Below, piece by piece: positions 1-64,000 of a stretch of 64,000 nt of DNA. Under the pieces are notes generated by a model, which was not told the origin of the DNA, searched no databases, and saw only the letters and a list, made by a program, of their open reading frames with translations. The stretch comes from Octopus vulgaris (Eukaryota). A program made the position numbers and the translations under genes. Each line of letters starts with the position of its first letter. The stretch's first letter is position 1. Location: positions 44,764,001 to 44,828,000 of the forward strand of contig OX597818.1 of the NCBI GenBank assembly GCA_951406725.2. Direction: 5' to 3'.

Positions 1-914
1 TATAATTATGTATGAATGTATGTATGTATGTAAGAATGTAAGGGTTTGTTTACAACCGTTATTGATTTGTTTATGTTTCAATAACTTAGCAGTTCAGTAG
101 AAGGAACTAATAGAATAAATACCATACTAAAACAATAAGTACATTTGTCTGACTAAACCCTTCAAGGTGGTGCCCCAGCATGGCTGTAGTTCATTGACTA
201 TAACAAGTGAAAAGTAAAACACACACACACACACACATACACACACACACGCAGAATTCTTTCTGCGAGCAACCAAATCCAGGCAGCTGAATTGCTGTGA
301 ATGCTTTCACATGCTACATCTTTCCTCATTAGATTTTAATCAAAGATTCTCAAAAGCCCTGTTACAAACACCAGCATATAAGAACAAAGAATAATCAAGA
401 GGAACAAGAGACACTGCCTAATTCTAAAATTCTAAAATTCATTTCCTCAAACAGTGAAATGGGGGAACCTACACAGCAACAGTCTGGTATTTAAAAGTCT
501 ACAGTTGCATTGTAAATGCTTCTCCTGAATGTTTATGAAACCTAATGTTTCTTCTATTTTGCATTCTAGGTAGCAATCTGCAAAAGAATATAACAGAGCA
601 AAGCAACCTCTGCTAATACACACTCACACACGTACACACATATACGAATTAGAAATGCTATGTATAGAAATCAAAGAAAACAAAACACTACAAAATATAA
701 GAATACAGGATATACACGCAGAAAACAAAAACAAACCCCACCCACCCGAAGAGAAGACCATTCAGCTCCAAAGATAATACTCCAACAGGGCCTGGACTGT
801 AATGAGTAAATCAAATAAGATGACTTACATCATACATGTAATTAATAATATCAAAGGGTAATCAGAAATATGAGAAATTAGTCAAAAATTTAGTCAATAG
901 ACTATATATTATTC

Positions 915-1177
915 ATATAAATACAGTGTACATTTAAACACATAAGAAGCACCCATCATAGGACTCCTTACACACTAGAGAGAACAGTTAAATTCCAAAC
1001 AACTATTAGAGATAAAATTTCGAAGGGAATGAAAAATAGATGGTAAAAGTTTTTATTTTGCATTCCCTTCAAAATTTTATTCCTAATAGTGCTTTGGAAT
1101 TTAACTGTTCTCTCTAGCGTGCAAGAAGTCCTATGATGGATGCCTCTAATGTGTTTAACTGTACACTGTATTTATAT
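915..1177. repeat. Fold-back palindrome (~120 bp arms) between TA-rich tracts
   Basis: ATAAATACAGTGTACA...GAAGGGAATG mirrored by CATTCCCTTC...TGTACACTGTATTTAT; loop ~1040-1050. Confidence 0.9.
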
Positions 1178-1189
1178 ATATATATATAT

Positions 1190-1598
1190 GATCCAGGGAT
1201 CAAAGTGTAGTAAGAAAGTTAGCTTTAAGCAATCTGTAGTAAATATAAAAACAATTTCAGGGACAAAAGTGATTTACAGTGAGGGAAGGTTGTAGAATTT
1301 TTCATATCGAAGTATGATAAACTGAAAAAAGTTCTTTTTATATTTCACGGTAGGCGGCCAGGGTTGCCAGGCATTTGAATAAGAATACAAGAGTTAAGGA
1401 ATGCTTCTGATTGAATCTTGCATGTGTTAACATATACCTCCTTGCGACAATGTAAACTTTCATTTAATCAAGATATCCTTGATCTGAAGAGTAGCCTGCG
1501 GTATACACCTTGCTAAGATATTTACCACTTCTTAAGTTCTTCTCACTATGAAACATAAGTAGCACGGATCCTATCTACTCTATTCCTTAACTCTTGTA
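1190..1598 (+). mobile_element. Penelope-like pLTR remnant with degenerate hammerhead motif (1480-1564)
   Basis: CTGAAGA-GTAG...CTAT-GAAAC-ATAA-GTA; bounded by (TA)n and (TACA)n; 17-bp inverted repeat TACAAGAGTTAAGGAAT / ATTCCTTAACTCTTGTA. Confidence 0.5.
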
Positions 1599-1606
1599 TA
1601 CATACA

Positions 1607-1681
<75 letters not shown>

Positions 1682-1711
1682 GTCTCCTCAAGCACAGCAG
1701 GTCACCCTAGG

Positions 1712-1781
<70 letters not shown>

Positions 1782-1900
1782 GCATATATACATATAAATA
1801 AATGCATGTGTATGTGTGAATGTATGTGCAAGTGTATACATTCATATATACATATATACATACACATGTATATATATAAATTATACATGTATAGTGTATA
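1598..1900. repeat. Compound (TACA)n/(TA)n/(CA)n microsatellite
   Basis: Directly visible simple repeats. Confidence 0.95.
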
Positions 1901-1905
1901 ATATT

Positions 1906-2160
1906 TACATCAACCACATTGATCTGAACGTGGTTGATGCCAGTGCTCCCTGACTGGCCCTTGTGCTGGTGGCACATAAAAAGCACCCACTACACTCTCA
2001 GAGTGGTTGGCGTTAGGAAGGGCATCCAGCTGTAGAAACATTGCCAGATCAGATTGGAGCCTGGTGCAGCCGCTGGCTCTCCAGACCTCAGTCAAACTGT
2101 TCAACCCATGCCAGCATGAAAAACAGACGTTAAACAATGATGATGGATAATGATGATGAC
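1906..2160 (+). mobile_element. Repeat family A (RTE-LINE 3' tail / RTE-tail SINE)
   Basis: AAAAGCACCCACTACACTC...GGAAGGGCATCCAGCTGTAGAAAC...(GAT)n tail; roughly 20 copies or fragments in the window. Confidence 0.85.
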
Positions 2161-2170
2161 ATACATATGC

Positions 2171-2245
<75 letters not shown>

Positions 2246-2523
2246 TGCATGCACATGTGCGTCTGTATGTGCATACATGCATAAAACAAGAAATAATGTG
2301 ATTGTTTTCTGAGAAGTATGAAAACAAGAACAAATTCCTAGCATGCAATTTTTCATATAATGAAATGGTATCTCGTGTGTACATGTGCAAAGGTGTGTGT
2401 GTATGCATACACATGTACACACATGCACACACACATAAATCTATTGAAGTGAATTTACATATACACAAATTTATACAGAACTTCATGCAATTTTTTTTCA
2501 CTTCAAATCTCAAACCCACACTG

Positions 2524-2572
<49 letters not shown>

Positions 2573-2612
2573 ATAGATATATATATGTTATATATGTATA
2601 GAAAATAATTAC

Positions 2613-2646
2613 CTTAACACAATTTTCAAGAGCTTGAAGAACTTAC
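2613..2646 (-). other. Candidate recursive splice site with 34-nt RS-exon
   Basis: Minus strand TTTTTTTTTTATTTTCAG|GTAAGTTCTT...GTTAAG|GTAATT. Confidence 0.45.
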
Positions 2647-2812
2647 CTGAAAATAAAAAAAAAACATATATGAAAAAATATAAAAATCAAGTTATTTTCA
2701 ACAAAGACTTGTTTTTAGCTTTGAACTAAAAATAAATTAAACTTTGGGAAAAATAGTCTTTAAATATGTTCTGCATTTCAGGCAAAGATTATAAATTCAT
2801 TTCTGCTTTCTC

Positions 2813-2877
<65 letters not shown>

Positions 2878-2878
2878 G
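2813..2878. repeat. (ATT)n microsatellite
   Basis: About 21 units. Confidence 0.95.
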
Positions 2879-3475
2879 TTGTATAACTGAAAAATAACTA
2901 GAATTCCTGAATCAGAATAGCAATGTAAATATTTATGTTTTGTAAGAGTTTTACTGTATTTCTTTGTTAAAATGCCTAACTATCTTTGTTTTGTTATTAT
3001 TTGTTTTTTTTTTGTTTTTTTTTTTTGTTTAACAAACTATAACTAATCTAGTTATGAAATTTAGTAAGATTAAGAACAAACAAATAGAATGCACACAAAA
3101 TTCACAGAAATTTTTAAAATGTGATTACAGACTTTCAGTTCTCTATGCAACATGCATGCATACACACAGATACATACAAACACACGCAGATACATACAAA
3201 CACACATACTAATGCATGCACATAAGCAGTGCATATATCATAGCATATTATCGCTATTTCACCATTAGCATCTTCTATTAATGTCTCCTGTTGATGGTTA
3301 CATTTTACTGGTGCACATTTGAGCTGCTTAAGACATGTTTCTATGCAATTATATTTTATTTATATGCAGTATATAGAATTATAGAATTACATCAAATTCA
3401 ATACATGTGCTTGTGTATGTGCGTAAATATATGTATGTATGTATGCATATGTATATATATATATATATATATATG

Positions 3476-3728
3476 TTATATTAAATTAGAGATAAAACCA
3501 CTGTTAGGCAAATCAAACAATGAAAAAAGCCAATACATAAAATTAATTAATTTATATTATTTTAAATATATATCAAAAGTATTAAAAGTTTAATAAAAGA
3601 TAATGAGTAAAACACTACGATCGTTTCATGGTTGTCCAATTCGTAATAATTCAAGTTATGGTTACAGTCAATCTTCAGGTAATTGAAATATTTATCTTAG
3701 CGAGGTTTAGCAGTGAACTAATGAACTA
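3476..3728 (-). mobile_element. Penelope-like pLTR remnant in a TA tract with degenerate hammerhead (3613-3681)
   Basis: Minus strand TAC-CTGAAGA...CCAT-GAAA-CGATCG-TA-GTG; (TA)n on both sides. Confidence 0.45.
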
Positions 3729-3752
3729 TATATATATGTATGTATATGTATA

Positions 3753-3996
3753 TCATCATCATTTAGCGTCTGTTTTCCATGCTAGCATTGGGTTGGATGG
3801 TTCAAACGGGGTCTGGCACGTAAAAAGCACCCACTACACTTATGGAGTGGTTGGCATTAGGAAGGTCATCCAGCTGTAGAAACATTGCCAGATCAGACTG
3901 GAGCCTGGTGCAGCCTCCTGGCTTCCCAGACCCTGGTTGAACCGTCCAACCCATGCTAGCATGGAAAACGGACGTTAAACGATGATAATGATGATG
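3753..3996 (+). mobile_element. Family A copy carrying an inverted copy of its own 3' end
   Basis: 3753-3815 is the reverse complement of ~3925-3996. Confidence 0.8.
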
Positions 3997-4560
3997 TATA
4001 TGTATGTATATATTCACTCACTGCTTATGCTCCTGTCTTTTGTTACTTGGAGTTTCTTTGTGTATATACTCAGGTAACAGAAATAATTTCTTAATGACAT
4101 GAATGAATAAACTCTATAACACATATGAAGGTGTTTTATATCTCTTCTCATGTGTGTGTTTGTGTGCATGTGTGTGTGTGTTTGTGTGCATGCACATGTG
4201 CATATATATCTACATTTATTTTTAACACATTTCAAAAGACAAAATAGTAAATATTTTTGGTTTAATAATGTTTTGCATAAAATCAAGGATATTGCAGAGA
4301 GTACCATAATGTACCAAGTTATGAGGACACAGCTAATGTGTAAATGTAGGAAAAGTCATCTTGATTAACCCCTCATAATCAAAATGATGTTTAGTGACTA
4401 CTTGCTACTGACAAAACACAAAAAGGCAGAAATGTGCATCTCATATTTCTACCACTGATGCTGAACAATATTCATCTTCTACTGAGAAGAATTGGGGTTG
4501 AAGTATATGTGTATGGAGTTTTGCTACTGATATATATTTCAGTATTCTTTAACACTGTAT

Positions 4561-5030
<470 letters not shown>

Positions 5031-5227
5031 ATCTATAAGAAATGTTAGGATGAATACCATAGTTAATTTCACTTTGCATGATATATCAGCATGAATTATG
5101 ATACACAGATTACCATTTTATACTAATGCTGCTTCTGTTGCACATGATGAGATTTTATATCAATAATATCATAGCACAATTTGAATTCGTTGAGGAGACT
5201 GAGAAAATACGTAATTGTGATAATATA

Positions 5228-5794
5228 TTGGGTTGTCCGGAAAATTCGTGCCGATTATTAGTAGCTTACCTTTTGACTTATTTTAGAACATGGTTGAGTT
5301 CATAAAATAGGATTTGACTACACCTCCATTTAGAGCACAGTTTAAGCTATCTTTTCATGAAAGAAAGTTTATGTTCCTATAACCTGTGTTAATTCTGTAA
5401 CCCTTTAAAATGGAAGATAAGAAAGTTCATTTTCGGCACTTGATATTTTGAGAACCAGACAAAAATTGCTGAAGCTTGGCTGGGATGTGTTACCCCACTC
5501 TCCACATTCACCAGATATTGCTCCTTCAGATTTCCACCTATTCAGGTCTCTGCAGAATAGTCTTAACGGTAAAAATTTCAATTCCTTGGATGACGTAAAA
5601 AGATACCTTGATGAATTCTTTGCCATGAAATCACCTCAATTCTGGGAAGAGGGTATTTTCAAATTAAAGGAAAGATGGAGACACATTGTGCAACAAAATG
5701 GTTCATATTTGGTTGATGAAAAAATGTAATGGCAAGTATTTATTGTCCTTTTTCTTTCCTTTAAAAATCGGCACGAACTTTCCAGACAACCCAA
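5228..5794 (+). mobile_element. Internally deleted non-autonomous mariner element
   Basis: ~28-bp TIRs TTGGGTTGTCCGGAAA..., TA TSD; N-terminal MEDKKVHFRH joined to C-terminal HSPDIAPSDFHLFRSLQNSL (YSPDLAPSD motif). Confidence 0.95.
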
Positions 5795-6834
5795 TACTTT
5801 GGCAACTATTCAAAACAATAAGTTGTATCTCCCATGCTATCTCTCAACAGCTTGCTGAACAGGCCAGTGAATATACTGTGTTGAACATGGACCACAAGAT
5901 CAAGGTCAAGAAGTACAGATCATTCAATTAATCAGCTGGCAGTCTATTAATTAGTCTATTAAATTAGCCAGCATCAACTCAGCGTTGTAGCTATAAAACA
6001 CTATACACAGACAAGTATAAGAGATTTAAAACAATAAAATAGTGGGATATATCCACGTAGAGAAAGAAGTGGGAAATGAAGTCATTAATAATATCAAATT
6101 AACTAACGATATTAAATAGCTAAATTAATTTTCTCAATTTGCTATATACCTTTAAAACATCTGACTTGGATATATATATAGCTACTGATGTTTAAGTGCC
6201 GAAATGGATGGTTTATATGGTACTTGAAATTATAAGATGCACTTTTATTTTTGCCAGACAACTTTCTTGAACTACCATTTGCCAGTAACCTAAATCTTCA
6301 TCTTACGTTTATGAAACACAAGCTGATTCTCTGAGACATTTGGGAGTTGTGAGGTGAGAAGTGCAGCTTACAAGTTATCACATGTAGTATATTAATTTAT
6401 TGAAAGGAGTCACACATATAGGAACTTCTCTACCAATTCCATTTAATGAAGGCATACAAGTCTGGTGGTGCCTCAGTATGGCCACTGCCTTTGGGCTGAA
6501 AGGCATAAAAAAATGTGGAATTAATTGAAATTGTAAATGTAATTCAAATTTTCTTAAAGTAAATCCAGGTAGAGAGGAACTTAAAAAATCCTATAAATAA
6601 TTGAAGAAATGCCTTCAATATTTACAGTTGTAGCAAGATTTTGTGATTAAGAAATTAACTTTACAACCTTATGGCTTCATGTTCTGTCCCACTGCACAGC
6701 AGGTTGGGCAAGTGTCTTTAATTATAGCCTGAGAACAACCAATTCTTGTAAGTGAACCTGATAGAGGGAAACTGCAGAAGTCTGTCTGTCTGTCTCTCTA
6801 TATATTGTGTGTGTGTGTATATGTATATATATGT

Positions 6835-6985
6835 TTTATTTATTATTTTGCACATTACTTAATCATTGGTATATGTTTTTATCTTATATTTAATTTTTTC
6901 TATAGGATGTAATTTTTTTCTATATGGTATAATTTAATTTTTTCATTGTTGAATTGATAAAAGGTGTTTTTTTTTCTAATTTTTA
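6835..6985. mobile_element. Unclassified TA-associated dispersed repeat
   Basis: Similar to 58893-59040; its end also matches 43200-43240 (ATTGATAAAAGGTG...TTTTTTCTAATTT). Confidence 0.6.
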
Positions 6986-7002
6986 TATATATATATATAT
7001 AT

Positions 7003-7232
7003 GGGAAAAAAGTCAAAGTAGAAAATGCTAAAATAATTTTATAAAAACACTTCAGTACTGGTTTCAGTCAATGAGACTTTTTCAACTGTAACAATTAAAT
7101 AATTAAAATTAGAAAAATTAAAAGAAAAGTTTTTTTAAAAGAATATTTGTAGAGTGTTCGAATACAAGTGGCATTTTCCTTGTTTCTGCCTGTCTCTGTC
7201 TCTCTTGTTTACTCTTGTGGGTTCGAGGTCCC
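7003..7232 (-). mobile_element. Penelope-like pLTR fragment in (TA)n
   Basis: Same family as 31271-31695; contains a hammerhead at 7053-7088. Confidence 0.7.
7053..7088 (-). ncRNA. Minimal type I hammerhead ribozyme motif (U3:A8 variant)
   Basis: CAG-UUGAAAA-AGUC-ucauu-GACU-GAAAC-ca-GUA-CUG. Confidence 0.65.
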
Positions 7233-7252
7233 ATATATATATAATACATACA

Positions 7253-7285
<33 letters not shown>

Positions 7286-7809
7286 GTATGTATGTGTCTT
7301 TGTGTTTCTCCCACCCACCCACTTGACAGCTGGTGTTAGTTTGATTACATCCACCATAACTTAGTGCTCAGCAAAAGTAACCAATAGAATAAGTTTCAGA
7401 CTTAAAATACAAACTAGAGGCCAATTTGTTTAGCTAACTCAACAATGCATTGTTCTAGCATGGCCACAGTCCAATGACTGAAACAAGTAAGGCAGTAGAA
7501 AGGTGACTGCCTTGTGTTTCATTGCAAATATGTTACAAAGGAGAGAAATAGCCGATACAGATTTGATACAACTATTAAAAAAAATGAATGCTTCTTATCA
7601 TGGAAAGATTGAGAAAATTGAAGATTAAAAAATACTTGAAATTTGGTTAAAGAACAGGAAAACTATTATGAAGAGAGGAACTATCAGAAAGAAAAACAAA
7701 ATGAAACAGTAATGTCTTAAGTGCAAATTTATGCTAACCAAAAAGGGAAAATTTCAAGTAACTGATATCTGGGCACAGTTATGACTGAGTGGTTAAGAAT
7801 TTCACATCT

Positions 7810-8290
7810 TCATCATCATCCTCATCGTTTAATGTCCGCTTTCCATGCTAGCATGGGTTGCATGATTTGACTGAGTTCTGGCGAACCAGATGGGTGCACC
7901 AGGCTCCAATCTGATCTGGCAGAGTTTCTACAGCTGGATGCCCTTCCTGAGGCCAACCACTCCAAGAGTGTAGTGGGTGCTTTTAGATGCCACCTGCACG
8001 AGGGCCAGTCTGGTGGTACTGGCAACGGCCACGCTCAAATGGTGTTTTTTATGTGCCACCTGCACAGGGGCCAGTCCAGTAGCACTGGCAATGACCTCAC
8101 TCAAATGTTTTTTCACGTGCCACCAGCACAAGTGCCAGTAAGGTGACATAGATAACGATCACGCTTGAATGGTACATTTTACATGCTATCAGCACAGAGG
8201 CCAGCTTGCTCTGGCAACGATCATGCTTGTATGGTACTCTTAGCGCTCCACTAGCATGGATGCCAGTCATCGAATTTGATTTCGATTTCT
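7810..8290 (-). mobile_element. Repeat family A
   Basis: (CAT)n tail and conserved body. Confidence 0.85.
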
Positions 8291-9256
8291 TATGGTTCTA
8301 TATTCAATCTTGCTGGACAATGCCAAGGACAAATATCTTCTACTCTAGTTTTGGGCTGACCAGTGCCATGTGAATGGAATTTGATAGAAGGAAGGTGTGA
8401 TAAATATCTATCTCATACACACACACAAAATAAAAATAAATGCTCAGAAGAAGTAACAAACAAGATAAGCTGTAACTGCTTATTTGTTACGAGGAAGATT
8501 TCCTTTCTGCTAGAAATAGCTCACACTTGGTGTATGGCTGTTGTCCAAGCTATGAATAAAGATGGAAAAATGTGGAGGAAATGTCCTGTTGCTATCAACT
8601 GCAAAGTGTAGAAAGTATTTGAAGTAGCATTTGTTTGACATGTGAGAATTAGCAGCCAAATCTCATTCAAAATTCACCCAACCAACTTGAAATTACGAAA
8701 TAAATTTGTCCTGCAGACAATATTCCAGCAATGAAAACAAAGTAGTTCTGACATGAATATCAGATGAACAATGAATATTCGGTACATAGAAACATGCTTT
8801 CCAACACTGCCTATAAACGACATAAAATGCCAAAATTCTACATAAAACTTTTGAACTTTAAAGTGCTTGAAAAGGTTAAGTGTTTTAAAGTTGGCACCCA
8901 GAAAGATACAATAAAACAGTGCTGTTAATCAAAGACTTCATATAAATATAATTTATGCTCGTTTTCAGCAGTAGCAGCAACAACAGCAGCAGCAGCTACA
9001 AAAACAACAACAACATCAGGAGTGCTTTTATCACCTTCTGCAATGCTACAACTCAGCACAGAATGCATTTGAAAAATCTCAGCATTTCATACGCAAAATA
9101 AACCTTGTTAACATAACTTGGTGTTGTATTGCAGGCAGGTATGAAAGAGAACTTCATATACAACCAACAAAAAACTTACCACAACATACGCACACACACA
9201 CACATACACACAAAGAAGACAATACTAGTAGGTTTTACATATAATCCTACTAAGCG

Positions 9257-9650
9257 TAGGTGTGACTGTGTGGTAAGTAGCTTGCTTACAAACCACATGG
9301 TTCCGGGTTCAGTCCCAGTGCGTGGCACATTGGGCAGGTGTCTTCTACTATAGCCTCAGGCTGACCAAAGCCTTGTGAGAGGATCTGGTAGATGGAAACT
9401 GAAAGAAGCCATCGTATATATGTATGTGTGTGTATGTGTTTGTGTGTCTGTGTTTGTCCCCCCAACATTGCTTGACAACCGATGCTGGTGTGTTTACATC
9501 CCTGTAACTTAGCGGTTCGGCAAAAGAGACTAATAGAATAAGTACTAGGCTTACAAAGAATAAGTCCTGGGGTTGATTTGCTCGACTAAAGGCGGTGCTC
9601 CAGTATGGCCACAGTCAAAATGACTGAAACAAGTGAAGGAGTAAAGAGTA
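9257..9650 (+). mobile_element. SINE family B
   Basis: Full head, core, microsatellite and tail. Confidence 0.9.
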
Positions 9651-9719
9651 TAATGTCTACATTCTGAGCATGCATAGCTGACATAGTAAAGAATGCAGAA
9701 TGGTACAAATACACTTACA

Positions 9720-10379
9720 CACATACAAACATACATAGAGAGCTCAGAAGTATCACATTTGGTCAACAGAAAGAAAGAACAACAAAGATTCATAAACATT
9801 ACAGTGTGAAGTGTGATGCCAAGTATAGATACATATCAGACATCACTTCTTGCATTTTATATGCCACCTGCACAGGTGCCAGTGGCACTGGCAACGACCT
9901 TGCTCGAATGTTTTTTCACATGCCACCAGCACAAGTGCCAGTAAGGCGATGCAGGTAATGATCACGCTTGAATGGTGCTTTTTATTTGCCACCGGCACAG
10001 AGGCCAGCTTGTTGCTCTGGCAACGATCATGCTCATATGGTACTCTTAGTGCTCCACTAGCATAGATGCCAGTCATCGAATTTTAATTTGATTTCTTATG
10101 GTTCTATATTCAATCTTGCTGGACAATGCCAAGGACAAATATCTTCTAGTATAGTTTTGGGCTGACCAGTGCCATGTGAATGGAATTTGATAAAAGGAAG
10201 GTGTGATAAATATCTATCTCATACACACACACACACAAAATAAACAAATACACATACAAACATACATAGTTAGAGAGCTCAGAAGTATCATATTTGGTCA
10301 ACAGAAAGAACAACGGTTTATAAACATTACAGCGTGAAGTGTGATGCCAAGTATAGATACGTATTGGACATCACTTCTT
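9720..10379. repeat. Local duplication: 9855-10244 copies 8048-8434; 10251-10379 copies 9720-9850
   Basis: Shared non-repeat sequence GATTTCTTATGGTTCTATATTCAATCTTGCTGGACAATGCC and GAGAGCTCAGAAGTATCA...GACATCACTTCTT. Confidence 0.85.
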
Positions 10380-10431
10380 TCTTGCTGGACCAAAAAGGCT
10401 GGACATCACAGTGTTGGAAATCTTTTGTCTT

Positions 10432-11200
10432 CTATCTTTTACTTGTTTCAGCCACTTGATTGTGGCCATGCTGGGACATCGCCTTGAAGAATTTTTAGTC
10501 AAAGGAATAGATCCCAGTACTTATTTTTAAAAAGCCTGGTACTTATTTTATCACTCTCTTTTGCTGAGCCACTAAGTCATGGGAGCATAAACATACCAGC
10601 ACCAATTGTCTAGCATTCATATACACAACAGGCTTCTTTTAGTTTTCCTCTACCAAATCCACTCACAAGGCTTTGGTCACCCTGAGGCTAAAACAGAAGA
10701 CACTTGCCCAAGGTGTCAGTCAGTAGTGGTTGGGAAACAAGTTTCCTATTTCTTTACTACCCACAAGGGCTACACACAGAGGGGACAAACAAGGACAGAC
10801 AAACAGATTAAGTTGATTATATCGACCTCAGTGCATAACTGGTACATATTTAATCAACCCTGAAAGGATAAAAGGCAAAGTAGACCTTGGTGGAATTTGA
10901 ACTCAGAATGTAGCGGCAGACAAAATACCTATTTCTTTACTACCCACAAGGTGCTAAACACAGAGAGGACAAACAAGGACAGACAAATGGATTGAGTCGA
11001 TTATATCGACCCCAGTGCATGACTGGTACTTATTTAATTGACCCCGAAAAGATGAAAGGCAAAGTCAACCTTGGCGGAATTTGAACTCAGAACATAGCGG
11101 TAGATGAAATACTGCTAAGCATTTCACCCAGCATGCTAACGTTTCTGCCAGCTCACCACCTTGTTGGGAAGCAAGTTTCTTACCACACAGCCATGCCTAC
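10432..11200 (-). mobile_element. SINE family B interrupted by a family C SINE
   Basis: B tail and core 10432-10744; B head resumes at 11162; near-duplicated GTTGGGAA(A/G)CAAGTTTC flanks the insert. Confidence 0.75.
10745..11160 (-). mobile_element. SINE family C, dimeric (tRNA-like head, Nin/Deu-like domain)
   Basis: Family pattern GGCGAGCTGGCAGAA...GTTCTGAGTTCAAAT...GCCTTTCATCCTTTCGGGGTCGATAAATTAAGTACCAG, present twice. Confidence 0.85.
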
Positions 11201-11641
11201 TCCTAAGTTAATAATAATACAGAAACAAAACAAGAATAAAATCTTCTCCTTCATTTTCATCAATGTTTTAAACTTTTTAAACATTTTCTTTCCCGAGTTA
11301 CCATGGATAGGTAAAAATCTACAGCAATTTTTACTCAGTCTTGCAACTTCTCATCTATGAGACCTGACATCTTGAGATCTCAGATTATCCCTTCTAGGTT
11401 TTCCTTCTGCTTTGAGAACTTGTATTGTCATTATTTAGCATTTCTCTCCACCCATTCATATCGCATAACTATTACTTTTGCATTCGTAACCCTGTCACAC
11501 TATATTCCCGCTATAGCATAAATAGGTGAAATGTTATCTCTACTGGATTCCTAGTAATGCGGTAATGAACAACATATGTAGAAAAAGAAGATGAAGACGA
11601 TCCTGTCTAGTACTTAGCTTGCACTCATTACTCTTGAGCTG

Positions 11642-11642
<1 letters not shown>

Positions 11643-11673
<31 letters not shown>

Positions 11674-11980
11674 GTTTAACGTCCATTTTCCATGCTGGTA
11701 TGGGTTGGACAGTTCAACTGGGGTCTGGGAAGCCAGGAGGCTGCACCAGGCTCCAATCTGATCTGGCAGTGTTTCTATAGCTGGATGCCCTTCCTAACGT
11801 CAACCACTCTGAGAGTGTAGTGGGTGCTTTTTACATTCCCCCGGCACTAGGGCCAGAGGGTGCTGGCATCGACCATTTTTGGATGGTGCTTTTTACGTAC
11901 CACCGGCACAAGAGCCAGTTGGGGTGAGAGTGCTGGCACTGACCATGTTTCGATGGTGCTTTTTACGTACCACCGGCACT
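11643..11980 (-). mobile_element. Repeat family A
   Basis: (CAT)n tail and conserved body. Confidence 0.85.
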
Positions 11981-12598
11981 TATTTTTTTGCTCAAGAGCC
12001 CAGGTAGAGGCTGGAGTTAGACACAAAGGCACAGGTCTGAGTGGGTTGATGTAGTGAGCTGGTAGAGTTGTTATTGCACCAGAGAAAAGGCTTAGAGGAA
12101 CTTTTTTTCCCTCTTAACATTCTGAGTTCAAAAACCATCAAGGTCAACTCTGCCTTTCATCACTTTTGGCTCAATAGAGTAAGTACCAGTCAAGCACTGG
12201 GGGGGGAGGGGGTAACAATGCAATCAACTACCACCCCACCCCAACCCCTACTGAATTTGCAGGTTTGAGCCAGACTTTGATACCATTGCTTTTGCCTTCT
12301 TTGATCGATATTTAAATTCTTAATCACTCTTTCAGATCACTTGAGCTGTGCCTTTCATGTACCTACCAAATCTTATCTGGTTATTTCATAAAATATTCAG
12401 GCACAGAACATAAAATCACATTGAATGATGAAGATCAGACTGAAATCAAAGAGTCTGTTTATGACTCGTAATCTGTAGTTTCCTCAGATGTATTTGGATT
12501 TGATCCTTTTCACTTTGATTATAAATTCAAGAATAATAACTATGCATGTGTTCACATCTCAAAGAGCTTTCATTCGTTTATTCATACATTTGTTTCTT

Positions 12599-13049
12599 TT
12601 AATGATAATAATAATAATGAGATTATTGTATACAGTGCTCAGGTGCACCACAACATGTCAAAAGTGTGTGTAAAGCATATGTAGTAATGTACAAATGTCT
12701 GGGAAGTGAACAGTGTATGAGTCAGATACATGCTTGTGTGTGTATGAAGGGGAGAAATTCAGGTGTAGTGTTGGCGAATCTCAGGAAGCATGGATGTTTT
12801 GAAGGATGCAGTGCTCCAACAACTAACAACTGATGCCGGCAGTTCCATACTTCAGCAACTCTTAGGGTGAAAAAATGTTTCCGAAAGTCATGGGAGCTGT
12901 GCTGTTTTCTGACTTTGTAAACATGTCCACGGGTGTTAGACGGGTGGAGTTTGAAAAGGTGCTCAGAGTTATTGTTTGTAAGAGGGTTAATAATTTTATG
13001 GGTGTCTGCCAAGTCAGCTGCCAGACGTCGGAGTTTCAATGTATCCATG
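12599..13049 (-). mobile_element. CR1/L2-group LINE 3' fragment
   Basis: MDTLKLRRLAADLADTHKII...TRGHVYK...FFTLRVAEVWN; (ATT)n tail; same family as 53535-54123. Confidence 0.9.
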
Positions 13050-13262
13050 CAGTTACTGCTGTAACTCTCTATTCTTAATAATATTGACAATATTAGGTCG
13101 ACAGCTGTAGATGCGATGCTCATCAAATTGCATGAAAAATGTATGTATAACCAAAAACTGATTTTGCTATGAGATGCCTAAATGAAGTTTTAAATTGATA
13201 GGAGCATTTTAGCTGCATTTCAAACATTGCTGATATAATCAAGGGTCAACAATAAATAGCAT

Positions 13263-13502
13263 CTTTTACTTGTTTCATTCACTGAACTGTGGCCATGCTG
13301 GGTCACTGAGTTGAAGGGTTTTGTCAGATAAATCAATCCTTGTACTTAATTTTTAAAGCTTGGTACTTATTCTATCGGTCTCTTTTTGCTGAACTGGTAA
13401 GTTGCAGGGGATGTAAACAAACTGACACCAGTTGTCAAGCAGTGGAGGAGGAGCATAAATAAACACAATGACACACACACACAATGACACACACACACAA
13501 TG

Positions 13503-13533
<31 letters not shown>

Positions 13534-13720
13534 GACACACACACACACACACATGACAAGCTTTCTTTCTGTTTCTTTTTACGAAAAACTTTTCTAGGAA
13601 GTCTTTGGTCAGCCTGGAACTATAGTGGAAGACACTTGCTCAAAGTGTTATGCAGTGGGACTGAACTTGGAACCAAGTGCTTGGGAAGCAAACTCTTACT
13701 ACACAGTCACACCTGTGCCT
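13263..13720 (-). mobile_element. SINE family B (diverged)
   Basis: Tail, core and microsatellite recognisable. Confidence 0.75.
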
Positions 13721-13909
13721 ATGGCCACACCTGCATGGATGGCCACACCTGTGCCCATAAACCTACAACTTCAAAAGAAGTATTTTCTCATACTTCATAG
13801 GAATAATATATCTAGTTCTGGTAAGTTTAGTGAGCATTCCTCCAAAACGAACTCTACAGCTATAGATTGTTCTAATTCTGAGAAGTATAAAATACTTCAG
13901 CAATCCTTT

Positions 13910-14322
13910 ATAGGCGCAGGAGTGGCTGTGTGGCAAGTGGCTTGCTTACTAATCACATGGTTCTGGGTTCAGTCCCACTGCATGGCACCTTGGGCAAAGT
14001 GTCTTCTACTATAGCCTCGGGCCGACCAAAGCCTTGTGAGTGGATTTAGTAGAGGGAAACTGAAAGAAGCCCGTTGTATATATATATATGTATATATATG
14101 TGTGTGTGTGTGCGTTTGTGTGTCTCTGTTTGTCCCCGCCAACATCGCTTAACAACCGATGCTGATGTGTTTACATCTCCGTAACTTAGAAGTTCGGCAA
14201 AAGAGACTGATAAAATAAATAGGTACTGAGCTTACAAAGGATAAGTCCTGGGGGCGATTTGCTTGACTAAAAGGTGGTGCTCCAGCATGGGCACAGTCAA
14301 ATGACTGAAACAAGTAAGAGAG
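13910..14322 (+). mobile_element. SINE family B
   Basis: Full-length copy. Confidence 0.9.
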
Positions 14323-14723
14323 TAATCTCAAAATATATTTATAATAATAGAAACAGAAAGTCTCATCACAGAGTTGTAGCAATGTTCCCCTTATAGAGAA
14401 AGATTTAAAGAGATATAATCCCTAACTCACAACAAAATAATATTAATTTTCCAGACAAGAAGACTTACAAACTGAATTCTATATGATGCCATGTAAAGAA
14501 ATACTATATAAAGCAATAAAAAAAAATTCATGTATATATTTATATTTGTATAAATGTGTGAGGATAATGCTATTTATTTCAATGTTCATTCATCTTATTG
14601 CTTTGAAAATTTTCAGGTGGTAACAGTACATTAGCCATTGGCACATTAAGTAGCTGTATACACCCACCCACTTCCCAAATTTTACGTGTCTGCTAAGCAT
14701 CCATATACTTTATAAGCACGTGC

Positions 14724-14746
<23 letters not shown>

Positions 14747-14754
<8 letters not shown>

Positions 14755-15330
14755 GGAGAAAATAATGGATACATCGAGCATCATGGCATCATAATTTTGA
14801 AATATTTATAAAAACCCATCAAAATCATGTTCATTTTTATGTTTTTTTCTATTTATTATTAGTGATTCTTAATATGTTTGCTAAAATTGTTGTTTCTTTT
14901 CAGATATCATTAGGAAAAAGTAGTTAAAATTCATTAAAATGACAGATCTATCAGACTTTCAAAGCGGTCAAATTGTTGGTGCTCGTATGGCAGGTGCTAG
15001 CATAACAAAAACAGCCAAAATGTTTGGTGTATCAAAAAGTACTGTCTCAAAAGTGATGACAGCCTTTGAGAAAGAGGGAAAAACTTCCTTGTTGAAAGAA
15101 AACTCCAGAAGAAAACCAAAACTTTCAGATAGGTACTGTCGGACTCTTTTGTGAATTGTTAGAAAGACAAAGCCGGATTTCACAGGAATGCTGCAATCAG
15201 AAAATCACTACTTCCAAAAACAAACATTGCAAAGCATTTAGAGTGGAGTAAAAACCTATAGAACTGGTCCCTAGAGAATTGGAAGAATGTTATTTTCTTG
15301 GGTGAGTCATCCTTTACCCTATTTCCAACC
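14747..15330 (+). mobile_element. Tc1-like transposon 5' fragment (pseudogenised transposase)
   Basis: CAGAGGTTGG left end; MTDLSDFQSGQIVGARMAGASITKTAKMFGVSKSTVSKV (paired-like HTH) and downstream WKNVIFLGESSF (WxxVxFSDES motif). Confidence 0.9.
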
Positions 15331-15487
15331 TATTTCGCCAGACCTCAGTAAAATCGTTCAACCCATGCTAGCATGGAAGGCTGACGTTAAACGATGATGA
15401 TTAAACGACTCAGTAAGACTCAGCCTTGGTTATAAATAAAAATAAGAATAATGCATTTATCATTATTATTATTCCTACATTTTTTAA

Positions 15488-15950
15488 TAAGGTGGCAAGC
15501 TGGCACAATCGTTGGCACACCAAGCAAAATGCTTAGTGATATTTCATCTGTCTTTCATTCTAAGTTCAAATTCTGCTGAGGTCAACTTTGCCTTTCATCC
15601 TTTCAGGGTCAATAAACTAAGTATCAGTTGCCTACTGGGGTCGATCTAATCAACTGGCCCCTTCCCACCAAATTTCTGGCCTTGTACCTATAGTAGAAAA
15701 GATTATTATTATTATTCTTTAATAAGGTGGTGAGCTGGCAGAATCATTAGCATATTGGGTGAAATGCTTAGCAGTATTTCATCTGCCACTATGTTCTGAA
15801 TTCAAATTCTGCTGAGGTTGACTTGGCCTTTCATCCCTTTTGGGGTCAGTGAAATAAGTACCAGTTATGCACTGGGTTGATATAATCAACTAGCCCTTTT
15901 CCCCCAAAGTTTTCAAGTCTTTGAGCCAAGAGTAGAGATAATTATTATAT
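15488..15950 (+). mobile_element. Two tandem SINE family C monomers
   Basis: Heads at ~15488 and ~15722; (ATT)n tails. Confidence 0.85.
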
Positions 15951-16389
15951 TCTTTAATGAACCTGAAAAATCCATGTCTGGATATTGATTTTTACAGAGT
16001 TTATTAGGTATAAATAGATGGATAGTCATTAAAACAGATACCCTTCAAATTAGCCCCAAATCTTAAAATGAAAATAAGCATGCTTCTTTGGATTCTCATA
16101 TTGAAACTAGAGCAATTGCATAGAATAGCTTAAAGCACTCACAGACATAGTTGGGGAATATGCCAACATAAGATGATTGTCAGTTCTGAGAAATAAAAGA
16201 TGTATTAAGATAATAATAAAAATATAACTAAATAATATAAAGGCAAAAATGGTAGTTCTTAAATCTCTCTAACAGATCAATGCAGTAGTTGTACTGACAA
16301 GTAATATAGAATTATATGGGATTTATCATTGGAAGGTAATCTGTCATAGAGTACATTCTATAATTAGAACAATATTTTCTAATTATAAC

Positions 16390-16601
16390 GTGGCGAGCTG
16401 GCAGAAAAGTTAGCACGGTGGGCAAAATGCTTTGTGGTGTTTCATCTCTCTTTACGTTCTGAATTCAAATTCCACCAAGGTCAACTTTGTCTTTCATCCT
16501 TTCAGGGTTGATAAATTAAGTACCAGTTGTGTATTATGGTTGATCTAATTGACTGGCTCCCTCCCCCAAAATTTTGGGCATTGTGCCTAGAGTAGAAAAG
16601 A
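16390..16601 (+). mobile_element. SINE family C monomer
   Basis: Conserved body; AATATTTTCTAATTATA repeated on both flanks. Confidence 0.85.
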
Positions 16602-16746
16602 ATATTTTCTAATTATAGAATATATATATTCTATAATGGTTGTTCTATAATTAAAACATCCAGTGCTACCCCACCAAAAAAAAAAAAAGTAGTAACTTTT
16701 GGGAACAAGTGCTACTTGTGCTTTAGTAAGACTGATTGTGTTAAAA

Positions 16747-17255
16747 TCATCATCATCATCATCATTTAACGGCCGCTTTCCATGCTAGCATGGATTGGAC
16801 GATTTGACTGAGGTCTGGCGAACTAGATGGCTGCACCAGACTCCAATCTGATCTGGCAGAGTTTCTACAGCTGGATGCCCTTCCTAACGCCAACCACACC
16901 AAGAGTGTAGTGGGTGCTTTTATGTACCACCGACACGAGGGCCAGTTTGGTGGAACTGGCAACGGCCATGCCTAAATAGTGCTTTTTATGTGCCACCTGC
17001 ACAGGAGCCAGTCCAGCAGCACTGGCGACAACCTAGCTCGAATATTTCTCATGCCACCAATACAAGTGCTAGTAAGGCAACGCGGTAACGATCATGCTCG
17101 AATGGTGTGTTTAATGTGCCATCGGCACGAAGGCCAGCTGGTTGCTCTGGCAATGATCTCACTCGTATGGTACTCTTTGCGCTCCATTAGCAACGGATGC
17201 CAGTCACCGAATTTGATTTCGACTTCGATTTCACTTGCCTCAACCGGTCTTCGCA
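16747..17255 (-). mobile_element. Repeat family A
   Basis: (CAT)n tail and modular body. Confidence 0.85.
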
Positions 17256-17268
17256 TGTATGTAAATTA

Positions 17269-17430
17269 CCATATTTTAACATGTATATGGAATTCTCCTT
17301 TGTCAAAAATAAGGTTAAAAAATTATGGGAGTTTCTTATACATGGATAGTTTTATAATCCCTTACAAAACCTTTTTTCCAAATTTTAAGCCCCAAAATTT
17401 TGGGGGTTCCTTATACACATTAAAATACAG
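17269..17430. mobile_element. Tc1/mariner-superfamily (Tc2/pogo-like) MITE
   Basis: TA|CCATATTTTAACATGTATA ... TATACACATTAAAATACAG|TA imperfect TIRs. Confidence 0.65.
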
Positions 17431-18297
17431 TAATATTTGGAAGTATACAAAAGCATACGCCTTCTTTTCTTACATTCTTTCAATCCTTATAAATAAAAAA
17501 CAAAAAAAAAACAACAACAAAAACAATAACATTGTCACCATCTTCATTATTTTGTGTCCACTTTCCATGCTGGCATAGATAGGATTCAATGACTTGGAGG
17601 ATCAAGTTTTCCTCCACTGTCTCATTTTTGGAATAGTTTCTACAAATGGATTCCCTTCCTAACACCAGCTATTTTACATAGTGTAATGAGTACATGTTCA
17701 TAAAGCCAAAAAGACCCTCTCAAGTCCTGTGTTATCTCTGTTCAATTCAATTACTGAATACTAAGAGTGTACTGGGTCCTTTTTCATGGCACCATCATTA
17801 TTGGGGTCACCTTGTAATATGCAAAGCAAAAGAGAGTAACCCTATAATTGAAGACAAAAATCAACATATCTATTGTGAGAGGATGGTCATGGAGAGAATA
17901 ACAGAATGAATAATGTTGGGGGTGAGAGTATGGGAGACAGAAGAAGGGGAGGAGAAGAATAATGATGGGGCTAGAGGGAAAAAGTGAGTGGAGAGGACAT
18001 TGTGATAATGATCATGTGGTGGATTGAGTAGTCTATGTGTTATGTCAGCATAGGTTGACTGGTTTGTTAGGGTCCAAGATAGTTCATATCGGAGGTCCAT
18101 ATGTTCATTATTGGGAAGGAATAGGGATACTGTTAGGGAAGAGGAAGGAAATTGAAACTAGTGTCGGTGGGTTAGTGAAAGAGTTAAAAGGTTAAGACAG
18201 TGGAATGGGTTGAGCAGGAAGGAGTTTAGTACTATTCCACATTATACATGGGTAAATAAAGTGGTGTGTGAAGGAAAGACAAATTGGAAGTGGGTAA

Positions 18298-18825
18298 TCA
18301 TCATCATTGTTTAACGATCGCTTTCCATGCTAGCATGGGTTGGATGATTTGACTGAAGGCTGGTGAACCAGATGGCTGTACCAGGCTCCAATGTTGATCT
18401 GGCAGAGTTTCTACAGCTGGATGCCCTTCCTAACACCAACCACTCTGAGAGCTTAATGGGTGCTTTTACATGCCACTGGCATGGGGGCCAGTCAGGTGGT
18501 ACTGGCAACGACCTCGCTCGAATGTTTTTACACGTGCCACCGGCACAAGTACCAGTAAGGCGACGCTGGTAACAATTACGCTCGAATGGTGCCTTTTATG
18601 TACCACTGGCACGGAAGCCTGTTAGCTGCTCTGGCAATGATCATGCTCAGATGGTGCTCTTAGCACTCTACTAGCATGGGGCACAAATGCCAGTAAGGCG
18701 ATGCTGGTAACAATCACACTCAAATGATGCCTTTTATGTGCCACTGGCACGGAAGCCGGTTAGCTGCTCTATAAATGATCGCACTTGTATGGTGCTCTTT
18801 GCATCCTGCTAGCACGGATGCCAGT
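18298..18825 (-). mobile_element. Repeat family A with internal module duplications
   Basis: Repeated GTGCCACTGGCACGGAAGCC modules. Confidence 0.85.
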
Positions 18826-19169
18826 GAAAGGTAAAGAGCAAAGCAGTGTCAAGAGATTAGTGAGAGAGAGAGTCAGAATGATAAGGGCAAAATGCAGTGA
18901 GGAGTAAAGATGCGGGGGATGAACAAGACATGACGTAGTGCCATGTTATGTTATATAATGGTGGGTATAGTGGTGCAGAGGAGAGAGGATGAGGTCTCGA
19001 TGAGGAACTAGGGTATATCCTCAGGGTAATATGTCCAAAGTGGCATAGTGACAGGAGAGTCAGGGAGGGCGGGTGAAAGTTGTTAGTTTGTGTAATCACA
19101 ACTCACTATTCAAATATCATGACTTATGATTTAGAAGGAAGATGAGGGTAACAGGATACAAGTGTCTCA

Positions 19170-19611
19170 CTAGGTGAGACAAGCTGACACTGAATTAGCT
19201 TCACTGATTGACAGGCAACGGTCTTGTTTAGAGAATGCGTGAGCTAAGACTATGCACCTTCATTGGTCAGTTAAAGTTGAGACAGTGTCACGTGACAACT
19301 TGCTGGGGCTGCCTGCTGGAGCCTAGCAGCAGGTATTTAAAGGGAAATTTGACAAGACAGTCAGTTGCCCGCTGACACTTGTTGATGCTACATTGAAAAG
19401 GCCAGGGAAGAGAAGAAAGAAGAAGAAGACATGCACCCAACACCAGAGCTGAAGACACCTCCGAAAGGGGGGGGGGCCTGCCACGTCAAAACAGTAGAGG
19501 AGTAGGGGCCAAAACCGGACATGTTTCCTCCTGATGATGTCTTGAGCTAACTGGATCCTATAAAGGAGCTGTTGTGGTAGCAGACCATGAAACATGGTTG
19601 AAATTCCTCCT
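19170..19611 (+). mobile_element. pLTR/LTR-like dispersed repeat with TATA-like box and several hammerhead-core-like motifs
   Basis: Second copy at 29102-29409; GTCACGTGAC, ATTGG, GGTATTTAAAGGG, then CTGAAGA, CTGATGA and GAAAC motifs. Confidence 0.6.
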
Positions 19612-20249
19612 GGAAGGGAGATATTCAATAGACACATTTCAAATATTTGGTTACTGATGTCTCAAAGGTGTGTAAGCTGATCAACATGAATTTGTTTTAG
19701 CCAATAACCAACCGACTCAATGTTCCACAAAGTCTATTTTTCTCTCACCAACTACAATTCCTTTTTTGATTCATTCCCACACCATTAAATATTCATTCAT
19801 CTTTCTCTATACTCAGCCAGCTAATTTATTTCAAGACACTATCTGTACTTCTCCAATATTCAGCTACCATGCAAAAATTCTTCAGAGTCATCAAGCCATC
19901 AATCCATGTATTCTACAAACACTGCAAAAAATATACCATCAAATGGTAATATTTTATATTTTATATACTTGGCATTATCTCTCCAGCTAACCAGCGAGAG
20001 GAATACTGATGAGCAGAACACTAAAATATCACAGAGGCTTCATTAGCCAAAGAACTAAATATACTATTTCTTGACAACAATATGAAGTAACTATTAATAT
20101 GTTTATCCAGCTTCAGTTTCAACTGTGACATAATAACACCCAACCAATTTATAAGTGAGAAAATATGTCAACCTAATTGTTGGCTTATTTTTATTTTTTT
20201 TTCCTTGTGAATCTATGCAAAAAATACAAACACAGATACATTTTTTACA

Positions 20250-20307
20250 AGTGTGTGTGTGTGTGTGTGTGTCTGTTTATCTATCTACCTATCTATTCAC
20301 ATGCACA

Positions 20308-20359
<52 letters not shown>

Positions 20360-20441
20360 CATATATACATACATACATATATATATGTACATACATATAT
20401 ACATACATATATATACATACATACATACATACATACATACA

Positions 20442-20473
<32 letters not shown>

Positions 20474-20715
20474 AATATATATATATATACATACATATAT
20501 AAAATATATGGAGGTTTTTCATCAGCGTGACTCAAGCTAATAGGTATGCACTGAGAGTGCTCAATTTCGTATGCCACTAAAATTCCAGTTTGAACTGTAA
20601 TTGTACATACACAAACACACACATATACACGCACACACACACATACACATACACACGCATACATACACACATGCATATACATACACACATACATATATAC
20701 ACACATACATATATA
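20250..20715. repeat. Compound microsatellite region
   Basis: (TG)n, (CA)n, (TACA)n. Confidence 0.9.
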
Positions 20716-20735
20716 CAGCATATTATTCTTTTCCA

Positions 20736-21655
20736 CTCATTGGATGACAGTCAGATCTACTAGCTGTCACCCAATGGGTGGAAAAGAATAATATGCTGCT
20801 GAACAAGGACAAATTTGAGTTAATCCACTTCAGAAAAAAGGATACCCTGCGACTCATATACTTCCTTCTTTCAGGTGAAACTCTCATGGCATCCAACAAC
20901 ATCAGGGACTTGGGAGTAATTGTGGACAACAACATAAGCTGGACTGCTCATATAAACAGCAAAGTTGACATGGCCTGCAGAATATGTTCCTGGATTCTAA
21001 GAACTTTCCATTCAAGAGATATTCACACCATTATCTTTCTCTTCTCTACTTTTGCCCAACCTCACCTTGAATACTGTTGTCTATTGTGATCTCTCCACAT
21101 GAAACAAAGTATCATGAAAATTGAAGCATCTCAAATTTCGATTCTAAAAGAGAGAGATGGCATGACAGGCTTTGGCTATTGGGGTCAACTAGTAAAGCTC
21201 AAGCTTTAATCTCTCCAATGCCATAAGTGCTAGATCATCTGCATGCTGTGGAAAATATTCCATCAGAATTGCTCAAATGATATTGGCATTGCCTTTAAGA
21301 TACGCCCAAGACTTGGACCCCATGCTATCTATCTGCAACATAAATCATACTCACATCCCATAACAACAATAGGGCACAATTATTTCACCTCAATTGGCCC
21401 CGTTCTCTTTAGCATTACACCAAGACACATTAAGCAGAAACAGACCCCATAAAATTCAAGAAGTCTTTGGATAAATTCCTTCAAAAAATCCTGGATAAAC
21501 CTCCTACATCTAGATATGTCTCTGTAAACACTAACTCTCTCCTTGAGTGGGCTATGTTATCCAATTCCTGATTTGAATGACTTTGCCAGGTGGTGCTATT
21601 AAATTAGAAATGGCTTGGGTCAATAATGGCCAAATCCTATCAAAGTATCAAAGTA
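20736..21655 (+). mobile_element. Degenerate CR1-group LINE 3' part (RT C-terminus)
   Basis: WVEKNNMLLNKDKFELIHF...IRDLGVIVDNNISWTAHI...QPHLEYC; stops and frameshifts; (TATCAAAG)n tail. Confidence 0.9.
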
Positions 21656-21663
21656 TATATGTA

Positions 21664-22395
21664 TGATGATGATGGACAAGTGAGTCCATAACCCGTGGTC
21701 TTTGCCAGGTATGTAGCCAGCCCACTTATGCATACATTTCCTTCTTTGGAAACAAAACTCTGCTTGCGGAGACCTGTTGAGGCAACTGAAATCAAAATTG
21801 AATTCGAAATCGAACCACATCCAATGACTGGCACCCATGCCAACCTCCCTTCATTGGACACTAAACTCTGCTTGCGAAGACCTGTTGGGGCAAGTGAAAA
21901 TGAAATTGAACCAAATCCTATGACTGGCACCCAGCCATTGCCAGTGCTGCTAGACTGACTCCTGTGCAGGTGGCAAGTAAAGAAACACCGTTTCAACCCT
22001 GTGCTTGAGGAGACCTATTGAGTCAAGTACATCAACATCAAAAATCAATGGCAATTATAGTTGTGATTCCCGTGTCAGTGGCACATAAAAAGCACCATCT
22101 GAACGTGGCCGATGCCAGTGATGCCTTGACTGGCTTCCGTGCTGGTGGCATGTAAAAAGCACCAATCGATCGTAGCCGTTGCCAGCCTTGCCTGGCACCT
22201 GTGCCGGCGGCACGTAAAAAGCACCCACTACACTCACAGAGTGGTTGGCATTAGGAAGGGCATCCAGCTGTAGAAATTCTGCCAGATCAGACTGGAGCCT
22301 GGTGCAGCCTTCTGGCTTCCCAGACCCCAGTCAAACCGTCCAACCCATGCCAGTATGGAAAACGGACATTAAATGATGATGATGATGATGATGAT
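21664..22395 (+). mobile_element. Longest family A copy
   Basis: Extended 5' part with an internal duplication, modular body, (GAT)n tail. Confidence 0.85.
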
Positions 22396-23894
22396 ATTTA
22401 TGTATATATATCATCATCATTATCATTTTATTGCCATATTTTCTATGCTTGCATTGGAAAGATGGAATTTGCAGAAGCAGATCTCCTATGGTTGGATGCC
22501 TTTCCTGTCACCAATTCCCATCTCTTTCCAAGCTAAATACAATTTCCCAATAATCAGACATGTTTTCAAGTAAGATTTTGAATGAAGGACAGAGCTTGCA
22601 TGATGGTGACTCTCATTTACAATTATTGTACAATAATAATAACAGGACAACTCTCCCCCCACATACACAACTGATAATCATTTTGACTATTTTCAAATAA
22701 GTTCTTTTATGTTTATTTGCAAGTTCTTTACAGTCACACTCATACATACACATTCATAAACATATAATCCAAACACGCAAGCAAACAAGTACAATTTCAG
22801 TTTACATGTACCTTTTACGACAAGACTATGTAATACATTAGCATTTTTTTTTTTGCTATAGCATTCATATTTTTAGTTCTTTAGCTATCAACATCACTAA
22901 ATAAATACAGATATCTTCATACTTTTCTATCATCTGCACTTTTTTCTTTCTATCTTACTATTTTCATTTACTCCCATCCACTTTCTCCACCTCTCTCTTC
23001 TCTTTTTCTGCTTCTTAATTATTTTTTCTTTCTTTTCTCACTTTTAGTAATGTTTATGAGGATTTGCTCATTCTTATCTCCTTCATTATCTCTCACTCAA
23101 TTTTTACTCCTCCCTTATTCTTATATTTCTTTCCATCTCATCATAACCCCTTCTTTCAGTACTTCTCTTCCATCTCTCTACCTCTCCTTTTTTCTCTTTC
23201 TATTTATACATAGTGTATTTACATTAATCCTACCTAAATCTATGTTTAGTTCATTTTTAGATTTATCATTTTCTTTTTCTATTTTTGCTTTTCTCCTTAA
23301 CTTATGACAGAACAGTATTTTTTAACTGTTTGACGTAATAAAAGAACCATCAACAGCTGTCTATGACTATCGCTTGCCTTGCCTCGTTACTAATGACGTC
23401 TTTGCTTCTATTCCTTAACATAACTTTTACATAAAAGCTAAATCCCTTAGAGACATTCCTTGTTTGGCAACCTGTCCTTTTATCTCAGTACCATTATACT
23501 GCTATTATTAATCTACTTAGTGGTTTAGTGGTTTAGAGATGAAATAGAAATGGCTATTAGTGACGTTCGATTGTTGACAATTAACTATAAGCTCACGTCT
23601 GGCTGAAATTGTCAAAAACTTACTTCTATTTGGACTCTAAGTGATACAATTAATAAACGTAGCTGACAGACTTACTCTGTCACTTAGCTTAATATCACCA
23701 CCATGCTGGTGGTTGTCTTAACTCTTTTAATATTAACCTGCGAAACACTTCTGGATTTATGATACAAGTTCCTGTTTTAAAATTATCTAGATTAAAACTT
23801 ACTATCAACATTTCATTTGTGCTAACGATTCTGCTAGCTTAATAATGGCTTCAAACTTTGACACAAGACCAGCAGTTTTATGGGAGGGGGTAAG

Positions 23895-24211
23895 CAAATC
23901 GACCCCAGGACTTATTCTATCAGTCCCTTTCTGACGAACTGCTAAGTTACGGGGATGTAAACACACCAGCATCGGTTGTCAAGCGATGTTGGTGGGGACA
24001 AACACAGACACACAAACACACACACATATATATACATATACATCTAAACGACGAGCTTCTTTCAGTTTCCGTCTACCAAATCCACTCACAAGGCTTTGGT
24101 TGGCCCGAGGCTATAGTAGAAGGCACTTGCCCAAGGTGCCATGCTGTGGGACTGAACCCAGAACCATGCGGTTTGTAAGCAAGCTACTTACCACACAGCC
24201 ACTCTTGCACC
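23895..24211 (-). mobile_element. SINE family B
   Basis: Conserved head and core. Confidence 0.85.
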
Positions 24212-24414
24212 TTTATTTTCTCACTTTTAGTAATGTTTACTACTTATATTAGTAATTTTCATAAAAATGTAGCAAATACCTAAAAGGAAACATATAGCAA
24301 ATGGGATAATCTAAGAATATATGGAAAATAAACCACTGCACAAAATTAGCTTCCGTTTAATTAAAATAATCTGCTCTTTATTCATTTGTTTATATTTTGG
24401 GATGAGGGTTCTTA

Positions 24415-24816
24415 AGTTAGTTAGTTAGTTAATTTGGCTCAAAAGCAAATAGCAAGGCCATGTAGGGGGACATGGAGTTAAGTACAGGGTGGTGTTCATG
24501 TAAAGAGTTCAGGCCACTTGAGGTCAAGGGAGGCTTTGAACGAAGCGGTCGTCGGCATCTTCACCATCTTGTCTGGCAGCTTGTTCCACGGATCTGCAAC
24601 CCGGACGGAGAAAGCTCCTCTCCTTCGATTGAGATGAAATCGTCGCAGGTAGAGCTTTTCGGAATGACCCCGCAGCCGACGCCCTGGAGCAGGAGTGAAG
24701 AACAGCTCTTTCGAGAGGTTACACTTTCCGCTTATGATGTTGTGGGCGAGAATGAGATCACCACGGCGGCGGCGTTTTTCAAGAGAATAAAGGTCGAGCG
24801 TCCTCAGCCTTTCTTC
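24415..24816 (-). mobile_element. Young CR1-type LINE 3' fragment with uninterrupted ORF2 end
   Basis: 24816-24496 reads EERLRTLDLYSLEKRRRRGDLILAHNIISG...LRGHSEKL...FSVRVADPWNKLP...* without breaks; (CTAA)n tail; CpG-rich. Confidence 0.92.
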
Positions 24817-25235
24817 AGCCTAAGGTTAAGAATGAATTGTAAAATGCCACTCTATAACAAGGGACACTGAACTTGACTAAGCTATAAACAAATCTCCAAG
24901 TAAAACTTCATGTGGTACAATTCGTTTGTGTTGGCACTAAGACCAGAGTGTAATTCAAAAGTTATGTTATTAAGAATCAGCAGATGAGACAGCATAGGGT
25001 ATAGCTGATCATATATAGAAAAACAGAGATCACCTCCCACTGTGGGATGAAGTTAAAATAATAGACAGATGATTGATTGACCAAAAATATCTGAGAAGGA
25101 TGTTGTTGGAAGAGAAAGGAATAAAGAGAGAAGAAGGTGTATGAACCCGCAGAGTAACAACATATTGTTTTAGCTGTAAGTCAGACTCATTTATAGAATA
25201 CAGTTCTATATTGGAGAGATGAGGAATTATGTACA

Positions 25236-25540
25236 TTATTTACATTATTTATATTTTACAGATATTTGTCCTCATCTTGTTTGTTGTTAACACAATGTTG
25301 TGGCTGATATACCCTCCAGCCTTCATCAGGTATCCTGGGGGAATTTTGAATCTGGGTTCTCATTCTTAAGGTATTTTTCGATGCTATAATAACATCGAAA
25401 AATACCTTATGAATAAGAACCCAGGTTTGAAATTTCCCCAAGACACCTAATGAAGGCAGGAGGGTATATCAGCCACAACATTGTGTTAACAACAAACAAG
25501 ATGAGGACAAATATCCGTCAAATGTAAATAATGTAAATAA
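25236..25540. mobile_element. Fold-back Penelope-like pLTR palindrome with a decayed hammerhead in each arm
   Basis: ~148-bp arms; minus strand of left arm CTGATGA-A-GGCTG-gagggtatat-CAGCC-acaac-att-GTGT. Confidence 0.75.
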
Positions 25541-25544
25541 GGAA

Positions 25545-25720
25545 ACTGTGTGTTGAAACAAATATTCCTGTGTCTGTTATATTTGGGTGAAACAAATATT
25601 GTTATATTTCATATTTTTGCCAATTACTTGGTCTTCACTTCAGCTTTATTATTATTCTTATTTTAAGGTCCCTTGACTGAAATCTTCTGTCACACATCCT
25701 GTGACCTCTTAAGTGACTCT
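25545..25720 (-). mobile_element. Decayed relative of the 32627-32916 pLTR family
   Basis: Shares GTGTGTTGAAACA.ATATT and a GGTCACAGGA(T)GTGTGAC stem. Confidence 0.45.
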
Positions 25721-25860
25721 TCGGAGAGTCTCCACAGTATGTATGATGAAAGATTTGAGACAAAGGGCACTAAAATAATATGAACAGAGCTGAAGTGAAG
25801 ACTAAGTATATAGTGTGTGTGGTTAATTAGCAAAAATATGACCATTGGCAAATATGACCA

Positions 25861-26253
25861 TAGGTGCAGGAGTGGCTGTGTGGTAAGTAGCTTGCTTACC
25901 AAGCACATGGTTCCAGGTTCAGTCCCACTGCGTGGCACCTTGGGCAAGTGTCTTCTACTATAGCCTTGGGCCGATCAAAGCCTTATGAGTGGATTTGGTA
26001 GACGGAAACTGAAAGAAGCCCGTCGTATATATGTATATACATGAGTGTGTGTGTGTTTGTCTCCCCAACATCGCTTGACAGCTGATGCTGGTGTGTTTGC
26101 GTCCCCGTAACTTAGTGGTTCAGCAAAAGAGATCAATAGAATAAGTACTAGGCTTACAAAGAATAAGTCCTGGGGTCGATTTGCTCGACTAAATGCAGTG
26201 CTCCAGCATGGCCACAGTCAAATGACTGAAACAAATAAAAGAGTAAAAAGAGT
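25861..26253 (+). mobile_element. SINE family B
   Basis: Full-length copy. Confidence 0.9.
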
Positions 26254-27720
26254 ATCCCCAAATATAACAGATGATTAATATATTCCCTTAATCTGAGTCT
26301 CAGAGCCATTCAGTGTTGTTCTTTGATGCTTTATGGGATTGAAACACTAGCAGTCTATGAAATGGATGTGCTATCAATCCATCACAAGCAATTCTGTTTC
26401 AGTGGGTGGAGTTGAGTTTAGCTATTTGTGCTAATGGATTATCTTTTTTTTTTACAGTTCAGTTGCAGATTATGTAGGTAAATCATACCATTCTGTCTTA
26501 CCTAATTGCTAAATTGCTTTGTTTGAAGCCCTATTAATAGGTAATGTAAAGCGAGGATGACAAAGGTAGGAAAAGATAAAGTGGAAGACAAGATTCCTCG
26601 TGGTATCTTGTTAACACATTTTTACTTTCTGAACACACACATGTGTGTGTTTGTGCATGTGTGTGTGTATGTGTGAAGATCAATGGAATTTTCTTTATAT
26701 ACATTGCAACTGGGTTGTTGTGTATATATGCATATGTATTTGTGCATATGCATTTGGCTAGTTGCTGTTTCCTAAGTACTTAATATAAATATTTAACACA
26801 AATGTTGTACATCTGTAAGGTATATAGTACAAAAATGTAGGTTATTTGACATTCCAGGTAAGGATGGCCATTAGTTAAATTATTTTCTTTATTTAACTTA
26901 ACTTTATCATATTACCTGAATCTAAATAATTTCTGAAATTTAAACATTTGCGACTACATCCTTTAGACACAGATTCACGTAGTCAAATTTACTGCTAGAC
27001 AAATAAATGGAAAGCTTTCAAGATATCTTTGGAATAGAATGTGTACCTATATTGGCTTACATAGCTGTAATTATTACACAAACTACTTTACAACAATGTG
27101 TATGGCAGAATCAACATATCAGGTGGTGTTCTAATTAGACACTTTCCTCTTCCTCTACTTCTCATCTCCTCTTCCACTCATCTCATCTCCCTATCCAACT
27201 TGGCATTTAGCCAAATAGTACCCCACTCTTCATATTCAAGAGATTTGCAATTGAAACCAGGCAGACAGTTCCTCTTCAAGACACACGTCCTAGTTGTTTA
27301 TCAGGGCACACAGTCAATATCTGATTTGTTTTCTCTTTTTCATTTTTTTTTGTTTTGTTTTTGCTAGTTCTTATTTAAAATCGCTCGAAAATGAAAGAAT
27401 AAAGATAGGTTTTCAGAAATATTTGTTTTGGAATGGAATATGGTTTTCTAATATTATAACAAAATTAGTCAAATTTGCCAACGTTTTATTCCTTGTTATA
27501 AGTAGTTTTTAACATCCTGGAATTTTAACAAATTGAATATATTATGCTGTATTTTTATATCTTCTCGTACATAATCTCTTCTTATATTTGTGTGGAGCAT
27601 GTGTATGTGTAGGGTGTGCACACATACGTGTGTATATATGCATATATATATAAACATATATCTGTGTACGTGTGTGTGTATATATATGTATACATGAATA
27701 TACATATATATATATATATA

Positions 27721-27860
27721 TCTCGGAGTGGTTGGCATTAGGAAGGGCATCCAGCTGTAGAGACTCAGCCAGATCAGACTGGAGTCTGGTTTGCCAGACC
27801 TCAGTCAAATTGTCCAACTCATGCTAGCACGGAGAGCGGACGTTAAACGATGATTATGAT
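27721..27860 (+). mobile_element. Repeat family A, short 3' fragment
   Basis: Conserved 3' end, followed by a (TA/TATC)n tract to ~28075. Confidence 0.8.
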
Positions 27861-29101
27861 CTATATGTATATATCTATATCTATCTATATATCTATATCT
27901 ATATATCTATCTATATATATACATATCTATATATCTATCTATCTATATATATCTATCTATCTATCTATATATATATATCTATCTATCTATATATATATAT
28001 CTATCTATCTATATATATCTATATATCTATCTATATATATATATATATATATCTATATATATATATATATTTATATATTTAGTTGCAGGCATGATTGTAT
28101 GGTAGGAAGCTTGCTTCCCAAACATGATTCCTGGTTCAGTCCCAATGCATGGCAAGTGTCTTTTACTATAGTATTGTGTGCGTGTGTGTGTGTGTCTTGT
28201 GTGTAATCTTGTCTAGACATCATGTGACAGTTGTAGATGAACATCATTATCAGAGGTCATATAATCAGTGTTGTTCAGTTAAAAAAAAAAACCATGTCTG
28301 GCCGTGGAGAAGCATTATCTCTTTGATAACAGTTGAGGTTTGGTAGCAGGAATGGCATCTGGCTGTAGAAAATTCACCTCAATAAACCCCACTCAACCCA
28401 TGCAAGCATGGAAAAGGGAACGTTAAAATGACAGCAATGATGATGATGATGACGATCATCATCATCATAACGATAGTGACGATGATGATAATGATATATA
28501 TATAGGTTGAACTGCACAGAGACACTGTACCTGTCTAGCATAAAAATATCAACTTTGTACTGAATTATATATTGATTTTCAAGCTTAAATTACTATTTTT
28601 TATAATGAAATACAAAATAATTAACATTCTATGTTTAATAATTAATATTTATAAGGCAGAACTATTAGTATGCCAGACAAAATACTTAGAGACATTTCAT
28701 TTGTCTGGTGTTCAAATTCTGCTGTGGTCAGCTTTACCTTTCGTCATTCAGGAGTTGATTAAATAATTACCAGTTGAACACTGGGGTTGATGTAATCGAC
28801 TTATCACCTCCCCCAAAATTGCTGGCCTTGTACCAAAATTTGGAACGAATAATGAATATTTATAATTTTACTTTGAGTAAGCACTGCCACCCCTGCTGCC
28901 TACCAAGACGGCGTGTTTCTTGTAACTATATATTTTTATAATTGCTAACATCGAAATGAACCTATCTACATATGTTTATTTATATTATTTCAGAGAGGGA
29001 TCTTCAAGCTACATAAATATATGTATGCAGGTGATGACTATAATTGTCTAAGCCAACATTTCCCAACCTTTTTGATCATGGATAAGACTTGAAATTCATT
29101 C

Positions 29102-29409
29102 CTGCCTGCTGGAGCCTAAGCGGCAGGTATTTAAAGGGAGAAATTTGACAAGACAGTCAGTCACCGGCTGACACTCGCTGACGATACATCAAAGAGGCCA
29201 GGGAACAGAAGAAAGAAGAAGAAAGAAGACATGCACCCAACACCAGAGCTGAAGACACCTCCGAAAGGGGGTGGGGCGCCACGTCAAAACGGTAGAGGAA
29301 TAGGGGCCGAAACCGGACGTGGTTCCTCTTGATGATGTCTTGAGCTAACTGGATCCTATAAAGGAGCTGTTGTGGTAGCAGACCATGAAACACGGTTGTA
29401 ATTCCTCCT
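29102..29409 (+). mobile_element. Second copy of the 19170-19611 repeat
   Basis: Collinear with 19310-19611. Confidence 0.8.
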
Positions 29410-29856
29410 CTCAAAGAACCTGCATATAAAAATTATATTACTTTATTAATCTGTTTCTTTCTTTCTCATAAAGTTAAATTTCACATGTGGTAAGACACCG
29501 TCAAGAGAACTGAACAATAGAAGGCCTTCAGAGAAGAAACCTCATTCAGGGAAGCGTTTTGGCCTTTAACTTCTTACATGCTAAGGGCATCGGACCACAT
29601 CCAAGTCATGACCCCTGAGTGCCTTTCTGCTGATACTTTTTAGCCACTTCGATACCAGAGATTTGTGCATTTAAATTGTTTGGAGATTTCATCTAGATGT
29701 GACTCTTCTCTCTTGACTCAGCTTTCAAACTTATACTTAAAACGAGATTATATAAATTTGAAAGGTTTCAGGAATTTTCTCTTAACTAAGACTTTGTTTA
29801 GATAAAATTCTCCTGAAATCACATGAATCAGATATTAGGGCAGAGTTTTCTATCAT

Positions 29857-30055
29857 CCTGACTGGCCCTCGTGTCGATGGTAAAGCACCTACTACACTCT
29901 CGGAGTGGTTGGCATTAGGAAGGGCATCCAGCTGTAGAAATTCTGCCAGATCAGATTGGAGTCAGGTGCAGCCATCTGGTTCGCCAGACCTCAGTCAAAT
30001 CGTCCAACCCATGCTAGCATGGAAAGCGGACATTAAACGATGATGATGATGATGA
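29857..30055 (+). mobile_element. Repeat family A
   Basis: Conserved 3' end. Confidence 0.85.
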
Positions 30056-30062
30056 CATGAAT

Positions 30063-30153
30063 CAGTAGGAGGGTGCCAAGGCATGCATGGATGCTGCAGC
30101 TGCGAGTCCGAGCGAAGCCGACTGCGGGTGCAGATCTCGGTGGTAGTAGCAAA
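30063..30153 (+). pseudogene. 28S rRNA fragment (pseudogene)
   Basis: AGTAGGAGGG...GGTGCAGATCTCGGTGGTAGTAGCAAA matches the conserved eukaryotic LSU segment GAGTAGGAGGG...GGTGCAGATCTTGGTGGTAGTAGCAAAT with similar spacing. Confidence 0.8.
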
Positions 30154-30399
30154 CAGTAGGGCAGAATTTTCTACCATTGGATGTTTGTTGTTGCCAACAC
30201 CCATTTATTTCCAAGAGGGGTAATAACAACCTCCTAGACATGTTTGCTTGGAGAACTGGAAACAAACGAAACCATACGATGAACGCTTTGTTTATAAACA
30301 TCATGCAATGCTTCAAGAAGCTTGAATATGCTTTCTTGATGGATTGCAAGCAAACAACACCATAAATGAAGTTATTGTTTACAATCAGTGAGCAAAATA

Positions 30400-30800
30400 C
30401 ATGTAGATGAAGGAAATATCACACAGACACAGGAGATCCAAGAAGACATGGGATGAAGTATTGATGTATGACCTCAGGATGTTGAACCTTTCAGGTGAGA
30501 TGACAAAGGAACTGAGATGCCTGGGGCCTTGCTGTACCCAAGAAGACCTGTATTCCACAAATGGAGTGTTAAGACTGCAAGAGTCCTGTGCTAGCACCAT
30601 GTAAAAAGCATTTGTGGTGGTGCCATGTAAAACTGCCTGTGCAGTTCCATGTAAAAGCACCCAGTAAAGTAGTTGGCATTAGGAAGGGTATTCAGCCATA
30701 GAAATCATGCCAAATCAGATTGGTGCAACTCTCCAGCCAGCTTTGGTCAAGCTGTCCAGCTCATGCCAGCATGGACAATAGACATTAAATGATGATGATA
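30400..30800 (+). mobile_element. RTE-type LINE 3' fragment (ORF2 end plus family A tail)
   Basis: RSKKTWDEVLMYDLRMLNLSGEMTK (GRPxxTW...DL motif) running into the family A tail. Confidence 0.75.
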
Positions 30801-30838
30801 ATATGTATGGGTGTGTATGCATATATATATATATATAT

Positions 30839-31238
30839 GTCACTTTTATTGGGTCATCACAATTGCTTAAGGTAAAAATGAATTCCTCGCTCTTTCGGAA
30901 ACATCAATCTTCTGTATTGACCGCTTTCCACCACTTTGATCTGTTTTTTGTATTGAATACGTATCGCCACCGTGGGCCACTGCATCGAACACTTTGAACA
31001 TATACTTCAAACTATATATCAACTATACATGAACTATATATCAACTATACATGAACTCTAAGATGTCTGACTCCGTTGTGTATTATAAATGAATTTCTTG
31101 TGTTTGACGGCATGAGCTGTCTTTTTTTATATATAACTTTTTTTGATAAGGTTCATTTCAAGAACTGAAACATGTTATAATGTATATATAAAAATTAAAA
31201 ATTGTATAATACAGCAGCATTTTCGAACTTCATTTTTT

Positions 31239-31242
<4 letters not shown>
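30839..31242 (+). mobile_element. Penelope-like pLTR remnant in (TA)n
   Basis: Contains a hammerhead at 31139-31180; 22-bp tandem duplication at ~31011-31056. Confidence 0.6.
31139..31180 (+). ncRNA. Minimal type I hammerhead motif (U3:A8 variant)
   Basis: UUUU-UUGAUAA-GGUUC-auuucaa-GAACU-GAAAC-au-GUU-AUAA; palindromic ACAUGU stem III; weak stem I. Confidence 0.55.
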
Positions 31243-31270
<28 letters not shown>

Positions 31271-31274
<4 letters not shown>

Positions 31275-31695
31275 AAACAAGTCAAAAATAGAAAATGCTA
31301 AGATAATTTTATAGTGAATCTTTCAGTACCGGTTTCGGTCATTTTGAGACCTTTTCAACTGTAACGATTAAATAATTAAATTTAGAAAAATTAGAAGAAA
31401 AGTTTTTTTAAAAGAATATTTCTGTAGTAGTGTTCAGATATAAGTAGCATTCTGCCTTTCTCTGACTCCCTTGTTTGCACGAACACACAAGTGCAAACAA
31501 GGGAGTCAGAGAAAGGCAGAATACTTATATCTGAACACTACTACAGAAATATTCTTTTAAAAAAACTTTTCTTCTAATTTTTCTAAATTTAATTATTTAA
31601 TCGTTACAGTGAAAGGTCTCAAAATGACCGAAACTGGTACTGAAAGATTCACTATAAAATTATCTTAGCATTTTCTATTTTTGACTTGTTTTTTC
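31271..31695. mobile_element. Near-perfect fold-back pLTR palindrome (~205-bp arms) in (TA)n
   Basis: 31271-31480 vs 31491-31695 with only a few small indels and substitutions. Confidence 0.9.
31324..31361 (-). ncRNA. Intact minimal type I hammerhead ribozyme motif (U3:A8 variant)
   Basis: CAG-UUGAAAA-GGUC-ucaaaau-GACC-GAAAC-cg-GUA-CUG; palindromic ACCGGU stem III. Confidence 0.75.
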
Positions 31696-31729
31696 ATATA
31701 TATCAACTCGTGTGTTCCTTTCCACCCTT

Positions 31730-31772
<43 letters not shown>

Positions 31773-31957
31773 TTCAGTAAAAATTTAGATTCAGATGAAT
31801 ATGGTACTTAAGTTGAGGCACCAGAATTTAGTATGGTATTATAGTATACAATTTAAAATAAGATGATTATAATCAAAATAAGCAACAAGGATATTTATAT
31901 ATATATATATATATATATATTGAATCCAAACTGAGGGTATGGAATGGGTGAAATGCA

Positions 31958-32041
31958 AGCTACATATGTTTCCTAGCTAGATGATCTTCTTTTGTAATAA
32001 TTACTCAATTAGGAGTACTCAACTTAGCTAACCATCAGGCC
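31958..32041 (-). ncRNA. Type I hammerhead motif (A9G) in another TA-adjacent repeat
   Basis: GGC-CUGAUGG-UUAGCUA...UAGCUAG-GAAAC-auau-GUA-GCU; palindromic ACAUAUGU. Confidence 0.6.
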
Positions 32042-32626
32042 AAGAATACCTTAATTAAATGAAAGTTACATTGTTGCCTGGAATTTCCAAGTTAACTCAC
32101 AGCAAATATGAATTGAAATGAAAAATGAAGCTGGAAGAATTGTTTGTGAAGCACATTAAATTTTTTGTTTGGTTTGTAAGATTTTTTTATGTGAATGTGT
32201 AGACAGGCTCAAAGCAGACCATGGAGTGAGAAGAGGAGGTCACTAAGTCATAGAAAAGATTGTGAAAAGGGATGTAAGAACCTTGACAAACAGATAACCA
32301 ATGAATTGTTTAACCAGTACATTGAATAAATGATTGATTAGTTAGTTGGTTAGATATTAACTAGCAATAACGAAATGCATGTGTTATTATTTGTGTAATG
32401 ACTCTCGCAAGACAAAACAGACATTAAATTGTTTCCTTGTAAATTAAATAAATTATTGAATAATTAGATATTTTTATTGGGGTTGATTTGCTTTTCCCCA
32501 GTTCAGTAAAAAGAGACAAGATAATTGCCAGATATAAAACTAAGTGCCAGTATCAATTTGTTCAACAAAACCCTTAAAGGTTGTGCCTCAGCTTGGCCAA
32601 AGTCCAATGAGTGAAACAAATAAAAA

Positions 32627-32916
32627 ATATTGCTGTATTTAGGAATGGTCATTTTGCCAGTTTAGCCAATAAAAACACACACACTATATATTTGGTGTTA
32701 CTTTGCTTCAGTGTTATTTATTTTTTACATTAATCTTAATCTTATTTCGGCCAGAGTTCTTTCATCACACTCCTGTGACCGCATCAGTGGCCGAAATAAG
32801 ATTAAGATTAACGTAAAAAATAAATATCACTGAAGCAAAGTAATACCAAATATATAGTGTGTGTGTGTTTTTATTGGCTAAACTGGCAAAATGACCATTC
32901 CTAAATACAACAATAT
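32627..32916. mobile_element. Fold-back palindrome (~127-bp arms) whose loop is a hammerhead-like core
   Basis: Minus strand loop GGCCA-CUGAUGC-GGUCAC-aggagu-GUGAU-GAAA-gaac-UC-UGGCC. Confidence 0.75.
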
Positions 32917-33513
32917 CTGTTTCAACACACGATTTCACATCAAAAATCTTGCAAAACAAATATATAAACGTAAAAAATAAAAAATAAATAGCTTGTCAAA
33001 GGTAATAGTTTCAAATTAGCAAAGCTGAAAACAGGATTTGAAACCCTAAAATAGTGGCTATTACATCCCAGCTGAAGTTGAAAACTTATTAAATTTTATA
33101 GCTCATTTAAGAAAATACATACAATTGTATGTGTTATACATTAGGATAATAATGATAGCAATGATAGTGATAATGTTTAGCATTTATCTTTCAGTTGTTG
33201 CTATCACCATCATTGGCATCATTAATGCCATTGTACTTTTGTATCTTTGTTTCACATTTTTTTTTTTACAACTGTTCTTTACAATCAGGTGTACACTAGA
33301 TTCATCTGCTTGGCTGCATTTGGAACCAATCCAAATACTAAAGGGTACCCGTAGAGCATATACGATAGTCATGTTTGGTGTGCCATTTAAAGTTTCAGAC
33401 ATGTTCCTGTGAATATTTTATTATTTATAAATATTAACTTTGCTTATGTTATACACAATTTGAAGATACATGCTAACATATTCTAATGTGTTTTATATGT
33501 GACTGTATCTGTG

Positions 33514-33547
<34 letters not shown>

Positions 33548-35099
33548 CATGTGTGTGTGAGAGAAAGAGAGAGAGTATGAGTAATTGCAAACTGGAAAAA
33601 TGATTATGTAATGAATATTGCCTGACCAAACTAATCTATACTAGCAAGGAAAGATTATATGTAAAGATGTCATTGACAGTTGTGACGAATTTAGCACTTA
33701 TCTCAGAGGCATATATTTTGGGTGTACTAAATGAGAGTCACATATTTATCAGAAACGGTAAATTTTCCTCAGAATAATTCTGTTTATGCAGTATCAGGAT
33801 ATAATCCAGTCGTAATTTATTTTCAAATCTAATAATACACACTCAGAAACTAAGATTAAGTCAAGCTGAAGTCACATTATGTATAAAAACAGCCCAAATT
33901 TTGTGTTTATTTTCAGAGCAATAAATAGTAAGTTCAGTTCTCAATAGCATACCCTGTGACAACAACCACCATAAACTTCTCACTCTCTCTCTCTTTCTCT
34001 CTCCCTCTCTCTCACACACACACACATGCACACACACACAAAGCCAACCTACTTCAGTGATACTCTCTTATCTCTTTATCATTTATCTGTCTTTCACTCA
34101 CTCACTCTCTCTCCATCCATCCCTCTTTTCACTATACCATGCTACCTGTGTAGTTAGAGATGGCATTGAATCCTATTCGCTGCACTTATACTATCAGTTC
34201 AACAAGAGACAGTATTGGAAGCATCAATGCTCAATATTCCTCATCATCTCCATCACTCGAATTATCTCACCCATCACAAGTTCTATGTAGGTGGGATAGC
34301 ATTATATCTGTTTGCATTAGATTCACCTCGACAATTTATGTCCTATACTGCCAGACATCACCCCCTGTCCCCTAAACTACACAATATTGGCATCTAAGAC
34401 TCTGTCTCTCATTATCACCCATCTGTTTACATTCATCACTCGCTCTCTCTATTTCTCTCCCGCTCTCTGACCAACAAACATGTTGATCTAATCACTGTCA
34501 CTCTTCCATTACTCCTGCCTCTACTACTCTCTCACCTCAATCACTATTTTTTCCACTCTTCTCTTGCTTCCTCCACTCACTCATCTTGGTTCTTCTAAAA
34601 TATTTTTTTTTTATCAGATTACTTGAATAAATATAGATACCTGAGAATCGAGAGGACTTTTTAACTTACAAAGTACAAGACATTAGTGCAGGTGCTATGA
34701 TAAAATGCCCTTTGCAGCACACCCTATATAATGGTTGGCAAATAAAGGATATCAACATAACAGTGAGCAGACCCTTAATCTTGCCAGGAACATAAAACAA
34801 TTTCACTAGTTTCGGTGCTATAGTAACATTTATAAAGTACACACTGTATAATGGTCAGTGTTAAGAAGGACATTGAACTGTAGAATCCAAGCCACAATGA
34901 AACATACAAATGACTAAATTAAGGGGGCTGTAACTCTGAAAAAGAACTGTCTCAGACTGACAATCCATCCAATTCCATGTCAGCATGGAAAGCTGTTGAA
35001 GAATGATGTTTGTTTATTCATACACACATACAGACATTCATACATGTGTGTCTATCTCTTCTGTATTTAACAATTTAAATTCTTCCTCTGAAGCATTTA

Positions 35100-35486
35100 T
35101 CATGCTGGGCGAAATGCTTAGCAGTATTTCGTCAGCCGCTACGTTCTGAGTTCAAATTCTGCTGAGGTCGACTTTGCCTTTCATCCTTTCAGGGTCGATT
35201 AAATAAGTACCAGTTATGCACTGGGGTCGATATAATCGCCTTAATCCATTTGTCTGTCCTTGTTTGTCCTTTCTGTGTGTAACCCCGTGTGGGCAGTAAA
35301 GAAATAGGTATTTCGTTTGTCTTTACATTCAGAGTTCAAATTCCTCCGAGGTCAACTTTGTCTTTCATCCTTTCAGGGTCGATAAATTAAGTACCAGTTA
35401 CACACTGGTGTCGATCTAATCAACTTAATCCCTTTGTCTGTCCTTGTTTGTCTCCTCTATGTTTAGCCCCTTGTGGGCAATAAAGA
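35100..35486 (+). mobile_element. SINE family C, dimeric
   Basis: Two tandem bodies joined at AAAGAAATAGGTATTTCG. Confidence 0.85.
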
Positions 35487-35871
35487 ATTTTTTAAAAATT
35501 CTTCCTCTGAAGAAAGAGCTGGTTTCTGACAAAGATACAAAGCTCCATCTTTGGAATGTAGATAACCTGAGAAAAGTCTTGCATAGTATTACTGTTCCGC
35601 TTACCGAATGTATTTGTAATGTGCTAATCAGTTGGTTGATTTTCCTTTTCTGAAAATCCAAGCTTATCCAGACTGACAGTTAGGCATTTACTTACAAAAC
35701 CAAGTGCTCCAAATATTTTTGGTATAAATGTAAATTTGTAATCCAGATATATTATAGAAATTGGAGGTTCCAAAGCAGTTGTCCATAATTATCTTCTTTC
35801 TCCTTTAAGTATTTACTAACAAAACCTAGTGATCCAATTATTATTGATATGAATATGAATTCATAGTCTGG

Positions 35872-35872
<1 letters not shown>

Positions 35873-35902
<30 letters not shown>

Positions 35903-35946
35903 TGTATGTATGTATGTATGTATGTATGTATGTATGTATGTATGTA

Positions 35947-35984
<38 letters not shown>

Positions 35985-36000
35985 TGTATGTATGTATGTA
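35873..36000. repeat. (TATG)n/(TG)n microsatellite
   Basis: Directly visible. Confidence 0.95.
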
Positions 36001-36136
36001 GGTAATTATTCAGTTTATTGCAAGATTTCTTGCCAATAGAGAAAGAATTAGATTCTAACCTAGATCCAAGGCTCCGTCATTGGAATTTCAGCATGTATGT
36101 ATGTATGTATTATGTAAGTGATATATATATATATCT

Positions 36137-36345
36137 GTGCCGGTGGCATGTAAAAGCACCCACTACACTCTCGGAGTGGTTGGCATTAGGAAGGGCATCC
36201 AGCTGTAGAAACCCTGCCAGATCAAGACTGGAGCTTGGTGCAGCGATCTGGTTCGCCAGCCCACAGTCAAACCATCCAACCCATGCTAGCATGGAAAGCA
36301 GACGTTAAACGACGACGACGACGATGATGATGATGATGATGATGA
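36137..36345 (+). mobile_element. Repeat family A
   Basis: Conserved 3' end. Confidence 0.85.
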
Positions 36346-36370
36346 TATATATATATATATATATATATAT

Positions 36371-36900
36371 GTCAAGCCAAGTGAAATCGTAATCATGGGT
36401 GATGGTGGTGTCATGTAACTGGCACTTGTGCCACTGACACATAAAAAGCACCCTTTGAATGTTGGGTGATATGCTGTACATGAGAAGACCTGTCAAGCCA
36501 AGTAGAATTGTAGTCAAGGCTGATGCTAGTGTCACATAACTGGCATCTTGGTGGCACATAAAAAACACCCTTCAAACTTTGGGCCTTATAGAGACAGTGA
36601 CAAGTGACCAAGACCCTTGGAAATATACTATGCTTGAGAAGACCTGACAAGCCAAGTGAGATTGTAGTTGTGGCTGATGCCAGTGTTTCATAACTGGCAC
36701 CCATGCTGGTGGCACATAAAAATGCACCCATTACACTCTCGGAGTGGTTAGGATTAGGAAGGGCATCCAGCTGTAGAAACCATGCCAAATCAGATTGGAA
36801 CCAAGTGCAACTCCAAAGCTTACCAGTTTACCATCCAACCAATGCCAGTATGGAAAACAGACATTATACAATGATGATAATGTTGATGATGATTATGATA
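36371..36900 (+). mobile_element. Family A / RTE 3' end with tandemly repeated terminal module
   Basis: Three CAAGCCAAGT modules; GLIETVTSDQDPWKYTMLEKT* at ~36580-36647 resembles an RTE ORF2 terminus. Confidence 0.7.
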
Positions 36901-37668
36901 TAACATTTTGTAAGAAATTTTTCTCTCAAAATCATTCCCATTACAGATATGCACAAATAAAATTTGATATATAAAGTTACTGAAATCATAAGGCTATAAG
37001 TGAATATTATGTTATCTATTATAATATATTATTTAGCTTACTACATGCCCATTATCATATTGAGAAAAATATCCTAGATTCACTCAGTTTTCTTTCGTTT
37101 TTTCTACTCTTTGCACTTGGCAAAGTGATTCATTTCCACTTATTATAAATATTTTAGTCAATAGATTCAAGTCATGAGAATAACTGACTGGATTCAGCTT
37201 CTTCTGTGAATTTCAGAAGAGAATTTCAGAAGTTTTCCCTTTGTTCTCTTTCTGGAAATCTTTGCTCTCACTATCAGTCGTACATTACTTAAACACTTGG
37301 AAACTGAAACATCCGGTTCAAAAGTTCATCAATGTTATTACTCATAATTTATAAGCAATTGTGTAGGCATGTCTTTCCTGAGACTCCATTATATTGAGGT
37401 AAAGGTAATCTGAAAAATGTTAAACTTAAATAACTGTTCAACCAAACAATAAATTGTTTGTGCCTATCAATTAAAGAAATACTGTTGTGTTTGTTAAACC
37501 ATTTCATAAAGAAAATCTGTCTTATCTGTGTTCAACCAAAAATAGATTGTTTCTATCAATTAAGTAAATAGTCGTAAAATTTTATGACGTTTTATTACCT
37601 CAATGATCTCTTAGGACATACAGTTTGGTATACAGATGAATACTTCTTTGTTTATTTGTATGGTCATA

Positions 37669-37845
37669 CATCATCATCACCATCATCATTTAATGCCTGC
37701 TTTCCATGCTGACATGGGTAGGATGGTGTGACCAGAGCTATAAGATTCTCACCAGGCCCTGTTGTCTGTTCTGGCATGGTTTCTACAGCTGGATGTTCTT
37801 CCTAATGCCAACCACTCCACAGAGTATACTTGGTGCTTGTTACAT
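37669..37845 (-). mobile_element. Repeat family A (diverged)
   Basis: TTTCTACAGCTGGATG motif and (CAT)n tail. Confidence 0.7.
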
Positions 37846-38146
37846 GACAAGAACAAACGGTAAACACGTCTCTTATAAAGCTGCTTCTCAGAATTATTAG
37901 TATTTTTAAGGTCACAATATATATATCATTGGTACTTCATATTAAACAATACTGATCAGGACAAGAATATAGGATCACTAAATTCTTCTTTTGATTAGTG
38001 TTGTTTAATATGAAGTACTAATAATTTATTGGTACTCTTTAACTCTTTAACCAGTTTCAGCTCAAAAGCTGTGGTCATGCTGGGGCACCAATACCAATAA
38101 TTCTAGGAAACAGCTTTATAAGAGTGCTGTTTGCAGTTCATTCTGT

Positions 38147-38548
38147 TGGCGGCAAGCTGGCAGAATCGTTAGCACGTCGGACGAAGTGCTTAGCGGTATT
38201 TCATCTGCCGTTACGTTCTGAGTTCAAATTCTGCCGAGGTCGACTTTGCCTTCATCTTTTCAGGGTCGATAAATTAAGTACCAGTAATGCACTGGGGTCG
38301 ATGTAATCGACTTAATACGTTTGTCTGTCCTTGTTTGACCCTCTGTGTGTAGCCCCTTGTGGGTAGTAAAGAAATAGGTACTTCGTCTGTCTTTACGTTC
38401 TGAGTTCAAATTCTGCCGAGGTCGACTTTGCCTTTCATCTTTTAGGGTCAATAAGTTAAGTACCAGTTATGCACTGGGGTCGATGTAATCGACTTAATCA
38501 CTTTGTCTGACCCCTCTATGTTTAGCCTCTTGTGGGCAATAAAGAAAT
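38147..38548 (+). mobile_element. SINE family C, dimeric
   Basis: Full head plus two bodies. Confidence 0.88.
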
Positions 38549-39283
38549 ATGAAGCATCTGGCCCAACACTTGTCAATAACCAAAAATCCTGGCTTTGAAA
38601 TTGTAAGACGTATATTGATTTTCTAGAATTTTGTCTTGTTCTTTTTCTTCTTTTTGAAAAAATGTACCTTATATACCATAAACTAAGTTGTTTTCTTTTA
38701 TTCATAGACAATAAGTGGTAATCATATATCTGAGTCGTCTGATTAGCAATATGAAAAAACAGAGCTGTTAAATAAAACCATTTAAATAACAATTTATATG
38801 CAAATATCCAGTTTTTGTGAAACCTCATCCCAATGTTGTTACATGAAAGGAATAAAAACCAGAGCAAAATTAAAACAAAATACAAACTGGAAGTAACAGC
38901 ACAAACACACATTCATGGTCCTTGACTAGAATTTTAATACTCGCTATTATCTGAAGAAATGATGATCACAAATCTTTTACAAAAGAAAATAATTAAACAA
39001 AGACAGTTTGAAAATACTTCAGTAATATTCCCAACAAGTAAAGAAATGATAACACAAAATGTGAGCAATTATACTAGTTGTCCAGAATGGAATGTTAATG
39101 ATCTCCTTTCTATACAACAGTGGAATAAATAATGGTGAATACAAACTCTTTTACTAGTTTATTGGCTTCAGTTGTTGGACTTTATTGATAATAAGTCACT
39201 GCCTTTATTAGTTTTTAGTTGATTATATTGATTTCAGTTTTTATTTTGATCTCTATTAAATAACTAAGTTAACTTTTGACATA

Positions 39284-39544
39284 AGAAATAAATAAATTCG
39301 CCCTTTTAAAGCCTAGCCAGGCTGATGAGCCTGGTTTCCTGGTTTCTATGGCGTATGTGTTCCCCAGCTGGACAGGACGCCAGTCCATCGCAGCATTACC
39401 CATTTTTGCCAGTTGAGTGGACTGGAGCAATGTGAAATGAAGTGTTTTGCTCAAGAGCACAACACGTCACCCGGTCCGGGAATCAAAACCACAATCTTAC
39501 GATCATGGTGCTGACACCCTAACCACTAAGCCACGCGCCTCCAC
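39284..39544 (-). mobile_element. tRNA-derived SINE with Meta/V-like domain
   Basis: GTGGCTTAGTGGTTAG A box; CTGCGATGGACTGGCGTCCTGTCCAG domain; 13-bp TSD AACTTTTGACATA. Confidence 0.9.
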
Positions 39545-39713
39545 AACTTTTGACATAGAGGGAGGCAAGTCAAAATGCTATTTTATGTGGTATATACAAA
39601 CACATACAAGTGTGCATATATACATGCAAGCATGTGTGTATATATGTATGCATGGATGAATCCACATCATACAAGAGTAATGTACCCTAACTTTTAATAT
39701 ATATATGTATATG

Positions 39714-39780
<67 letters not shown>

Positions 39781-40294
39781 ACACACACACACATGTATGT
39801 ATATCCTCATCACTGTCATTTATTCTCCTTTTTCATACTGGCATGGACTGGATTGTTTGACCAGAACTGCCAAGCAGGAATGCTGGCACCAGGTTCCAGT
39901 CTGATTTAGCATGGTTTCTATGGCTGGATACTCTTGCTAAGGCCAACACATGTATGTATATGTCGGGCTTCTGCAGTTTCTATCTAACAAACTCTTATTG
40001 GATAATATTAGTCAACATAAATTTATAGAAAAAGATGCCTGCCAAAAGTGTAGCACAGTGAGATTGAACCCAAAACCATGTGATTTCAATGCTAACTTAT
40101 TAATCATATAGACATTCTTGTATTTTAAATGGCTAAACTTTCATTTCCCACTATTTTTGTGAATTTTCTTGTTGTTATTTAGCCTCAGACACTCAGAAAT
40201 ATTCCAGCTGAGAACAAGCAGCCCTTTCCAAGGAATTTATATGAGATTATACTGTGTAATGTGTTGTCCCTTCTCCCACTTTATTTTCCCCAAA

Positions 40295-40634
40295 TGGAAA
40301 TTGTAGTTGTGATACCTGTGCTGGTGGTACGTAAAAAGCACCATCCGAATGTGGCCGATGCCAGCACTGCCTTGACTGGCTTCCATGCCAGTGGCACGTA
40401 AAAAGCACCAACCAATTGTGGCCGTTGCCAGCCTCCCCTGGCACCTGTGCCAGTGGCATGTAAAAAGCACCCACTACACTCATGGAGTGGTTGGTGTTAG
40501 GAGGGGCATCCAGCTGTAGAAACACTGCAGATCAGACTGGAGCCTGGTGCAGCCTTCTGGCTTCCCAGACCCCGGTCAAACCATCCAACGCATGCTAGCA
40601 TGGGAAACGGACATTAAACGATGATAATGATGAT
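40295..40634 (+). mobile_element. Repeat family A
   Basis: Modular body and (GAT)n tail. Confidence 0.85.
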
Positions 40635-41096
40635 TGTAAGGTATGATTTAAGAGAGATTTTGCTGCTATTTCTTGAAGGCTGACTTGCTATGTAGAGACT
40701 CATTCATTGGCTCATCTTGCAAATATGTTATTCTACTGCATAAACTCTATCTATTATCAAGATCCATTATGCGTACTCTTTAATATTTATGCGTATCTTT
40801 TAATAATCATATATATGAAGGAAGCAGATTAATTAAATGGTGAAACAGTCAGATTAAATGTTATACAGAGTTTAGTTATGTCTGGTCATATTGTGATTTA
40901 AACACTGCCATGATAGACTGTCTTTCATCCTTCTGGAGTTAATGAAATATGAAATATATGACTTCTTTCTAAGATATTGGCCTTGTGACATTAGAAGTCA
41001 ATCATTTATAATTAGTATGACTACTACCCTAAAGTAATCATATTTATAACTATCAATTGAGGACACAGAAAAAAAAGGACTTAATAATATATTTTC

Positions 41097-41730
41097 TGTA
41101 ACAGGACGAGAGCTTCCCACACTGGATGGGTGCTGCTCGCATCCTTTACATCAAATATTGATTGAAAAAAGAGTCAAGATTTTCCGTTAACTTCAACAGT
41201 ATAAATATTTATTCTTTGATTTGCAATATAAACATTTCCTTCCTTTGGGCAAATCAGCAACCTAGGAGCTTATTGGGTTACCCCCGCCTATTTAGCCTGT
41301 AACAGGATGAGAGATTCCTGCACTGGATGGGTGCTGCTTGCATCCTTTACATCAAATATTGATTGAAGAAAGAGTCAAGATTTTCCGTTAACTTCAACAG
41401 TATAAATATTTATTCTTTGATTCGCAAATATAAACATTTCCTTCCTCTGGGCAAATTGGCAGCCTAGGAGCTTATCGGCAGTAGTCTAGTGGAGTGAGTC
41501 AATCCTGCCTGTTCAAGCATAGCGGGGATGTGCCACTAGGTAGCAGCTCAAGAGAGCTGCTGGAGGCACGTCTGTATTATTCTGCTGCTAGCATCCAAGA
41601 GAGAGATACAAGAGAATTTCACTGCTGCTAGTTTTCTGTGCATGTGCATGAGGGAACTTCTGGCAAGACCTTCCAGAAGATTCCAGCCCTGCACATGTAT
41701 GTTGGAGATTTCCAAGATGGCATCACTACA
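41097..41730 (-). mobile_element. Probable solo LTR with a 201-bp tandem duplication of one end
   Basis: Minus strand TGTAGTGATG...CCTGTTACA (TG...CA), AATAAA near the 3' end; repeat units start at 41097 and 41298; no TSD found. Confidence 0.6.
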
Positions 41731-42890
41731 ATTCCAAGAAACTGAATCCTATCAAACAAATGGCAAACTAACATTCTAGAGGAAGTTGACTTGTAGTTCC
41801 AGAACAAATAATAATCATGAATAGAACAAACCGATTTTATGAAAATAATAGATAATCCAGTCCATTAGCAGACAGATCAATAATTCTAAATATTCAAAGA
41901 AAGTCTTTAAAATTGAAACTTTTACTTGAAAGATTTTTCTTTAAATACTAGAATGATCATTCTCTGTCGGACTGATTAAATTACAAAATAAATGCATTTT
42001 ATGAATTAGAATGTAAATCTTTGTATGAGAATAGGATTTAGAGGAATGTAGTTTATTTCTAACTCTGGTTAGATTTGGATGGACTTACTAGACAAATAAA
42101 TAAATATATAAAATATAAAACTTAAAAAATCTATTTAAATAAAATAAGTCTTAAGCTTAAAAGCCAGTTCACCTATTTTACTTCAGTGCTATACAACACG
42201 GACTATTTATTGTGGGTTATTGATTAGATATAAAAGAAAATGGTTGAGGAAATCAATTTAGTTTGCCACATTGCCAAATGCTGAAAGCTTGAGGATTGGA
42301 CTAGAGTTAAATTTCCAAAACATTCATTGCAATTTACAACTTAATAACACTTTTATCCATGATATATATATATATATATATATATAGGAGCATAGAGGCA
42401 CATGGCTTAGTGGTGAGAGTGTCAGCATCATGATAGTAAGATTATGATTTTGATTCCTGGACTGGGCAACGTGTTGTGTTCTTGAGCAAAACATGTGGTT
42501 GGTAAGCAAGCTACTTACCACACAGCTACTCCTATGTATACACACACTCTCTCCCTCTCACACACACACAAACATTATATATATATATATATATATATAT
42601 GTTCTTTGACATCCTGCAAAACTTGTTAATAAGTTGGGATCTTTGCTGAAGAAAGTGCCTGTATATAAACATATATATTTGAAGATAACTCAAATATGTA
42701 AATTGTAAATCAGACATCAGAAGATGAAGTAGACTCTTCAGTTGACAGTAAGAACGCCAGTAATAACTTATGTCAGTAATCTAAATATGCCAGACATTTC
42801 CATCATAGGTTTCTCTCTATTTACTAGTCTACCACAGTGTTGTTGAACTTATGAGGTAGTTACTACAATGAGCTGTTAACTATTTGTATG

Positions 42891-43237
42891 TACTCTCTTA
42901 CTCTTTACTCTTTTACTCTTTGACTTGTTTCAGTCATTTGACTGTGGCCATGCTTGAGCACCATCTTTTAGTCGAGCAAATCGAACCCGGGACTTATTCT
43001 TTGTAAGCCTAGTACTTATTCTATCGGTCTCTTTTGCTGAACTGCTAAGTTACAGGGACGTATCATACTAGCATCGATTGTCAAGTGATGTTGGGGGGAC
43101 AAACACAGACACACAAACGTATACACACACACATACATACATACATACATACAGATATATATATCTATATATATATAATAATATGAGGGAATATTATTCC
43201 AAATTGGATTGATAAAAGGTGGGTTTTTTCTAATTTA

Positions 43238-43277
<40 letters not shown>

Positions 43278-43441
43278 TATACAATGGGCTTCTTTCAGTT
43301 TCCGTCTACCAAATCCACTCACAAGGCTTTGGTCAGCCTGAGGCTATATTAGAAGACAATCGCCCAAGGTGTCATGCAGTGGGACTGAACTGAGAACCAT
43401 AGCGTTGGTAAGCAAGCTACTTACCACACAGCTACTCCTAT
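42891..43441 (-). mobile_element. SINE family B with an extra insert in its microsatellite
   Basis: Full SINE; foreign ~60 bp at 43180-43240 inside the TA tract. Confidence 0.85.
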
Positions 43442-43769
43442 GCTTATGTAGTTCATAAATATTGCTTTTGTCAAAGAAAATGCTCGACAACAAACATCTA
43501 ATATTTATATTCTATTGCTAAGAAGTGTTGAATTTCCAGTAAATTACAAGACCAGCCATCTGTAGATTACACAAGTCTTGAAGCAGTATATCAGTGTGTA
43601 CTTTCATAGGAACTTTACTATTTATAGCAGTAAGTTATTTTAAAAGCTCAAATATAACTCTAAATTAATTAATCCGCTATAAAGTTGTTTGCCTTACTAA
43701 AAACAGCAGCAAATGTTCCTCAAATCATATTCCAGCACCATAAAAGAGAATGACCTTGACAAGTATATT

Positions 43770-44531
43770 CATGGCATGTCTGTGTGGTTAAGAAACTTAC
43801 TTTGCAACCACATGGTTTCAGGTTCAGTCCCATTGTGTGGCAACTTGGGCAAGTGTCTTCTGCTACAGCCCTGGCTTTGTGAGTGAATTTTGGTATACAA
43901 AAACCGAAAGAAGCCATCATATAAATGTGTGTTCATGCATATGTGTGTGTATGAGTGTGTTGTGTGTATATGTGTGTGTGTATGAGACAGAAACAGAGAG
44001 AGAGTTTGTGTTTGTTCCCACCACCACTTAACGGCCAGTGTTGGTTTATTTATATCTCCATAACTTAACTGTTTAGCAAAAGAGATTGATAGAATAAGTG
44101 CTAGACTTAAAAAATAAGTTTCTTTGTTATTTGTTCCTTCTCGAGCCATGCCTGGCTCATAAGGGCCGGTTTCCCAGTTTCCTTGCCATATATGTTCCCC
44201 ACCTGGGTGGGACGCCTGTCCGTCGCAGGTGAGCTGCAAGATGCAGGAGGAAAGAGTGAGAGAAAGTTGTGGCGAAAGAGTCAGCAGAAGTTCGCCATTA
44301 CCTTCTGCCGGAGCCACATGGAGCTTAAGTGTTTTGCTCATAAACACACACATTGCCTGCTCTGAGATTCAAACCCACGATCCCTTGACTGTGAGTCCCC
44401 TGCTCTAACCACTAGGCCATGTGCCTCCACTAAAAAAATAAGTACTGAGGCTGAATTGCCCAATTAAAACCTCCAAAGCGGTGCACCAGCAGGGCTGCAG
44501 TTCAATGAATGAAACAAATAAAAGATAAAAG
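43770..44531 (+). mobile_element. SINE family B (diverged), interrupted
   Basis: Body to 44119; tail resumes at 44431. Confidence 0.75.
44120..44430 (-). mobile_element. tRNA-derived SINE with Meta-like domain nested in a family B SINE
   Basis: TGGCCTAGTGGTTAG A box; CCTGCGACGGACAGGCGTCCCACCCAGG; TSD AAAAAATAAGT. Confidence 0.85.
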
Positions 44532-44789
44532 ATATCCCCCAAAAAAGTGAGGATGGTCATTCCTGGAATGTTTAGAACCAAACTTCTGTTTGGTCGAGGT
44601 TCAATGTTCACTTAGGTCTAACAATAATAACAACCTGTCTATTTCTTTAAGAGTCAATTGACCATTCTGTCTGTATCAACAGCTTCATAGTAAAGGCATA
44701 AAAGAAAAAATGTTGCATCATGTAAGGCTTTTTTCTTTTGCTTCTCTATTTTCAAAAATTTATGGTCTCAGTACTATATAACTGATTGT

Positions 44790-45175
44790 GGAAGCACTCT
44801 GTCGGTTACGACAATGAGGGTTCCGGTTGATCCGAATCAACAGAACAGCCTGCTCGTGAAATTAACGTGTAAGTGTCTGAGCAATCCACAGACACGTGCA
44901 CCCTTAATGTAGTTCTCGGGGATATTCAGCGTGACACAGAGAGTGACAAGGCTGGCCCTTTGAAATACAGGTACAACAGAAACAGGAAGTAAGAGTGAGA
45001 GAAAGTTGTGGTGAAAGAGTACAGCAGGGATCACCACCATGCCCTGCTGGAGCCTCGTGGAGCTTTAGGTGTTTTCGCTCAATAAACACTCACAACGCCC
45101 GGTCTTGGAATCGAAACCGCGATCCTATGACCGTGGGTCCGCTGCCCTAACCACTGGGCCATTGCGCCTCCACTG
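44790..45175 (-). mobile_element. tRNA-derived SINE (head related to 44120-44430, different tail)
   Basis: TGGCCCAGTGGTTAG A box; GGTTTCGATTCC B box; 11-bp TSD TAACTGATTGT. Confidence 0.9.
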
Positions 45176-45194
45176 TAACTGATTGTAACACTTA

Positions 45195-45576
45195 TCTCTC
45201 TATATATAAACGGCAAAATGTCTGTCTGTATGTGTGTGTGTGTGTGTGCATCCTTTATACAAATCCACAATTTTTCAGTTAGAGGGCTTGCACTTTCTAT
45301 GGTCATTCAAAACCGTCCACGGGTGTTCATGCACATCTTTACATTTCCCCAGTCACCCAGCAAGTCCATTAAAAAATCAATAGAAGTGACTCTTTTGTGA
45401 ATTTTCTATCCAAAACCCAATCAAAATGCCCGAAACTATATACGCCAATTGAATGCCAGCTAGCTGTATGTGATTGGTCGGAGATTTGGACAGTACTTGT
45501 GTGTATGTGCACATGCACACAGCTGTATATGCATGCACTAGCACTATGACCCAGCATTGCTGGGTCATAGTGCTAG
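45195..45576 (+). mobile_element. Non-autonomous Helitron
   Basis: A|TCTCTCTATATATAAA 5' end; GACCCAGC/GCTGGGTC subterminal hairpin; CTAG|T 3' end; no TSD. Confidence 0.8.
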
Positions 45577-46342
45577 TACTACATAAATCTGATTAAGTAA
45601 TATAAGTAGACAAAATATAATTAAATGATGCAAAACAATAGGTTGATATATAAACTGAAATGAAGCAAGTTTTAGGAAAATTTAGCGAAATTTATTTGCA
45701 ATTTTATAAACAATATCTTTAGCCTATTAAAAAGTAGAATGATGGAATAAAATATCCCTCCCTATAAACTTTGTATATTCTATGAGATCATTTGTTCTTT
45801 TATCGTTTTTCCAATAATGGCTTAAGGGTGTGATATAGTAAACCAGTGCATTAAATGGGTGATAAAAGTCATGTACAAAAGAAGTAAAGTTATTGTGTTG
45901 ATACCCTGAGATACCCATGTATGAACGGTTTTCTACATGAAGAAATTGAATAATGAATGGTTTCTCTGAAGAAAATTAAGCTTGTATAACGAGCCGATAT
46001 CTGATCAATGAATAATGTGCAGGCTACACATACATATAAGTGACTGGGAGCCCATTTGCTTAGTGAGCTGAAATTTGGACAACAAACCAGGAGTAGTGGA
46101 CTATGCATGTATGCAAGCGCTGGGAGAACCTATATGAATAGTATGTTAAATGAACAAATTGTTTGGTGAACAGTTTTACTGAAGAAAATTAGATTCAGCC
46201 GATGAGCTGAAATTTCAATAACAATCACAAGAAGACTATGGAGAGGTATATGTGGCTAAGAAAGTATGTAGAAGCAATTTGTTGAAAACCATCTAGACAA
46301 CTCATATAGCTTGTAAATTTACATATTTTATATATGTATACT

Positions 46343-46723
46343 TAGGCACAGGAGTGGCTGTGTGGTAAGTAGCTTGCTTACCAACCACATGGTTCTGGGT
46401 TCAGTTCCACTGCGTGACACCTTGGGCAAGTATCTTTTACTATAGCCTCGGGCTGACCAAAGCCTTGTGAGTGGATTTGGTAGGCGGAAACTGAAAGAAG
46501 CCTGTCGTATATATGTATGTGTGTCTGTGTTTGTCCCACCAACATCGCTTGACAACCGATGGTGCTGTGTTTATGCCTCCGCAATTTAGCGGTTCGGCAA
46601 GAGACCCGTAGAATAAGTACTAGGCTTACAAAGAATAAGTCCTGAGGTCGATTTGCTTGACTGAAGGCGGTACTCCAGCATGGCCACAGTCAAATGACTG
46701 AAACTAGTAAAAGAGTAAAAGAG
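46343..46723 (+). mobile_element. SINE family B
   Basis: Full-length copy. Confidence 0.9.
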
Positions 46724-47072
46724 AATATAAAAGTAATATTTCTCACATTTCATGTTAAAATCATAACCATGGATTGACAAAAGCATGACAAAGAGTAAAA
46801 TACACACACACATGCACACACACACACACATGTAAGCGGATATCTATGCATAAGATATTGACAGATGGACAAATTAACATCATTTTATGCCTTTTTGTGG
46901 AGTTTGTGCATGGCATGGAATGAACTACTCTGATTTCTATGTATTTCAGTTGCTCATGTAATGAACAATTTGGTTAACAAACAGGGCTCTGGAATGGATT
47001 ATGTTCATGGATACCCCCACAGTAATTTATTAGTCAAATTAAAAACATTCTTTGCATATTGAAACTACATTC

Positions 47073-47113
<41 letters not shown>

Positions 47114-47429
47114 AGAAAAAGTTGTCAGCATTTTGGAAAAAACTTTAAAATTATTATATCTTCATTTTCATATTAGTGTTTTCGTTCGTCTTTTGAACTT
47201 GTCAAATACAATTCTGTGAAAATACAGATATCTTGCTTATTTATATAAAACAGATGTTTTTTACGGATTTTGTTTATAAGAGAACATTATAGATAGACAT
47301 CACACCTAACACTCTACACATACACACACACACACATATATATGTATATATATATATAAAGAAAACATCGCAAAAACACACTCATACATACACACGTGCA
47401 CACACACATGCAAACATACACACATACAC

Positions 47430-47670
47430 ACAAGTGGAGACACTCAAAAGAATACATCTAACCCAAAGGAAAATCCTAATTCTTTCTTCACTAAGACATT
47501 CATCACAACATACACACCCACCAACACACAGCTACTCCCTTGGCAGAATCTTACAAAGAATTCTTTTAGACAATAGACAACTGCACCCCTCACTTACTCT
47601 TTAACACTATACCAAGCTATATTTAAAGAAGACATCAACCAAAAATCTCCAGACATGTTTTTGACCCCCA
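47430..47670 (+). mobile_element. Possible highly decayed Penelope-like ORF remnant
   Basis: FITTYTPTN (from 47499) and a downstream KNL resemble the PLE thumb/linker motifs; many breaks. Confidence 0.3.
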
Positions 47671-48304
47671 AACAGAAGGAAAACTGTTTTTAATTCAAAT
47701 TTTTATTCATCATCAAAACCAGTCATATTTTTTTTATGTAATTTTCTAAATCATTTTTATTAAATTCCTTCTTAAATTGAACTGTCTTAGGTTTACTTTT
47801 GAGCTATTTCCACCTCCATCTTTTATATATAAAAATTCAATTTGTGTAGATCTCTAATTTTTTTTCACCTATACTTGTGTGTGTGTGTGTAGCTGTGCTT
47901 GTGTCTCCTTACCGTGACATCATGCAATAGTTATAAGCAACTGTCACTAATATAAAAGCTGTGTCCTTCCTTTTGAGTCTCCTATATAAACATGTCTGTT
48001 CTTGGGGGAAATATTACCTTGTTTGGAAACAAGAAAGGCATCCCATCATACAAAATCTGCCTCATTGAATTCCATCTGATTCATGCAAGATGGAAAAGAG
48101 GAGGTTAAATTATGATGATGATAATGATGATGATGATACTGATGTAGGTGTATCATGCCGTTAAAGTTAACTGATGATGATAACAAACCAGTCTTATTTT
48201 TATAAGCTCTCAACAGTGAAACACACTCTACTCAAGGGTTTAGACATAGAAGTGATCGGTATATATAGAATTAGTGGGGAAATGCCACAAAGGAGTGTTC
48301 TGCA

Positions 48305-48578
48305 TGAGGTCATCGCCAGTGCCACTGGACTGGCTCCTGTGCAGGTGGCACATAAAAAGCACCATTTGAGCATGGCTATTGCCAGTACCGCCTGACTGGC
48401 CCTCGTGCCGGTGGCATGTAAAATCACCCACTACACTCTCGGAGTGGTTGGTGTTAGGAAGGGCATCCAACTATAGAAACTCTGCCAGATCAGATTGGAG
48501 CCTGGTGCATCTGGTTTGCCAGTCCTCAGTCAAATCGTCTAACCCAAAGCGGACGTTAAATGATGATGATGATGATGA
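48305..48578 (+). mobile_element. Repeat family A
   Basis: Conserved body and tail. Confidence 0.85.
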
Positions 48579-49739
48579 CTAGAAGGTATGATATATGTTT
48601 ATAATAACTGTGTAAAAAACTGATTAAAAACTGTTGAAAAACTGATCAACTGAAATTATCTATGCAAATTAGTAGACAAACTCTTTGTCAATGGGTGTTT
48701 AGATAATATAAAATATCAAATTAGAAGCATGGTTCCCATTTGTTGTTATTTTTTTCTCTGTAAGAGTCTTTTGAAAGAAACAAAAATTAAGAAGTGTTTA
48801 CCTGATTTAATAAGACATTTTGAATAATTACTGTTTTCGTACATAATTTGTTCATTCTTTTCCCAAAGTGGTAAGTGAAGTAAATTGGTTACAAGTGTTG
48901 GTAGTGTGATAATGTGATGATAAAGGAGATAATAATAACTAATACAAACACTACTGTGTATATTACCAATATTGGACTTTTTAGTTCCAATAATTTCTCT
49001 ATTATTGTTATGTTAAGATAATTATTGTATTGTATATTAGAGAAAATAACTTTCACATTTTCATGTTCTGAGTTCAGATTTTCAATACGCAGTGGTGTAA
49101 TAAAAGTTAGGTACACTCAGATATATGTGATACTAGAAAAGAGGTGAGTAAATGTGTAGTGAGTATAAGGGGATGTATTATTGTTGCTGCATAACCTTAG
49201 GTTAGCCTCAATTAAAAAGTTCAATGGATTGCAGGTAGTCAACTGAATCACAGAACTGATGGAATTCTCTGACACAAAAATCTTTCCAATTTCCAGCATA
49301 CTATGCCTACTTCTCCCCACTTCTCCTGCAGCCTAACCTCCACCTTGTAATCTGTCTTCTGTCCTTCTCCCCCAGTCAACTGTATCATTACTATCCAGTT
49401 ACTCTCCCCTCCACCTACTCTCTTCCACATTTCCATCCACCCTAATTCATGACTCATCAGTTCAACTTCAACTTCATCCAACTTCTTTTACAGCCACAGG
49501 TTGCATTCTCATCCCCTCATTTTTTACTCTTACAATCAATCATACAGTAGCCCCATCCAGCCACTTCTACTTAATTCATGCCTTGAGGGGCCTCCTGGAC
49601 ACTTATCTATCTCTTTATAGTTTCTACTCTCATACTCCACTCCTGAATGTGAGTAACCATGTAGCTTTTCTATAAGAACCTGTTCTGCATCCCCTTTTCT
49701 CATACTCTAACTGCTCACCCCCTAGCTTGAGACCAACCT

Positions 49740-49975
49740 CCCTCAGGGATCGTAGTCTTGTGAGCTGTTTGGTAACCTAAATAGTGCTGGTGGCAAGTGA
49801 AAAAGCACCTTGTGCACATTGTGAAGTGGTTGGCATTTGAAAGGCATCCAGCAGAGAAACCCTGCCAAAGCTGACACTGAAGTATGATGTAGTCCTTTAG
49901 CCCAATGGATCCCATCAAACCATCCAACCTATGACAGCATGGAACCTAGATGTGACATGATGATGATGGTGATGA
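49740..49975 (+). mobile_element. Old family A-related copy
   Basis: AAAAAGCACC...GGCATCCAGC...(GAT)n. Confidence 0.65.
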
Positions 49976-51285
49976 TTTCAGGGTTCCAGAAAGCTACCTG
50001 GTTATCAATAACTCAGGTGATTGGATGGAGCTAAAAAAAAAAATGATGGAAAGAAAATAGAATAGAAGGTAGCTGTATTGAGATGCGTGTCATCACCATC
50101 TGCTGCTAGAAGAAAAAGTGCTATGTGATGAGAATGGTCATAATCCACATAAGACTTACAGGAAGAAGTGCAAACATCAATATATTGGTGATGACATAGT
50201 ATTGAAAGGGTCCTGTATAGTAAACCTAACTCCTGACAACCTAGGATTTTAATGACATCACTGATAATAATGATAATTATGATTGTGTTAGGAATCTAAA
50301 CCACATAATGAATTTGATTCCTTCTGAACCATAGTGTCATATTGTAATATAGGCATCATTCAAGCTAACCTATCATGCTATGAAAAATATAACAGCCATA
50401 TATATATATATATATATATAATCCAATCAAAAAAGGGATAATATCTATCCAATATACTGCTGGTAGAATACCCAATTATTAATACACATTTGTGAATAAT
50501 ATTGCCATTGATTACAAGTCTCCAATGGGTCAATCAAAAGTTCATTTAGAATCTGTTTTACTTTGTCATCTGTTACAAAGATTCATAAAATTCATTAATG
50601 AATTTATATTCCTATATTTGCTAGGACACGCTCTTTTCTCAGCACCTAGTTTATGAGATATGGAAAGCTACAGAAAATGCATAATTTGAACAAATGATCT
50701 ATATGTTATCACTATAACCACTCAAACAGTGAAACACAACTCTTCTTTCATCTTCTCTTCCTTTTTGTTTTTCCTCTTATCTCACCTTTATTCTTCAAAC
50801 CTAAACATACACGTTCACAGAAACACATAACCAACTTCCATTAGATATTTCTACATTATAGTAATATATTTATACTGATTGATGTTGCAATCAATAAAAC
50901 TAAATGAGGTCTAAGAGCTGTAGATTGTTCAGTTAATGCAACAACTGCAGCTGTGCAAACAACTATGCACTAATGTGCATCTGAGTCATTAGTTTGTATA
51001 ATATAATGGATAATTTGGTTATGGCTGCACTAGTCGAATTAGTTTGTGAAGACAGCTGGGTAACGGTGTGACTATTGCAATGGTGACAATAATGATAAGT
51101 AGATGAACTGATGGGAATGAAAATAATACTACGTAAAGTTATTACGATGATGACAACGATGACAGCAAGAATAAGGAAACTGTCTGTAACTTTGAAAAAA
51201 ATGTCAATACTAATTTCATCAGCCTTATACTTGTTATTACGATGATGACAACGATGACTTCCTTAACAAGTAGTGCTCACTACTT

Positions 51286-52383
<1,098 letters not shown>

Positions 52384-52646
52384 TAAACAGGCAACATTGG
52401 TCACATCAACATCAGCAAAGAACAAAAAACCTTTTTTTGACTCCACCCATGTACTAAACACATCAAATATTGCAACTCTCTAAACATTATTAAAGGAATC
52501 AGATACTGTGGAAAGCAGAGTAGGAAAATGGAAAGAAGTTACAAACAGCTGCCTGCTGTTACGCCAGCAGACAATAGATAAATGGGGTAGACGAACCCAT
52601 TGAAATGATGTTTTTAATAGTACTAGTGGTGTTAATATTAGCAATT

Positions 52647-53084
52647 TATTTCTTTATTGCCCACAAGGGGCTAAACATAGAAGGGACAAACAAGGACAGA
52701 CAATGGGATTAAGCCAATTAGATTGACCCCAGTGTGTAACTGGTACTTATTTTATCGACACTGAAAGGATGAAAGGTAAAGTCGACCATCGTGGAATTTG
52801 AACTCAGAACATCACGGCAGACGAAATACCTATTTCTTTACTACCCACAAGAGGCTACACACAGAGGGGACAAACAAGGACAGATGGATTAAGGACAAAC
52901 AAGGACAAATAGATTAAGTTGATTATATCAACCCCAGTGCGTAACTGGTACTTAATTTATCGACCCCGAAAGGATGAAAGGCAAAGTTGACCTCGGTGGA
53001 ATTTGAACTCAGAACGTAGCAGCAGACGAAACACCGCTTAGTATTTCGCCCGGCATGCTAACGTTTCTGCCAGCTCGCTAGCCT
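52647..53084 (-). mobile_element. SINE family C, dimeric
   Basis: 17-bp TSD TGTTAATA(T/C)TAGCAATT. Confidence 0.9.
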
Positions 53085-53534
53085 TGTTAATACTAGCAAT
53101 TACAATAAAACCCAGACCAACAAGGAATATTACTTCTTTTCCCGACACATAACTAAATGTATAGATTGAAGAACAAATCTACTTATAAAGCAATCTTCAT
53201 TAACTTTCTTTAAAGGAAGTCAGGTATATGAAATTCTAAAGCTAATGGTATTTAGTGTTAAATGATCAGAGAAATGAACAGAGAAAGTTTCTCCATTGGA
53301 ACTCCAATTTACTAATTACTAATTATAATTTCTTGCATTTAGTAGACAATTGATTATAAAAATTGAAACATTGCTAAAAAAAAAACCAGATGGAATATTT
53401 CCTTGAGTCTTTTGGTTTCAGTAAGAAAACTTAAAGAATGACAACTACGTTTAATCAATATAATAGGGTATCACAGAAAAATATTTGGTAATATTTAAAA
53501 AGAGATTCTGTAAGTTTTGGCACAAGGCCAGCAA

Positions 53535-54123
53535 TCACCAGTCTGGAACCCCTATCTTGCCCAGGCTATTAATCATCAGGAAACCGTTCAGCGATGTGCA
53601 ACCAAGAGAATACCCTCCATTAGACATTTGCCATATTCTGAACGCCTTACTTCCCTGGGTATAGATACATTGAAACTCCGACATCTGGCAGCTGACTTGG
53701 CAGACACCCATAAAATTATTAACCATCTTACAAACAATAACTCTGAGCACCTTTTCAAACTCCATCTGTCTAACACCCGTGGACATGTTTACAAAGTCAG
53801 AAAACAGCACAGCTCCCATGACTTTCGGAAACATTTTTTCACACTAAGAGTTGCTGAAGCATGGAACAAACTGCCGGCATCAGTTGTTAGTTGTCGGAGC
53901 ACTGCATCCTTCAAAACTTCCATGCTTCCTGAGATTCGCCAACACTACACCTGATTTTCGCCCCTCCATACACACACAAGCATGTATCTGACTCATACAC
54001 TGTTCACTTCCCAGACATTTGTACATTACTGCATATGCTTTATACGCACTTTTGACAAGTTGTGGTGCACCTGAGCACTGTATACAATAATTTCATTATC
54101 ATTATTATTATTATTATTATATT
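53535..54123 (+). mobile_element. CR1/L2-group LINE 3' fragment
   Basis: SPVWNPY...ETVQRCATKRIP...YSERL...TRGH...FFTLRVAEAWNKLP, stop at 53954; (ATT)n tail. Confidence 0.93.
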
Positions 54124-54289
54124 AATTACATTGACCCCAGTAGTCAACTGTTACTTATTTTATTGATCCCAAATGCATGAAATGCAAAGTTGGCCTTCAT
54201 GGAATTTGAACTCAAAATGTATGGACAGACAAAATTCCACTAAGTTGTGTTAACAGTTCTGCCAATTTGCCACTCCACAGTATCAGTCA

Positions 54290-54505
54290 ATATTCTTTTC
54301 TACTCTAGGCACAAGACCTGAAATTTTGGGGGAGGAGGCCAGTCAATTAGATCGACCCTAGTATGCAACTGGTACTTAATTTATTGACCCCAAAAGGGTG
54401 AAAGGCAGGGTTGACTTCAGTGGAATTTGAACTCAGAACGTAAAGACAGATGAAATACCGCTAAGCATTTTGCCCGGCGTGCTAACGATTCTGCCAGCTC
54501 GCCGT
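54290..54505 (-). mobile_element. SINE family C monomer
   Basis: Conserved body; an older copy lies at ~54125-54280. Confidence 0.85.
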
Positions 54506-54536
54506 CTTACAGGTTCAGTCAATATTAAAACAATAC

Positions 54537-54970
54537 AAGGTGGCAATCTGGCAAAAATGTTACCAGGCCGGGCGAAATGCTTAGCAGTATTTCGTCTGTC
54601 TTTATGTTCTGAGTTCAAATTACGTCAAGGTCGACTTTGCCTTTCATCCTTTCAGGATCGATTAAATAAGTACCAGTTACGCACTGGGGTAGATGTAATC
54701 GACTTAATCCATTTGTCTGTCCTTGTTTGTCCTCTCTGTGCTTCAGCCCATTGTGAGTAATTAAAGAAATACAAAGTTTACTGTTTCGTTTGTCACCTAC
54801 GTTCTGAGTTCAATTATTCTGTATCAACAAAAGCAAGTCAGTGACTTTGCCTTTACCATCCTGCTTGGGGGTTGATAAATTAAGTACCAGTTTGGCACAC
54901 TGGGGTCGATCTAATCAACTGGTCCCTTCTCCCCAAAAATTTTGGGCCTTGTAAGAATCTTGGAGTAGAA
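54537..54970 (+). mobile_element. SINE family C, dimeric (second half garbled)
   Basis: AATATTAAAACAATACAA on both flanks. Confidence 0.8.
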
Positions 54971-55676
54971 ACGAATATTAAAACAATACAAAGTTTACTG
55001 TTTTATTATGTGTAATACCTCCATTCTGAGAGTTTGTATTCCATCCACATTATTTGTGTATCAACTAAAAGCAAGTAAAAGTGACATTGAAACTTTTTAC
55101 CATGATGCTCATACATACTTTGAAGCACTGAAGTCTGCTAATGCAATAAAAGAACAGGAAACATGGTGCCTATAGAATTACTTTCTCTTACATGAATCAC
55201 ATCATTTATCTCAGTAAGGAATCATGGTTGAAAGAATCATTGGCACAAATAATATATATGTGTGTGTGTGTGTATGTGTGAAGATTCTTAGGAATTGTAT
55301 TCCATCCACATTTTAGTTTATCATGGCTTACAGCATGTAAGGGTGAGTAAATGCTACACTCCATAAGGCTCATACATACTTTGAAGCACTGAAGTCTGCT
55401 AATGCAATAAAATTAACTTAAGAGAACATGAGTTCCTTAGAACTCTCTTTCTCAAGTGTTCCTAAACTCACATCTCTCTCTCTCTCTCTACACTTCTCAC
55501 ATCTCCCTCTCATTCTCATTCTCTCTTACTGAACTCATTAGAAATAGTAGCTAAAAAACTTTTAAAAACTATTTCTAATACTTATTAGAAATAGTTTTAA
55601 AAAAGTTTTTTTAGCTACTATTTAGCCAAAGAAAAGTGGATAAGGGTGAGTAATATGCTCACCTCTATCATGCATG

Positions 55677-55715
<39 letters not shown>

Positions 55716-55717
<2 letters not shown>

Positions 55718-55881
55718 GCGTAGGAGTGGCTGTGTGGTAAGTAGCTTGCTTACCAGCCACATGGTTCTGGGTTCAGTCCCACTGCGTGGCACCTTGGGCA
55801 AGTGTCTTCTACTATAGCCTCGGGCCGACCAAAGCCTTGTGAGTGGATTTGGTAGGCGGAAACTGAAAGAAGCCCGTTGTA

Positions 55882-55924
<43 letters not shown>

Positions 55925-56120
55925 ATATGTTTCTGTGTTTGTGCTTGTATCCCCAACATATCGCTGGTGTGTTTACTTCCCCGTAACTTAGCGGTTTGGC
56001 TAAAGAGACCGATAGAATAAGTACTAGGCTTACAAAGAATAAGTCCTGGGGTCGATTTGCTCAACTAAAGGCGGTGCTCCAGCATGGCCGCAGTCAAATG
56101 ACTGAAACAAGTAAAAGAAA
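55716..56120 (+). mobile_element. SINE family B
   Basis: Full-length copy. Confidence 0.9.
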
Positions 56121-57122
56121 ACCAAAATGGATAGGAAGTTTCTTAACTGGTTTGTGCAAAATCAACAAATTGAAGTATTCTGAATTCAGGCTAAAAATAA
56201 GCGCAGGAAACAAATGAAGAGGGATTGTATTACCAAATTACCGATTACATATAAAACATATGATGTTAGATATGAATACAAAGAGCAGCTATTAACCCCT
56301 TGCACTAGTTACTCCCATTGCATTAAAGAAAAGAAAAAAGTGCTTTTTTCTATAGCTATTATTTTATAGAATTTGTTGGTTTTTACTGACATGAAACAAA
56401 AACACTTTCTTCCTCAGCAAATTATCCAAGTGTTGAAAGCATTAAAATCTTGCACGGAAGGAGATATATTGAGATAATGGAAACAAAATATACATTGCTA
56501 TTTTATAACAGTTCTATCATCAGTAATTGTTTTATGAATATAAAGGGAATCATTATCTGTTGAAGAAAGCCTCAGTGATAAATTAACCAATGATAAGCTT
56601 TTTTAGAACTAACAGTAGCTGCAGTGTATCTTGCAAACGTTTTATATCTAAAAGGTTAAAGACAATAGGGTGAACACTGTTAGAAGCAACCCATGCTCAA
56701 TTTTCTTGGCATTCAGCCACAAAATATTTTTTCTTTTCATCAGTTTACAATTATCAAACAGGATATAACTATAGTCAATGTTTATGTATTTTGGGCGAAT
56801 TCTTTTTATTTTATGCATAACTGCACTATTTCATTAACAGATACTAAAGTGGGGAGTGATATTAAATCTTTATAGATAATTAAGATTGAACCTCACTCTT
56901 CACTTTTTATTTAATTTCCTAACTGGCAGAGACAGGCTAGTCATAACAATGATGTTTATATTTTTGGATGGGTTAATTATTTTCAAGGTTAAACAATATT
57001 TAGTTTTAAGATGAGAATAAATAATAAAAAACAAGAGTTCTTTTAGCCAAAATGTTTAATTCAGGGTTTAAAGAATAAGGAGTTTGAAATAGGTGATTGT
57101 TATGGTAATATTACAGACTATG

Positions 57123-57161
<39 letters not shown>

Positions 57162-57897
57162 TCTTTTACTTGTTTCAGTCATCTGACACAAGGATACTGT
57201 ATTTGCAAAAAAAACCCTCGATCGAGCATCACTGTTTACAAGGCTCTATGCTTGGAATGACCAAACATAACTAGCATTGGAACTCACACACCAGGTACAA
57301 GAAACATCTTCACCACATATATACACCATTCTACTTAAATAATGGAACTGCAATTACTTGATTATGCAACCGTTTCCCTGCATTATGAGATCTAGTTGTG
57401 TTTCCACAGGAGATATGTAAATATAGTCTCTGTAAGTTCAATTTCTCAGCCTCAAGAACATCCACTCTGTTGTGGCCTGAATTTGTAAGAGTCACTGAGT
57501 TTATCTAGGTGTATTATTGCTGAAGCACTGTTGGCAATTGTAGTAATAGAAAATAAATGTCTGACCACAATCCTTCTTGGTGACTCCAAATTTTCATGAC
57601 AGATGCCCAAATGCAAACCTGGAAGTAAGTATAATACTACTACTGGATAGCACACAAGGTGAAATCTGAAGGTGGACAAACTTGATACTGTATTCTGCTA
57701 TATTGTTAACAGAATATACTATATATATATAAATAGATGTGTCTATTTTCCCCTTGTTAACAATTAACACAGAAAAAAATAGATAAATAGTTACCAGGGT
57801 AGCAAAAAATCACAGAAGTAAAGAGGTTGTAACTCCTTGTTTCTAAAGGTAGAAACTTCGTGTTTACGTGGAATTTTTTTGTATAATATATAAATAA

Positions 57898-58027
57898 ATA
57901 AATGGAGTTTAACACAGGTATAATTCAAATACTTTTACTTCCGACACATGTTTCGAAGATATCACTGATATCTTCCAAACATGTGTCAGAAGTAAAAAAT
58001 ATTTGAATTATACCTGCATTAAACTCC

Positions 58028-58033
<6 letters not shown>
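57898..58033. mobile_element. Fold-back palindrome (~67-bp arms) containing the 3' half of a hammerhead motif
   Basis: Centre GAAGATATCA-C-TGATATCTTC; minus strand TTC-GAAAC-ATGT-GTC-GGAAG; abuts (TA)n. Confidence 0.7.
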
Positions 58034-58095
<62 letters not shown>

Positions 58096-58229
58096 AGTTA
58101 TGGTATAGTCTGTTAAGGTTGTAGTAGAATATTTAAACAATAAATTAAATAGAGAGATACAAATGACAATCCAATAATTTATTCATATTTTAATATAGCA
58201 TAATATACTATGAATATAATATAATAGAA

Positions 58230-58790
58230 TATAACATAAACAATTACTTAAAAAACCAATGTACCAGTGAATAACCAGGGAATATTGGATGCTTTACAGA
58301 AAGAAAACAGACCAACAAACACAGCTATATATACCTACACCCCTGGAAACAAATTATACATTTGATACTGCTACACTTCCCACACACCCCTTCCCCACAA
58401 GAACACCACATTAATAATACCCACTTTCTGTACTTCAAGATAAACCTTCCTGGTTTTCACAGCATACCCAACCAAGGGACATAACTCCTAAACTAATCCT
58501 CTGACCCCTTTTTCATTTCACCACCTTTTTCACAGAAGTCACTGATCAGTTGTGCTAATCCAACTCTAATAATAGAGAGCAGTCAACATATTTCCTTCCA
58601 TCTCGACTAACTCTGATGAGTGTAAAGTCATATAATCAGTTAGTTACCTAACACTCCATTATATTCTTTACAGGAAACCGATTGGTAAGACCAGCCCTGA
58701 TGGATATTTAATACTATACATTTCATATAATATACCTACTGTACTGACAGTTATACAAGTGCATCTTTTCCCTGATGACTCATGCATGTA
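58230..58790 (+). mobile_element. Penelope-like 3' remnant (decayed endonuclease end plus pLTR)
   Basis: TFLVFTAYPTKGHN (~58444-58485) loosely resembles a PLE GIY-YIG C-terminus; followed by a hammerhead; microsatellites on both sides. Confidence 0.5.
58611..58689 (+). ncRNA. Type I hammerhead ribozyme motif, canonical core
   Basis: CU-CUGAUGA-g-UGUAAAG...CUUUACA-g-GAAAC-cgauug-GUA-AG. Confidence 0.65.
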
Positions 58791-58792
58791 TG

Positions 58793-58878
<86 letters not shown>

Positions 58879-59035
58879 TACCAAATATATACATTTTATT
58901 TATTATTTTGCACATTACTTAATCATTGTTATATGTTTTATATTATATCTAATCTTTCTATAAGATGTAATTTTTCTAAATGGCATAATTTAATTTTTCA
59001 TTATTGAATTGATAAAAGGTGTTTTTTTTTCTAAT

Positions 59036-59083
<48 letters not shown>

Positions 59084-59134
59084 GTGTGTGTGTGTACATA
59101 CATACATACATACATACATACATACATACATACA

Positions 59135-59166
<32 letters not shown>

Positions 59167-59680
59167 CACAAACAAATATGGCTGAGAATCAGAATTAAGT
59201 ACCTGCATATTAAAAAAATTCTTCTTTTTTTTTTGTTTTCTTAGCTTTGACAACTTTGCTACTGTACTGCAAATTGTATTTAATATCAGTTATATTCACT
59301 GCAGTCTTTTTAGTAATAAAATTTCAAAGGACTACCATAACCATTTGAAATAATCTATACTTAGTTTTAATAACTGTTTTTTTTTTTCTTTTGTTAATCA
59401 ATTTTATTAGCTGTTCCATATTATAATTTTTTTTTTTTTTAAATTGAGGATAATCAAATATGCTACCTGACCTTCAATATATTGAAAGATAGGGATAACA
59501 GCTGGGGAAAGCTACCATATAGTTTCAAATAAATAAATAAAAAATAGACTCTATAGCAAAATATTGAATGCATGAATAAAAGTAAGACAGTATTTAATTA
59601 TAGTCCTTTTTTTTTTACTTGCTGAGTCCAGAATTGTTAGTGCCTATGATCTCCAACATAGATGGGATTGAAGCTATTAA

Positions 59681-59899
59681 CCCTTTCGTTACTGTATTTA
59701 TTTTGAGATGCTCTGTGTTTCTTTCAATTATTTTAAATATAACAAAGAATTTAGTTAAATAACTTAGTATCATTCAGCTAGTGTTAGGAACACAAATTGT
59801 GACTAAGGTTTGCTGGAAGATTTTAATTCCAAACTTATGAAAATAAGACATTTGAACTCAGAGCCAGAGCCAGTTTCGGCTGGGTTGATAACAAAAGGG
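59681..59899. mobile_element. piggyBac-like MITE
   Basis: TTAA|CCCTTTCGTTAC ... ATAACAAAAGGG|TTAA. Confidence 0.8.
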
Positions 59900-60319
59900 T
59901 TAACGTACCTCATAAACTTTTGTCATTCAATACCTGCACGAAAGATTGAAGAACTTAAGCAGAAAACTAAGACTTTACTGATAATATTCTGAAGTTGCTA
60001 GTACAAAGCTGATATAGACAAAATATCTATACCCTGCACAAAATGTTGGTTGTAATGAAGTTTGATATGATACAATCAGAAAATTACTATAAAATAACAA
60101 AAGGAGGACTAAAAGAATATTTAGGGAAAATGGGAGACTGATAAGTGTATGATGGAAACACGAAGAAAAAGAAATTTTTCTCTTCATATAAAGAAGCTGT
60201 ACATTGGAAACCAACTACAATGAAATAAAACTAACCAATTGAAGATTTAGTTAAGGATAAAACAACTGAAATGTTTACAAAAATTCAAATTCAAAATTGA
60301 AATTGAGTCTAAAAATATA

Positions 60320-60495
60320 CTGGAAAAAAAAATGAAGGAAAAATCTTTATAATCAATATTCTGGAAGATTCAACAGTAAGCCAGAGCGAAAGATAATAAT
60401 TATTTGATTGCATTGGGATAAAAATACAAAGCAAGGGCCTCATTCTAGCAGCAGAAGATCAAGTCCTCACCATAAACAACTATGAAAATGAAATA
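60320..60495 (+). mobile_element. Decayed Dong/R4-type non-LTR retrotransposon fragment
   Basis: GIKIQSKGLILAAEDQVLTINNY (60415-60483) matches the R4/Dong GLKxETEGxIxAAQDQxLxTxNY motif. Confidence 0.65.
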
Positions 60496-60640
60496 GGGAA
60501 ATATTCCTGCTGGTATTTCATTAACAACTTTGCCCAGACTTGTGCCTCGGGTAGGGGAGTGGGGTGGCTTTCTAGATGCAGTCCCATGATCATTCATGAC
60601 TGAAGGGGATCTTTATCCTTTACTTCTTACTCTTTTAATA

Positions 60641-61156
60641 TTGGGTTGTCCGGAAAGTTTGTGCCAATTTTTAAAGGAAAGAAAAATGTCAACAGATATG
60701 AACCATTTTGTTGCATCATGTGTCTCCATTTTTCCTTTAACTTGAAAATACCCTCTTCCCAGAATTGAGGTGGTTTCGTGGCAAAGAATTCATCAAGGTA
60801 TCTTTTTACGTCATCCAAGGAATTGAAATTTCTCCCGTTAAGACTATTCTGCAAAGACCTAAATAAGTGGAAATCCAAAGGAGCAATATCTGGTGAATAT
60901 GCAGCCGAGCTACAGCAATTTTTGTCTGGTTCTCAAAGCATCAAGTGCCGAAAATGAACTTTCTCATCTTCCATTTTAAAGGGTTACAAAATTAACACAG
61001 GTTATAAGAACATAAACCTTCTTCCACGGAAAGATAGCTTAAACTGTGCTCTAAATGGAGGTGTAGTCAAATCCTATTTTATGGACTCAACCATGTTCTA
61101 AAATAAGTCAAAAGGTAAGCTACTATAAATCGGCACAAACTTTCCGGACAACCCAA
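60641..61156 (-). mobile_element. Internally deleted non-autonomous mariner (same family as 5228-5794)
   Basis: Same TIRs, TA TSD and deletion junction. Confidence 0.95.
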
Positions 61157-61845
61157 TATAATCGTAGAGTGATATAATTGTGTGGTGCTGCATAACTAGA
61201 TTATAGCATAGAATAGACTATGTTGGTTATATAGCAATAGTTATAGAGAGGAAATAGAGTGACAACATAGAACAACATACAAACATAGTTATAATAGCCA
61301 CAATGATAAAAACAGATGATAGCTGCTGTTGTGAAATATATCAGTATAAGGAAACTATATCATGTGCTGCTGAATAACAATAATTGACATAACTATAATG
61401 TGATGGGTAATAAAATAGGAGATACTGTAATAACACTCCTATATCACTTAATATGAAATGTGTAATCCTTACCTGTTAATATTGGAAAGATAGCTACTTT
61501 TCCAGCAATAACAATGAAAAAGATAGTTTTCATTTCTTGCTCAACAAAGCAAATGAAAAATCTCATTAGACACGAAAGGAAAACATTGGATTTGTCAATT
61601 CCTGATTATCTGATCAAAGTGAAATAATCACACTGTAACTGTCAGAAACGACACTATGATAACTTACAACTTGGGGAAATTTGAATACCTTTTATCTCTA
61701 TAGATTGTTAAAGACAATTATCCTAATATAATACCTTTGATATTTCTGGGGTTATTTATTGCTGCTATCACTGCTGCTGATGGTTAAACAATATTGAAAA
61801 TAGATGTTGTAATGACAAACATTGGGTGGTGGTGTGGGTCTAGTG

Positions 61846-62080
61846 AGGTGGCGGGCTGGTAGAAACATTAGCACGCAGGGCGAAATGCTAAGCGGTATTT
61901 CGTCTGCCATTACGTTCTGAGTTCAAATTCTGCTGAGGTCGACTTTGCCTTTCACGCTTTCGGGGTTGATAAATTAAGTACCAGTTATGCACTGGGGTTG
62001 ATGTAATCAACTTAATCCATTTGTCTGTCCTTGTTTATCCTCTCTGTGTTTATCATCTTGTGGGTAGTAAGGAAATAGGT
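61846..62080 (+). mobile_element. SINE family C monomer
   Basis: Conserved body; GGTGTGG(G/A)TCTAGTGA on both flanks. Confidence 0.88.
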
Positions 62081-62571
62081 GTGGATCTAGTGATGATACT
62101 GATGTCAGGGTACTTATGACAGTGATAATTATGCTAGTTGGTTACTGAGATAATAAAGATGTGCTTCTTACATGGGGTAGTTGTATTAGTAGTATTTATG
62201 GTAGTTATAGGTATGGAGCTAGTGTTGGTTGTTGGAGCATCCAACTTGACTGATTTTCGTAGGCAGAGGATTGCAACCCTTAGCACTTTAATCCACTGTG
62301 ACTTTGTTCTCTCTTCAATCTTGAGCGACAGATTCAATCCATTGCCCAGGTTATCACCACCACTTAGTGCTGATATTGTTTTCAGAGGGCAAGGAAAATG
62401 TCACTGCTGCTGCCCCTATCATCTAATGCCCTTTTTTCCATGCTGGTATGGATTGGCCGGGCCAAGTTCTATGTCTGCTTTGGCATGGTTTCTACAGCTG
62501 GATGCTCTTTCTAATGCCAAACACTTAATGCTTTTTATGTTGCACCAGCACTTGTGAGGTCATAGAATACC

Positions 62572-62803
62572 TATTTCTTTACTACCCACAAGGGGCTAAA
62601 CACAGAGGGGACAAACAAGGACAGACAAATGGATTAAGTCAATTATATCGACCCGAGTGCGTAATTGGTACTTATTTAATCGACCCCAAAAGGATGAAAG
62701 GCAAAGTCGACCATGGCAGAATTTGAACTCAGAACGTAGCAGCAGACGAAATACTGCTAAGCATTTCGCCCGGCATGCTAACGTTTCTGCCAGCTTGCTG
62801 CCT
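62572..62803 (-). mobile_element. SINE family C monomer
   Basis: 17-bp TSD TGAGGTCATAGAATACC. Confidence 0.92.
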
Positions 62804-63114
62804 TGAGGTCATAGAATACCCTCAAGATAAGACCCTTCAACTGAGCAGGATATATATTGGAAAAACTATGATAGAGTTAGAGGAGTAGGTGTGTTGCTGA
62901 AGAGGTGAAAACATGGCTTGGTCACCTGCAGAGTAAGAGAGAGAAAGAAACAGAAAGAGATGCGAGGTTCTGGTACAACGTGAATATGAGACAGAACAGA
63001 AAGTGCACTGAGTAAAAATAGTGTGATTGATAATTAGAGATAGGAACTTAATTGGATACAGAGGATATTAGTTCACAAACTTAGATCCAAATTGAAAATT
63101 TTGAAATTATCTTT

Positions 63115-63515
63115 AATAATAATAATAATGAAATTATTGTATACAGTGCTCCGGTGTACCACAACTTGTCAAAAGTGAGTATAAAGCATATGCAGTAATG
63201 TAATGTACAAATGTCTGGAAAGGGAACAGTGTATGAGTCAGATACATGCTTGCGTGTGTATGGAGGGAAAAAAATCAGGTGTAGTGTTGGCGAATCTCAG
63301 GAAGCACGGAAGTTTTGAAGGATGCAGTGCTCCGACAACTAACAACTGATGCCGGCAGTTTGTTCCATGCTTGAGCAACTCTTAGAGTGAAAAATTGTTT
63401 CTGAAAGTCATGGGAGCTGTGCTGTTTTCTGACTTTGTAAACATGTCCACAGGTGTTAGACAGATGGAATTTGAAAAGGTGCTCAGAGTTAGTGTTTGTA
63501 AGATGGTTAATAATT
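63115..63515 (-). mobile_element. CR1/L2-group LINE 3' fragment
   Basis: Same family as 53535-54123. Confidence 0.9.
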
Positions 63516-64000
63516 TAAATTTTACTGCTAGAAAATCCTAACATTTCCTATTTATATATATATAATTCTTTTGTTATGAGCTGATAAATATATATGGAAT
63601 ATAAAAGCTATAACTTCTCATTAATAACTCATATATATGTGTGTGTGTGTGTGTGTGCATGTGTGTGAAGTGTGTGCACACATGCATGTGTGCATGTATG
63701 TGTGTGTGTATGCACACACATGTGTGTGTATAAATTCAGATGAGTGGTTTAGACTTTTTGGAAGATAACTTTTACAATGGAATATGTTTTTGCTGTTTTT
63801 GTTCTTTACTCTCTGAAAATATCGGAACTATTGTAATGATGGCTGAAATGTTATCTGTATATTCTTTATTTATAGCAATGTGGATATAGGCCAAGTTTAT
63901 CAGTATATTTCGTCTTTCTACCCGAATAGTACTTCCTTGAGATAATATTTTATGTAATCTTTGCCACCATATCATATCTCATAAAGAAATATAACTGCTT

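Follow-up and report, generated by a model that had tools for sequence, protein, structure and literature searches.

Minimal type I hammerhead ribozymes are known from the pLTRs of metazoan Penelope-like elements (PLEs), where they occur by the thousands per genome and in many families (Cervera and De la Pena, 2014; PMC4209133). As described there, these ribozymes have a short helix I, a palindromic helix III, U3-A8 covariation and an unpaired base before helix II, and are mostly found as single copies, some of them on opposite strands 100-700 bp apart. Inverted and 5'-truncated copies, tails and a bias towards (TA)n are standard PLE anatomy (Craig et al., 2021; PMC8557442). The same study proposes a microsatellite bias for Neptune elements and lists, from Octopus bimaculoides, the element Hydra-1_Obim, which prefers (TA)n and carries a hammerhead at position 2403 of 2507 (files S1, S2), as well as two Octopus Naiads, elements of a group without canonical hammerheads. 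The giant squid genome has been credited with 235 hammerhead loci (PMC6962438), and 31 recently active PLE families have been reported from Octopus vulgaris, in a paper whose main text leaves hammerheads unmentioned (Bonar et al., 2026; PMC13282606). For an anole PLE studied in vitro, insertion proceeded without a need for cleavage, and no RNA reads ended at the cleavage site (Frangieh et al., 2024; PMC11167929).

The sequence analyzed here (hereafter “the window”) is a 64-kb stretch of the O. vulgaris genome (contig OX597818.1, positions 44,764,001 to 44,828,000), which is AT-rich (28-44% GC per 2 kb) and contains plentiful interspersed repeats, 91 microsatellite rows and 56 runs of (TA)5+. 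Inspection of the sequence and of its tandem repeats between 30821 and ~32130 revealed four inserts alternating with (TA)n runs. The stack begins at its left edge with (TA)9 (30821-30838), followed by insert 1, a ~400-bp copy of family C (30839-31242, plus strand) whose 3' end abuts (TA)14 (31243-31270) and which contains a 22-nt tandem duplication at 31010-31057 (region 30992-31057). Insert 2 (31271-31700), on the other side of this (TA)14, is a fold-back of family A with arms 94% identical: the left arm (31271-31478, minus strand) has its 3' end outward, facing (TA)14, and the right arm (31479-31700, plus strand) has a few extra bases at the 5' side. A ~30-nt piece (31705-31737), the size of which would fit a PLE “tail” as described in PMC8557442, lies between this right arm and (TA)16 (31738-31769). 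Next come insert 3 (31770-31890), which has no hammerhead motif and a sole, weak match of 44 nt elsewhere in the window (26895-26937), then (TA)12 (31896-31919), and lastly insert 4, a minus-strand copy of family B with its 3' end abutting (TA)12 and an approximate far end (31920-~32130). Pairwise scores between the inserts fell inside the shuffled range in 6/6 comparisons, and the four are therefore mutually unrelated, in agreement with the first-pass annotation of this region (four unrelated inserts in 1.3 kb, separated by (TA)n).

That annotation had also assigned type I hammerheads to three of the inserts, and a motif is indeed present in each. The left arm of insert 2 carries a complete one (31327-31358, minus strand), with a U3-A8 core, a helix I of 3 bp, a helix II of 4 bp, the palindrome CCGG and a GUA cleavage site. 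This is the only match to a strict descriptor in the 64 kb, and the only site where the defining features of the type (core C3-A9, G12-A14, A15.1-U16.1, H17, three helices) are found in full, with the U3-A8 variant, the other sites showing part of them. Within a 301-nt stretch, the Rfam model HH9 aligns to it with a score of 22.9 bits (E 0.0016), below the cut-off of 52 bits. Its counterpart in the right arm (31610-31639) has a 2-nt core deletion. The motif of insert 1 (31143-31176, plus strand) combines a U3-A8 core with a helix II of 5 bp, the palindrome CATG and a GUU site, and has just 1 bp of helix I beside the core, with a 12-bp distal helix farther out. A contig from public run X3 (depth 57.7) spans 30972-31230 with one difference, located in loop 2, so that this shape is likely the normal state of family C and not the decay of one copy. 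In insert 4 (31961-32038, minus strand), A9 is changed to G, helix II is 7 bp with a long loop and the palindrome is CATATG; searched alone against Rfam, this insert gave no hammerhead match. The motifs sit 41-67 nt from the TA-joined ends of the motif-bearing inserts. Across the window, one motif is flawless and most are decayed.

Seven further sites had been listed in the first-pass annotation as motifs or half-motifs, and all of them hold one or the other, those at 1484 and 3616 as judged by inspection only. Sequence comparison sorts the motif-bearing elements into eight groups, again as estimated earlier: families A (31327, 31610, 7056), B (31961, 1484), C (31143), D (32754, 25679), E (25294, 25447), F (58613), G (3616) and H (57943-57987). 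Family A recurs as a single-arm copy between two (TA)n runs (7004-7230, minus strand), which is 82% identical to the copy at 31327 over 212 nt, and whose hammerhead (7056-7085, minus strand) differs from that at 31327 in one pair of helix II, in which both bases are changed (G-C to A-U). The decayed hammerhead at 1484-1561 (plus strand) belongs to an element ending at (TACA)n/(TA)n and akin to insert 4 (81% over 52 nt); 18 nt from the 3' end of this element recur in inverted orientation at ~1383-1400, as a very short inverted arm. Family G is represented by a decayed hammerhead with the palindrome CGATCG (3616-3678, minus strand), and family E by a fold-back (25236-25540) with decayed minimal hammerheads at 25294-25329 (minus strand) and 25447-25482 (plus strand), the former with two core changes; helix III is 2 nt in this family. 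Family D comprises the fold-back at 32622-32921, with a hammerhead at 32754-32787 (minus strand) in which A9 is changed to C, and an old fold-back at 25625-25808 with a decayed core (25679-25713, minus strand), which is absent from the first-pass list and related to the former by scores of 62 and 68 vs. shuffled maxima of 48 and 52. The fold-back of family H (57899-58032) has in each arm only the 3' half of a hammerhead (57943-57987), and its right end abuts (TA)16. Finally, family F has a canonical core, a long helix II and a near-palindromic helix III of 8 nt (58613-58687, plus strand). The sites at 3616, 58613, 32754 and 25294 are decayed full motifs.

The strict type I descriptor was scanned over the 64 kb against a background of 60 local dinucleotide shuffles, and its single match compares with 0.00 in the shuffles. 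Relaxed versions gave 2 matches vs. a shuffle mean of 0.05 (descriptor A), 4 vs. 0.40 with a shuffle maximum of 2 (descriptor B, moderately relaxed), 1 vs. 0.08 (descriptor E) and 0 vs. 0 (descriptor D), and two looser ones were not above background (descriptor C, 3 vs. 0.85, maximum 6; descriptor F, 3 vs. 0.88, maximum 3; not significant). These figures are to be read with the fact that the descriptors were relaxed after the sites had been seen, and that 1484 and 3616 pass none of them. In the shuffle comparison proposed by the first-pass annotation, motif frequency within the window thus exceeds background for the strict and moderate descriptors and not for the two loose ones. A search of the whole window against Rfam showed no hammerhead among the 150 matches listed out of 199, and folding z-scores of monomers were unremarkable for five motifs (-1.42 to 0.54). 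The palindromic helix III segments self-pair in 6/8 motifs (-3.2 to -12.4 kcal/mol), which is what a dimer model needs. Counts of half-motifs were rejected as evidence: the end of a common repeat, a 4-bp hairpin followed by GAAA, found at 46690-46710 and in five other places, mimics the 3' half of a hammerhead.

The motifs have a consistent polarity towards (TA)n. Read in the ribozyme sense, 5/6 descriptor matches have (TA)5+ at 42-110 nt downstream of their cleavage site, and the distance to (TA)5+ on the upstream side is larger for these five (178-4161 nt). A (TA)5+ run is found within 110 nt on the 3' side of 5/6 matches vs. 8.3% of random positions (P 2e-5), so that the enrichment test suggested earlier was positive within the window, and counting independent clusters, with the stack as one cluster, gives 3/4 (P 0.002). 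By family, six of the eight end on their 3' side on or near (TA)n, and two, D and E, are without TA flanks: the nearest (TA)n is 2159-4806 nt away from the element at 25290 (family E) and 835 nt away from the one at 32749 (family D). The earlier claim that TA microsatellites are landing sites agrees with the polarity of five of the six descriptor matches and does not extend to families D and E. Target-site duplications are unreadable inside (TA)n, and the contig joints listed include no empty site.

Eleven inverted repeats with near-zero spacers were detected in the window, five of them with motif material. In all five, the 3' ends point outward, and 5' truncation with an adjacent inverted copy, a PLE trait, is seen in insert 2 and in the four other motif-bearing fold-backs. 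The centre of the fold-back lies in or beside the ribozyme in 3/5 cases: the 34-nt spacer of 32622-32921 coincides exactly with the part of the ribozyme between C3 and the cleavage site, the centre of 25625-25808 is ~4 nt from the core, and that of 57899-58032 is 11 nt before GAAA. In the other two, it is farther away (127 nt in insert 2, 59 nt in family E). The inversion at 32622-32921 may have been primed by helix I. Since n = 5, and since a fold-back itself makes a hairpin, we take the hammerhead as fold-back point as a lead only. Among the fold-backs without a motif, the one at 910-1182 spans 270 bp with TA-rich flanks and no recognizable hammerhead, and may represent one end of a family that lacks hammerheads. 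Shorter ones lie at 55542-55623, 37928-38022, 20716-20798 (at the edge of a LINE fragment) and 45537-45577.

Contigs of four public runs (24 listed) were placed on 30200-31490 at 80% likeness, and their summed depth, which is not a copy number, rises steeply from the flank into the inserts. In run X1 it is 63-541 in five bins of the flank (30200-30419), 8e4-4e5 in 7/8 bins across insert 1 (the bin of the 22-nt duplication has 2,696) and 3e5-1e6 in four bins of family A, and the pattern is the same in X6 and X8, which are labeled as two other organisms. Together, these depths indicate that inserts 1 and 2 are abundant repeats. One 129-nt contig of X8 is identical to 30987-31115 and has a depth of 2366 (six other listed X8 contigs, 4.5-9.9), and family C is, judging from this identity, likely young. 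At the 22-nt duplication, contig depth falls ~40-fold in X1 and not in X6 or X8, suggesting that subfamilies of insert 1 differ between the labeled organisms. Nearly all contig joints and loose ends listed for 30200-31490 stem from the flanking high-copy repeat, and none of those listed leads upstream into an ORF.

To look for coding sequence of a PLE, Pfam was searched with 15 read-through frames beside the motifs and with 250 stop-free frames of the window, that is, those of at least 58 aa (251, one of low complexity dropped) from 485 of at least 45 aa, with the frames of insert 1 excluded. Neither search yielded a reverse transcriptase (RT) or GIY-YIG domain, consistent with the earlier statement that the window has no intact PLE ORF, and as would be expected of truncated copies. 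The scan of 250 frames is insensitive, as it missed a transposase piece at 5421 and a LINE piece at 53514. Decayed mariner/Tc1-like transposase pieces are discernible by eye at 5421-5726, 60630-60932 and 14924-15151, the last with a Pfam helix-turn-helix match, and C-terminal fragments of LINE reverse transcriptases at 12725-13177, 20748-21086, 24499-24819 and 53514-53951, of which the last matches a predicted O. vulgaris protein with 96% identity across 80% of the fragment; its other named matches are from O. vulgaris and O. sinensis, which places the host in Octopus. A phmmer search of a 32-residue frame upstream of family A against 1.84 billion proteins returned no PLE protein, and its two matches, to repetitive and unnamed proteins, were discarded as spurious. 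By eye, the frame upstream of family A resembles the end of an endonuclease, as a lead only. One plus-strand frame of insert 1 resembles, also by eye and as a lead only, the latter half of an endonuclease sequence given in PMC8557442. DNA patterns had 0 matches in metagenome contigs, viral contigs and prokaryote genomes.

Since no family is tied to an RT or GIY-YIG ORF, we infer PLE membership from anatomy. One trait of EN+ PLEs, the type I hammerhead close to the 3' terminus of the pLTR, is present, and the PLE assignment of the first-pass annotation stands as far as this anatomy goes (type I, palindromic helix III, U3-A8, (TA)n at the 3' end, inverted 5'-truncated arms) and falls short of a link to an RT/GIY-YIG ORF. 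On these grounds, we consider that the inserts are probably 5'-truncated pLTR ends of several hammerhead-bearing PLE families, or of non-autonomous derivatives moved by them, which target (TA)n. A PLE GIY-YIG endonuclease would nick (TA)n, and the RT would begin to copy element RNA close to the 3' end of that RNA, in most cases halting after 100-400 nt, with the new strand sometimes folding back at a short hairpin to give a head-to-head inverted arm. With (TA)n remaining on both sides, each insertion would regenerate its target, so that later elements of other families could pile up. Cleavage by the hammerheads is predicted for dimers only, through pairing of their palindromic helix III segments, within tandem precursor RNAs of the source elements, and most copies in the window are likely dead relics. 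It is tempting to go further and to see in the hammerhead helices the fold-back points that make inverted pLTRs, a role apart from cleavage, and in family C a non-coding, monomeric U3-A8 hammerhead element, young and abundant, that makes use of (TA)n-targeting PLE enzymes in octopus, a combination that we regard as doubtful.

Another reading is that some families, chiefly C and A, are in themselves non-LTR retrozymes, i.e., non-coding elements of 200-400 nt that would replicate through self-cleaved circular RNA and be inserted by PLE proteins, the window holding monomers. Insert 1 (~400 bp) has stops in all six frames, yet near-identical and abundant copies, helix II of the family A motif measures 4 bp and the motif's loop is HH9-like, and described retrozymes are 220-400 nt long, AT-rich, often monomeric and pLTR-derived (PMC7229834; preprint 10.64898/2026.07.22.740005). 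However, the 64-kb window has no head-to-tail hammerhead unit, helix I is 1-3 bp vs. the canonical 6, and the copies are inverted and differ in their 5' truncation points, which makes this reading unlikely; it also overlaps with the truncated-pLTR interpretation, retrozymes being themselves derived from pLTRs. We give far less credence to the inserts being 3' ends of some other microsatellite-targeting retroelement (Dong/R4 LINEs, SINEs) that carries or has captured hammerheads. Dong elements target microsatellites, and the common repeat end noted above (6 copies) does resemble the 3' half of the family A motif, but this repeat end is without the CUGANGA half. Dong-R4 and SINE families also abound in O. 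vulgaris and have recently been active there (PMC13282606, table 1), but it is for PLEs that type I hammerheads near the 3' end with a palindromic helix III, and head-to-head inverted arms, have been described. Lastly, several near-perfect inverted repeats of 130-430 bp, the chance matches of the loose descriptors and the weak folding z-scores could be taken for TA-preferring MITE-like or foldback DNA elements with motifs arising by chance in AT-rich DNA, an explanation that is very improbable and largely refuted by the excess of strict and moderate descriptor matches, by the one motif polarity towards (TA)n, by an architecture common to eight unrelated families, by arms of unequal length at the centre, and by the single arm of family A at 7004-7230, which with its paired helix II change points to truncated retro-copies that have an inverted partner, and away from a MITE.

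With eight families in 64 kb, the window shows hammerhead-bearing repeat ends in octopus to be dense and varied, and, if they are truncated PLE ends, (TA)n tracts would act as self-renewing landing pads. Recognizing such ends should help repeat annotation, because pieces this short are readily classed as MITE, SINE or unknown and escape the Rfam cut-offs. Octopus would also offer a large natural set for asking whether cleavage by PLE hammerheads takes place in vivo, and by what route inverted pLTRs arise. Of the diverse, high-copy and poorly annotated system proposed in the first-pass annotation, the diversity is seen in the eight families, and abundance is indicated by the contigs for families A and C; the description as poorly known is weak, as PMC8557442 lists a (TA)n-targeting hammerhead PLE from Octopus and PMC13282606 31 active families, and the repeat library of Bonar et al. 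(2026) may already include those described here. A literature search, with Repbase, Dfam and subscription journals outside its scope, found no description of these eight families or of fold-back at hammerhead helices. Six motifs of the window were not found in the supplement text of PMC8557442, whose long sequence runs are incomplete, and the hammerhead motif of Hydra-1_Obim was not found in the window at 2 mismatches.

How, then, do these elements compare with those already described? The motifs resemble the set of PMC4209133 in being of type I, with a short helix I, a palindromic helix III, U3-A8 and an unpaired base before helix II, and in being mostly solitary with some opposite-strand pairs. 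They differ in that the two core halves are 44-59 nt apart in families B, F and G, a longer spacing than in the forms with a 6-8 bp helix II described there, and in that no copy in the window is tied to an ORF. Hydra-1_Obim, a PLE of the Hydra clade, shares with them the genus Octopus, the preference for (TA)n and a hammerhead close to the 3' end, but they differ from it in sequence; moreover, the Hydra motifs listed mostly have an odd central base in helix III, whereas those of the window are mostly even palindromes. Neptune and Penelope/Poseidon PLEs share with the window families the pLTR hammerhead and the inverted truncated copies, and family E, which is not TA-flanked and has a 2-nt helix III, fits the minimal type. 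In the Naiad clade, by contrast, canonical hammerheads are missing. Non-LTR retrozymes (PMC7229834; Li et al., 2026, preprint) are likewise short, AT-rich, non-coding, of type I and PLE-linked, but the elements of the window lack their tandem units, have a short helix I, and occur as truncated and inverted copies. Every ingredient is already in print, including a (TA)n-targeting hammerhead element from Octopus, and the window families point to no new kind of system.
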